Assembly: GCA_035697085.1 (NCBI GenBank)
Contig: DASSDP010000063.1
Span: forward strand, 1 to 44,322
Direction: 5' to 3'
Length of the DNA stretch: 44,322 nt
Source: Actinomycetota bacterium
Lineage (GTDB): Bacteria > Actinomycetota > UBA4738 > CALAEC01
This document shows positions 1-44,322 of this stretch, piece after piece (the stretch's first letter is position 1; each line of letters opens with the position of its first letter). The position numbers and the translations under genes were made by a program. Below the pieces are notes generated by a model, which saw nothing but the letters and a program-made list of their open reading frames with translations, ran no database searches and had not been told where the DNA came from.

Positions 1-253
1 CATCCGAGACCGCGATGACATCGTGCGTTGCTGCCCGCACGGCGAGGTTGCGGCCCTCCGCGATGTTCGCGCCCGGACTCTCGATCAGGGTCACGTCGGC
101 GGCCGCTCGGAGTGTCTCCAGGGTTCCATCCGTGGAGCCCCCGTCCACGATCACCACTTCATCGGGGGATCGAGTCTGTGCACGCACCGATGCCAGGAAC
201 TCGGCGATCGCACCGCCTCCGTCCTTCACCGTGGCGATGAGTGAGACCTTCAT
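1..253 (-). CDS. Glycosyltransferase family 2, N-terminal part only (gene runs off the left edge)
   Basis: Minus-strand ATG at 251-253. Hand translation gives MKVSLIATVKDGGGAIAEFLASVRAQTRSPDEVVIVDGGSTDGTLETL..., typical of a GT2 N-terminus. Absent from the ORF track because there is no stop in the window. Confidence 0.7.
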   Translation of the reverse strand, partial: MKVSLIATVKDGGGAIAEFLASVRAQTRSPDEVVIVDGGSTDGTLETLRAAADVTLIESPGANIAEGRNLAVRAATHDVIAVSD

Positions 254-289
254 CGCTGGCGAGTGTAGCCGAGGGTCGGGCCGGGAGCC

Positions 290-1411
290 CTACGGGAGCG
301 ACTCGTAGACCTTGAGCGTCGCGCGAGCGGTCTGCTCCCACGAGAACTGCCCCGCCCGGGCGCGCGCCGCGGTCGAGAGTCGGGCGCGCTCCCCTTCGTC
401 CGTGAGCACGCGCTCGATCGCCGTGGCCAGACCCGAGATGGAGCGCGGCTCCACGACCAAAGCGGCATCGCCGGCCACTTCGGGAAGCGAGGACGTGTTC
501 GAGACCACGCACGGTAGGCCCCGGGCCATGGCCTCGAGCACGGGGAGCCCGAACCCCTCGTACAGAGACGGATACGCGAACGCCGCGGCTCCTCGGTAGA
601 GGGCATCGAGCTCTTCGAGGGTTCTCTTCCCCGTCAGCAGGATCTCGCCGGGTCCGTCCACCGCGATCTCCCGGAGCAGCGGCGCCGGTCGCCAGCCGAG
701 GGGGCCGGCCAGCACGAGACGGTGCGGGAGGCCGGCCCTGGCGGTTGCCCGTCGATACGCTCGGATCAGCCGCACGAGGTTCTTCCGAGGCTCGATCGTC
801 CCGACGAACAGCACGTACGGGGCCCGGACCTTCATCCGTTCCAGTGATTCATCGACGTCGACTTCGGTCGCCAGCAGGGATGCCGCGAGGGGAACGACGT
901 GGATCCGGGCGGGGTCGGCCCGAGCATACCGAACCAGGTCGTCGGCGGTGCTCTGGGAGACCGTGATGATGGCATCGGCTCGCCGGACGGCTCGGCGGGT
1001 CCCCAGCCGGAATAGCACCCGCCACGACGTGGGAAACAGGCTCGGGTACACGCGAAATGCCAGGTCGTGGACGGTCACCACGAGTCGCTGCCCCGGACCC
1101 GGCGGCGGGATCGCTGCCGGAGAGGGAGCGTGCACGATGTCGAGTCTTGCCAGGGCCTCAGGTAGGGCCGGGCGAGCAAAGACGTTCCAGCCGGGATACA
1201 GACGCCGGATCGATCCAGGGAGGCGCTCCACCGGAAGATCTTCAAGTGTCCATCCGAGGTTAGGGGACAGGAGGAGTCGGGAGTGAAACAGGGTGACCTC
1301 CAGTCCAGGGTCCGCCTCGAGGAGAGCGGGCACCAGCTCCCGGATGTAGGTCCCGATCCCGCCGGGCGCGGGATAGAAGAGCTGGTCCACGTGGAACGCA
1401 ACCGAGGTCAT
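290..1411 (-). CDS. Glycosyltransferase family 4 (GT1-type fold)
   Basis: 373-aa ORF with the GTIEPRKN motif and a C-terminal PSLYEGFGLPVLEAMARGLPCVVSNTSSLPEV signature (E-x7-E region). Confidence 0.9.
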   Translation of the reverse strand: MTSVAFHVDQLFYPAPGGIGTYIRELVPALLEADPGLEVTLFHSRLLLSPNLGWTLEDLPVERLPGSIRRLYPGWNVFARPALPEALARLDIVHAPSPAAIPPPGPGQRLVVTVHDLAFRVYPSLFPTSWRVLFRLGTRRAVRRADAIITVSQSTADDLVRYARADPARIHVVPLAASLLATEVDVDESLERMKVRAPYVLFVGTIEPRKNLVRLIRAYRRATARAGLPHRLVLAGPLGWRPAPLLREIAVDGPGEILLTGKRTLEELDALYRGAAAFAYPSLYEGFGLPVLEAMARGLPCVVSNTSSLPEVAGDAALVVEPRSISGLATAIERVLTDEGERARLSTAARARAGQFSWEQTARATLKVYESLP

Positions 1412-1728
1412 CGTCGCTGATCAGGGTATCGGGCGGCCTCCACGCAGGTCACTCCTTCGGGTCCCACCGTGGCCGCATGCTCGGTCCGGGGTGGAAGGTC
1501 CAGTCGGTCGCCGGGGGACAGGGCGACATCTCGCTCTCGTGTGTGGAACACGATGCTTCCCGAGGTGCAGTACAGGACTTTGTGGTATTCGTGCGTGTGC
1601 CATCCGTACCGGTCGCCTGCACCGTTAGACCACCACCGAAGATTCGTCAAGCCCTCGTCGTGCAGAAGGGCCTCGAGGTTCTCTCGGCTCGGGACGGCCT
1701 CTCGACGGTCGTTCTCGGTCGCACCCAT
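1408..1728 (-). CDS. Cupin domain protein
   Basis: 106 aa with GDRYGWHTHEYHKVLYCTSGSIVFHT and a PPRTEHAA-like second cupin motif. 4-nt overlap with the downstream GT4 start. Confidence 0.75.
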   Translation of the reverse strand: MGATENDRREAVPSRENLEALLHDEGLTNLRWWSNGAGDRYGWHTHEYHKVLYCTSGSIVFHTRERDVALSPGDRLDLPPRTEHAATVGPEGVTCVEAARYPDQRR

Positions 1729-1745
1729 TATCGATTGGAGGCCGG

Positions 1746-2015
1746 TTACCCCTTGTTGATCTCGTCGACGATCCTCCGGGCGTCCTTCACCCGGTTCCGC
1801 GGAGCGAGAACCTGAAAGAAGTGGCGCCCAAGCCCGATTTCCCCGGCCATCTCAGCTCCGATCGGGAGAAACTGAGCTTCGCTGATCGGTGATGCCTTGG
1901 ACTCAGGGAACACTCGAGCGGCGATACCGTCCGCCTGAAGCCTGCCCACGAGCAACAAGGCTTCCTCCCAGGGCAATTGGGCGATGGCCACGAGGTCGGA
2001 CCCCGGGGCCGTCAT
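1746..2015 (-). CDS. Small DUF2007-like (putative signal-transducing) protein
   Basis: ORF 1746..2087 trimmed to the internal Met (cat at 2013-2015), which forms an ATGA overlap with the upstream gene. DLVAIAQLPWEEALLLVGRLQADGIAARVFPE resembles the DUF2007 pattern. Confidence 0.5.
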   Translation of the reverse strand: MTAPGSDLVAIAQLPWEEALLLVGRLQADGIAARVFPESKASPISEAQFLPIGAEMAGEIGLGRHFFQVLAPRNRVKDARRIVDEINKG

Positions 2016-2263
2016 CGGGCGTCGCCGCGGCCGCCCAGCTGGGGCGTGCCCCGCCGGGCGAACGGGACGTTGCCGCGAAACGTCCACGGCGTCTCTGTAT
2101 CGCGCCGGATCTGGAGGCTTCCCAGTCGAAGGGCCTCGGCACGTCCCGCGATTGTCCAGGGTGAGAGTCGAGGCAGGCTCGATCGAATCGCCTGCTCCAG
2201 CGCCGCCAGGACGAGGCGTTCCTCATCCGGCGACAGGTCCGGCGGCATCTCGTAGCGCGGCAT
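2012..2263 (-). CDS. Acyl-CoA carboxylase epsilon subunit (AccE/PccE-like)
   Basis: 83-aa ORF whose start directly abuts the carboxyltransferase stop (TAG then ATG). This small Trp/Arg/Pro-rich protein sits in the classical actinobacterial pccB-pccE position. Confidence 0.55.
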   Translation of the reverse strand: MPRYEMPPDLSPDEERLVLAALEQAIRSSLPRLSPWTIAGRAEALRLGSLQIRRDTETPWTFRGNVPFARRGTPQLGGRGDAR

Positions 2264-3868
2264 CTACAGGGGGATGTTCCCGTGCTTCCGGGGAGGAACC
2301 GCTTCTCGCTTCGTCTTCAACATCTGGAGCGAGCGGATCAACCGGATCCTCGTTTCGGCCGGCTCGATGACATCGTCGATGAATCCTCGCTCGGCAGCGA
2401 TATACGGATTGGCGAATCGTTCCTCGTACTCGCCCACGAGCTCCTTCCTCCGAGCCTCCGGATCGTCGGCCTCGCGGAGATCCTTTCGGTGGATGATGTT
2501 GACGGCTCCTTCCGGGCCCATCACCGCGATCTCCGCCGACGGCCACGCGTAGGACACGTCCGCCCGGATGTGCTTCGAGTTCATCACCACGTAGGCGCCG
2601 CCGTAGGCCTTCCTGGTGATCACCGTCATCCGGGGCACGGTCGCCTCCGTGAACGCATACAGGAGCTTCGCTCCCCGGCGGATGATTCCGCCGTACTCCT
2701 GTGCCGTGCCCGGGAGGAATCCGGGGACGTCGACGAACGTGACGAGGGGAACGTTGAACGCGTCGCAGAAGCGCACGAAGCGTGCCGCCTTCTCCGATGA
2801 CTCGATGTCGAGCGTGCCGGCGAGCACCTTCGGCTGGTTCGCCACGATGCCAACGGAGTGCCCGTCGAGCCGGGCGAAGCCGATGACGATGTTCATGGCC
2901 CACCGAGAGAAGACCTCGAAGAACTCCCCGTCGTCCACCACTGTCCGGATGACGTCCTTCATGTCGTAGGGCTCCCGCGACGAGGCTGGGACGATGTCGT
3001 TCAGCTCCTCCGCCAGCCGCATCGGGTCGTCGCCCGAGGCGAAGGCAGGAGGATCCTCGAGGTTGTTGGACGGCAGGAACGAGAGGAGGTACCGGACCTG
3101 CTGGAGGCAGTCCTCCTCGTTCTCGGCAGTGAAGGAGGAGATGCCGGAGCGGCTGGCGTGGGTCTGCGCTCCTCCCAACTCCTCGAACGTGACGTCTTCT
3201 CCGGTGACGGTCTTGATCACCTCGGGACCGGTGATGAACATGTTCGACGTCTCTTCGACCATGAAGATGAAGTCGGTGACTGCGGGGGAGTACACGGCCC
3301 CTCCGGCGGAGGGCCCCATGATCACGCTGACCTGCGGGATGACTCCCGAGGCTCGGACGTTGCGGTCGAAGATCGTCCCGTATCCGGCCAGCGACGCCGC
3401 TCCTTCCTGGATCCTCGCTCCGCCCGAGTCGTTCAGGCCGATGAAGGGCGCGCCGGTGGCCATGGCCATGTCCATGACCTTGCAGATCTTCTGGGCGTGC
3501 GTCTCTCCGAGCGATCCGCCGAACACGGTGAAATCCTGGGAGAAGACGAACACCTTCCGTCCGTCGATGGTTCCCCACCCAGTGACGACTCCGTCACCCT
3601 TCGGATGGGACCGCTCGATCCCGAACCCATGCGCTTGGTGGACGGCGAGCATGTCTGTCTCGACGAAGGAGTCGGGGTCGAGAAGAAGGTCCAGGCGTTC
3701 TCGGGACGTGAGCTTTCCACGCTCGTGCTGACGGCCGATGGCGTCCTTTCCGCCCGCCGCCTGCGCCAGGCGCTTCCGCCTCCGGAGCTCCGCCATCCTT
3801 CGCTCTGCAACGGTCTGCTCGCCAGCTTCGGCTTCGGTTTCGACCGTAGGTTTCTTGGTTGTGGCCAT
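2264..3868 (-). CDS. pccB: Acyl-CoA (propionyl-CoA type) carboxylase carboxyltransferase beta subunit
   Basis: ORF 2264..4075 trimmed to Met70 (cat at 3866-3868, [10 protein letters not shown]...). Full-length carboxyltransferase signature: [58 protein letters not shown]. Substrate not determinable. Confidence 0.92.
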
Positions 3869-3899
3869 GTCCGGCAGTCTAGTCGAGCAACCGACTCCA

Positions 3900-4325
3900 T
3901 TACCCCCAGAGAGCGAGCCCCGTTGACTCATCAGGGATTCGTACCGGTGGCTCACCGTCCAGTGCGCGGACGTACGCCTCCGCTGCGAAGACGATCGACC
4001 CCGCCACCAGATGGCCGCCCACGGCTCGCCCGTCGGCTCCGCTCGCCACGATGTGAACGTGGACGAACGGGGCACCGTCGCGGATCGAGATGTTCCCGAG
4101 CCCGGAGGCGATCTCCCAGTGACCTGGCAGGTCGAGGGTCTCGTACTCCCGGCGGTCCTGGTGGTAGTAGCCGAGCACCAGCTTGGAAACGGCCCCGATG
4201 ACCTGCATCGTTCCCGCCTTGATGTCCAGCATGGTCACCATCCGGGTCAGCTCTTCCAGCAGATCCGACTCCCGGGTGAGCCGGGCCATCGCGGCCATCC
4301 CGTCCTTCGATCGGTAGGGCTCCAC
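3900..4325 (-). CDS. PPC/DUF296 domain protein
   Basis: 141 aa. [17 protein letters not shown]...[37 protein letters not shown] matches the DUF296 (PPC) pattern. Confidence 0.75.
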
Positions 4326-4411
4326 GTCTCGCTCCTTTCGTTCGCCGGCGAGCCGTAGCGTAGTCGGCCGGCCTCCACGGAAATGTCACACCCGGGCTCT
4401 ACGATTCATCC

Positions 4412-5332
4412 ATGGAGCTCACCCCGGTGCAGGAACGGACGCTGGCCGACCTCATGGCCAGCGATGTCGCACGCCCCACGTTCGCCCGAGACCTGGCGGC
4501 ACGGCTGGCCACGCTGGTCGAACGGCTCGTCGCTCCGGCTCTGACCACGCTGCCTGACGGGCAGCGCATCGTATTGTCAAAGTCCGGGCTCACCAACCTC
4601 CACGCTCGGTGTGAAGGCCTGTACCTGGCGAACGCGATGGGTGAGGGCGTCTTCGAGTTCTCCCTCCCGCTTGCCGTTGGGAAGCTCGTCCACAAGTCCA
4701 TCGAAGCCGACGTGGTCGGGGAGCGACTTCCCGAGAGCGAGCTCGTTCAGAAGGCCCTTCACCGCTTGCGTTCGTCCGACACCGAGTTCGATCTCTTCGT
4801 CGAAGCGCTCGACGGCATCGAGCGCTCCGAGCTTGTGGGCGAGGCGATCCGCCAGGTCGTGCTGTTCCGAGGCACGCTCCCCCCGCTGCAGAAGTCCTGG
4901 GCCCCCGTTCCCGAGCTGAGGGTGAAGCACGAGCTTCTCGGCGGCCGCCTCCTGCTCACGGGGACGATCGACCTCTCTCTGGGGAGGCCTCGAGAGGAGG
5001 CCCCCATGGAGGGCCGGCGGCTGTTCATCGAGCTGAAGACGGGAATGGAACGTCCGGAGTTCGTCGACGACCTCAGGTTCTACGCGCTGGTGGCGACCCT
5101 GCGGTTCGGCGTTCCACCATTTCGCGTGGCCACTCTCTTGCTCGAGGACGGCACGTACCGACCCGAGGACGTGACGGAGGACACCCTGGAAGCAGCCGCG
5201 CGGCGGGCAGCGGACGCGGCGTCCAGGCACGTCGCACTTCTCGGTGGACAGGAACCGGTCCTGCGCGCGGGCCCCTGGTGTGGCTGGTGTCCTCGCCGAG
5301 ACACCTGCCCCGAGTCTCTGACGAGGAAATAG
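4412..5332 (+). CDS. PD-(D/E)XK nuclease, Cas4/RecB-family with 4-Cys cluster
   Basis: 306 aa with GTIDLSLG (Asp) and LFIELKTG (E-x-K) motifs. One N-terminal Cys (HARCEG) plus a C-terminal C-x2-C-x5-C (CGWCPRRDTC), the Cas4/AddB Fe-S arrangement. Confidence 0.75.
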   Translation: MELTPVQERTLADLMASDVARPTFARDLAARLATLVERLVAPALTTLPDGQRIVLSKSGLTNLHARCEGLYLANAMGEGVFEFSLPLAVGKLVHKSIEADVVGERLPESELVQKALHRLRSSDTEFDLFVEALDGIERSELVGEAIRQVVLFRGTLPPLQKSWAPVPELRVKHELLGGRLLLTGTIDLSLGRPREEAPMEGRRLFIELKTGMERPEFVDDLRFYALVATLRFGVPPFRVATLLLEDGTYRPEDVTEDTLEAAARRAADAASRHVALLGGQEPVLRAGPWCGWCPRRDTCPESLTRK

Positions 5333-5367
5333 CCCCCCGCCAACGCGCCGCGTTACCCTAGGGCGCC

Positions 5368-5991
5368 ATGTTCGAACGGTTCACTGATCGGGCCCGTCGG
5401 GTCGTCGTCCTTGCCCAAGAAGAAGCTCGGATGCTGAACCACAATTACATCGGGACCGAGCACATCTTGCTTGGCCTCGCCCACGAAGGCGAGAGTGTCG
5501 CCTCCAAGGCTCTGGAGTCACTGGGGATCTCCTTGGAAGCGGTGAGAGGCGAGGTCGAGGAGATCATCGGGCAGGGGGAAACAGCGCCCGCCGGGCACAT
5601 CCCGTTCACCCCGCGGGCGAAAAAGGTTCTGGAGTTGGGCCTTCGAGAGGCGCTTCAGTTGGGTCACAACTACATTGGCCCCGAACACCTGCTGCTTGGG
5701 CTGGTTCGGGAGGGGAAGGGGGTAGCTGCTCAGGTGCTCGAGAAACGGGGCGCCGAGCTGCAGCGGGTCCGGCAGGAGGTCATCCAGCTCCTTTCCGGCT
5801 TCTCAGGAGGTGAAGCAGCCGGGCAATCGCCAGGCCCTCCGGTCTGTCCGAGGTGTCGGGCTTCGCTGAGGGAATACATCGCCTATGGCGTGCTCGAGGT
5901 CCGGACCCCCGAGGGCGAGAAGGGCCGGGACGTCCAGTTCGTCTTCTGCCGGCGCTGCGGCACCTGGCTGGGGACCATCCCGGCGGCCTGA
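5368..5991 (+). CDS. Stand-alone Clp repeat (ClpC N-terminal) domain protein with C-terminal zinc ribbon
   Basis: MFERFTDRARRVVVLAQEEARMLNHNYIGTEHILLGL and a second repeat ALQLGHNYIGPEHLLLGL. No AAA+ module. C-terminal CPRC...CRRC. Confidence 0.8.
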   Translation: MFERFTDRARRVVVLAQEEARMLNHNYIGTEHILLGLAHEGESVASKALESLGISLEAVRGEVEEIIGQGETAPAGHIPFTPRAKKVLELGLREALQLGHNYIGPEHLLLGLVREGKGVAAQVLEKRGAELQRVRQEVIQLLSGFSGGEAAGQSPGPPVCPRCRASLREYIAYGVLEVRTPEGEKGRDVQFVFCRRCGTWLGTIPAA

Positions 5992-6062
5992 GGCCAGTTG
6001 TCGGGAACGGCTGAAATAACCTACTCTTGAGTAGCCCGACGGTCGGCGCCGGTCCCTCCGTC

Positions 6063-7331
6063 ATGGATTTCGGTAGCGAGGCAATGTTCAAGGATCTGTA
6101 CGAGATCGGAGAGATCCCTCCCATCGGGGAGGTTCCCGCCCGCATGTTCGCTCAGGTGATTCGCCCAGAGCGGTTCGGAGAACCGGAGCGAGCCTTCCAA
6201 GTTGAGGAGATCGACATTCCCGGCATCGGTCCCGACGATGCGCTCGTCCTCGTGATGGCGGCGGGGATCAACTACAACAACGTGTGGGCCGCCCGCGGCG
6301 TGCCCGTTGATGTCTGTGAGATCCACGGACGATTCGGGGAGCCCACCGGTTTCCACATCGGAGGCTCGGACGCGTCGGGTGTGGTGTACGCGGTGGGTGA
6401 CCGAGTGGAGAACGTTCGGGTCGGCGATCACGTCGTGATCCACTGTGGCCAGTGGGACGCGGACGATCCGACCCTCGCGGGGGGAGAGGATCCCGCGTTC
6501 GCACCCTCGTTCCGGATCTGGGGTTACGAGTCGAACTGGGGCTCGTTCGCCCAGTTCACCAAGGTCCAGGCCCATCAGTGCCTTCCGAAGGCACCCCAGC
6601 TCACGTGGGAGGAAGCCGCCGCCCCCACGCTCGTCGGCGCCACCGCATACCGGATGCTGCTCGGATGGGCGCCGCACACCGTCCGCGCCGATGACGTCGT
6701 TCTGATCTGGGGCGGAGCGGGCGGTCTCGGCTCGATGGCCATCCAGCTCGTGCGAGAGCTCGGAGGGAAGGCCGTCGCGGTGGTTTCCTCCGAAGAGAAG
6801 GCCGACTTCTGCAAGCGGCTCGGGGCCGTCGGAACGATCGATCGCAAGCAGTTCTCTCACTGGGGGATGCCCCCTCACTGGACGGACGCGGACGCTTATG
6901 GCCAGTGGTTCGAGGGGGCGAAGGCCTTCGGGAAGGCCCTGTGGGAGGCCGTAGGGGAGAAGCGGGCGCCCCGGATCGTTTTCGAACATCCGGGCGAAGA
7001 GACCATCCCGACATCGATCTTCGTGTGCGACACCGGCGGCATGGTGGTCATCTGTGCCGGCACCACTGGCTACAACGCCGTGGCAGACCTTCGGTACCTG
7101 TGGATGCGCCAGAAGCGGTTCCAGGGATCGCACTTCGCCAATGACGAACAGTCGGCGGCGTTCAACGAGCTGGTCATCGGCGGGCGAATCGACCCCTGCC
7201 TTTCCCGAACGTTCTGGTTCCAGGACATCGGCCAGGCACACCAGCTGATGGGTGAGAACGCCCACCCGGAGGGGAACATGGCGGCCCTGGTGTCGGCGCC
7301 GGGCGAGGGCCTGACCGACTTTCCCACCTGA
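6063..7331 (+). CDS. ccr: Crotonyl-CoA carboxylase/reductase
   Basis: [73 protein letters not shown] and ICAGTTGYN...[14 protein letters not shown] closely follow the Ccr sequences I remember. The start is uncertain: the track uses TTG 6027, and ATG 6063 and 6084 are also in frame. Confidence 0.88.
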
Positions 7332-7346
7332 TCCCCAGCGACTCGG

Positions 7347-7754
7347 TCAGCCTTCGGGTTCCTGGACTAGCTCGACCAGGACGCCCCCGAACCCCTTTGG
7401 ATGGACGAAGGCGACCGTGGTTCCGCGAGAGCCCCGACGCGGTTCTTCGTCCACGAGCGGCACCCCCTGATCCTTCAGGCGGTCCAGTGCCGCCAGGAGG
7501 TCGTGCACCCGATAGGCCACGTGGTGGATCCCCCCTCCGCGTCGCCGGAGGAACCTCCCCACCGGAGTGCTGGGCGAGAGGGCCCCGAGCAGCTGGATGT
7601 ACGACGTGCCCACGGCGAACATGACCTCCTGGACTCCCTGGTCCTCGATGGTCTCTCGATGGGACGGCTCGATCCCGAAGGCGTTGCGATATCTCTCCAC
7701 CGCTGCCTCGAGGTCGGGGACCGCGATCCCTATGTGATCGACGTCCTGGAGCAT
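7347..7754 (-). CDS. mce: Methylmalonyl-CoA epimerase (VOC/glyoxalase fold)
   Basis: ORF 7347..7868 trimmed to Met39 (cat at 7752-7754): MLQDVDHIGIAVPDLEAAVERYRNAFG...GGIHHVAYRV...AFVHPKGFGGVLVELVQ. Confidence 0.85.
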   Translation of the reverse strand: MLQDVDHIGIAVPDLEAAVERYRNAFGIEPSHRETIEDQGVQEVMFAVGTSYIQLLGALSPSTPVGRFLRRRGGGIHHVAYRVHDLLAALDRLKDQGVPLVDEEPRRGSRGTTVAFVHPKGFGGVLVELVQEPEG

Positions 7755-7886
7755 GGGCAGGACGATACCCTGCGGTGATCCGCCTCCGCATGGGCCGGGT
7801 GGCAGGGACGAGCGACATGGTGTCGAATACTTCCTTGGAGCTCGAGCCGCCCCCGCGCTCGGGCCCATTTTTGTTGGAGGTCAGGA

Positions 7887-9743
7887 ATGGACACGAAGCC
7901 CCAGGCGACGACGATCGAGGAACCCATGCAGAACAGCGTTGCCGCCGTCCTGGGCCAGTCGAAGCTGCTCCAGGCTGGGCGTGCCGACGTCGCCCGGATC
8001 AGGGAGCGCACCCGCCAGCGTCGTCTCCTTCGCCTGGCGATCTTTCTGGGGATCATCGACGCCTACCTGTGGTACCGCTTCCTTTCGGGCAACCCGCTCG
8101 GCGCTCCCCAACTCCCGAACGATTGGGTCATCTGGCTCCCCGCAGTGCTTCTCATCCTCATGCTCGGGGTGATGATGCTCCTGCCGCTCTCCAGCGGGAG
8201 GTCGCCGCACATGCTGGTCCGCCCGGAGCACATCGAGGTCGGCCTGGAGGACGTTCGAGGCCTCGACGGGCCCGTCGACGAGGTCATCCGGACCCTCAAC
8301 GTCTTCCTGGGTTATTCCACCTTCCGCGAGCGCCTCGGTGGGAACCCTCGCCGAGGAATCCTGTTCGAGGGGCCGCCCGGAACCGGAAAGACCTACCTCG
8401 CCAAAGCGATGGCCAAGCAGGCTGGGGTGCCCTTCCTGTTCGTGTCGGCACCCGCGTTCCAGTCCATGTGGTACGGGATGACCAACGCCCGGATCCGCTC
8501 GTTCTTTCGCCAGCTGCGGAAGGCGGCCCGGCGAGAGGGCGGGGCAATCGGGTTCATCGAGGAGATCGACGCGATCGGGGTCGACCGCGGCTCGGCGTCC
8601 GCCTCCCCGGCTCCCGACATCGCTCGCTCGGTCTCGAACATGATCTCGTCCGGGACCGGCGGGATGGTCAACGAGTTGCTCATTCAGATGCAGTCGTTCG
8701 ATCAGCAGACCTGGCGGAACAAGCAACGAGACCGCTTCGCCGAGTGGCTGAACGGATATCTCCCCGCCGGGCGGCGCGTCAGAACTCGCACCCCCGAGTA
8801 CCACAACATCTTGCTGATCGCGGCGACCAACCGAGGCGACTCCCTCGACCCGGCCCTTCTGCGTCCCGGCCGATTCGACCGCCGTCTGTACTTCGACCTC
8901 CCCACCAAGAAGGGACGACGCGACCTCATCGACGTCTTTCTCGCGCTCAAGGCGCACGAAGAGGAGCTGGACCGGGAGGACTTTCGCGAGCGGCTGGCCC
9001 ACGACACCTTCGGGTATACGCCAGTGATGATCGAGCACCTCTTCGACGAAGCGCTCCTGGTGGCGCTGCGGAACGATCGAGATCGGATGCGCAACTCAGA
9101 CGTCTACGAGGCCAAGCTGTCCGAAGAGATCGGCCTGAAGCAAGCCGTGGTGTACACGGAGGCGGAGCGCCAGGCCGTGGCCACCCACGAGGCAGGGCAT
9201 GCCACCGTGGCGTATTTCCTCGGAAAGACCCGACGTCTCGAAGTGCTCTCCATCATCAAGCGACGGAAGTCCCTCGGATTGCTCGCACACGCGGAGCTCG
9301 AGGAGCGATTCACGAAGTCCAGGTCGGAACTCGAGTCCATGTTGGCCATCGCCCTCGGCGGGATGGCCGCCGAGGAGCTCTTCCTCGGAGAACCGGGAAC
9401 CGGCCCGGCATCGGACCTGGCATCCGCCACGGAGGTCGCAGCAATGATGGTCGGGGCGCTCGGGATGGGAGGCTCCCTCGTCTCCTACGAAGCCGTCGCC
9501 GAAGGTCCGGTCTCGACTCGGAACCTCGTCGGCAGGGTCCTCGGGGACGCAGGCGGAAAGGGGAAGGTCGAGGAGCTCCTGGGTGGCCAGAAGGAGCAGG
9601 CCATCGCCGTCCTCGATGAGAACCGCGACGTGGTGGAAGGGCTCCGAGATGCGCTGTTGGAGCGGGACGAGCTCATCGGTGACGAGATCCTGGACGTGAT
9701 CCACGCCGCCCTCTCCCGTCGGGAAGAGATTTCCGCCCCGTAA
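7887..9743 (+). CDS. FtsH-like membrane AAA+ zinc metalloprotease (divergent paralogue)
   Basis: GGAGG 7 nt upstream of the ATG. Two N-terminal hydrophobic segments, Walker A GPPGTGKT, SRH ATNRGDSLDPALLRPGRFDRR, and M41 HEAGH with a downstream GPASDL. Confidence 0.88.
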   Translation: MDTKPQATTIEEPMQNSVAAVLGQSKLLQAGRADVARIRERTRQRRLLRLAIFLGIIDAYLWYRFLSGNPLGAPQLPNDWVIWLPAVLLILMLGVMMLLPLSSGRSPHMLVRPEHIEVGLEDVRGLDGPVDEVIRTLNVFLGYSTFRERLGGNPRRGILFEGPPGTGKTYLAKAMAKQAGVPFLFVSAPAFQSMWYGMTNARIRSFFRQLRKAARREGGAIGFIEEIDAIGVDRGSASASPAPDIARSVSNMISSGTGGMVNELLIQMQSFDQQTWRNKQRDRFAEWLNGYLPAGRRVRTRTPEYHNILLIAATNRGDSLDPALLRPGRFDRRLYFDLPTKKGRRDLIDVFLALKAHEEELDREDFRERLAHDTFGYTPVMIEHLFDEALLVALRNDRDRMRNSDVYEAKLSEEIGLKQAVVYTEAERQAVATHEAGHATVAYFLGKTRRLEVLSIIKRRKSLGLLAHAELEERFTKSRSELESMLAIALGGMAAEELFLGEPGTGPASDLASATEVAAMMVGALGMGGSLVSYEAVAEGPVSTRNLVGRVLGDAGGKGKVEELLGGQKEQAIAVLDENRDVVEGLRDALLERDELIGDEILDVIHAALSRREEISAP

Positions 9744-9848
9744 GAGTCCCAGCCCTTCAGCACCGTTCTTCCTCCCCGTTCCGACGCCCCACGTCGCCGG
9801 ACGTAAAATGGTCATGAGGGCGACACTTCCATCACATCGGAGGGAAAC

Positions 9849-11030
9849 GTGACCGGTTCCGTCATCGTGGCGGGTGCGAGGACACCGATCGGCAAGTTCG
9901 GCGGCGGCTTTCGGGATGTTCCCGCCGTCGACCTCGGTGCGGCCGCGATACGCGAGGCGCTCTCCAGGTCGGGAATCGCCTCCGACCAGGTCGACTACGT
10001 GATCATGGGCCACGTGCTCCAGGCCGGAGCCGGACAAATCACCGCACGGCAGGCCGCCATCAAGGCCGGGATTCCCAAAGAGATCCCGGCGATCACCATC
10101 AACAAGGTCTGCCTCTCGGGGCTGAACGCCGTGGCCCTGGCTGATCAGCTGATCCGAGCCGGAGAGATCGAGATCGCCGTGGCGGGAGGCATGGAGTCCA
10201 TGAGCGGCGCTCCGTACCTCATCCCTGCGGCCCGATGGGGCGTGCGGCTGGGTGACGCAGAGCTTGTCGACTCCATGATCTACGACGGGCTGTGGTCGAC
10301 GTTCACCGAGAAGCAAATGGGCTACTCCTCCGACGAGATCAACGAGGAGCTCGGCATCGAACGACCGCAACAGGACGCGTGGGCGGCGAGGAGCCATCGT
10401 CGGGCGCACGAAGCATGGGAGAGCGGTCGGTTGGCAGACGAGACGGTGCCCGTCGAGGTGCCTCAGCGCAAGGGAGACCCTCTGATCGTGGACCGCGACG
10501 AAGGCATCCGACCCGAGAGCACCCCTGAGTCGCTTGCGAAGCTCCCTCCAGTGTTCCGCACCAACGGCACCATCACCGCGGGCAACGCGTCACAGATTTC
10601 GGACGGAGGCGCCGCCCTCGTCGTGATGAGCGGGGAGCGGGCCGAGGCGCTCGGGCTGGAGCCCCTGGCCGAGGTCGTGGCCCACGGTATGAGCGCGGAG
10701 CGGTATCCCTACCTCCACACGGTCCCAGCTCTGGCCATGGAGGCGGCGCTGAAGAAGGCGGGAATCTCCGCCTCCGACCTTGGGCTCGTGGAGATCAATG
10801 AAGCGTTCGCCGCGGTGTCGCTCCATTCCACCCGGATGCTGGGCCTCGACGAGGAGAATGTGAACGTCAACGGTGGCGCCGTGGCCCTGGGTCACCCGAT
10901 CGGCATGAGCGGCGCTCGTCTGGTGCTCACGCTCGCGTACGAGATGCGCCGCCGAGGCGTCAGGTACGGAGGCGCCACCCTGTGCGGTGGGGGCGGCCAG
11001 GGCGACGCCCTCATCATCCGCCGACCCTAG
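9849..11030 (+). CDS. Acetyl-CoA C-acetyltransferase (thiolase II)
   Basis: GTG start preceded by GGAGGGA. Contains TINKVCLSGLNAVALA (active-site Cys), NVNGGAVALGHPIGMSGARL and CGGGGQG. Confidence 0.92.
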   Translation: MTGSVIVAGARTPIGKFGGGFRDVPAVDLGAAAIREALSRSGIASDQVDYVIMGHVLQAGAGQITARQAAIKAGIPKEIPAITINKVCLSGLNAVALADQLIRAGEIEIAVAGGMESMSGAPYLIPAARWGVRLGDAELVDSMIYDGLWSTFTEKQMGYSSDEINEELGIERPQQDAWAARSHRRAHEAWESGRLADETVPVEVPQRKGDPLIVDRDEGIRPESTPESLAKLPPVFRTNGTITAGNASQISDGGAALVVMSGERAEALGLEPLAEVVAHGMSAERYPYLHTVPALAMEAALKKAGISASDLGLVEINEAFAAVSLHSTRMLGLDEENVNVNGGAVALGHPIGMSGARLVLTLAYEMRRRGVRYGGATLCGGGGQGDALIIRRP

Positions 11031-11041
11031 GTCGACGGGTC

Positions 11042-12202
11042 GTGACCGACGACGCCTTCGGCCTCTCCGAGGAGCTGGAGCAGTTCCGGAAGCTCGTCCG
11101 GGAGATCTGCGAGGAGAAGCTGGCGCCTCGAGCGCCCGAGATCGACGAACAGGACGAGTTCCCATGGGACGTGCACAAGCTCTTCGTCGAGAACGAGCTG
11201 ATGGCGGTGGGGTTTCCGGAGGAACACGGCGGCGCCGGCGGTGGGTCGATCACCATGGCCGTGATGATCGAGGAGATCGCACGTGTGTCGGCCAGCGCCT
11301 CCCTCATTCCGTTGGTGAATCGGCTCGGCGCGATCCCGGTGATGCTTGCCGGATCCGATCCACTCAAGACGGAGCTCCTCGGGACCATCTCCCGGGGTGA
11401 GCATCAGATGTCGTACGCGCTGACGGAGCCCGGTGCCGGGTCCGATGCGAGGTCCATGCGAACCAGCTACGAGCGCGATGGCGACGGGTTCCGCCTGCAG
11501 GGGACGAAGCGGTTCATCACCGGCGCGGGAGCCTCGGACCGGTACACGGTCTTCGCCACGCGAGACCCCGAGCTTCGAGCCAAGGGCGTCTCCGCCTTCG
11601 TGGTCCACTCCGACGACGACGGGTTCTCAGTGGGAAAGGCCGAGAAGAAGATGGGAATCCGCGGATCTCCCACCCGGGAGGTCTATCTGGACAACGTTCG
11701 GATCCCGGGGGACCGATTGATCGGCGATGAAGGGGAAGGCTTCACCTACGCGATGCGGACGCTCGACTACTCGCGTCCGACGATCGCCGCACAGGCGCTC
11801 GGCATCGCCCAGGGAGCCTTCGACGCGGCGGCCCGGTACGCGGCCGAACGGGAGCAGTTCGGGCAAAAGATCGCCGAGTTCCAGGGGCTACAGTTCATGC
11901 TGGCGGATATGGCAATGGAGATCGAGGCCTCCCGCCTGCTCACGTACAAGGCGGCGGCCCTGTGCGACGCACAGGATCCGCAGCTGACGTACTTTGCCTC
12001 GATCGCCAAGTGCCATGCGTCCGACACGGCGATGAAGGTCACCACCGACGCCGTGCAGATCCTGGGTGGGTACGGCTACATGCGTGAGTACGGCGTCGAG
12101 CGGATGATGCGGGACGCGAAGATCACCCAGATCTACGAGGGAACGAACCAGATCCAGCGAGTGGTGATCGCCAGACAGGTCATGCGGGCACTCGGGTCGT
12201 GA
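11042..12202 (+). CDS. Acyl-CoA dehydrogenase (short/medium-chain type)
   Basis: ORF 10982..12202 trimmed to the in-frame GTG at 11042, just after the thiolase stop. Contains YALTEPGAGSD, RDAKITQIYEGTNQIQR and QILGGYGY. Confidence 0.9.
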   Translation: MTDDAFGLSEELEQFRKLVREICEEKLAPRAPEIDEQDEFPWDVHKLFVENELMAVGFPEEHGGAGGGSITMAVMIEEIARVSASASLIPLVNRLGAIPVMLAGSDPLKTELLGTISRGEHQMSYALTEPGAGSDARSMRTSYERDGDGFRLQGTKRFITGAGASDRYTVFATRDPELRAKGVSAFVVHSDDDGFSVGKAEKKMGIRGSPTREVYLDNVRIPGDRLIGDEGEGFTYAMRTLDYSRPTIAAQALGIAQGAFDAAARYAAEREQFGQKIAEFQGLQFMLADMAMEIEASRLLTYKAAALCDAQDPQLTYFASIAKCHASDTAMKVTTDAVQILGGYGYMREYGVERMMRDAKITQIYEGTNQIQRVVIARQVMRALGS

Positions 12203-12729
12203 TCCGCGGGACGTCCGGCCCGGTCGATCTCAGCCCGAAGCCAGTGTCTGCCTCGCGGGTGACGCTTTCGATCCAGATGCAGGTAACCGACGCCAACATC
12301 GCCGGCAACGTGCACGGTGGAACCATCATGAAGCTCGTGGACAACGCGGCGGGACTGGCCGCAGCGAAGCACGCGGGTGGCTATGCGGTGACCGCGGTCA
12401 TGGACGAGATGTCCTTCCTGGAGCCGGTCTATCTCAGCGATGTGCTCACGCTGAAAGCCTCGGTGAACCAGGCATTCACCACGTCCATGGAAGTGGGCGT
12501 GCGAGTGGAGGCGGAGTCGTTCGTGACCGGGAAGACGACCCACACCTCGAGCGCGTACGTGGTGTTCGTGGCCATCGACGACAACGGCAAGCCCCGTCCG
12601 GTTCCTCCGCTCGTGGCGGAGACCGAGGAAGAGAAGCAGCGGCAGCGAGAGGCCGGGCTTCGCAGGGAGGCTCGGCTCGCGCGCAAACAGGCAATCGAGG
12701 GCGCTCGAGAGGCAACCGGGGAGGCGTGA
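12199..12729 (+). CDS. Acyl-CoA thioesterase (hotdog fold, YciA-like)
   Basis: GTGA overlap with the dehydrogenase stop. NIAGNVHGGTIMKLVDNAAGLAAAKH...SMEVGVRVEAE is typical of hotdog acyl-CoA hydrolases. Confidence 0.82.
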   Translation: MIRGTSGPVDLSPKPVSASRVTLSIQMQVTDANIAGNVHGGTIMKLVDNAAGLAAAKHAGGYAVTAVMDEMSFLEPVYLSDVLTLKASVNQAFTTSMEVGVRVEAESFVTGKTTHTSSAYVVFVAIDDNGKPRPVPPLVAETEEEKQRQREAGLRREARLARKQAIEGAREATGEA

Positions 12730-12749
12730 GCCCCGGTAGGGGTCTCCGC

Positions 12750-14687
12750 TCAACCGACGCTTGCCTGGATCTTCTCGATGGCGCTCGGGTTTTCCAGGCT
12801 CGAAAGATCGCCGGGATCCTCGCCCAGCGCCGTGGCCCGGATGGCCCGGCGAAGGATCTTCGCCGAGCGCGTCTTGGGGAGCTCGTCCACGAACAGGATC
12901 CGGTCCGGCTTGAACGCCTTGCCCAAGTGCTCGGCCACGACACCCTTCAACGCCTGGACGAGGCCCTCGTCGGTTTCGTATCCGGGCTTCGTCACCACGA
13001 AGCACCAGATGGCCTCTCCCTTGACCTCGTGGGGCACCCCGACCGCCGCGGACTCCGCTACCGCGGGATGCTCCGTGAGCGCGGACTCGACCTCGGCAGG
13101 TCCCACGCGCTTCCCGGCGATGTTCATGGTGTCGTCGGAGCGACCGTGGAGGAACCAGAAGCCGTCGTCGTCCACGGTAGCCCAGTCCCCGTGGACCCAG
13201 ACATCCGGCCACCGGGACCAGTAGGTCTCCAGGTAGCGCTGGGGGTCTCGCCACACGCCGCGTGTCATCGAGGGCCACGGCTTGGTGCACACGAGCTCGC
13301 CGACCTCCCCGGCCGGTACCGTCTTCCCGTCCGGTCCCCACACGTCGACGGCCATCCCCAGCGCCGGGCCGCGCAGCGTGCACGACTTCAGCTCCGTGAT
13401 CGGATGCGGCGAGAGGAAGCACGCACCCACCTCGGTGCCACCGGACAGATTGATGATGGGGCACCGACCTCCGCCGACCTTTTCGAAGAACCACATATAG
13501 GGTTCCGGGTTCCACGGTTCACCGGTCGAGCCGAGAACTCGCAGGGACGACAGGTCGTGCTTCTCCACCCATTCGTCGCCGGCGGGGATCAGCGCCCGGA
13601 TCAGCGTGGGGGAGATGCCGAGCGTGGAGATCTCGTGTCGCTCGATCATGTCCCACACTCGATCCGGCTCAGGGTAATTGGGAGCACCCTCGAAGAGGAA
13701 GACGGTGGAGCCCAGGGCGCCGGCGCCGACGATCTCCCACGGTCCCATGATCCAGCCGAGGTCGGTCACCCAGAAAAGGGTTTCGTCCGGGTGGAGATCA
13801 ACCTGATACGCGACCTCCTCGGCGATCTTGACCGTGAACCCGCCGTGCACATGGACAGAGCCCTTGGGTCGTCCCGTGGTGCCGCTGGTGTAGGCGACGA
13901 ACAGAGGATGCTCCGCGTCGAGCTCCAATGTGTCGAACCGGGAAGGCTGCGCTGCCAGAAGCTCGTCCCACCGGACGTCCCGGCGGGAGTACGGGGCGTC
14001 GTCCCGAAGAAGCCGTGGCCACACGACGACTCGTTCGACGCTCGGTGAGGCGTCCGCGGCGGCGTCGGCCGTCTCCTTCATGGGGACCGGAGACCCGCGG
14101 CGGAGGAACCCGTCTGCCGTGATCAGCACCTTCGCATCCGCGTCGGCGAGCCGGGTGGCCACAGCATCCGCGGCGTACCCGGAAAAGATCGGGAGGTAGA
14201 TGGCCCCGATCTTGGCGCAGGCGAGGGTGGCGGCGACGATCTCCGGAGCCATCGGCATGAAGATGCCCACGGCATCGCCTTCGCCGACGCCCAGCGAACG
14301 CAGTCCACCGGCCAGCCGGTCCGCCATCTCCCGAAGCTCCCGGTAGCTGAGCCGACGGACCTCTCCGTCCTCTCCTTCCCACACCACGGCAACGGCGTCG
14401 GGCGTTCTTTCGGCCCACTTGTCCACGCAGTTGTGCGCCAGGTTCGTGGTCCCGCCCACGAACCACGTGGTCCACGGGATCCCCTTGGAGGTGTCCATGA
14501 CCTGCTCGTACGGCTTGAAGAACTCGATCCCCAGGTCCTGGATCACGGCGTCCCAGAACCACTCCGCCTCCCCCTTCGACCGCCGGACCAGTTCCTCGTA
14601 CGAACCGATGCCGTGAGCCCGCATGAGGCGGGTCACGTTGGCCCGCTCCATGTACTCGTCGGTGGGTCGCCAGACGATGCCGCTCAT
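12750..14687 (-). CDS. AMP-forming acyl-CoA synthetase (acetate/short-chain acid--CoA ligase family)
   Basis: ORF 12750..15218 trimmed to Met178 (cat at 14685-14687, MSGIVWRPTDEY...). AMP-binding motif YTSGTTGRPKG, plus GWIMGP and LPKTRSAKILRR. Confidence 0.88.
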   Translation of the reverse strand: MSGIVWRPTDEYMERANVTRLMRAHGIGSYEELVRRSKGEAEWFWDAVIQDLGIEFFKPYEQVMDTSKGIPWTTWFVGGTTNLAHNCVDKWAERTPDAVAVVWEGEDGEVRRLSYRELREMADRLAGGLRSLGVGEGDAVGIFMPMAPEIVAATLACAKIGAIYLPIFSGYAADAVATRLADADAKVLITADGFLRRGSPVPMKETADAAADASPSVERVVVWPRLLRDDAPYSRRDVRWDELLAAQPSRFDTLELDAEHPLFVAYTSGTTGRPKGSVHVHGGFTVKIAEEVAYQVDLHPDETLFWVTDLGWIMGPWEIVGAGALGSTVFLFEGAPNYPEPDRVWDMIERHEISTLGISPTLIRALIPAGDEWVEKHDLSSLRVLGSTGEPWNPEPYMWFFEKVGGGRCPIINLSGGTEVGACFLSPHPITELKSCTLRGPALGMAVDVWGPDGKTVPAGEVGELVCTKPWPSMTRGVWRDPQRYLETYWSRWPDVWVHGDWATVDDDGFWFLHGRSDDTMNIAGKRVGPAEVESALTEHPAVAESAAVGVPHEVKGEAIWCFVVTKPGYETDEGLVQALKGVVAEHLGKAFKPDRILFVDELPKTRSAKILRRAIRATALGEDPGDLSSLENPSAIEKIQASVG

Positions 14688-14744
14688 CTCGTGCCCCTTG
14701 GATTCGGACGGAGGATGGCCCTGGAAGGTACCCTTGCCCTGGTC

Positions 14745-16055
14745 ATGGCCAAGCCTACCCCCACTCGCACGCGGGCCTCCAGGGCACCCCGCGCCCTCCT
14801 TGCCGGGGTGTCGGTGCTGTCTGCGCTGGTGGCGATCGCGGCTGTGGGGGCTGTCGTGTACATCCGGTACGTGGCGGGCGGGCTGAATCAGAGGGATGTG
14901 GAGGGTCTCGCAGCGACGTTTGGCGAGAATCCGGTGAACGTGATCGTGCTCGGCAGCGACACGCGAGAAGGTTTGACGCCGCAAGAGCAGGAGGCCCACG
15001 GAACCACCGAGGACGTCGGGGGGAAGCGCTCCGACACGCTCATCCTGGTCCACCTGGATCCCCGGAGAGAGAAGGCCGTCCTCGTCCACTTCCCCCGGGA
15101 CCTCCGGGTCGAGATACCCGGCCGGGGGATGGACAAGATCAACACCGCCTACAACGTTGGGGGCCCGAACCTCGTTGTGAAGACGGTGAAACGGTTCACG
15201 GGCCTTCCCATCCACCACTACGTCGAGGTGAACTTCGTGGGATTTCGGGAAGTCGTCGACTCCCTCGGGGGCGTGAGGATGTGCGTCGATCGCCCGCTGA
15301 TCGACCCGCTTGCGAGACTCAGAATCCCGAGAGCGGGCTGCTCCACGTTCGACGGCCAGAGGGCCCTGGCCTTCGTTCGGGCCCGGAATGTGGAGGGGGA
15401 CGCCATCCCGGACTTCTCCCGGATCGCGCGCCAGCAGCAGTTCATTCGGGCCCTGCTGAACAAGCTCCTCCGCGTGGGCACGCTGGTGAATCCGGGTGTG
15501 GTTCGAAACGTTGCCGAGAACGTGACCACCGACGCCACGCTCGAGACCACGGAGTTGCTCGCCTTGGGGAACGAGCTTCGGAGCCTGGCGGCGACCGGAC
15601 CCGGCGGAGCAACAGGGGTTGACTTCCGTACGGTCCCCTCAGCTCCACAGGAGCTCGGGGGAACGGCGTTCGTCGTCGCCGACGAGACGAAATCGCAGAG
15701 GCTGTTCGAGCGGCTGCGGTTGGGAGAGCCGCTCGGGTCACTGGGTAAGTTTCAGGTCGGTACGGCGGCGTCCCCGGCAACCATCAAGGTGGTCGTGCTC
15801 GACGCCGGTGGCGGAGAGAGAGCGGAGCAGGTACAGGCGGCGCTTGATCGGGCCGGATTCATCATGCTCGACGGCAGGGACGCTCCCCCGGACCTTCGCA
15901 GCAGCGAAGTTCTTTTCAAGAGTGGCAGTGACGGGCTGGCCGACGTTGTAAAGGCGTTCTTCCCCAACCTCGACGTGCGCCCAGCCCCCAAGGGGATCCT
16001 CCGGGGCGCCGCGGTCGCCGTCCTCGTCGGAGACGACTTTCCGGCGGCGCCATGA
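14745..16055 (+). CDS. LytR-CpsA-Psr (LCP) family cell-wall glycopolymer ligase with LytR_C-like C-terminus
   Basis: ORF 14433..16055 trimmed to ATG 14745 (MAKPTPTR... then a TM segment). Contains NVIVLGSDTREG, RSDTLILVHLDP, DKINTAY and FDGQRALAFVRAR. Confidence 0.88.
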   Translation: MAKPTPTRTRASRAPRALLAGVSVLSALVAIAAVGAVVYIRYVAGGLNQRDVEGLAATFGENPVNVIVLGSDTREGLTPQEQEAHGTTEDVGGKRSDTLILVHLDPRREKAVLVHFPRDLRVEIPGRGMDKINTAYNVGGPNLVVKTVKRFTGLPIHHYVEVNFVGFREVVDSLGGVRMCVDRPLIDPLARLRIPRAGCSTFDGQRALAFVRARNVEGDAIPDFSRIARQQQFIRALLNKLLRVGTLVNPGVVRNVAENVTTDATLETTELLALGNELRSLAATGPGGATGVDFRTVPSAPQELGGTAFVVADETKSQRLFERLRLGEPLGSLGKFQVGTAASPATIKVVVLDAGGGERAEQVQAALDRAGFIMLDGRDAPPDLRSSEVLFKSGSDGLADVVKAFFPNLDVRPAPKGILRGAAVAVLVGDDFPAAP

Positions 16056-16897
16056 GGGTCGCCGTCACCGGTGCGGGGGGTGGACTTGGGCAGGCGTTGG
16101 CGGCCACGGCCGGGGAGGATCACGAGCTGATCCTCTTCGCGCATGGAGAACTGGCCGTCGAGGATCTCCCCGCCGTGATGGATCGCCTGGTTCCGGCGCG
16201 GCCGGAGGTGATCATCCATGCGGCCGCGATGACGTCGGTCGATGGTTGCGAGGTGGACCCACGGGGAGCGTTCCTGGCGAATACGCTCGGGACGCGAAAC
16301 GTGGCTCAGGCCGCCGCGCGAGCCGGGGCCGTCCTCGTGTACATCTCCACGGACTACGTGTTCGACGGCGAGAAGGGCGAGCCGTACCACGAGTTCGACG
16401 CGCCCAATCCGATCTCCGTCTACGGTGCCAGCAAGCTGGCCGGGGAGCGTGAGGCTCGCACCATGTCGCCCGAGCATCTCGTGGTTCGCACGTCCTGGGT
16501 GTTCGGCGGAGAAAAGGACTTCCTGACCGGCGCGCTGGGCCGCCTGGCAGCCGGCGAGAGCGTTCCGGCCATCGTCGACCTTGTCGGGACGCCGACGTAC
16601 GTGCCACACCTGGCGGAGCGCCTCATCCCCCTCGTGCGCTCCGGACACCGAGGCGTGGTTCATCTCGGAGGTCCGGAGGTCACGACGTGGCACGATGTTC
16701 TCGTCCGAGCAGTGGACCTGGCCGCACTTCCCGGCGAGGTCGCCGAGCAGAAAGCCGATGAGCTGGAGCGGCCGGCCAGGCGCCCGGCGAACTCGGCGCT
16801 CGCCAGCCTGGTGCTGCCGATCCCCGATGTGCGACCGATGCCTCCGCTGGAGGAGGCCCTTAACGAGCTGATGGAGACCGTCCGTGGCCGACGCTGA
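16052..16897 (+). CDS. rmlD: dTDP-4-dehydrorhamnose reductase
   Basis: MRVAVTGAGGGLGQAL Rossmann start, ISTDYVFDG and YGASKLAGE (Y-x3-K). 4-nt overlap with the LCP gene. Confidence 0.88.
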   Translation: MRVAVTGAGGGLGQALAATAGEDHELILFAHGELAVEDLPAVMDRLVPARPEVIIHAAAMTSVDGCEVDPRGAFLANTLGTRNVAQAAARAGAVLVYISTDYVFDGEKGEPYHEFDAPNPISVYGASKLAGEREARTMSPEHLVVRTSWVFGGEKDFLTGALGRLAAGESVPAIVDLVGTPTYVPHLAERLIPLVRSGHRGVVHLGGPEVTTWHDVLVRAVDLAALPGEVAEQKADELERPARRPANSALASLVLPIPDVRPMPPLEEALNELMETVRGRR

Positions 16898-17765
16898 AAT
16901 TCTGGTCAGGACCAGCGAGCCACCCCGCATGCGGGTGAAGGAGCGGTTCCGGGAGCTGTTCGTGCACCGGGAGGTGCTCGTGAACCTGACGCGCAAGGAG
17001 CTGAAGGTCAAGTACAAGTCCTCGGTGCTGGGGATCCTGTGGTCGATGCTGAACCCGCTGATGTACCTGGTGGTCTTCTTCCTGGTGTTCAAGCTCTTCC
17101 TGAAGAGCCAGATCCCCGATTTCCACATCTATCTCCTTTCGGGTCTGCTGGCGTGGACGTTCTTCTCCACCGCCGTTCAGGGAGCCACGACCTCCGTTGT
17201 GGGGAACAGCCCCTTGGTCACAAAGGTGGCGTTTCCTCGGGAGATCCTGCCGCTGTCGGCCATCGGTTCGTCGATGGTCAACTTCTTCTTCCAGTTCATC
17301 GTGCTGATCGCGGTGATGGTCGCGTTCACGTACGCGCTCTCGGGGCCCGCCGTCCTGCTGCTGCCTCTGGCGCTCGCGGTCCTGATGATCTTCTCGGTCG
17401 CCGTGGGGTTCGCGACGTCCGCGCTGAACGTCCGGTACCGGGACACCACCCACCTGGTCGAGTTGGGGCTGCTGGCATGGTTCTGGCTGACACCGGTGAT
17501 CTACCCGGCACTCCTGGTGCTCGAGCAGGGAGCGACCACCTGGCGCCTCTATCAACTGAATCCAATGGTGACCATCACGCTCGGCTTCCAGCGGGCGCTG
17601 TACGGGCTTCGTCGGCTGCCGGACGGCAGGAGCGTCCTCCCCGACCCGGGGATCTCCTGGTACGGGATCCGGCTGGGGCTGGTGGGACTCGCTGCGGTGG
17701 TGCTCCTGTACGCGACGTGGCGCCTGTTCTATCGGCGGTCCGGTGACTTCGCGGAGGAGCTGTGA
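16884..17765 (+). CDS. ABC-2 type polysaccharide/teichoic-acid export permease (Wzm/TagG-like)
   Basis: GTG start. KELKVKYKSSVLGILWSMLNPLM signature and six hydrophobic segments. Confidence 0.88.
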   Translation: MADAEILVRTSEPPRMRVKERFRELFVHREVLVNLTRKELKVKYKSSVLGILWSMLNPLMYLVVFFLVFKLFLKSQIPDFHIYLLSGLLAWTFFSTAVQGATTSVVGNSPLVTKVAFPREILPLSAIGSSMVNFFFQFIVLIAVMVAFTYALSGPAVLLLPLALAVLMIFSVAVGFATSALNVRYRDTTHLVELGLLAWFWLTPVIYPALLVLEQGATTWRLYQLNPMVTITLGFQRALYGLRRLPDGRSVLPDPGISWYGIRLGLVGLAAVVLLYATWRLFYRRSGDFAEEL

Positions 17766-18946
17766 GCGAGCTCTCCGTCTCCGTCGAGTCGGTGGGCAAG
17801 CGATTCCGCCTGTATCACGAGCGCCCGTCCAGTCTCAAGGAGCGGCTGCTCAGGATGCGGCACAGCAGGGCCGTGGACTTCTGGGCGCTCCGTGACATCT
17901 CCTACGAGATCCCGGAGGGAACCACGGTCGGCTTGGTCGGCGCGAACGGCTCCGGAAAGACGACGCTCTTGAAGATCATCGGGGGCATCCTTCGCCCGAC
18001 CACGGGTCGGGTCATGACCCGAGGTCGCATCGCGGCATTGCTCGAGCTCGGCGCGGGCTTCCACCCCGAGCTTACGGGTCGGGAGAACGTGTACCTGAAC
18101 GCCTCCATCCTCGGACTCTCCAGGAAGGACACGGATCGACAGTTCGACGACATCGTGGCGTTCTCGGAGCTCGAGGAGTTCATCGACAACCAGGTGAAGT
18201 TCTACTCTTCGGGGATGTTCATGAGGCTCGGCTTCGCCGTTGCCGTGCACGTGGATCCGGGCATCCTGCTGATCGATGAGGTCCTCGCCGTGGGAGACGA
18301 GGGGTTCCAGCGGAAGTGCATCGACCGGGTCCGGGAGTTCCAGAGGGAGGGGCGGACCATCGTGCTGGTGACGCACGCTGTCGACCGGGTTCGCCAGATC
18401 TGCGACCGGGCAATCATGCTCGAGCGAGGCCGCGTCCGCGCCTCAGGGGACGTCGGCGACGTCGTCAGGGAATTCCGCCTGGCCATGCTCCAGCAGCACG
18501 CAGGCCTCGATCGAGTGGACGTGACGAGGGACGCTGAGATCACGGGGGTGGAGTTGCTGGACGTGAACGGCGGGCCCGCATCATTGGTGACGCCGGGGGC
18601 CTCGATTCACGTTCAGGTGGAGATCCGCATCAACCGGCCGGTGAGCGATCCGGTCGTGGTGATCAACATCCACGACACGGGAGATCAGTTCATCTACGGA
18701 ACCACGACCCAGCATCACGGCATCCGCTTGGTCGATACCGAGGGAGGCAAGCAGCGGGTGACGTTCGATCTCCACTCACTCCCTTTGGTGGAGGGGCGGT
18801 ACTTCGTGTCCGTGGGGGTCCGCCCCGGCGACCTGTCGCAGATGTACGACTGGCACGATCAGCAGTACCCGTTCGATATCGCCCCAAGCTCGGAGGAAGA
18901 GGGGCGCCTGTTCATTCCGACCGAGGTCAGAGTGGAGCCGCTGTGA
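17762..18946 (+). CDS. ABC exporter ATP-binding protein (Wzt/TagH-like) with C-terminal substrate-binding-type domain
   Basis: GANGSGKTTLLK, SSGMFMRLGFAVA and LLIDEVLAVGD, plus about 150 aa of extra beta-rich C-terminus as in Wzt. Confidence 0.9.
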   Translation: MSELSVSVESVGKRFRLYHERPSSLKERLLRMRHSRAVDFWALRDISYEIPEGTTVGLVGANGSGKTTLLKIIGGILRPTTGRVMTRGRIAALLELGAGFHPELTGRENVYLNASILGLSRKDTDRQFDDIVAFSELEEFIDNQVKFYSSGMFMRLGFAVAVHVDPGILLIDEVLAVGDEGFQRKCIDRVREFQREGRTIVLVTHAVDRVRQICDRAIMLERGRVRASGDVGDVVREFRLAMLQQHAGLDRVDVTRDAEITGVELLDVNGGPASLVTPGASIHVQVEIRINRPVSDPVVVINIHDTGDQFIYGTTTQHHGIRLVDTEGGKQRVTFDLHSLPLVEGRYFVSVGVRPGDLSQMYDWHDQQYPFDIAPSSEEEGRLFIPTEVRVEPL

Positions 18947-19941
18947 GCAGCATCCTGGTCGTTTCCTCGTACCCACCCCGACACTGTGGAATCGGCGCCT
19001 ATGCCAGGGCTCAGGTCGAACGCCTCCGCGCGGAGGGACATCGAGTCACGGTACTCTCGCCGAGGGACGGAGACGGCGACGTGCGAACCGGTTTCTTCGG
19101 TGGGCGTCCCTTTCTCGCGGCCGCTCGAAGGGGTCGCCGATACGACCGGATCGTGGTGCACTTTCAGCCGGCGCTCTACTATCGGCCGCGGGCACCCGTA
19201 TCCAAGGTACTCACATCACTGGCCCTGCTGGGGCTGGTGCTTCGGCGCAGGCAGACAGAGATCGTGGTGCACGAAGCCGACCGGCCCAAACTGTGGCGCC
19301 CCGACTACCTCCTGCTGGCGGCGGCGTTTCGGGCCGCCCCGAAAGTTCTGTTCCACACCGATGAGGAACGGAAAGCTCTGGAGCGACGGTATCGCGTTCC
19401 GGTCCGGGGCCGGCTCATCAGCCATACCGATGGCGTCCGGGTCCAGGCTCCGGCCGATCGGACCGCCGCCCGCCGGCGGCTCGGTATCCCAGCAGACGAA
19501 GCAACGCTGGTATCCCCGGGCTTCCTCCACCCGGGCAAGGGGTTCGACCGGGCGGTGGTTTCGTTCCGGGACGCGGGCGCGGGGGGACGCCTGTACATCG
19601 TGGGGTCGGTGAAGGATCCCATCCCGACGAACATGGCGCACGCCCGGCTCCTCAGGGAGATGGCAAGGGACGTCCCCGGAGTTCAGCTCATCGAACGATT
19701 CGTCGACGACGAGGAATTCGACGCGTGGATCGCCGCGGCGGACGCCGTGATCTTGCCGTACCGACGGTCGTGGTCGTCCGGAGTTCTGGCCCGAGCACAG
19801 GCCGTGGGAACGCCAGCGGTGGTGACGAAGGTGGGGGGCCTGGCCGAACAGGCCTCCTCTCGCGACGTGGTCGTCTCGGGAGACGAGGAGCTGACCAAGG
19901 CGATCGCCGACGCTGTGAGCAGGCGAGAGGCGGTCCCGTGA
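18943..19941 (+). CDS. Glycosyltransferase family 4-like
   Basis: MSSILVVSSYPPRHCGIGAYA... N-terminus and C-terminal PYRRSWSSGVLARAQAVGTPAVV. Coupled to the ABC ATPase gene by a GTGA overlap. Confidence 0.78.
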   Translation: MSSILVVSSYPPRHCGIGAYARAQVERLRAEGHRVTVLSPRDGDGDVRTGFFGGRPFLAAARRGRRYDRIVVHFQPALYYRPRAPVSKVLTSLALLGLVLRRRQTEIVVHEADRPKLWRPDYLLLAAAFRAAPKVLFHTDEERKALERRYRVPVRGRLISHTDGVRVQAPADRTAARRRLGIPADEATLVSPGFLHPGKGFDRAVVSFRDAGAGGRLYIVGSVKDPIPTNMAHARLLREMARDVPGVQLIERFVDDEEFDAWIAAADAVILPYRRSWSSGVLARAQAVGTPAVVTKVGGLAEQASSRDVVVSGDEELTKAIADAVSRREAVP

Positions 19942-20414
19942 AGATCCTGCGTCGCGCTTCGAAGCACGAGCATGTGAGCCCGCTCGATGTTGACTACGAG
20001 CCCCCGCTTCCAACGGGGGAGAAGAGGAGGACCGTAGTGATCGTCGTGTTCATCCTGACGTCCGTGGCCATGGCCGCGATCGGACAGCTCATCCTGAAAT
20101 ACGGCGTTGACCAGATCGTGAAGCACACGGAGGGCGTCGTTCTTCGGGACCCCGTCGCCACGGCGGTCCGGGTAGCTCGGACGCCCGCGGTCTGGGGTGG
20201 CCTGGCGCTGTTCGGATTGTCTGCGGCGATGTGGATCGTGGTGCTGTCTCGAACGTCACTCTCGTTCGCCTATCCGTTCGCCTCGCTCACGTACGTGCTG
20301 ATCCTGCTGTTCGATCGATTCGCACTGAACGAGCCGGTGTCTGGGCTTCGATACGGCGGGGTGGCGCTGATCATCTTCGGGCTCGTCCTCATCTCCAGGA
20401 CCGGGCAGCCCTGA
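19938..20414 (+). CDS. Small DMT/EamA-type 4-TM membrane protein (ArnE/ArnF-like candidate lipid-linked sugar flippase)
   Basis: ORF 19725..20414 trimmed to GTG 19938 (GTGA overlap). The hydrophobic core is VVIVVFILTSVAMAAIGQLILKYG...WIVVLSRTSLSFAYPFASLTYVLILLF...GGVALIIFGLVLI. The start is uncertain. Confidence 0.6.
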   Translation: MKILRRASKHEHVSPLDVDYEPPLPTGEKRRTVVIVVFILTSVAMAAIGQLILKYGVDQIVKHTEGVVLRDPVATAVRVARTPAVWGGLALFGLSAAMWIVVLSRTSLSFAYPFASLTYVLILLFDRFALNEPVSGLRYGGVALIIFGLVLISRTGQP

Positions 20415-20419
20415 CGACT

Positions 20420-21331
20420 ATGGCCGAGCTCGCCGTCGTGGTGGTGAACCACAACGCGGGAACCTTCCTCCCGGGATGTCTCTCGTCGATCTACGCTGCG
20501 GCGGGCGATCTGGCCCTCGACGTCGTGCTCGTGGACAACGCCTCCACCGACGGAAGCACGGAGGATGCCGCCCGCGCGCATCCGTCGCTCCGGATCCTTC
20601 GGAACCGCGCCAATCGGGGGTTCGCTGCCGCCGCCAACCAGGGCGTGGCTGCAACGTCGGCTCCGTTCGTATTCCTGTTGAACCCGGACGCCGAGATCAT
20701 CGGGGGAAGCCTTCCTGCCCTCGTGAAGGTGGCGGGGGACCGCCCGAGGGCAGCGGTCATGGGTCCACTCGTCCGGAACTCCGACGGTTCCATCCAGGCC
20801 TCGGCCAGGAAGGTCCCCGATCTTCTGGAGTCCCTCGGCCACGCGTTTCTCGGGCCGTTCTCCCCGAACAATCGATTCTCGCGGGCCTACACCATGGCGG
20901 AGTGGGATCGATCGTCGGAGCGAGATGTCGAATGGGTCTCCGGCTGCGCCACGCTGGTTCGCCGGGAAGCGTTCGAAGCGGTTGGGGGCTTCGATGAAGG
21001 CTACTTCATGTACGTGGAGGACGTGGACATCTGCACCCGGCTGCGGCAGGCGGGGTGGACCGTGCTCTTCTCCCCGGAGCTGGAGGTCGTGCACGAGACC
21101 GGAGTCTCGGCCAGGAAGCGCTCCCGCAGACTCGCCTTCGAGCATTCACGGAGCATCTATCGGTACTTTTCCAAGAATCGGGCACGGGGCCCGGCGGTCC
21201 TTCTCAAGCCACTGGTGAAGGTGGCATTGTGGCTCCGGGCCCTTCTCGTCAGTCGTAATTCCCGGGCCAGGCCATCGGCGACTCGGACGGGCCCGCGGGC
21301 CACGGGACAACGAGGCCGGCCGAGCGGATGA
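20420..21331 (+). CDS. Glycosyltransferase family 2 (WbbL/rhamnosyltransferase-like)
   Basis: ORF 20231..21331 trimmed to ATG 20420: MAELAVVVVNHNAGTFL, VDNASTDGS, FLLNPDA and MYVEDVDICTR. Confidence 0.85.
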   Translation: MAELAVVVVNHNAGTFLPGCLSSIYAAAGDLALDVVLVDNASTDGSTEDAARAHPSLRILRNRANRGFAAAANQGVAATSAPFVFLLNPDAEIIGGSLPALVKVAGDRPRAAVMGPLVRNSDGSIQASARKVPDLLESLGHAFLGPFSPNNRFSRAYTMAEWDRSSERDVEWVSGCATLVRREAFEAVGGFDEGYFMYVEDVDICTRLRQAGWTVLFSPELEVVHETGVSARKRSRRLAFEHSRSIYRYFSKNRARGPAVLLKPLVKVALWLRALLVSRNSRARPSATRTGPRATGQRGRPSG

Positions 21332-22335
21332 AAGCCGTTGTCCTGGTCGGGGGCGAAGGGACGCGCCTCCGGCCCCTCACCGAGACGATCCCCAAGCCGC
21401 TCATACCGTTCATGAACCGTCCGTTCCTTCACCAAGTGCTGGACCATCTCGCCGCGCACGGCGTGGCCGAGGCCATCCTGTCCTCCCCGTATCTGGAGGA
21501 AGGGTTCAGGGGATTCCTCGAATCCAGGCACGGCGACCCTGCCGTCACGTGGATCACCGAGAGGGAGCCGCTCGGGACTTCCGGAGCTGTGGCCGGCGCA
21601 CTGGACCATCTCGATGAGACGTTTCTGGTTCTGAACGGGGACATCCTCACCGATCTGGACCTGACCGCTCTGATCGAATTCCATCACCGGCAGGAGGCGA
21701 TCGGGACGATCGCGCTGACCAGAGTGACCGACGCCCGGCGGTTCGGCTTGGTGGAGATGGAGGAAGACGGCCGGGTCCTGGCGTTCAAGGAGAAGCAGGC
21801 CCAACTCATGCCCGGTACGGTCAACGCCGGGACGTACGTTCTGGAGCCCCGCGCCCTCGCCGAGGTGCCCAGGGGTGTCATGGTGTCGATCGAGCGCGAG
21901 ACATTTCCCGGTCTCATCGCCCGCGACGAGCGGTTGTTCGCCTACGTCTCGGACGGCTACTGGCGTGACCTCGGATTGCCCGAAGACTATCTCCAAGCCC
22001 ACTTCGATGCGCTCGAAGGAAAGCTTGGCATTGACTACCCGCAACCCCTCGTGGGAGAGGGCTCACGGGTGGCACCAGATGCGGTCGTCGGCACCATGGC
22101 CGTACTCGGGGGCGGCTCGGTCGTGGCGTCCGAGGCGAGGATCGACCGGTCCGTGCTTCACGAGGGAGCCTCGGTGGGGGAGGGCGCGGTAGTGGAGGAG
22201 AGCGTCCTCGGCGCTGGTGCCGAGCTTGGAGCCGGAGCCATCGTCAGGAACTCTCTCCTGGCTGCGGGGGCCGGCGTGGCTGCCGGAACACAGGTCGATG
22301 GGGCCCGGATCCGCCCGGGCGAAGTAGCGAGCTGA
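21328..22335 (+). CDS. NDP-sugar pyrophosphorylase (mannose-1-phosphate guanylyltransferase type) with left-handed beta-helix C-terminus
   Basis: MKAVVLVGGEGTRLRPLTETIPKPL and LNGDILTDLD, followed by hexapeptide-like repeats at the C-terminus. Confidence 0.88.
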   Translation: MKAVVLVGGEGTRLRPLTETIPKPLIPFMNRPFLHQVLDHLAAHGVAEAILSSPYLEEGFRGFLESRHGDPAVTWITEREPLGTSGAVAGALDHLDETFLVLNGDILTDLDLTALIEFHHRQEAIGTIALTRVTDARRFGLVEMEEDGRVLAFKEKQAQLMPGTVNAGTYVLEPRALAEVPRGVMVSIERETFPGLIARDERLFAYVSDGYWRDLGLPEDYLQAHFDALEGKLGIDYPQPLVGEGSRVAPDAVVGTMAVLGGGSVVASEARIDRSVLHEGASVGEGAVVEESVLGAGAELGAGAIVRNSLLAAGAGVAAGTQVDGARIRPGEVAS

Positions 22336-22338
22336 CGG

Positions 22339-23079
22339 TTACAGCGCCGGTGCCTCCGGGGCGTCGGAGTGGTCACGGTACTCGTCGATGAATCCCCTGG
22401 CCACGGCGATGACGTCATCGGCGTCGGCCGCCGTAACCGTGGGGCAGCTCCGGAGATGTGTCCAGGCAGCGAATGCAAGGCCCTGCTCATCGGGAAGATC
22501 AGGGTAGGGCGCCAGGATCACTTGGTCTTCGGCATTCGCCAGGTCGGCCAACGCGTCCACGACAGATTGGGGAACGCCGGCGTCGTCCTGTGGTCGGTAA
22601 TAGAGAAGCACATACCCGTGTTCGAGGTTGTGTACGGCCCTCGCTTCCAGGTTCACGTCGAACGGCTGGTCGTACACACGTGAATCTGCGGGCAGCGGGT
22701 CTCCGTTGTGTTTCCCCGACGTGCCCGGCGTCGAGCCGTACTCGGGAGGCTGCTCACCCGCGGCGAGGTGCTGCCGACCCTCGTCCGGCAGATCCTCGAC
22801 CTGTGTGCAGCCCAGTCGCTCGGCTGCTTCGGCGGCTTCCGCCCGTTGACGCCGACTCTCACCACCTCTCCAGTAGATGAGCACCGCGATCAGGGCGGCC
22901 ACGACGACCACGATCCCCAGTCTCGAAAGGCGTCGAAGCAAGACACGCCGGCGGGCCCGGCGGATGCGGGCCTCCCGCTCCTTTCGAGCTTCCTCTTTCC
23001 GCTCCACCCGAGCCGATGTTGGCTCCGGGCGAACGGCGGGTCGCGTGGGCGGACGCCGTCTCTTTTTCTTCTTGGCCAC
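22339..23079 (-). CDS. DUF3105 domain membrane-anchored protein
   Basis: Lys/Arg-rich N-terminus, one TM segment (LGIVVVVAALIAVLIY), then a HNLEHGYVLLYY motif as I remember for DUF3105. Confidence 0.65.
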   Translation of the reverse strand: MAKKKKRRRPPTRPAVRPEPTSARVERKEEARKEREARIRRARRRVLLRRLSRLGIVVVVAALIAVLIYWRGGESRRQRAEAAEAAERLGCTQVEDLPDEGRQHLAAGEQPPEYGSTPGTSGKHNGDPLPADSRVYDQPFDVNLEARAVHNLEHGYVLLYYRPQDDAGVPQSVVDALADLANAEDQVILAPYPDLPDEQGLAFAAWTHLRSCPTVTAADADDVIAVARGFIDEYRDHSDAPEAPAL

Positions 23080-23152
23080 TCGGTACCTCGATCAGAAGTC
23101 GCGCGGAGGTATCACTATAGCGAGAAGGCGGCCGCGTTCCCGGTCCCGCAGG

Positions 23153-24448
23153 TCACAGGATGCGAAGGTGCATCTCCGGATCAAGCGGGGGACGAGAGGG
23201 CGGGTCGCCGGGAGGGAACGGGCCCGCGGCGATCGCGCCCATTGGAAGCCACTCCGAACCCAGCCCCAGCGCTGCCCGTGTTTCCTCCTTGCAGAAGAGC
23301 GTCGATGACACCCAGCACGAGGCGAACCCCTGCGCGTGAAGCGCGAGCATGAAGTTCTGCACGGCCGCTCCGGTCGCCAGCAGGAACATCTCCCGCTCGG
23401 CCTCGCTCCGGCGCTCGTCCGGGTAGTTGTCGGATTTGGCCACGGACAGGCTGGGGATGGCCAACGCGGGGGCCGCGCCCAGGATGGCGTCCGATCCTGC
23501 CCGTCGCCGCTCGATCACCGACGGGGCGACCCCGTCGGCCTCGAGGTCCCGGGCCCACGCTGCCCCCATGGCATCCAACAGCCGCTTCCTGGCCGGAGCA
23601 GACTCGAGGACCATCCACAGCCACGGCCGGGTCGGGTGGCGGGAGCCATGAGGGACCGGGGCGGTGAGCGCCGCCGCGACCGCCTCCCGGAGGACCGGCC
23701 TGGGAACCACTCCCGGCCCGAATTCCCTGATCGAGCGGCGGGCCGAGATCGAGGCGAGGGGAGACTCTCGGAAGAGGTCCTCTTCTCGGGGACGGACGAT
23801 CTCCGCCCCGGATCCATGCGGCGCTTCCGGGCGCAGCCCCCGGACCACGGCAACCGGAACCCCTTCGTCCTTGGCCATCACCAGTCCGCTGGCAGCAGCC
23901 ACCTCATCAGCCAGGGCCACGACCGTGCTCTCGAGCAGTCGGCCGTGGAGGTCTCTGGTGCCCCGAAGGTCGACGAGTGCCGGGAGTCCATCGCATCCGA
24001 TGGCCACGTTCACGACTCCTCGTCTCCATGGACGTCCGAACGTATCGGTGACCACGACGCCCACGTCCCGGCCCGTTCGCTCTCGGAGCCCCCCCCGGAT
24101 CCGTGCCGCCGAAGCGTCCGGGTCCTCGGGGAGCAAGCTGAGGAAGCCGTCGGCGACGTTCGACCGATCCACCCCGGCGTTGGCGCACACGAATCCGTGT
24201 CGCGTTTCGGCCACGATCAGGTCCCCTCGCCGGGCCACGATTCGTCGGGACTCGCGGAGGACCCATTCGTCCTTCCCGTCGTCCGGCACCACGCGCCCCT
24301 CGGCCTTGGAGACGATCTTCTGGGTGACCGCAACGACGTCGCCATCACGAAGTTCGAACGAGCCGAGTGCCTCCACGATCAGCGAGGCGATGTCGTCGCC
24401 GGGGCCGACCTCCGGGATCCCCCGAACGGGAACGATCTCGGTCGTCAT
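23153..24448 (-). CDS. fbiB: Bifunctional F420 gamma-glutamyl ligase / dehydro-F420-0 reductase
   Basis: ORF 23153..24805 trimmed to Met120 (cat at 24446-24448; ATGA overlap with fbiA). CofE part: VAVTQKIVSKAEGR, CANAGVD. C-terminal nitroreductase-like part: ISARRSIREF. Confidence 0.88.
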   Translation of the reverse strand: MTTEIVPVRGIPEVGPGDDIASLIVEALGSFELRDGDVVAVTQKIVSKAEGRVVPDDGKDEWVLRESRRIVARRGDLIVAETRHGFVCANAGVDRSNVADGFLSLLPEDPDASAARIRGGLRERTGRDVGVVVTDTFGRPWRRGVVNVAIGCDGLPALVDLRGTRDLHGRLLESTVVALADEVAAASGLVMAKDEGVPVAVVRGLRPEAPHGSGAEIVRPREEDLFRESPLASISARRSIREFGPGVVPRPVLREAVAAALTAPVPHGSRHPTRPWLWMVLESAPARKRLLDAMGAAWARDLEADGVAPSVIERRRAGSDAILGAAPALAIPSLSVAKSDNYPDERRSEAEREMFLLATGAAVQNFMLALHAQGFASCWVSSTLFCKEETRAALGLGSEWLPMGAIAAGPFPPGDPPSRPPLDPEMHLRIL

Positions 24449-25389
24449 CCGCGGATCAGATCCAGCGCCGCGCGGGCTACAGCTTCCGCGACCGAGTCGT
24501 CGACCATGACCGTATCCGCGATCGCCACGCGCATCCCGAGCTCGGAGCGGAGGCGATCGGCGAGGGCGCGGTCGATCTCGTCGATGACGAACGCGCCGAG
24601 CAGGCCCTGATACGCGGCGGCGGCCCCGAACGCCGACAGCTCCATCCCCACCGCCGGCATCAGCCGGTCGGCCATCCCTCGGAGCGGCGCTCCGCCCACG
24701 ATTGGGCTGACGCCCACGGCTCGGTCCCGTCGGTTTCGAAGTTCGTCCACGATCTCTCGGATGCTGAGGATCGGCCGGATGCTGGCGACGGGATTGGACG
24801 GACACACGATCACGGTCTCGGCTCCACGGATCGCCTCCACCACGCCGGGCGCCGGTCTGGCCTGGTCCGCCCCCTCGTATCGGACGTTCTTGACCTCATC
24901 CCGGGCGCCACGAGCCACCCAATACTCCTGGAAATGAAGATCCATGGCCCGGCCGGAATCGTCGACGGCTTCGATGCGAGTGGTCACTCGCTCGTTCGAC
25001 ATCGGGAGGATCCGGCAGCCGACTCCGAACCCTCTGCGTATGGAGTCCGTTGCTTCCGATAGCGTGTTTCCGCTTCGAATCAGGTCGGTGCGCAAGAGAT
25101 GTGTCGCCAGGTCCAGGTCTCCAAGTGCGAACCACGCCTCGCCGCCCAGGTCTTTCAACGTGTCCCTGGCCCGAAACGACTCGTTCTCTCGCCCCCACCC
25201 CCGGTCCCGATCCGCCACACCCGCGAGCCAGTACATGACCGAGTCGATGTCGGGCGAGATGTGAAGGCCGTGCAGCGTCACGTCGTCGGCGGTGTTGACG
25301 ATCACGGTCAGCTCTCCGGGGTCGACCACCCGGAGGAGTCCCCGCAGGAACTTTCCGGCTCCCACCCCCCCGGCAAGCGCCGCGATCAT
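24445..25389 (-). CDS. fbiA: 2-phospho-L-lactate (or EPPG) transferase
   Basis: MIAALAGGVGAGKFLRGL, VNTADD and GLHISPDIDSVMYWLAG are CofD/FbiA signatures. Confidence 0.9.
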   Translation of the reverse strand: MIAALAGGVGAGKFLRGLLRVVDPGELTVIVNTADDVTLHGLHISPDIDSVMYWLAGVADRDRGWGRENESFRARDTLKDLGGEAWFALGDLDLATHLLRTDLIRSGNTLSEATDSIRRGFGVGCRILPMSNERVTTRIEAVDDSGRAMDLHFQEYWVARGARDEVKNVRYEGADQARPAPGVVEAIRGAETVIVCPSNPVASIRPILSIREIVDELRNRRDRAVGVSPIVGGAPLRGMADRLMPAVGMELSAFGAAAAYQGLLGAFVIDEIDRALADRLRSELGMRVAIADTVMVDDSVAEAVARAALDLIRG

Positions 25390-25477
25390 GGGTTCACACT
25401 ACCGCCCTGGACGTTGTGGATCGGTTCCCGGCTCGTGGGTTGAAGAAGTGGGTCTTCGAAACTACCCTCGAGCTTCG

Positions 25478-27979
25478 ATGAACGCGGGAAGCTCGGCAAC
25501 GCGCCGCGCGCTGAAGCGCGCGTCCGACGGCAAGACCCTCACGGTCGACGAGGCAGCCGTCCTCATGGGCGTTCGCGGAACGGCGCTCGAGGAGCTGTTG
25601 GCCGTCGCCGGTGCACTTCGCGATCTCGGTCAGGGCCGCACCGTCACGTATTCGAGAAAAGTGTTCATCCCGCTCACGATGCTGTGTCGAGACGTCTGCC
25701 ACTACTGCACGTTCGCGAAACCGCCCGCCCGACTGGACAAACCATTCCTCACGCCAGAGGACGTCGTGACCATCGCCGAGGCCGGACGCCGGGCCGGCTG
25801 CAAGGAAGCGCTGTTCACGCTGGGCGATCGCCCCGAGGAACGATATCCGGTTGCCAGAGATTGGCTCGCGGAACGCGGTTACCACTCGACGCTCGACTAC
25901 GTGCGCTCCGTCTCCATCACCGTCCTCGAGCGAACCGGCCTTCTCCCGCATCTGAACCCCGGCGTGATGACGTGGGAGGAAATGGCTCGACTGAAACATG
26001 TCTCGGCGTCGATGGGACTGATGCTCGAGCACGCCACGGATCGCTTGATGGAAAAGGGCATGCCCCATCACGGCTCGCCCGACAAGATCCCCGCGGTTCG
26101 ACTCCGCACGATCGAGGACGCGGGACGACTGTCGATCCCATTCACCACCGGGATCCTGGTCGGCATCGGAGAGACGTTGCAGGAGCGAGCGGAATCGGTG
26201 TTCGCCATTGCCAAGCTGCACCGTCGGTACCGCCACGTCCAGGAGGTCATCGTCCAGAACTTCAGGGCGAAGCCCGGGACCGCGATGCATGCGCATCCGG
26301 AACCGGAGACGGAGGAGTTCCTTGCCGCAGTGGCCACAGCGCGGGTGATCCTGGGTCCGAAGGTGAACCTGCAGGCTCCGCCGAACCTGTCGGACCCGCA
26401 CTATCCGCGCCTCCTCGATGCCGGCATCAACGATTGGGGAGGCGTCTCGCCGGTGACGCCCGATCACGTGAACCCCGAGGCGCCGTGGCCGAGGCTGGAC
26501 CACCTTCGGCAGCGAACCGAGGAGAAGGGCTTCTCCCTTCGCGAGCGCCTGTGCATCTATCCCGAGTACGCCATGAGGCCGGATCCGTTCCTCGCCGGAA
26601 AGATGCAACGGCCGGTCGCGGCCCTCGTCGGCTCCGATGGGCTGGCGGTGGAGGGGCAGCGTCCCGAGCCGGTGGAATGGCAGGACCCGGACGTGCAGTG
26701 GAAGCCGCGGCGAACCGAACTCACGTTCGCCAAGGGAGCAGACGCAGGCCTTCGCGAGGACTCCCTGGCCGTGTACGGGGACTGGGATGAGCTCGAGGTG
26801 ACCAGGAGCTGGATACGAGAACGCGTCCCCGGGCCCCGCCTCGATCGTGAGATCGCGAGGGCCCTGGGAAAGGCCGCGGCCGGCGGCCCGATCACAGATG
26901 CGGAGGCCCTCGCGCTGTTCAGGGCGGACGGGCCGGCACTGGAAGCGCTCTGCGAGGTCGCTGATGATCTCCGCCGCGAGGCGGTCGGCGACGACGTCAC
27001 CTACGTGGTGAACCGAAATGTCAACTTCACCAACGTGTGCTACACGGGGTGTCGGTTCTGCGCCTTCGCGCAGCGCGAGGTGGATGAGGACTCATACACG
27101 ATCACGCTGGACGAGGTGGCCGACAGAGCCGAAGAGGCCTGGCGATACGGCGCTACCGAGGTGTGCATGCAGGGCGGGCTCCATCCCAGTCTGCCGGGAG
27201 ACTTCTACTTTCAGCTCCTCGACGCGGTCAGGGCCCGAGTTCCCGATATCCACATACACGCGTTCAGTCCGATGGAAGTGCTGAATGGTTCCACACGGCT
27301 CGGAATCTCCTTCCGAGAGTTTCTCGAGGAATGCAAACGGCACGGTCTCGGCACCATCCCGGGCACGGCCGCAGAGATCCTGGACGATGACGTTCGTTGG
27401 CTGCTTACCAAAGGAAAGCTTCCTGCGGATACCTGGGAGGAGATCGTCAAGACCGCGCACGCGATCGGCATTCGTTCTTCGTCGACGATCATGTACGGAC
27501 ACGTCGATGCCCCTCCACATTGGGTCGCGCACATCCGAAGGCTCGCGCGTATCCAGGAGGAGACCGGCGGATTCACCGAGTTCGTTCCGCTGCCGTTCGT
27601 TCATCAGAACTCACCGATCTATCTCGCAGGGAAAGCGCGCGCCGGTGCAACATTTGAAGAAAATCGTCGCATGCATGCAATTGCGCGGATACTATTGACT
27701 GGTCGCATAACTAATGTTCAAGTTTCATGGGTGAAGATTGGAATCGATGCATGCAAAGTGATACTCGCCGGCGGCGCGAACGATTTCGGCGGCACGTTGA
27801 TGGAAGAGACGATCTCGCGAATGGCGGGAGCGGAATGGGGAATCAGGAAGGATCCATGGGAGTTCGAAGAAGCGATCCGTGCGATCGATCGCACGCCCGT
27901 GCAGCGAACGACAACGTACGAGCGGGTGGAAGCGTCACGTGTTCATCGCGTAGAATCGCCACGCGTCGCGCGGCCCTAG
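25478..27979 (+). CDS. fbiC: FO synthase, fused CofG+CofH radical-SAM halves
   Basis: ORF 25292..27979 trimmed to ATG 25478. Two radical-SAM cysteine motifs are present: CRDVCHYCTF and CYTGCRFCAF. 833 aa. Confidence 0.93.
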   Translation: MNAGSSATRRALKRASDGKTLTVDEAAVLMGVRGTALEELLAVAGALRDLGQGRTVTYSRKVFIPLTMLCRDVCHYCTFAKPPARLDKPFLTPEDVVTIAEAGRRAGCKEALFTLGDRPEERYPVARDWLAERGYHSTLDYVRSVSITVLERTGLLPHLNPGVMTWEEMARLKHVSASMGLMLEHATDRLMEKGMPHHGSPDKIPAVRLRTIEDAGRLSIPFTTGILVGIGETLQERAESVFAIAKLHRRYRHVQEVIVQNFRAKPGTAMHAHPEPETEEFLAAVATARVILGPKVNLQAPPNLSDPHYPRLLDAGINDWGGVSPVTPDHVNPEAPWPRLDHLRQRTEEKGFSLRERLCIYPEYAMRPDPFLAGKMQRPVAALVGSDGLAVEGQRPEPVEWQDPDVQWKPRRTELTFAKGADAGLREDSLAVYGDWDELEVTRSWIRERVPGPRLDREIARALGKAAAGGPITDAEALALFRADGPALEALCEVADDLRREAVGDDVTYVVNRNVNFTNVCYTGCRFCAFAQREVDEDSYTITLDEVADRAEEAWRYGATEVCMQGGLHPSLPGDFYFQLLDAVRARVPDIHIHAFSPMEVLNGSTRLGISFREFLEECKRHGLGTIPGTAAEILDDDVRWLLTKGKLPADTWEEIVKTAHAIGIRSSSTIMYGHVDAPPHWVAHIRRLARIQEETGGFTEFVPLPFVHQNSPIYLAGKARAGATFEENRRMHAIARILLTGRITNVQVSWVKIGIDACKVILAGGANDFGGTLMEETISRMAGAEWGIRKDPWEFEEAIRAIDRTPVQRTTTYERVEASRVHRVESPRVARP

Positions 27980-28060
27980 GTTTTCTTCCCTTCGGTGCTC
28001 GATTTCCCCAGAAAAAAAAGTCATCATCGGGACTGGACAAACGCGCGGCCCTTCCCTCAG

Positions 28061-28078
28061 AATTACACAAATGTAATT
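28061..28078. promoter_or_regulatory. Perfect 7-4-7 inverted repeat AATTACA-caaa-TGTAATT upstream of whiB (candidate operator)
   Basis: Read directly from the sequence. It lies 19 nt upstream of GTG 28097 and overlaps a TANNNT-type hexamer TAATTT (28074-28079). Confidence 0.35.
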
Positions 28079-28096
28079 TTGATGGGGGAGGGTGGA

Positions 28097-28324
28097 GTGC
28101 ACCACTACATCCCATGGCAAGAGCGAGCAAAGTGCCGGGACTTCGATCCCGAGATCTTCTTCCCCGAAAAAGGTGGATCGTCGCGGGAGGCGAAACGGAT
28201 TTGCGCCGACTGCGAGGTCCGCATCCAGTGCCTGAACTACGCGCTGCGCCGCGACGAGCGGTACGGCGTGTGGGGAGGGATGAGCGAACGGGAACGGCGA
28301 CGCCTGAAGCGTATGGCGTCCTGA
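28097..28324 (+). CDS. whiB: WhiB-family Fe-S transcription factor
   Basis: CRDFDPEIFFP...CADCEVRIQC...GVWGGMSERERRRLKR (four Cys plus the GVWGG turn). GTG 28097 has GGGGGAGG 5-6 nt upstream. ATG 28082 is an in-frame alternative; the track ORF starts at 27995. Confidence 0.9.
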   Translation: MHHYIPWQERAKCRDFDPEIFFPEKGGSSREAKRICADCEVRIQCLNYALRRDERYGVWGGMSERERRRLKRMAS

Positions 28325-28344
28325 AGAGCGAAAGGAGGTGAAGG

Positions 28345-28668
28345 ATGCCAGCAGCGCGTAAGAAGACGACCGCCAGAAAGAAGACCACCGCGCGGAAGAA
28401 GACCACCGCTGCGCGGAGGAAGACCACCGCACGGAAGACTACGGCTCGGAAGACTACGGCCCGGAAGACCACGGCACGTAGGAAGACTACGGCGCGTAGG
28501 AAGACTACGGCGCGGAAGAGCCCCGTGCGGAGGCGGAAGACAACGGCGCGGAGGAAGACGACGGCGCGGAAGAAGACCACCGCGGCGCGTAGGCCCACTG
28601 CGCGGAAGAGGCCCACAGCCAGGAAGAGGACGACGGCAAGGCGCACGGCCGCGAAGAAGTCGAAGTAG
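28345..28668 (+). CDS. Extremely basic Lys/Arg/Thr/Ala tandem-repeat protein (histone-like by composition only)
   Basis: AGGAGG (28333-28338) 6 nt before the ATG and 20 nt after the whiB stop. About 15 (K/R)(K)TTA(A)R units, no Asp/Glu. An intrinsic terminator follows. Confidence 0.72.
   Translation: MPAARKKTTARKKTTARKKTTAARRKTTARKTTARKTTARKTTARRKTTARRKTTARKSPVRRRKTTARRKTTARKKTTAARRPTARKRPTARKRTTARRTAAKKSK
28357..28656 (+). repeat. In-frame 15/18/21-bp tandem repeat array (AAG[AAG]ACNACNGCN[GCN]CGN)
   Basis: Visible directly in the sequence. Units differ mostly at third codon positions. It also creates the mirror FRAVVF-repeat ORF on the minus strand. Confidence 0.9.
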
Positions 28669-28697
28669 CGGACGGTGCCAAGAGCCTGTTCTCTTGG

Positions 28698-28728
28698 AAG
28701 GGGGGCGACTCGCCCCCCTTCTGCTGTT
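28698..28728 (+). terminator. Intrinsic terminator after the whiB/basic-protein pair
   Basis: AAGGGGGGCG (28698-28707) pairs perfectly with CGCCCCCCTT (28711-28720) around an ACT loop, followed by CTGCTGTT. Confidence 0.65.
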
Positions 28729-28801
28729 CGATGCTATGCTCCCGGCCACCCGAGGCGCTCAGGCCAGGATCTTGGTTGACTCTCCCACCTCAGCAGTCGG
28801 C

Positions 28802-31800
28802 ATGGCATCTTCCTCGGAGGCCGCCGGGACTCCGCCTCCGAGCGTGCTCGTCGTTCTGGTCGTCAAAGACGGCGCCGTCTGGCTGAGACGCACGCTCGCT
28901 TCGATCCGGCGCCAGACGCACGGCCGGCTGGCCGTCGTCGCCGTCGACAACGCTTCGTCCGACGGATCCACACAGATCCTCACCGAAGCTCTCGGCGAGG
29001 ACAGGGTGATTCGCTTGAATCGCAACGGTGGCTTCCCTGCAGCAGTGGCAGCGGCACTCTCGATCCCGGTTGCCCATAGAGCCGACTTCATCTTTCTGAT
29101 CCACGACGACACGGTCCTGGCCCCAGACACGGTGTCTCTGATGGTGGCGGCAGCCGGCGAGGGAGAAGGCGCAGGCGTCGTCGGGCCGAAGGTCCTCGAT
29201 TGGGAGCGCCCGCGGGTGCTCCGAGAGATCGGACTGGCCAGCGATCCGTTCGGGTATCCGTATTCGCCTCTCGAAGAGGACGAGATCGACCAGGGACAGT
29301 ACGACTCCCCTCGTGAGGTTCTGTTCGTGTCCTCGGCGGCGATGCTCATCTCCCGCGATGCGTGGTTGCGAGCGGGACTCTTCGATGAACGTCTGGGAAC
29401 CTGCCACGCGGACCTGGATTTCTGCTGGCGAGTGAGACTCGCTGGGTTTCGCGTGGTGATGAATCCGGGCGCCGTGGTTCTGCACCGAGCCGCTGGGCAG
29501 CGAGGGGAGAGGCCCGGATGGACCGGCGCCCGGGAGCGATACCTGGCCGAGCGGGCGGGACTGATGAGCCTCCTGAAGAACTACCGTCTGCTCAGCCTGG
29601 GATGGGTTCTTCCGCTCTACGCGTTCCAGGGGATCGGCAAGGTGTTCCTGTTCCTTCTGTCACGACGGTTTGCCGATGCGGGCCAAGTGGTCGCGGCATG
29701 GGGATGGAACGTCGTCCATCTTCCCGGGACGATCAGGCGACGTGTTCGTGGGCACGCGGTGCGTCGGGCTCGAGATCGCGACGTCGCTCGGTTCATGGCG
29801 CCTGCGGGAACCCGGCTGCGACGGTGGGGCCTCCAGGCAGCCTCGGTGCTGCTGGGGAGCAGAACGGGGCCGTTGGAGCCAGAGGAAGCCGTGGCCCCGC
29901 CGGTGGCGCGCCGGGTCCTCGGATTCATCGCGGCGCATCCCGTCGGCCTCTCGCTGGGTGCCGCCGTCGTCCTGACCGCGGTGGCGTTTCGCGGCGTCCT
30001 GTTCCTTTCCGAGCTGGAGGGTGGATCACTCCCCGTCTTTCCCTCGGGCGCCACGGATCTGTTCCGCGAATTCGGGTCCGGGTGGCGGTCGACTGGCTTC
30101 GGGGGAGCAGATGGTGCAAGCCCCGCTCTGTTCTTCCTCGGCGTGGGGAGCGCGATCACGCTCGGAAGCCCTCGGCTCCTGGTTCGGATCCTGATCGTGG
30201 GGGGTCCTCTGCTTGCCGGAGCGTCCTGTTACCGAGCCGTGCTTCGAATGACATCGCATCGGCTCGCAAGCCTCGTCGCCGCCGGATGCTACGCGCTCTC
30301 CGCGTTGACGATGTGGGTCGCGTCGGAGGGGCGGATCGCCGCGAGCGTGTTCCTGATCGCGATTCCGTGGGTTCTGGCCCGAATCGTCGAGGCGTTCCGT
30401 GGCCCGATCCATCGGCCGGGCCGATGGGCCGTCGGCACCGGGATGGCCCTCGCGGTCACCGCGTCCTTCTTTCCCGCTCTGTGGCTGGCGGTTGCGGTGA
30501 TCGTGGGTTCGTTCGTGGTGCTTCCGGAGTCCTTTCGGAACCTTCCTCGCGGCGTCGGGTTCATCGCGGCGACGGTCGGGATCGCCGCCGTCCTCCTCTT
30601 TCCCTTCACCCTGACCATCATCCGGGCGGGAGGCGACGCCGCCGTGGATGCGGCAGGAGTTGCCAGGTACGGCTCCGTCCTCCGATTGTCCGCAGGAGGA
30701 GCGCCGGGGTCGTGGGAGCCCGCGTTCTTCCTTCCTCTCGCCGGGACGTTGGCGCTCGCGGTCAGTGGCAACCTCCGACAGTCCCGGCGGTTGGCGCTCG
30801 CCGCGGGAGTCGCTCTGCTCCTGGCGTGGCTCGCAGCCGCGGGAAGACTTCCCGGATTCGCCGCCAATCCACTCGCGTATCTGGGGGTGGCCGCGGTGAG
30901 TCTGAGCGTGCTCGTCGCCTACGGGATGGCCGCCGAGCGCAGGGAGCTTCCGCTCGACCTGCGGCAACTTGTCTGGGGGAGCCTGGCAGCAGTGGTGGCC
31001 ATCGGGATCGCCCTGCAGAGCGCCCAGGCGTTCCGGGGTGCCTGGGCCATTGGGCAGGACCGAATACCTCCGGCCTGGTCCGTGGTTTCCTCCGCCAGTC
31101 CCGGCGTTCCCTTCCGAGTGTTGTGGCTCGGGGGGCCGGGCGGACGGGCGTTCGTTCCACCGGGAGGGGTCCCCGACGGAGTGATCGTCGCGGGCAAGGC
31201 CACCGTTCGGTACGGGGTAACCGGTCGGGACGGGCGGTCGGCACTCTCGCTCGGCCTGCCTCCAATCGGAGACGGGTACGACCACCTGCATCGAGTGGCC
31301 ACGGCGATCCTCCGAGGCACGGTGAGGCACGGTGGCGCGCTGCTGGCGACCCTGGGAGTCCACTACGTGGTGACGGATCCCCGTGATCTGCCTGCGGCGG
31401 CGAGGCGCCGCTTGAGCCAGCAGGTGGACCTCGATCTCATCCAGCGAGCCGGCGGCATGAGCGTGTACCGGAACGCACGAGCTCTTCCGGAAGCGTGGTC
31501 GGCTCCCGGCACGACATTCCAGATCGCAGCCCGTTCGGATCGGCTCACCGCGCCGGCGAGAGCCTATCCGGTCGGGGCACGGTCGCTCGATCGCCTGAGC
31601 TCCGCTTCGTGGGGGGGAGGGGTGACACTGCCCGAAGCGGGCGTCGTGATCGCGGCCACGAGCTACGACGCCAGGTGGCGACTGCAGACCGAAGAGGGGA
31701 CGGAGACCCTGCCGTTCCGGGCATTCGGCTGGGGCCTGGGCTTCGACGCTCCCGCCGCAGATACCCGCGTTCTGGTGTCGTTCCGGGGGCAGGGCGCCCG

Positions 31801-31912
31801 GTCACTTCAACTCACGGTCCTCGCCGCCCTGTGGCTTGCCGCCCTCTGGTTCACGCGACGTGGGTCCGGCGGGATCGATGAGACATCGCTCCGGAAACAC
31901 AACGATCGATGA
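28802..31912 (+). CDS. Large GT2 glycosyltransferase fused to a polytopic membrane domain and C-terminal extracytoplasmic region
   Basis: ORF 28694..31912 trimmed to ATG 28802, because the track start lies inside the terminator. GT2 motifs: VLVVKDG, VDNASSDGS, LIHDDT. At least 10 hydrophobic segments follow, then about 250 aa of non-hydrophobic tail. Confidence 0.82.
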   Translation: MASSSEAAGTPPPSVLVVLVVKDGAVWLRRTLASIRRQTHGRLAVVAVDNASSDGSTQILTEALGEDRVIRLNRNGGFPAAVAAALSIPVAHRADFIFLIHDDTVLAPDTVSLMVAAAGEGEGAGVVGPKVLDWERPRVLREIGLASDPFGYPYSPLEEDEIDQGQYDSPREVLFVSSAAMLISRDAWLRAGLFDERLGTCHADLDFCWRVRLAGFRVVMNPGAVVLHRAAGQRGERPGWTGARERYLAERAGLMSLLKNYRLLSLGWVLPLYAFQGIGKVFLFLLSRRFADAGQVVAAWGWNVVHLPGTIRRRVRGHAVRRARDRDVARFMAPAGTRLRRWGLQAASVLLGSRTGPLEPEEAVAPPVARRVLGFIAAHPVGLSLGAAVVLTAVAFRGVLFLSELEGGSLPVFPSGATDLFREFGSGWRSTGFGGADGASPALFFLGVGSAITLGSPRLLVRILIVGGPLLAGASCYRAVLRMTSHRLASLVAAGCYALSALTMWVASEGRIAASVFLIAIPWVLARIVEAFRGPIHRPGRWAVGTGMALAVTASFFPALWLAVAVIVGSFVVLPESFRNLPRGVGFIAATVGIAAVLLFPFTLTIIRAGGDAAVDAAGVARYGSVLRLSAGGAPGSWEPAFFLPLAGTLALAVSGNLRQSRRLALAAGVALLLAWLAAAGRLPGFAANPLAYLGVAAVSLSVLVAYGMAAERRELPLDLRQLVWGSLAAVVAIGIALQSAQAFRGAWAIGQDRIPPAWSVVSSASPGVPFRVLWLGGPGGRAFVPPGGVPDGVIVAGKATVRYGVTGRDGRSALSLGLPPIGDGYDHLHRVATAILRGTVRHGGALLATLGVHYVVTDPRDLPAAARRRLSQQVDLDLIQRAGGMSVYRNARALPEAWSAPGTTFQIAARSDRLTAPARAYPVGARSLDRLSSASWGGGVTLPEAGVVIAATSYDARWRLQTEEGTETLPFRAFGWGLGFDAPAADTRVLVSFRGQGARSLQLTVLAALWLAALWFTRRGSGGIDETSLRKHNDR

Positions 31913-33252
31913 GCGGTCGCGGACAACTCATCGGGGCAGTCCTCTTTGCGGTCGTCGTTGCCGGCGGAGGGCTGCTTCTCCAACGACAGGTTGGGTCCAG
32001 GAGCTTCGCTCCGGCCGCAGCGGAGGGGGATGTGTCGGGCGCGTGGTTCTGCCCCCACGGAGGGGGAGAGGGATGGCGCGCCTGGCTCGCCCTGGCCAAC
32101 CCGTCCGGTGATGAGTCGGAGGTTCTGGTCACCACGTACAGCGAGGGTGTCCCCCCGATCGAGGCGAGGACCAACGTTCCCGCCGGCTCGGAGCGCATCA
32201 TCGAGGTTCCGGCCGTCCGGATGGCTTCCGGCAGCGTGGTCGAGTTCTTCGGTGCCGCCCCATCGGCCGGGATGGTGGTTGCCCGACCGGAGGGCGGGCA
32301 GGCCGCCGAGCCGTGCTCACCTCGGGCGGGAAAGACATGGTACCTGGCGGAGGGCACGTCCGAGCGTGGACAGCAAGCCTGGCTCGTGGTTCTGAACCCC
32401 TATTCCATCGACGCTACATTCGACGTGCTGGTCACCGCGAAGGAGCCGGTGGCCCAGCCCGGCGCGTTGCGCGGGATCCTTCTCCCCGCCAGGCAAGCGG
32501 TCGCCCTCGATCTGAACCAGTTCGCCCTCGGAAAGAAGACTCTTGGGGCCACAGTTCACGTGTCCGTGGGAAAGGTGGCGGTGGGAGGGATGGGCCTCGG
32601 GGAGAACGGCATTCGGTCGACGCAGGCTGTGGCGAGTCCTGCCCGGACTTGGTTCCTTCCCGGTGCGGGGGACGACGGGCCGAGTGCCCTGGCCATCCTG
32701 GCCCCGGATGGCGACGTTCCGCTCGGGGCGACCATTCAGGGCGCGGATTCCCAGGCGGATGCAGGGCTCGGCGACATAGCAGTTCCTGCAGGACTTGCCG
32801 ACACGTTCGAGGTCCTGGCCATCCAGTCGGGCATCGCGGTGGCCACGAAGGGAACCGGGGTCTTCGTCGCCGGACGCCGTCTGTCGCTGTCCACGGCCGC
32901 CGATCAGGCTGCCACCGCCGGCGCCTCCAGAGGCGCCAGGGGCTGGATCGCCCCACCCGCCCTCGGCCCCGACGGCGGACAGTCCTTCCTCGTCCTCCAG
33001 AACGTCGGCACCCAGTCGACGGCGGTCCGAGTCTCACTGTTGACGCTGGATGGGCGGGTGGAACCTCCGGAGCTCGGTGCCCTGACGGTTGAACCCGGGC
33101 GGACCAGTGTGGTGGACCTCACCGAGGCGAGCGGAGGGCAGCCGGTGACGGCCGTTGTGGAGACGGACGGTGGAACCATGGTCGTGGCCCAGACGTCTAT
33201 TTCTTCGGCAGGCTACGCGATCGCACTTGGCCTGAGGGCGGATCAGGTTTAG
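31909..33252 (+). CDS. Membrane-anchored secreted protein, DUF5719-like
   Basis: ATGA overlap with the large GT. N-terminal TM segment (LIGAVLFAVVVAGGGLLL), then a beta-rich Ala/Gly/Val region. Family assigned from memory of the conserved GT-DUF5719 pairing in actinobacteria. Confidence 0.55.
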   Translation: MSGRGQLIGAVLFAVVVAGGGLLLQRQVGSRSFAPAAAEGDVSGAWFCPHGGGEGWRAWLALANPSGDESEVLVTTYSEGVPPIEARTNVPAGSERIIEVPAVRMASGSVVEFFGAAPSAGMVVARPEGGQAAEPCSPRAGKTWYLAEGTSERGQQAWLVVLNPYSIDATFDVLVTAKEPVAQPGALRGILLPARQAVALDLNQFALGKKTLGATVHVSVGKVAVGGMGLGENGIRSTQAVASPARTWFLPGAGDDGPSALAILAPDGDVPLGATIQGADSQADAGLGDIAVPAGLADTFEVLAIQSGIAVATKGTGVFVAGRRLSLSTAADQAATAGASRGARGWIAPPALGPDGGQSFLVLQNVGTQSTAVRVSLLTLDGRVEPPELGALTVEPGRTSVVDLTEASGGQPVTAVVETDGGTMVVAQTSISSAGYAIALGLRADQV

Positions 33253-33279
33253 CCGATCTGGGGGTATCATCACGAAAAG

Positions 33280-34353
33280 ATGAAGCACAGACGACACGCG
33301 AGGCCCGTCGGAGCGCGGGTTCCGCGACGAGGGCGCGTCGCGCTCTTCGTCGTTATTGGAGGCGTCCTCCTTCTTGGAGGTACCGGCTACTCCGCCTATC
33401 TGTACGACGCGGCCACGGCGCACCGGATGCTTCCGGGTGTGAACGTCGCCGGAGTGGACGTCGGAGGGATGAGCCGTTCCGAGGCGATCGACGCGGTGAA
33501 CGAGGCCGCGGAGAGATCCCTTGCGCGCGATATCGAGGTTGCGGTGGGCGACCAGACCTGGCACGTGACCCCGCTGGAGCTCGGAACCACCGCCGATGTG
33601 GAGGCGAAGGTTGACGCGGCCCTGGCGGTGAACGATGGCTTCAGTTGGCCGTCCCGGGTCTTTCGCCGGATCCTGAACCGATCGGCGTATCGGTCCTTCG
33701 ATCTCGAGTACGCGCATCAGGAGACCCAGATCGATCGCTTCGTGGAAGTCGTCTCGCGCTCCGTTTTCCAGTCACCCGTGAACGCATCGGTGGACGTTCG
33801 AGGTGGGAAGATCCGCCTGACCAAACCCGCCGCCGGCCGGGCACTCATGCCGGCACCCTCTCGAGAATCCCTGATGGAGGCCATCGCAGGGGGAGACGAT
33901 CTGGTGCGATTCGCCGTCCGGACCATGCGGCCCAGGGTGACGGGTGGCGACCTGGGACACACCATCGTGATCAGGATCTCCCAGAACAAGCTGTTTTTGT
34001 TCCGGGGAGTGAGGCTCCGAAAGACCTACCCAGTGGCCACCGGGAGTCCGGGGTTTCCGACTCCCCAGGGAAAGTGGACGGTCATCGACAAGGTCGCCAA
34101 CCCATCGTGGACCAACCCGGCTCCCGAGGGGTGGGGAGCGGACCTCCCGAGATTCATCCCCGCCGGCCCTGGGAACCCCCTGGGGACTCGAGCGCTGTAC
34201 CTGAACGCGCCGGGAATCCGGATCCACGGCACGTACAGCACCGGCTCGATCGGCACCTACGCCTCGCACGGGTGCATCCGGATGCACATCCCGGATGTGG
34301 AGGAGCTCTTCGAGATCGTGGAGGTCGATACCCCGGTTCTGATCTACTGGTAG
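33280..34353 (+). CDS. L,D-transpeptidase (YkuD domain) with N-terminal anchor
   Basis: N-terminal TM segment. C-terminal YkuD catalytic region: FPTPQGKWTVIDK...GTRALYLNAPGIRIHGT...SHGCIRMH. Confidence 0.88.
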   Translation: MKHRRHARPVGARVPRRGRVALFVVIGGVLLLGGTGYSAYLYDAATAHRMLPGVNVAGVDVGGMSRSEAIDAVNEAAERSLARDIEVAVGDQTWHVTPLELGTTADVEAKVDAALAVNDGFSWPSRVFRRILNRSAYRSFDLEYAHQETQIDRFVEVVSRSVFQSPVNASVDVRGGKIRLTKPAAGRALMPAPSRESLMEAIAGGDDLVRFAVRTMRPRVTGGDLGHTIVIRISQNKLFLFRGVRLRKTYPVATGSPGFPTPQGKWTVIDKVANPSWTNPAPEGWGADLPRFIPAGPGNPLGTRALYLNAPGIRIHGTYSTGSIGTYASHGCIRMHIPDVEELFEIVEVDTPVLIYW

Positions 34354-34398
34354 AGGAGCCGGGCCAGGAAAAAAATTCGTCCGTCGGCGGATTTCCAC

Positions 34399-34427
34399 TT
34401 GCGCGCCCTCGGAAGTTGCGCTAGGAT
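34399..34427 (+). promoter_or_regulatory. Candidate sigma-70-type promoter TTGCGC-N17-TAGGAT
   Basis: Hexamers at 34399-34404 and 34422-34427 with exactly 17-nt spacing, in the 300-nt gap after the L,D-transpeptidase gene. Confidence 0.3.
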
Positions 34428-34433
34428 AGTTGA

Positions 34434-34526
34434 GTACTCCCAAGAGGGGCCGAAGGGGAAACCCGGAGGAACCACTTGGGGGTACACTTTTTCGAAGGAG
34501 GCCGTTCAGGCCTCTTTCCTTTTTGT
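34434..34526 (+). ncRNA. Candidate about 90-nt small RNA or leader of unknown class
   Basis: Lies downstream of the candidate promoter. An 8-bp helix (CTCCCAAG/CTTGGGGG, one G-U) encloses a GGG-GAAA-CCC tetraloop hairpin. A 10-bp terminator hairpin follows at 34494-34518 with a CTTTTTGT tail. Confidence 0.3.
34494..34526 (+). terminator. Intrinsic terminator-like hairpin plus T-tract
   Basis: GAAGGAGGCC / GGCCTCTTTC stem (one G-U) with a GTTCA loop, followed by CTTTTTGT. Confidence 0.5.
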
Positions 34527-34617
34527 CGGGCTCGACTGCTGTGGGGGGATTGCTCGGGCCCAGCGGTCGGGTGTTTCGTGCTTATGTAACGCATTTGCTA
34601 CCCAAGACATGCGATGC

Positions 34618-34646
34618 TTGCGAATCACATGCATGTAACCTACCCT
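34618..34646 (+). promoter_or_regulatory. Candidate promoter TTGCGA-N17-TACCCT giving a leaderless DUF3499 mRNA
   Basis: The -10 hexamer ends 6 nt before the A of ATG 34653. There is no Shine-Dalgarno sequence upstream of that ATG. Confidence 0.35.
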
Positions 34647-34652
34647 TTCATC

Positions 34653-34895
34653 ATGCGCTCGTGCGCCAAGATGGGGTGCCAGGAGCCCGCGACGGCGACG
34701 ATCGGGATCCGGTACGCGGCACGAGAGCTCGTGGTCGGAGATCTCCTCCCGCAGCAGGACCCCAACCTCATGGAGCTGTGTGAGGGGCACAGCGAGCGGA
34801 TGACGCCTCCGTTCGGGTGGACGCGCGTCGACGCTCGGCGAGTGCCCACGGCGACGGGGCCGGCCCCGCTGGGTCTCGAAGCGTCGTCCGCCTGA
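34653..34895 (+). CDS. DUF3499 domain protein
   Basis: ORF 34614..34895 trimmed to ATG 34653. MRSCAKMGCQEPATATIGIRYAARELVVGDL...LCEGHSERMTPPFGWTRVD follows the DUF3499 pattern (C-x3-GC...A.AT....Y......V.L......DLC..H.....P.GW). Confidence 0.78.
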   Translation: MRSCAKMGCQEPATATIGIRYAARELVVGDLLPQQDPNLMELCEGHSERMTPPFGWTRVDARRVPTATGPAPLGLEASSA

Positions 34896-34943
34896 CCTCG
34901 ATCTTGAATCCGCCCGCCGGTCTTGGGTACACTCGTACACAAG

Positions 34944-35255
34944 ATGCCTCTCGATCGAGACCTGATCCGCCAGGTTCGTGGTCTGGACGAGTACGACCTC
35001 AGGCGCCTGATGATCTTTACGCGCGGCCTCCTGGTCACACGGGAGGGACGCGAGTTCGAGGCTCAGGCGCTCGGTCCTCGAGGGAAGGTCACCTTCAGAC
35101 AGGAGTCTGTGCGGTGCGGACGAGCCAGCTGCACGCGATGCCCCCACGGTCCGTACTGGTACGCCTACTGGAGGGAGAGCGGGAAGCTCAGGTCCCGGTA
35201 CATCGGGAAGCAGCTCCCATCGGTGCCCGGAGCGCCCGAGCAGATCGGACGATAG
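34944..35255 (+). CDS. Small zinc-ribbon protein (C-x4-C-x2-C-x-H followed by GPYWYAYWRE)
   Basis: ORF 34923..35255 trimmed to ATG 34944. VRCGRASCTRCPHGPYWYAYWRESGKLRSRYIGK resembles a motif I associate with DUF6788-type proteins, but that recollection is weak. Confidence 0.55.
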   Translation: MPLDRDLIRQVRGLDEYDLRRLMIFTRGLLVTREGREFEAQALGPRGKVTFRQESVRCGRASCTRCPHGPYWYAYWRESGKLRSRYIGKQLPSVPGAPEQIGR

Positions 35256-35365
35256 TCCTGCCGTAGCTCTTTGTAGCTATGCACGGTATGTCTTTTAGCT
35301 GATGCGAAAAATGCTACACATGGGCTATATTCGCAGAGCTGATACTAACCGACGATTATGTCGTT

Positions 35366-35557
35366 ATGTCCGTTGAGTCAGAGCAGATGGTGAAGTGTCC
35401 CACTTGTGGGTCTTTGGACCTGGTCCAGATCTCCATGACCTTTGAGGGGTCGGGCATCCACTTCCGCGCCTGCCACGCATGCGAGGAACGGTGGTGGGAG
35501 AAGGACGGTTCGCGGATCCCCCTGAGGGTGGTTCTCGACCTCGTCCCGAAGCGATAG
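35366..35557 (+). CDS. Small zinc-ribbon protein (CPTCG...CHAC)
   Basis: 63-aa ORF after an AT-rich gap. Codon usage matches neighbouring genes. ATG 35387 is an in-frame alternative start. Confidence 0.5.
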   Translation: MSVESEQMVKCPTCGSLDLVQISMTFEGSGIHFRACHACEERWWEKDGSRIPLRVVLDLVPKR

Positions 35558-35604
35558 CGGCGTCCGGAAAGGGTTCCGGCACGCTGGGATAGAATCGCCC
35601 ACCG

Positions 35605-36939
35605 GTGGACCTGACGCGCATCTTCAAGGCGTACGACGTTCGCGGCGTCTACCCCGAGGAGTTGAACGAGGACATCGCGCGCAGGATCGGATCGGCCTTC
35701 GCCGAGTTCACCGGGACGTCTTCCATCATCGTTGCTCGCGACTGCCGGACCTCATCACCTTCTCTGGCGGCCGCATTCGCTGAAGGGGTCACCAGACGGG
35801 GTAGTGGGGTCGTCGACATCGGTCTCGCCACCACCGACATGCTCTATTTCGCTTCCGGCCGTTTGAGCCAGCCCGGAGCGATGTTCACCGCAAGCCATAA
35901 CCCAGCCCACTACAACGGGATCAAGCTCTGCCGGGCGGGTGCTGCCCCGGTCGGTGCGGATTCCGGGCTCGAGGTCGTCAGAGACCTGGTCGCACAGGAG
36001 CTCCCGGAGACCGCCCCATCTCGAGGGACGGTCACCACCCTGGACCTCGTGGATGAGTACATCGATCACGCTCTTTCGTTCGTGGATGTCGAGAAGATCG
36101 CCCCGCTCACCGTCGTCGCCGATGCGGCCAACGGCATGGCCGGGCTGGTCCTTCCGGGGATCTTCGACCGCCTCCCGGCAAAACTCGTCGGTCTGTACCT
36201 GGAGCTCGACGGTACCTTCCCCAACCACCCCGCCGACCCGATCCAGCCCGAGAATCAGGCGGATCTCAAGCGGGCCGTTCTCGAGCACCACGCCGAGATC
36301 GGGTTGGCGTTCGACGGCGACGCGGACCGGGTATTCCTCGTGGACGAAAAGGCGCAGGGGGTGTCCGGCTCGCTGGTGACGGCGCTCGTGGCGGAGGCGA
36401 TGTTGGAGCGAGAGCCGGGAGCGAAGATCGTGCACAACCTGATCTGTTCCTGGGTGGTGCCGGAGGTGGTCCGAGAGCATGGAGGCGAGCCCATCCGCAC
36501 CCGGGTGGGCCACTCCTTCATCAAGAAGATCATGGCCGAGACAGGCGCGATCTTTGGAGGCGAACACTCGGGCCACTATTACTTTCGCGATCACTTCCGA
36601 GCGGACTCTGGGCTGATCGCTGCCCTCTTCGTTCTGCAGCGACTCTCGGAGGCGGGCGTGACGCTGTCTGAGCTCCTGGCGCCGTACCGACGGTACGAGG
36701 CATCCGGCGAGATCAACTCGGAGGTGGCTGACCAGGCCGCTGCGACGGAACGGGTGGCTGAGGCATTCAGAGACGGCAAGCAGGATCGGCTGGACGGCCT
36801 CACGGTCGAGTACGAAGACTGGTGGTTCAACGTTCGCCCTTCCAACACCGAGCCGCTTCTGCGGCTCAACGTGGAAGCGCGATCGAAGGAGCTCCTCGAG
36901 GAGAAGACAAACAGGGTATTGTCCGTCATTCGGAGCTAA
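35605..36939 (+). CDS. manB: Phosphomannomutase/phosphoglucomutase
   Basis: GTG start. IFKAYDVRG, active-site TASHNPAHYNGIK, AFDGDADR and GGEHSGHYYF. Confidence 0.92.
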   Translation: MDLTRIFKAYDVRGVYPEELNEDIARRIGSAFAEFTGTSSIIVARDCRTSSPSLAAAFAEGVTRRGSGVVDIGLATTDMLYFASGRLSQPGAMFTASHNPAHYNGIKLCRAGAAPVGADSGLEVVRDLVAQELPETAPSRGTVTTLDLVDEYIDHALSFVDVEKIAPLTVVADAANGMAGLVLPGIFDRLPAKLVGLYLELDGTFPNHPADPIQPENQADLKRAVLEHHAEIGLAFDGDADRVFLVDEKAQGVSGSLVTALVAEAMLEREPGAKIVHNLICSWVVPEVVREHGGEPIRTRVGHSFIKKIMAETGAIFGGEHSGHYYFRDHFRADSGLIAALFVLQRLSEAGVTLSELLAPYRRYEASGEINSEVADQAAATERVAEAFRDGKQDRLDGLTVEYEDWWFNVRPSNTEPLLRLNVEARSKELLEEKTNRVLSVIRS

Positions 36940-36954
36940 CCTCGAGGAGGGATC

Positions 36955-37134
36955 GTGGCCGTCGACAAGGAACTTCTTGAGATCCTGGTGTGCCCGAACT
37001 GCCGGGGAGAGGTGGAGTACCGGGAGCAGGAGAGCTTCATCGTGTGCCTGGGCAGGTGCGGGTACAAGTATCCGGTGCGCGACGACATCCCCGTGATGCT
37101 GGTCGAGGAAGCCGTAAAGCCGGACGGCAAGTGA
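36955..37134 (+). CDS. Trm112-family small zinc-ribbon protein
   Basis: Not in the ORF track (59 aa). GTG 36955 follows GAGGAGG. Hand translation: VAVDKELLEILVCPNCRGEVEYREQESFIVCLGRCGYKYPVRDDIPVMLVEEAV. Confidence 0.75.
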   Translation: MAVDKELLEILVCPNCRGEVEYREQESFIVCLGRCGYKYPVRDDIPVMLVEEAVKPDGK

Positions 37135-38173
37135 CGATCCTCGAGGACGGAGCCGCCCTCCGATCCGCTGACCCCAGCGGCCTGCTGGACGCGATCCTCT
37201 CGCTTCCGGAGCAGCTCGCCTCGTCCTTTCGCGCCGCTTCGCAGCAGGGAGGGATCCCGCCGGGGATCCGCTCCATCACCTTCTGCGGCATGGGTGGCTC
37301 GGCGGCGGCGGGCGATGTGGTTGCGGCGCAGTACAAGGAGCAGCTCGACGTTCCCATCACCACGGTCCGCGGGTACTCGATCCCGAGGTACTGCGGGCCC
37401 GACGACCTGGTGATCTGCCTCTCGTACTCCGGCAACACCGAGGAGACGATATCGGCGTACCGAGAGGCGACGGAGCGTGGATGCCGGGTCGTCGCCGTTT
37501 GCTCCGGCGGGCAGCTCGCCGAGCTGGCGGAGCGCGACGGCGCGCTCCTATCGACGGTTCCCGGAGGGCTGCCGGCGCCCCGGGCGGCCCTGGGGCACCT
37601 GGTCGGCGCGGTCATCGGCGCTCTGTCCTCCGCGGACCTGGAGTGGGTAGATGAGGTCGTCGACGGAGCGGTCGGGGTCCTCCAGGACCTCTCGGAGAGG
37701 CTCCGTCCCGAAGTTGCAATAGGCCGAAACAACGCCAAGCACATCGCCGAATGGATCGAGGACCGGGTCCCGGTCATCTGGTCGTCGGAGGGGCCGTCCG
37801 AGCCGGCGGGCTGGAGATGGAAGTGCGCGTTCAACGAGAACGCGAAGATACCCGCGTTCGCATCGGCACTTCCGGAGCTCGATCACCACGAGGTCGTGGG
37901 CTGGTCGGGAACGTGGGGGGAACGGTTCGCCCTCCTCGTGCTGCGGCACGTGGATGAGCACCCGAGCGTGGACGGTCGTCTCCAGGCCACGCTCGAGGTC
38001 GTGGGCGAATCGGGTCTCACGTGGCACGCGGCACACGCCCGCGGAACCTCCCCGCTCGATCAGGTGCTCTCCCTGATGCTCATCGGAGACGTGGCGAGCA
38101 TCTATCACGCCCTCGAGCACGGCATCGACCCCACGCCGATCGAGGCCATCGATCGAATCAAGGCCCGAATGGC

Positions 38174-38177
<4 letters not shown>
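37131..38177 (+). CDS. SIS-domain bifunctional phosphoglucose/phosphomannose isomerase
   Basis: ORF 36990..38177 trimmed to GTG 37131 (GTGA overlap). ITFCGMGGSAAAGD and CLSYSGNTEETISAY are SIS PGI/PMI motifs. Confidence 0.8.
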
Positions 38178-40259
<2,082 letters not shown>

Positions 40260-40288
40260 ATCCAAGCGACGGGCAGGAGCCTGTCTGG

Positions 40289-40972
40289 GTGGGCGTTGTG
40301 TTCGAGCGCTTTCCGGCGTCCGTCCGAGGCGCGGTCGTGGTCCGGGGGTCCGACCCCGACCCGCATCAGGTCTCCCTTGCAAGCGCGGACGTCGTGGAGC
40401 TCCGGTCCCCGAATCGCCCCGTGCGGCCCGTGGCACTCGACCCGGTGACCGTGGAGCTCGCTCCTCGGGGGGAGGTGTTGCTCCCGTTCGACATTCCATT
40501 CGCCGGGCTGGATCCGGGGTGGTACGGAGTGGTGGCCGAGGTGGTGGTCGACGGCCAGCGCCGGGTCCGGGGACCCGCCGCGGGGGAGGCGAAGCGCTTC
40601 CTCGTTGCCTGGCCCGGTCAGATGGTCCGGAAGGGAACGATGGTGGTGCAGTCCAGGATCCCCGTCCCGGGAACTCCGGGGGCGATGGTGGATCGAGTGG
40701 AATGCAAGGGAGATCGAGCCGTGATCCGGTGGCATCACGAACCCAGCGACGATCCGGAGTTCCGGCAGTTCGGGGAGCTCCGAGTTCTTGCGGACGGAAA
40801 GCCGCTTCCGTTCCTCGATTCTTCGTACCAGCCGGCGGCCGGCACTCGCTCCACCGTTGTCTACCCCCTGCTCAGGGCCAACCAGGCGCTCGAGCTGCAG
40901 ATCGATCGGCTGTTCAGGCCGGACGGGCAGGCGGACCGGGGTCGATGGTCGCTGGAGCTGCCGCTGCCGTGA
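40289..40972 (+). CDS. Hypothetical protein, no domain recognised
   Basis: ORF 40241..40972 (TTG start in the track) trimmed to GTG 40289, 9 nt after CAGGAG. Balanced amino-acid composition, unlike the Arg/Gly-rich overlapping frames. Appears soluble and beta-rich. Confidence 0.5.
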   Translation: MGVVFERFPASVRGAVVVRGSDPDPHQVSLASADVVELRSPNRPVRPVALDPVTVELAPRGEVLLPFDIPFAGLDPGWYGVVAEVVVDGQRRVRGPAAGEAKRFLVAWPGQMVRKGTMVVQSRIPVPGTPGAMVDRVECKGDRAVIRWHHEPSDDPEFRQFGELRVLADGKPLPFLDSSYQPAAGTRSTVVYPLLRANQALELQIDRLFRPDGQADRGRWSLELPLP

Positions 40973-41020
40973 GCGGTGCCATGTCGGCGGTAGGGACTAC
41001 CTTCCCGCGACGTGGGGGCG

Positions 41021-41785
41021 ATGCTCGACTTGCTGTTCCCGGGGCGCTGCGCGGCGTGCGGCGGGGGCACGTGGCCTCTGTGCCAACCATGCGCCGCCTC
41101 GGTTCCCGTGATCACGCTGCCGCTGTGCAACAGGTGCGGCCGGCCGACGGACTCGCCGGTGGCACGATGCGTCGACTGTCCGCCGAGAGAGATCGACGTG
41201 GCGAGAGCTCCATTCCTCTACGAGGGGCCCCTGGCCCGCACGGTTCGGGCCCTGAAGTTCGGTGGATGGCGAGCTTTAGCGGTGCCGCTGGCCGCGTCGA
41301 TGGCACGGGTTGGGCCACTCGAGGCGGAATGGGTGACCTGGGTTCCCCTATCGCGGAAGCGGCGAGCCGCTCGTGGATACGATCAGGCGGAAGTCCTGGC
41401 CCGGGAGCTGGCCCCACGCATTGGTCTGCCCGCCGTGGGGATGCTCCGCCGGATCCGGGAGACGCCGTCGCAGGCGAGTCGGTCCGGGAAAGAGCGGCGC
41501 CGAGCGCTCCGGGGTGCCTTCGCTGCCGACGGCGACGTGCGTCGGTCGATACTGCTCGTGGACGACGTCCTGACCACGGGAGCCACGGCGGCCGCTTGCG
41601 CCACCGCATTGAAGGAGGCCGGCGCGCGTCGGGTCGTGGTGGTGACCGCGGCCCGGTCCCTCCGCGGTCCGGTCCCGACCCGGTGCTTCGATATAATCGA
41701 TGCGTGCTCTCGTCCGGGTCTGTGGTTGCCCGGGGGATCCTCCTCCGGTAGTCGATGCCAGCCGCAGGCGAAACGACCCACGTAA
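41021..41785 (+). CDS. comF: ComF-family phosphoribosyltransferase-domain protein
   Basis: N-terminal zinc finger FPGRCAACGG...CQPC...CNRCGRP...CVDC. C-terminal PRT motif ILLVDDVLTTGATAAA. Confidence 0.85.
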   Translation: MLDLLFPGRCAACGGGTWPLCQPCAASVPVITLPLCNRCGRPTDSPVARCVDCPPREIDVARAPFLYEGPLARTVRALKFGGWRALAVPLAASMARVGPLEAEWVTWVPLSRKRRAARGYDQAEVLARELAPRIGLPAVGMLRRIRETPSQASRSGKERRRALRGAFAADGDVRRSILLVDDVLTTGATAAACATALKEAGARRVVVVTAARSLRGPVPTRCFDIIDACSRPGLWLPGGSSSGSRCQPQAKRPT

Positions 41786-41794
41786 GGCGACCCT

Positions 41795-41980
41795 TGGTTG
41801 CTGAGCATGGTGCGGCTTAGATGTAAGTCCTGCTCCGGGGACGATACGTCGCCGGGAGAAGATGCTAAGCGGCCGCTTCGGTCGCGACCCTCTCTGCAGG
41901 CGGGTGTGGGGGCAAAGACCAGGTCAGCCGGATGAGAGACCTGCGGGGGACCGGGATCGCTCCGGCCCCCCGCATTTTCA
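41795..41980 (+). ncRNA. Structured intergenic RNA between comF and hpf; candidate raiA-motif RNA
   Basis: 253-nt gap. Nested helices: GCTTAG 41815-41820 / CTAAGC 41865-41870 enclosing an imperfect hairpin at 41833-41858. Crossed CTCTC/GAGAG and GCAGG/CCTGC complementarity. The terminator-like hairpin at 41945-41970 lies about 60 nt before hpf. Confidence 0.4.
41945..41978 (+). terminator. Terminator-like GC hairpin plus T-tract upstream of hpf
   Basis: GGGGG(A)CCGG / CCGGCCCCC around a 7-nt loop, followed by CGCATTTT. Confidence 0.45.
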
Positions 41981-42038
41981 CGAGGCCCGCGTGGAGTACG
42001 CCAGGCGAACCGCGGTCAGGGCGAAGGAAGGAGCTCGG

Positions 42039-42419
42039 ATGGACCTCGTGGTGAAAGGTCGGGGCGGCCGGGTTTCGAGCCAGACCAAGTTGCGCGTCGA
42101 GCGCAAGGTGGAGAGACTGACCCGCCTGGAACCCCGGATCCAGCGGATCGAGGTGGAGTTCATCCATGAGCCCAACCGGCGGGTGGACGGCGGGTACCGG
42201 GTGGAGGCCGCGTGCTGGGTCTCTCGCCGGACCTTTCGGGCCTCCAGCACGGGCTCGGACATCGATGCCGCCCTGGACGGGGTCACGGAGCGCCTGGAGC
42301 GTCAGCTCACGGACGAGCACGGCAGACGCCGAACCCGGCGGATGTCGGGTGCGAATCGGCTAAAATCAGACGAGGGGATGGTTCGAAAGAACCAGACTGA
42401 GCCTCCCTTGGAGACTTAG
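42039..42419 (+). CDS. hpf: Ribosome hibernation factor, short (RaiA/YfiA-like) form
   Basis: ORF 41862..42419 trimmed to ATG 42039, after GAAGGAAGGAG. The sigma-54-modulation/S30AE fold pattern is MDLVVKGRGGRVSSQTKLRVERKVERL...IDAALDGVTERLERQL. Confidence 0.83.
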   Translation: MDLVVKGRGGRVSSQTKLRVERKVERLTRLEPRIQRIEVEFIHEPNRRVDGGYRVEAACWVSRRTFRASSTGSDIDAALDGVTERLERQLTDEHGRRRTRRMSGANRLKSDEGMVRKNQTEPPLET

Positions 42420-42425
42420 GGGTCT

Positions 42426-43121
42426 ATGGCGAAGAAGAGCGATACGGCCGGTTCGACGGGCGAGAGCCTTCGGGTTCTCATCGTCGATGACCACGCCCTG
42501 TTCAGGAAGGGCCTCCAGCTCGTCTTGGACAAGGAGCCGGACATCGACGTCGTGGGCGAGGGTTCCGACGGTCAGGAAGCCGTGGACAAGGCCCAGGAGC
42601 TCATGCCCGACGTGGTGCTCATGGACGTTCGAATGCCCAGGCGCTCGGGCATCGAGGCCACAGCGCAGATCAGGGATCTCCTTCCTCACGCGAAGATCCT
42701 CATGCTCACGATCAGCGACGACGAAGCGGATCTCTACGACGCCATCAAGGCGGGAGCCTCCGGATACCTGCTGAAGGAGATCAACACCGAGGAAGTCGCC
42801 GACGCCATCCGATCGGTGTGGTCGGGGCAGTCCCGGATCTCGCCCTCCATGGCGGCGAAGCTCCTCCAGGAATTCCAGGCCATGAGCAAGCGGGCGGAGG
42901 AGCGGACCCACGTTCCCACGCCCAGGCTGACCGATCGGGAGATGGAGGTCCTCCGCCTGGTGGCCCAGGGAATGAACAACCGCGACATCGCCAAGGACCT
43001 GTTCATCTCGGAGAACACCGTCAAGAACCACATCCGAAACATTCTGGAGAAGCTCCAGCTCCACTCGCGGATGGAAGCGGTCGTCTACGCCGTTCGCGAG
43101 AAGCTCCTCGAGATCAAGTAG
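42426..43121 (+). CDS. NarL/LuxR-family two-component response regulator
   Basis: Receiver domain: LIVDDHALFR...PDVVLMDVRMP...LTISDD. Followed by the LuxR HTH: LTDREMEVLRLVAQGMNNRDIAKDLFISENTVKNHIRNIL. Confidence 0.92.
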   Translation: MAKKSDTAGSTGESLRVLIVDDHALFRKGLQLVLDKEPDIDVVGEGSDGQEAVDKAQELMPDVVLMDVRMPRRSGIEATAQIRDLLPHAKILMLTISDDEADLYDAIKAGASGYLLKEINTEEVADAIRSVWSGQSRISPSMAAKLLQEFQAMSKRAEERTHVPTPRLTDREMEVLRLVAQGMNNRDIAKDLFISENTVKNHIRNILEKLQLHSRMEAVVYAVREKLLEIK

Positions 43122-43154
43122 CCTCCAGGCGACATCGCAACGCCTGACCAAGCC

Positions 43155-44322
43155 GTGCGAGCTCCCGATCGCGATCGCCTCGTCCGTCGGAGCACGCTCA
43201 TCCTCTCCGCCACCCAGGCGCTGGCCTGGGCGGGGGCCGGTGTCTTCGCCACGTTCGGCGCGCTGTCCGTGGAGCACCTGTTCGGCGGGGAGGCGTCCGT
43301 GGGCTTCTTCATCGCCACATTTTGGGTATCGGCTGCGGTCGGGGCCCCGGTGGCGGGGCGGCTGATGGACCGGTTCGGCCGCCGCCCCGGGCTGGCCGCG
43401 GGACACGGCCTCATCACCGTCTCCGGTCTGGCCGCAGCGGCATCGGTCGCATCGGGTTCGGGCGCCGCGCTCGTCGCATCTGCCGTTCCGATGGGACTCG
43501 GCGCCAGCGCCGCCCTCCTAGCCCGGGTGGCGGTGGCAGACATGCATCCTCCCGAGTCGAGAGCCCGCGCAGTGGGGTTGATGGTGGCAGCGGGCACCAT
43601 CGGAGCGGTGGGTGGACCCGTCCTCGGTGGCTTCGTTCACGGCCTCGCCGAGGGCCGAGGCGTCGCCGAGCCACTGGGCGTGCCCTGGCTCCTCCTCCCG
43701 GTGTTCGGCCTCGCCTGTCTTCTGCTCCTGGCCATGCTTCGCCCCGACCCGCGCGATCTCGCGGTGGCCAGGCCTACCGTCGTGGCCCGCCCGTCTGCGG
43801 GCCGGATCTTCCGGCTTCGCCCGGGGATCGTGGCGGTGGCGACGATCGGGGCCACGCAGCCCGTGATGACGACGTTCATGGGGTTGTCGGCCGTGGTGCT
43901 GAGCGATCACGGCGTCGGCGAGGGGGCCATCTCTGCGGTTGTGAGCGGCCACCTCGCGGGGATGCTGGCCTTCTCGCCGGTGATCGGAGTCGCGCTGGAC
44001 CGGTGGGGGCGGCGGACGGGTTTGATCGTCGGTCTGGCGATCACCGCGATCGGTGTTCCTGTCACGGCCATCCCCACGGACCCCGCAGCCGTCGGGGTCG
44101 GGCTCTTCCTGGTGGGCGTGGGGTGGTCCGTTGCGTACCTCGGGTCGACCACGGTAGTGAGCGACCTGACCGAACCGGCCGAACGCGCAGGAGCCCTGGG
44201 ACTGACCGACCTCGTCGCCGCCGTGGCTTCGGCACTCGGTGTCCTTGGGGGCGCGGCCCTGCTCCAGGCCACCTCCTTTCCGACGCTTGGAGTCGTCGCT
44301 CTGGTGCTGCTGATGATCCCGG
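43155..44322 (+). CDS. MFS transporter (3-prime end beyond the window)
   Basis: Hand translation from GTG 43155 stays open to the window edge. Successive hydrophobic helices and the loop motifs GRLMDRFGRRPG and ALDRWGRRTG are typical of MFS. Not in the track because there is no stop. Confidence 0.78.
   Translation, partial: MRAPDRDRLVRRSTLILSATQALAWAGAGVFATFGALSVEHLFGGEASVGFFIATFWVSAAVGAPVAGRLMDRFGRRPGLAAGHGLITVSGLAAAASVASGSGAALVASAVPMGLGASAALLARVAVADMHPPESRARAVGLMVAAGTIGAVGGPVLGGFVHGLAEGRGVAEPLGVPWLLLPVFGLACLLLLAMLRPDPRDLAVARPTVVARPSAGRIFRLRPGIVAVATIGATQPVMTTFMGLSAVVLSDHGVGEGAISAVVSGHLAGMLAFSPVIGVALDRWGRRTGLIVGLAITAIGVPVTAIPTDPAAVGVGLFLVGVGWSVAYLGSTTVVSDLTEPAERAGALGLTDLVAAVASALGVLGGAALLQATSFPTLGVVALVLLMIP

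Follow-up and report, generated by a model that had tools for sequence, protein, structure and literature searches.

A putative histone-H1-like polycation encoded directly behind whiB in an uncultured lineage of Actinomycetota

In Actinomycetota, WhiB (WhiB2/WhmD) is the conserved switch that governs cell division and septation during sporulation; in Mycobacterium tuberculosis, WhiB2/WhmD is essential. In Streptomyces, the coordination of division with chromosome compaction involves nucleoid proteins encoded separately, e.g. HupS. The chlamydial protein Hc2 (HctB; PF07382, NF038052) stands alone, consists almost entirely of short repeats rich in Lys, Arg, Ala and Thr, lacks a folded domain, is expressed in a manner tied to developmental stage, and varies in size by repeat number (PMC2848022). 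In the HU proteins HupB/Hlp/MDP1 and HupS, Lys/Ala-rich short repeats form the tails; HupS packages spore DNA, and HU proteins of this type take part in packaging the nucleoid of spores or dormant cells (PMC4255298, PMC11229371). The developmentally regulated Streptomyces protein DdbA combines a DksA-like domain with a histone-H1-like repeat domain and has been proposed to link nucleoid structure and transcription (PMC3643593), while the DNA binding of TopA and Ku is tuned by their lysine repeats (PMC5714199, PMC3553676). Low-complexity, polyanion-binding basic repeats are also present in AlgP and PhaF of Pseudomonas, and the C-terminal domain of the eukaryotic linker histone H1 is a disordered Lys/Ala/Thr/Ser/Pro tail that neutralises DNA charge. 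Here, we describe a basic-repeat gene behind whiB in a window of 44,322 nt, which is the whole stretch of DNA analysed (contig DASSDP010000063.1, assembly GCA_035697085.1), and compare its product with these systems. The features of the locus are listed in Table 1.

Table 1. Features of the whiB/basic-repeat locus, with positions counted from the first letter of the window
Feature	Position	Strand	Basis or remarks
Promoter-like site 5' of whiB	28034..28063	+	-35 TGGACA, 18 nt, -10 CAGAAT
Palindrome AATTACA-CAAA-TGTAATT	28061..28078	+	overlaps the -10 hexamer and the start region
whiB, 75 aa, developmental WhiB/WhiB2/WhmD type	28097..28324	+	Pfam Whib, PDB match, Cys pattern
Shine-Dalgarno (SD) AGGAGG of the basic-repeat gene	28333..28338	+	read from sequence; 6-nt spacer, ATG at 28345
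Basic-repeat protein gene, 107 aa	28345..28668	+	composition, orthologue frames, dN/dS, JGI gene call
First small hairpin CCAAGAG-CCTGTT-CTCTTGG	28678..28697	+	in RNA fold
Terminator-like hairpin, T-poor tail	28698..28730	+	AAGGGGGGCG 28698-28707, loop ACT, CGCCCCCCTT 28711-28720

The upstream gene begins with GTG, which is conserved behind a GGGGGAGGG SD, and ends with TGA. Its product matched Pfam Whib with 97.2 bits (cutoff 23.6), and the four Cys ligands C13, C36, C39 and C45 (C-X22-C-X2-C-X5-C) as well as the GVWGG turn can be read from the sequence. The best PDB match was Streptomyces venezuelae WhiB (8DY7/8DY9, 112 bits), with weaker scores for WhiB1 (66 bits), WhiB4 (50 bits), WhiB3 (42 bits) and WhiB7 (40 bits). 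The neighbourhood comprises fbiC, cofD and cofE on one side, with pmm, PGI, sahH and GT2/NTP-transferase genes around, and resembles the gene order of the M. tuberculosis whiB2 region. Judged from these matches, the upstream gene is an orthologue of the developmental, cell-division WhiB (WhiB2/WhmD).

One promoter-like site was found upstream of whiB, against 0.1 expected from shuffles, and an alignment of 62 loci showed that CTTGTCA-N17/18-CAGAAT is conserved there across the clade. The palindrome next to it holds the same position in 135 of the 161 loci, with an arm pair that reads C..G in 108, T..A in 20, T..G in 7 and C..A in none, and may be either an operator or a leader hairpin. A CRP-type site was considered for this palindrome and rejected because the half-sites stand in the opposite order (TCACA..TGTGA). 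Between whiB and the basic-repeat ORF lies a gap of 20 nt (28325-28344; 13-125 nt in the clade, mostly 19-60 nt), within which no promoter or terminator was called. The SD and ATG of the second gene are conserved at every clade locus examined, the SD being of the GGAGG/GAAAGGGGG type and lying 5-12 nt 5' of the ATG. The compact two-gene unit recognised in a first-pass annotation was thus borne out by the upstream promoter, the short gap with its conserved SD and a conserved terminator-like hairpin that comes only after the second gene. This layout supports a bicistronic operon of whiB followed by the basic-repeat gene, which would be co-transcribed.

An ORF of the same kind occupies this position in about 125 related loci, namely in 49 of 58 GTDB species represented by MAGs and on 77 of the 80 contigs from metagenomes (uninterrupted basic frames, including two GTDB loci and three contigs cut by the contig end). 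All carriers are uncultured and belong to a large soil and groundwater lineage of Actinomycetota; among them, OY969099.1, CAVRAV010000001.1 and CAVZKD010000007.1 represent genomes that are complete or nearly so. Three carrier contigs are binned as Planctomycetaceae, Acidimicrobiales and Saccharibacteria, probably wrongly. No basic-repeat ORF was found behind whiB in 17 other Actinomycetes loci, 11 of which have a glycosyltransferase gene directly after whiB; the earlier impression that the synteny of model organisms shows no such gene in this position therefore stands, and the gene is, by synteny, an insertion between whiB and the GT2 glycosyltransferase gene that is specific to this lineage. 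Because of the conservation across the related loci, we regard the ORF, which was also called as a gene by JGI gene calling, as genuinely protein-coding.

The encoded protein has a mass of 12.3 kDa, a net charge of about +48 and a calculated isoelectric point at the upper limit of the calculation (12). It is composed of K22, R27, T29, A21, P4, S2, V1 and M1, i.e. 46% Lys plus Arg and no Asp, Glu or Cys, which confirms the first-pass description of a 107-aa ORF without acidic residues placed 20 nt after the whiB stop, with AGGAGG 6 nt upstream. The entire protein is repeat, made up of 17 (K/R)2-3-T-T-A(A)-like units, and the Tandem Repeats Finder (TRF) reported periods of 18 (16.1 copies) and 15 (9.1 copies). 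The orthologues range from 41 to 167 aa and use almost only K, R, A, T, S and P, with acidic, aromatic and Cys/His residues essentially absent; their units of 5-6 (or 11) residues combine two or three basic with three small residues, and they share the C-terminus A-K/R-K/R-R. The Thr-Thr unit is species-specific, being replaced by T-A, S-T, S-A or P-A in orthologues, and the S+T fraction varies from 8 to 35%, so the earlier proposal of a Thr-rich, kinase-regulated protein was not sustained.

Similarity searches yielded only resemblances in composition. The protein scored 24.0 bits against Pfam HC2 (PF07382; cutoff 40) and 25.2 bits against NCBIfam NF038052 (cutoff 135), and the HC2 cutoff was passed by three of ten orthologues (63.1, 43.3 and 42.9 bits), the other seven falling below it. 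No other Pfam, NCBIfam or PHROG domain was found in the window protein: PF00216 (Bac_DNA_binding, the HU fold) gave no match at E <= 0.01, nor was there a Pfam match to a DksA-like zinc finger. A search of 5.8 billion clustered proteins returned a single match, an HU protein with a KTTAR tail, and a full phmmer scan of 1.84 billion proteins returned 12 matches at E <= 1e-3, each to a repeat tail carried by an unrelated protein. Identical RKTTARKTTARK units form the tails of two HU-fold proteins (P0001 and P0124) and one HTH protein (P0126). A sequence search of the PDB recovered nothing beyond non-significant matches to uL4 (E = 0.4), and neither Rfam families in or near the locus nor tRNAs in the window were detected. 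Among AlphaFold models from the single sequence, the best is one long helix (pLDDT 77) and the other four reach 52-60, with a pTM of 0.32; we read them only as indicating no globular fold. On this evidence, the basic-repeat protein lacks a folded domain, and its likeness to Hc2, histone H1 tails and HU tails is compositional only; homology cannot be established for a protein of such low complexity.

Compared with the described systems, the protein resembles Hc2 in architecture: it stands alone, is built from the same kind of short repeats, has a length set by repeat number, and its expression would be tied to development through whiB. It differs from Hc2 in belonging to another phylum, in being shorter and richer in Arg and Thr, and in lying in a putative whiB operon, and common ancestry is not demonstrable because the match is low-complexity. 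HupB/Hlp/MDP1 and HupS belong to the same phylum, and HU proteins with identical KTTAR/KKTTARK units exist (P0001 and P0124), but the HU fold is absent from the window protein, leaving a tail without a body in a different genomic context. DdbA is likewise actinobacterial and H1-like in its repeat region, yet it has the additional DksA-like domain and is not adjacent to whiB. AlgP and PhaF differ in their extra N-terminal domain and Pro-rich KPAA-type tetrapeptide units, whereas the basic-repeat protein has units of 5-6 residues, 4 Pro in 107 residues (4%) and no non-repeat domain. One SPxR-like site (KSPVRRR) recalls the linker histone H1, from which the protein is set apart by its high Arg content and the lack of a winged-helix globular domain; no descent is implied. 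By sequence, then, it falls outside the Hc2 profile cutoffs and the definitions of HU, DdbA and AlgP/PhaF, while sharing the domain-free architecture of the Hc2 type.

Taken together, we consider it somewhat probable that the gene product, synthesised along with WhiB, is a free-standing polycation of the histone-H1 kind that coats or compacts DNA. Non-specific DNA binding is plausible in view of the composition, the sub-threshold HC2 matches and the occurrence of KTTAR repeats on HU and HTH proteins elsewhere. The polycation would bind the phosphate backbone of nucleic acids, most probably chromosomal DNA, without sequence specificity, and this binding may neutralise charge and compact or coat the nucleoid. 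The promoter would be shared with whiB and the strong SD suggests efficient translation, so that the basic protein should accumulate whenever WhiB is induced and genes for division or dormancy become active. Nucleoid compaction might in this way be coupled to WhiB-driven division, in a way comparable to HupS in Streptomyces spores and Hc2 in chlamydial elementary bodies. Such a link to whiB could also be a historical accident of the place where the gene originated.

For a polycation, RNA or polyphosphate would be as good a ligand as DNA, and the protein may instead target RNA or ribosomes (as a chaperone, hibernation factor or translation activator) or polyphosphate granules. We hold this to be unlikely, though it is the strongest of the alternatives. 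The argument from composition applies to it equally; the H1-like repeats of AlgP act on polyphosphate granules (PMC9239181), PhaF binds RNA through its disordered basic region (PMC12818456), and about 40% of the basic residues here are Arg, a higher share than is described for the Lys/Ala-rich repeats of Hc2 and of the HU and Ku tails. On the other hand, the closest repeat matches that have a folded partner domain are DNA-binding proteins of the HU and HTH types, and the PDB search revealed no ribosomal-protein similarity of significance.

The first-pass annotation also presented the protein as a partner of WhiB. A dedicated cofactor would bind WhiB or the WhiB-sigmaA4-WhiA complex and supply non-specific DNA affinity or alter the promoter range of WhiB, for which the strict conservation of the two-gene unit could be cited. 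Wbl proteins are known to contact DNA only weakly or via appended basic motifs, such as the AT-hook of WhiB7 or the loop and C-terminal Arg contacts of WhiB (PMC10243135). However, no natural WhiB-basic-repeat fusion was recovered with a chimeric query among the 120 matches listed of 452 at E <= 1e-3; longer matches to this query were rejected as fusions, being N-terminal extensions or out-of-frame read-through. Nor is there a conserved non-repeat motif able to form a specific interface, and length and unit type vary freely while WhiB is 87-93% identical among the clade species. A physical partnership, to which synteny alone points, was thus not borne out, and we judge a dedicated cofactor to be improbable. 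The same low credence is given to the bolder proposal that the protein is a functional component of WhiB-dependent transcription whose gene arose de novo from an intergenic purine-rich repeat in the whiB/glycosyltransferase interval. Such a component would act as a separable, disordered subunit providing a tether to DNA, and would either place WhiB-sigmaA (and WhiA) complexes on DNA or spread outwards from these complexes; if so, the operon would be a two-part regulator and a new architecture for Wbl action.

A spurious ORF, i.e. a purine-rich 15/18-nt repeat that acts at the DNA or RNA level and is stop-free by accident, is very hard to reconcile with the comparisons between loci. The repeat is free of stop codons in each of the six frames, one of them forming an antisense ORF of 267 aa (27843-28646), and ORF length alone therefore carries no weight; furthermore, frame-broken copies occur in 8 of 56 GTDB loci and in two or three of the 80 metagenome contigs. 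Against this, not only the SD and ATG but also the stop and the basic C-terminus are conserved. A protein-guided codon comparison, which replaced DNA-level pairwise alignment, gave a dN/dS of about 0.2 (0.08-0.35 in 14 of 15 orthologue pairs) in the ORF frame only, as the identical procedure in shifted frames gave pN/pS of about 0.5-1.4. Gaps that were not a multiple of 3 in the DNA-level alignments were rejected as alignment artefacts because the frames are intact in both partners. Acidic and hydrophobic residues are excluded despite dS of up to about 1: in 123 ORFs without Asp or Glu (13,695 residues), F, L, I and N together occur eight times and C, H, W and Y never, and among basic frames that are otherwise uninterrupted, only that of locus L164 has an acidic residue, a single Asp at the C-terminus. 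The excluded residue classes would arise from 8.6% and 20% of single-base nonsynonymous changes. The repeat periods are all multiples of 3, as is the best self-repeat lag in 49 of 49 orthologues.

Within the window, the ten KTTAR pentapeptides are encoded by ten different 15-mers, which confirms the synonymous unit differences noted earlier; Lys is AAG in 22 of 22 cases, and Thr, Ala and Arg each use 4-5 codons. The greater divergence of third positions between repeat units, together with the dN/dS values, supports maintenance of the repeat at the protein level, as had been suggested early on. As to whether a basic ORF behind whiB is recurrent and always in frame, the recurrence was upheld, while some copies are broken. 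The breaks are concentrated in nanopore assemblies: Microflora Danica nanopore MAGs contain seven of the eight unmasked GTDB copies with a broken frame (7/18 vs 1/38, Fisher p = 9e-4), and nanopore error does not account for the frame changes at three short-read loci (L027, L134 and L116). Frame breaks or missing ORFs in relatives had been named as grounds for abandoning the protein; most relatives proved intact. Since Lys or Arg recurs every 2-6 residues, the absence of a peptide in standard tryptic proteomics would not be a valid refutation.

Downstream of the stop, the hairpin AAGGGGGGCG-ACT-CGCCCCCCTT forms a perfect 10-bp stem (13 bp with G-U pairs), as the first-pass annotation had described, and the 81-nt fold around it has z = -4.4 relative to shuffles. 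The tail has a weak T-tract with scattered T only (TTCTGCTGTT), and the consensus terminator scan made no call; a long U-tract is often absent from actinobacterial terminators. In 46 of the 48 GTDB loci, the stop is followed at a distance of 14-27 nt by a GAAGGGGGGC-loop-GCCCCCCTTC hairpin with variable loops and a co-varying inner stem, and 71 of the 72 metagenome loci have a looser G-run/C-run hairpin-like motif no more than 70 nt from the stop. This constant proximity of stop and hairpin, with downstream genes on the same strand, would suit a leader-peptide attenuator in which the K/R/T/A-only ORF senses charged-tRNA supply and controls read-through into the glycosyltransferase/DUF5719 cell-envelope genes, but the leader peptides known are much shorter than this, the fold showed no alternative antiterminator pairing, neither a strong SD nor selection on composition over 41-167 codons would be needed, and the ORF sits behind whiB rather than at the transcript start, which makes this highly implausible.

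The basic-repeat gene shows cleanly how selection can act strongly on composition instead of sequence. It also carries a practical warning, as such genes are frame-broken in nanopore MAGs, missed by homology searches and invisible to tryptic proteomics. Judging from the layout, a whole uncultured soil lineage would have a histone-H1-like polycation hard-wired into its whiB operon. If the protein indeed coats DNA, the nucleoid proteins of actinobacteria would gain a member that stands alone and has no domain, and the operon would show that a division regulator and a nucleoid compactor can occur in nature as a single expression unit.

Re-reading of the sequence bore out the first-pass annotation, which had described a short acid-free gene of KTTAR-type repeats directly behind whiB, and on sequence grounds the case for this basic gene and for its link with whiB is firm. 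The encoded protein, which begins MPAARKKTTARKKTTARKKTTAARRKTTARKTTARK..., consists of 17 units in which T-T-A(A) comes after two or three basic residues; it contains K22, R27, T29, A21, P4, S2, V1 and M1, with neither Asp nor Glu, and has a mass of 12.3 kDa and a net charge of about +48. Tandem Repeats Finder detected repeat periods of 15, 18, 30 and 54 nt, every one a multiple of three, and each of the ten exact KTTAR pentapeptides is specified by a different 15-mer. Because the repeat lacks stops in all six frames, the length of the ORF is no evidence of coding; the antisense ORF in the table likewise exists only because the repeat is open in every frame, and is an easy false gene call.

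Features of the whiB–basic gene unit
Feature	Position	Strand	Description
Antisense ORF	27843-28646	-	267 aa (AVVFFRAVVFL...); crosses the repeat and the entire whiB
whiB promoter	28034-28063		-35 CTTGTCA, -10 CAGAAT; conserved in 62-locus alignment
Palindrome	28061-28078		AATTACA-CAAA-TGTAATT (window variant); overlaps the -10 hexamer and start region
whiB	28097-28324	+	GTG start behind GGGGGAGGG ribosome-binding site, TGA stop; Pfam Whib 97 bits
Gap between whiB and basic gene			20 nt; AGGAGG at 28333-28338, then 6-nt spacer
Basic gene	28345-28668	+	ATG at 28345; 107 codons
Smaller hairpin	28678-28697		precedes the 10-bp stem
Terminator-like stem	28698-28720		AAGGGGGGCG-ACT-CGCCCCCCTT; perfect 10 bp, 29 nt past the basic-gene stop

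The evidence for a translated gene came from comparison of related loci, fetched with WhiB as the anchor from GTDB species-representative genomes (80 loci, of which about 60, exclusively from uncultured Actinomycetota MAGs, encode a WhiB with 87-93% identity to that of the window) and from metagenomes (80 contigs). An uninterrupted basic-repeat ORF occupies the same position in 49 of 58 usable GTDB loci (two end at a contig edge) and is complete and intact on 74 of the 80 metagenome contigs, with three more merely ending at a contig edge; the window protein is found unchanged on nine JGI metagenome contigs, where gene callers annotated the ORF. Every locus has a Shine-Dalgarno sequence of the GGAGG or GAAAGGGGG type 5-12 nt upstream of the conserved ATG. 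Only a few N-terminal types occur (MSPAKK, MAAAKK, MAMAKK and MPAA[KR]K), and most orthologues end in A-K/R-K/R-R. A protein-guided codon comparison gave dN/dS values of 0.08-0.35 in 14 of 15 orthologue pairs and 0.89 in the remaining one, and the identical procedure in two shifted frames, used as a control, gave pN/pS of about 0.5-1.4. The best internal repeat lag was a multiple of three in all 49 orthologues, and in many of them third codon positions differ more between units than first or second ones do. With these data, a non-coding repeat is scarcely credible as an explanation of the locus.

The orthologues vary freely in length (41-167 aa) and, among sub-lineages, in unit type (KKTAARKPAAR, KRKVAAKKTA, RKSTA, KKSTAKR and KKSA). 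Among the 123 ORFs without Asp or Glu (13,695 residues), C, H, W and Y are absent and F, L, I and N together occur only eight times, while single-base nonsynonymous changes would be expected to yield D or E in 8.6% and F, W, Y, C, H, L, I or N in 20% of cases; a single acidic residue, a C-terminal Asp at locus L164, was found within a basic frame that is otherwise uninterrupted. This near-absence of acidic and aromatic residues amid free variation of the units therefore points to selection that maintains composition and charge pattern instead of any fixed sequence. The comparison establishes the predicted product as a conserved, selected, acid-free polycation encoded within the whiB transcription-unit layout.

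The first-pass annotation had held that frame-breaking length changes in relatives would mark a non-coding repeat. Such changes were found inside the repeat in 8 of 56 unmasked GTDB loci (a ninth, L008, is partly N-masked), affecting 7 of 18 loci from Microflora Danica MAGs (L021, L024, L028, L029, L046, L058 and L061) versus 1 of 38 other GTDB loci (Fisher p = 9e-4). The Microflora Danica MAGs were built from Nanopore reads (PMC12313526), and L024 and L029 shift out of frame and then back, a pattern typical of indel errors. Only two to three of the 80 metagenome contigs, presumed to be mostly short-read assemblies, carry a break. Sequencing error is the best account of most breaks; nanopore error does not cover three short-read cases (L027, L134 and L116). 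In long-read MAGs, purine-rich coding repeats of this kind seem to be a hot-spot for indels, and frame-shifted copies are liable to mis-annotation as acidic 'EEDGRSQ' proteins or to fusion with the next gene (L046).

From their anatomy, whiB and the basic gene appear to be laid out as a compact bicistronic operon. The gap between them ranges from 13 to 125 nt across loci, mostly 19-60 nt, and a promoter/terminator scan called neither element within the gap of the window. In one sub-lineage (L008, L011, L025, L050, L068 and L071) the gap extends to 58-80 nt, and some members have a small hairpin-like element there, CGGTTC-N3-GAACCG, ahead of the Shine-Dalgarno sequence; this element could tune the relative expression of the two cistrons. 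Past the basic gene, the fold exceeds shuffled sequences in stability by 4.4 sd; the T-tract of the terminator-like hairpin is weak, and the site was not called by a consensus terminator scan. In 46 of 48 GTDB loci the stop is followed after 14-27 nt by a hairpin GAAGGGGGGC-loop-GCCCCCCTTC with variable loops and a co-varying inner stem, and 71 of 72 metagenome loci have a looser G-run/C-run hairpin-like motif no more than 70 nt from the stop. In a mechanical listing of ORFs the downstream GT2 gene begins at TTG 28694, within the terminator-like hairpin; on identical contigs, gene callers put this start at the equivalent of about 28802-28803 or 28844, so the terminator would sit in a genuinely intergenic stretch of about 135-175 nt. 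That the ORF is instead a leader-peptide attenuator is highly improbable.

The whiB promoter region (28034-28096 in the window) is highly conserved, also in loci L007-L166, and the palindrome directly 3' of the promoter has the invariant general form AATCACA-N4-TGTGATT. Its variable arm position reads C..G in 108 loci, T..A in 20, T..G in 7 and C..A in none, so both arms changed together through wobble-type intermediates only. The palindrome could be an operator or, given use of a further upstream promoter, an RNA hairpin; a CRP-type site was rejected. Streptomyces whiB is repressed by BldD and BldO, and the BldO site overlaps the -10 region and transcription start (PMC5485038, PMC10243135).

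The window whiB encodes the WhiB/WhiB2/WhmD orthologue, as judged by its four Cys ligands and GVWGG turn, by structure-match scores and by its neighbourhood. Its best solved relative is the developmental WhiB of S. venezuelae in the RNAP-WhiA-WhiB complex (8DY7/8DY9; 112 bits), versus 66 bits for WhiB1, 50 for WhiB4, 42 for WhiB3 and 40 for WhiB7. The gene order (20231-40256) runs GT2, NTP-transferase, DUF3105, cofE/fbiB, cofD, fbiC and whiB, followed by the basic gene, a large GT2, DUF5719, L,D-transpeptidase and, further on, phosphomannomutase, a PGI/PMI-type isomerase and sahH. We take this order to resemble the Rv3248c-Rv3266c region around whiB2 in M. tuberculosis, a likeness that supports the orthology. 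WhiB/WhiB2/WhmD is an activator of division and sporulation septation (PMC4255298, PMC10243135, PMC13473873). Elsewhere in the window, a raiA RNA motif at 41709-41936 on the plus strand (Rfam RF03072; 154 bits, exceeding the gathering score) precedes an S30AE/hibernation-factor ORF (41862-42416) and overlaps its called start; because the Pfam match within this ORF does not begin until residue 63, the true start codon probably lies further 3'.

According to the first-pass annotation, a gene of this kind is not known at this position in model organisms; no basic ORF follows whiB in any of the 17 fetched loci with a WhiB at most 76% identical (Streptosporangiaceae, Brevibacterium, Gordonia, Nocardioidaceae, Nanopelagicales, Egibacteraceae and further MAGs). 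In 11 of them the homologue of the large GT2 gene comes straight after whiB or lies no more than about 270 nt beyond where the WhiB match ends. Because the basic ORF is absent from these divergent loci and GT2 follows whiB in 11 of them, the basic gene is a predicted insertion specific to one uncultured lineage among the actinobacterial groups sampled. Three contigs grouped with the carriers are binned elsewhere (L031, Planctomycetaceae; L067, Candidatus Saccharibacteria; L068, Acidimicrobiales) and are probably mis-binned; L067, which has neither the basic ORF nor the flanking synteny, may carry a different WhiB paralogue.

Profile searches (Pfam, NCBIfam and PHROG) detected no folded domain in the window protein, and AlphaFold, run on the single sequence, gave one long helix (residues 15-58) with a pTM of 0.32 and poor agreement among models. 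The protein scored 24 bits against Pfam HC2 (cutoff 40) and 25 bits against NCBIfam Hc2 (cutoff 135); three of ten orthologues exceed the Pfam cutoff, so automatic annotation would label some members 'histone H1-like nucleoprotein HC2'; the matches are a reflection of composition. An exhaustive phmmer search of 1.84 billion representatives returned only 12 proteins at E <= 1e-3, all with KTTAR/KKTTARK-type tails on other protein bodies. Two similar proteins, P0124 and P0001, have an HU fold (the P0001 tail reads RKTTARKTTARKTTARKTTARK), and another, P0126, has an HTH domain. The tails of P0001 and P0124, N- or C-terminal, carry the RKTTARK/KKTTARK unit of the window protein, and the two proteins come from other organisms, one of them labelled Phycisphaerales; this exact repeat thus serves, probably through convergence, as a DNA-binding appendage outside Actinomycetota. 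A chimeric query gave 452 matches at E <= 1e-3, and none of the 120 matches listed was a WhiB-repeat fusion.

The function of the basic protein rests on analogy, and its carriers are uncultured. The protein would bind a polyanion electrostatically, with DNA the most likely target because KTTAR-type repeats are appended to bona fide DNA-binding folds, because basic repeats of actinobacterial HupB/HupS (PMC4255298, PMC11229371) and of TopA, Ku and DdbA (PMC5714199, PMC3553676, PMC3643593) act on DNA, and because the closest stand-alone analogue, Hc2, which likewise varies in repeat number, condenses the chlamydial nucleoid (PMC2848022). Through its link with whiB, the protein would become available as division or dormancy genes are switched on. 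We lean slightly towards a DNA-binding polycation supplied together with WhiB-driven gene activation. RNA, the ribosome or polyP as the target, for which AlgP (PMC9239181) and PhaF (PMC12818456) are precedents, is unlikely, and a specific WhiB cofactor less likely still. The earlier suggestion of threonine phosphorylation loses weight with the lack of conservation of the Thr-Thr unit among orthologues: T often gives way to A, S or P in other species, and S and T together make up between 8 and 35% of residues.

Bacterial histone-H1-like repeat proteins are already known as a kind; in the literature we found no description of a stand-alone, Arg/Thr-rich H1-like protein as the second cistron of a whiB operon. 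Here, such a gene appears, in its predicted place as second cistron of the whiB operon, to be fixed throughout a large uncultured actinobacterial lineage.
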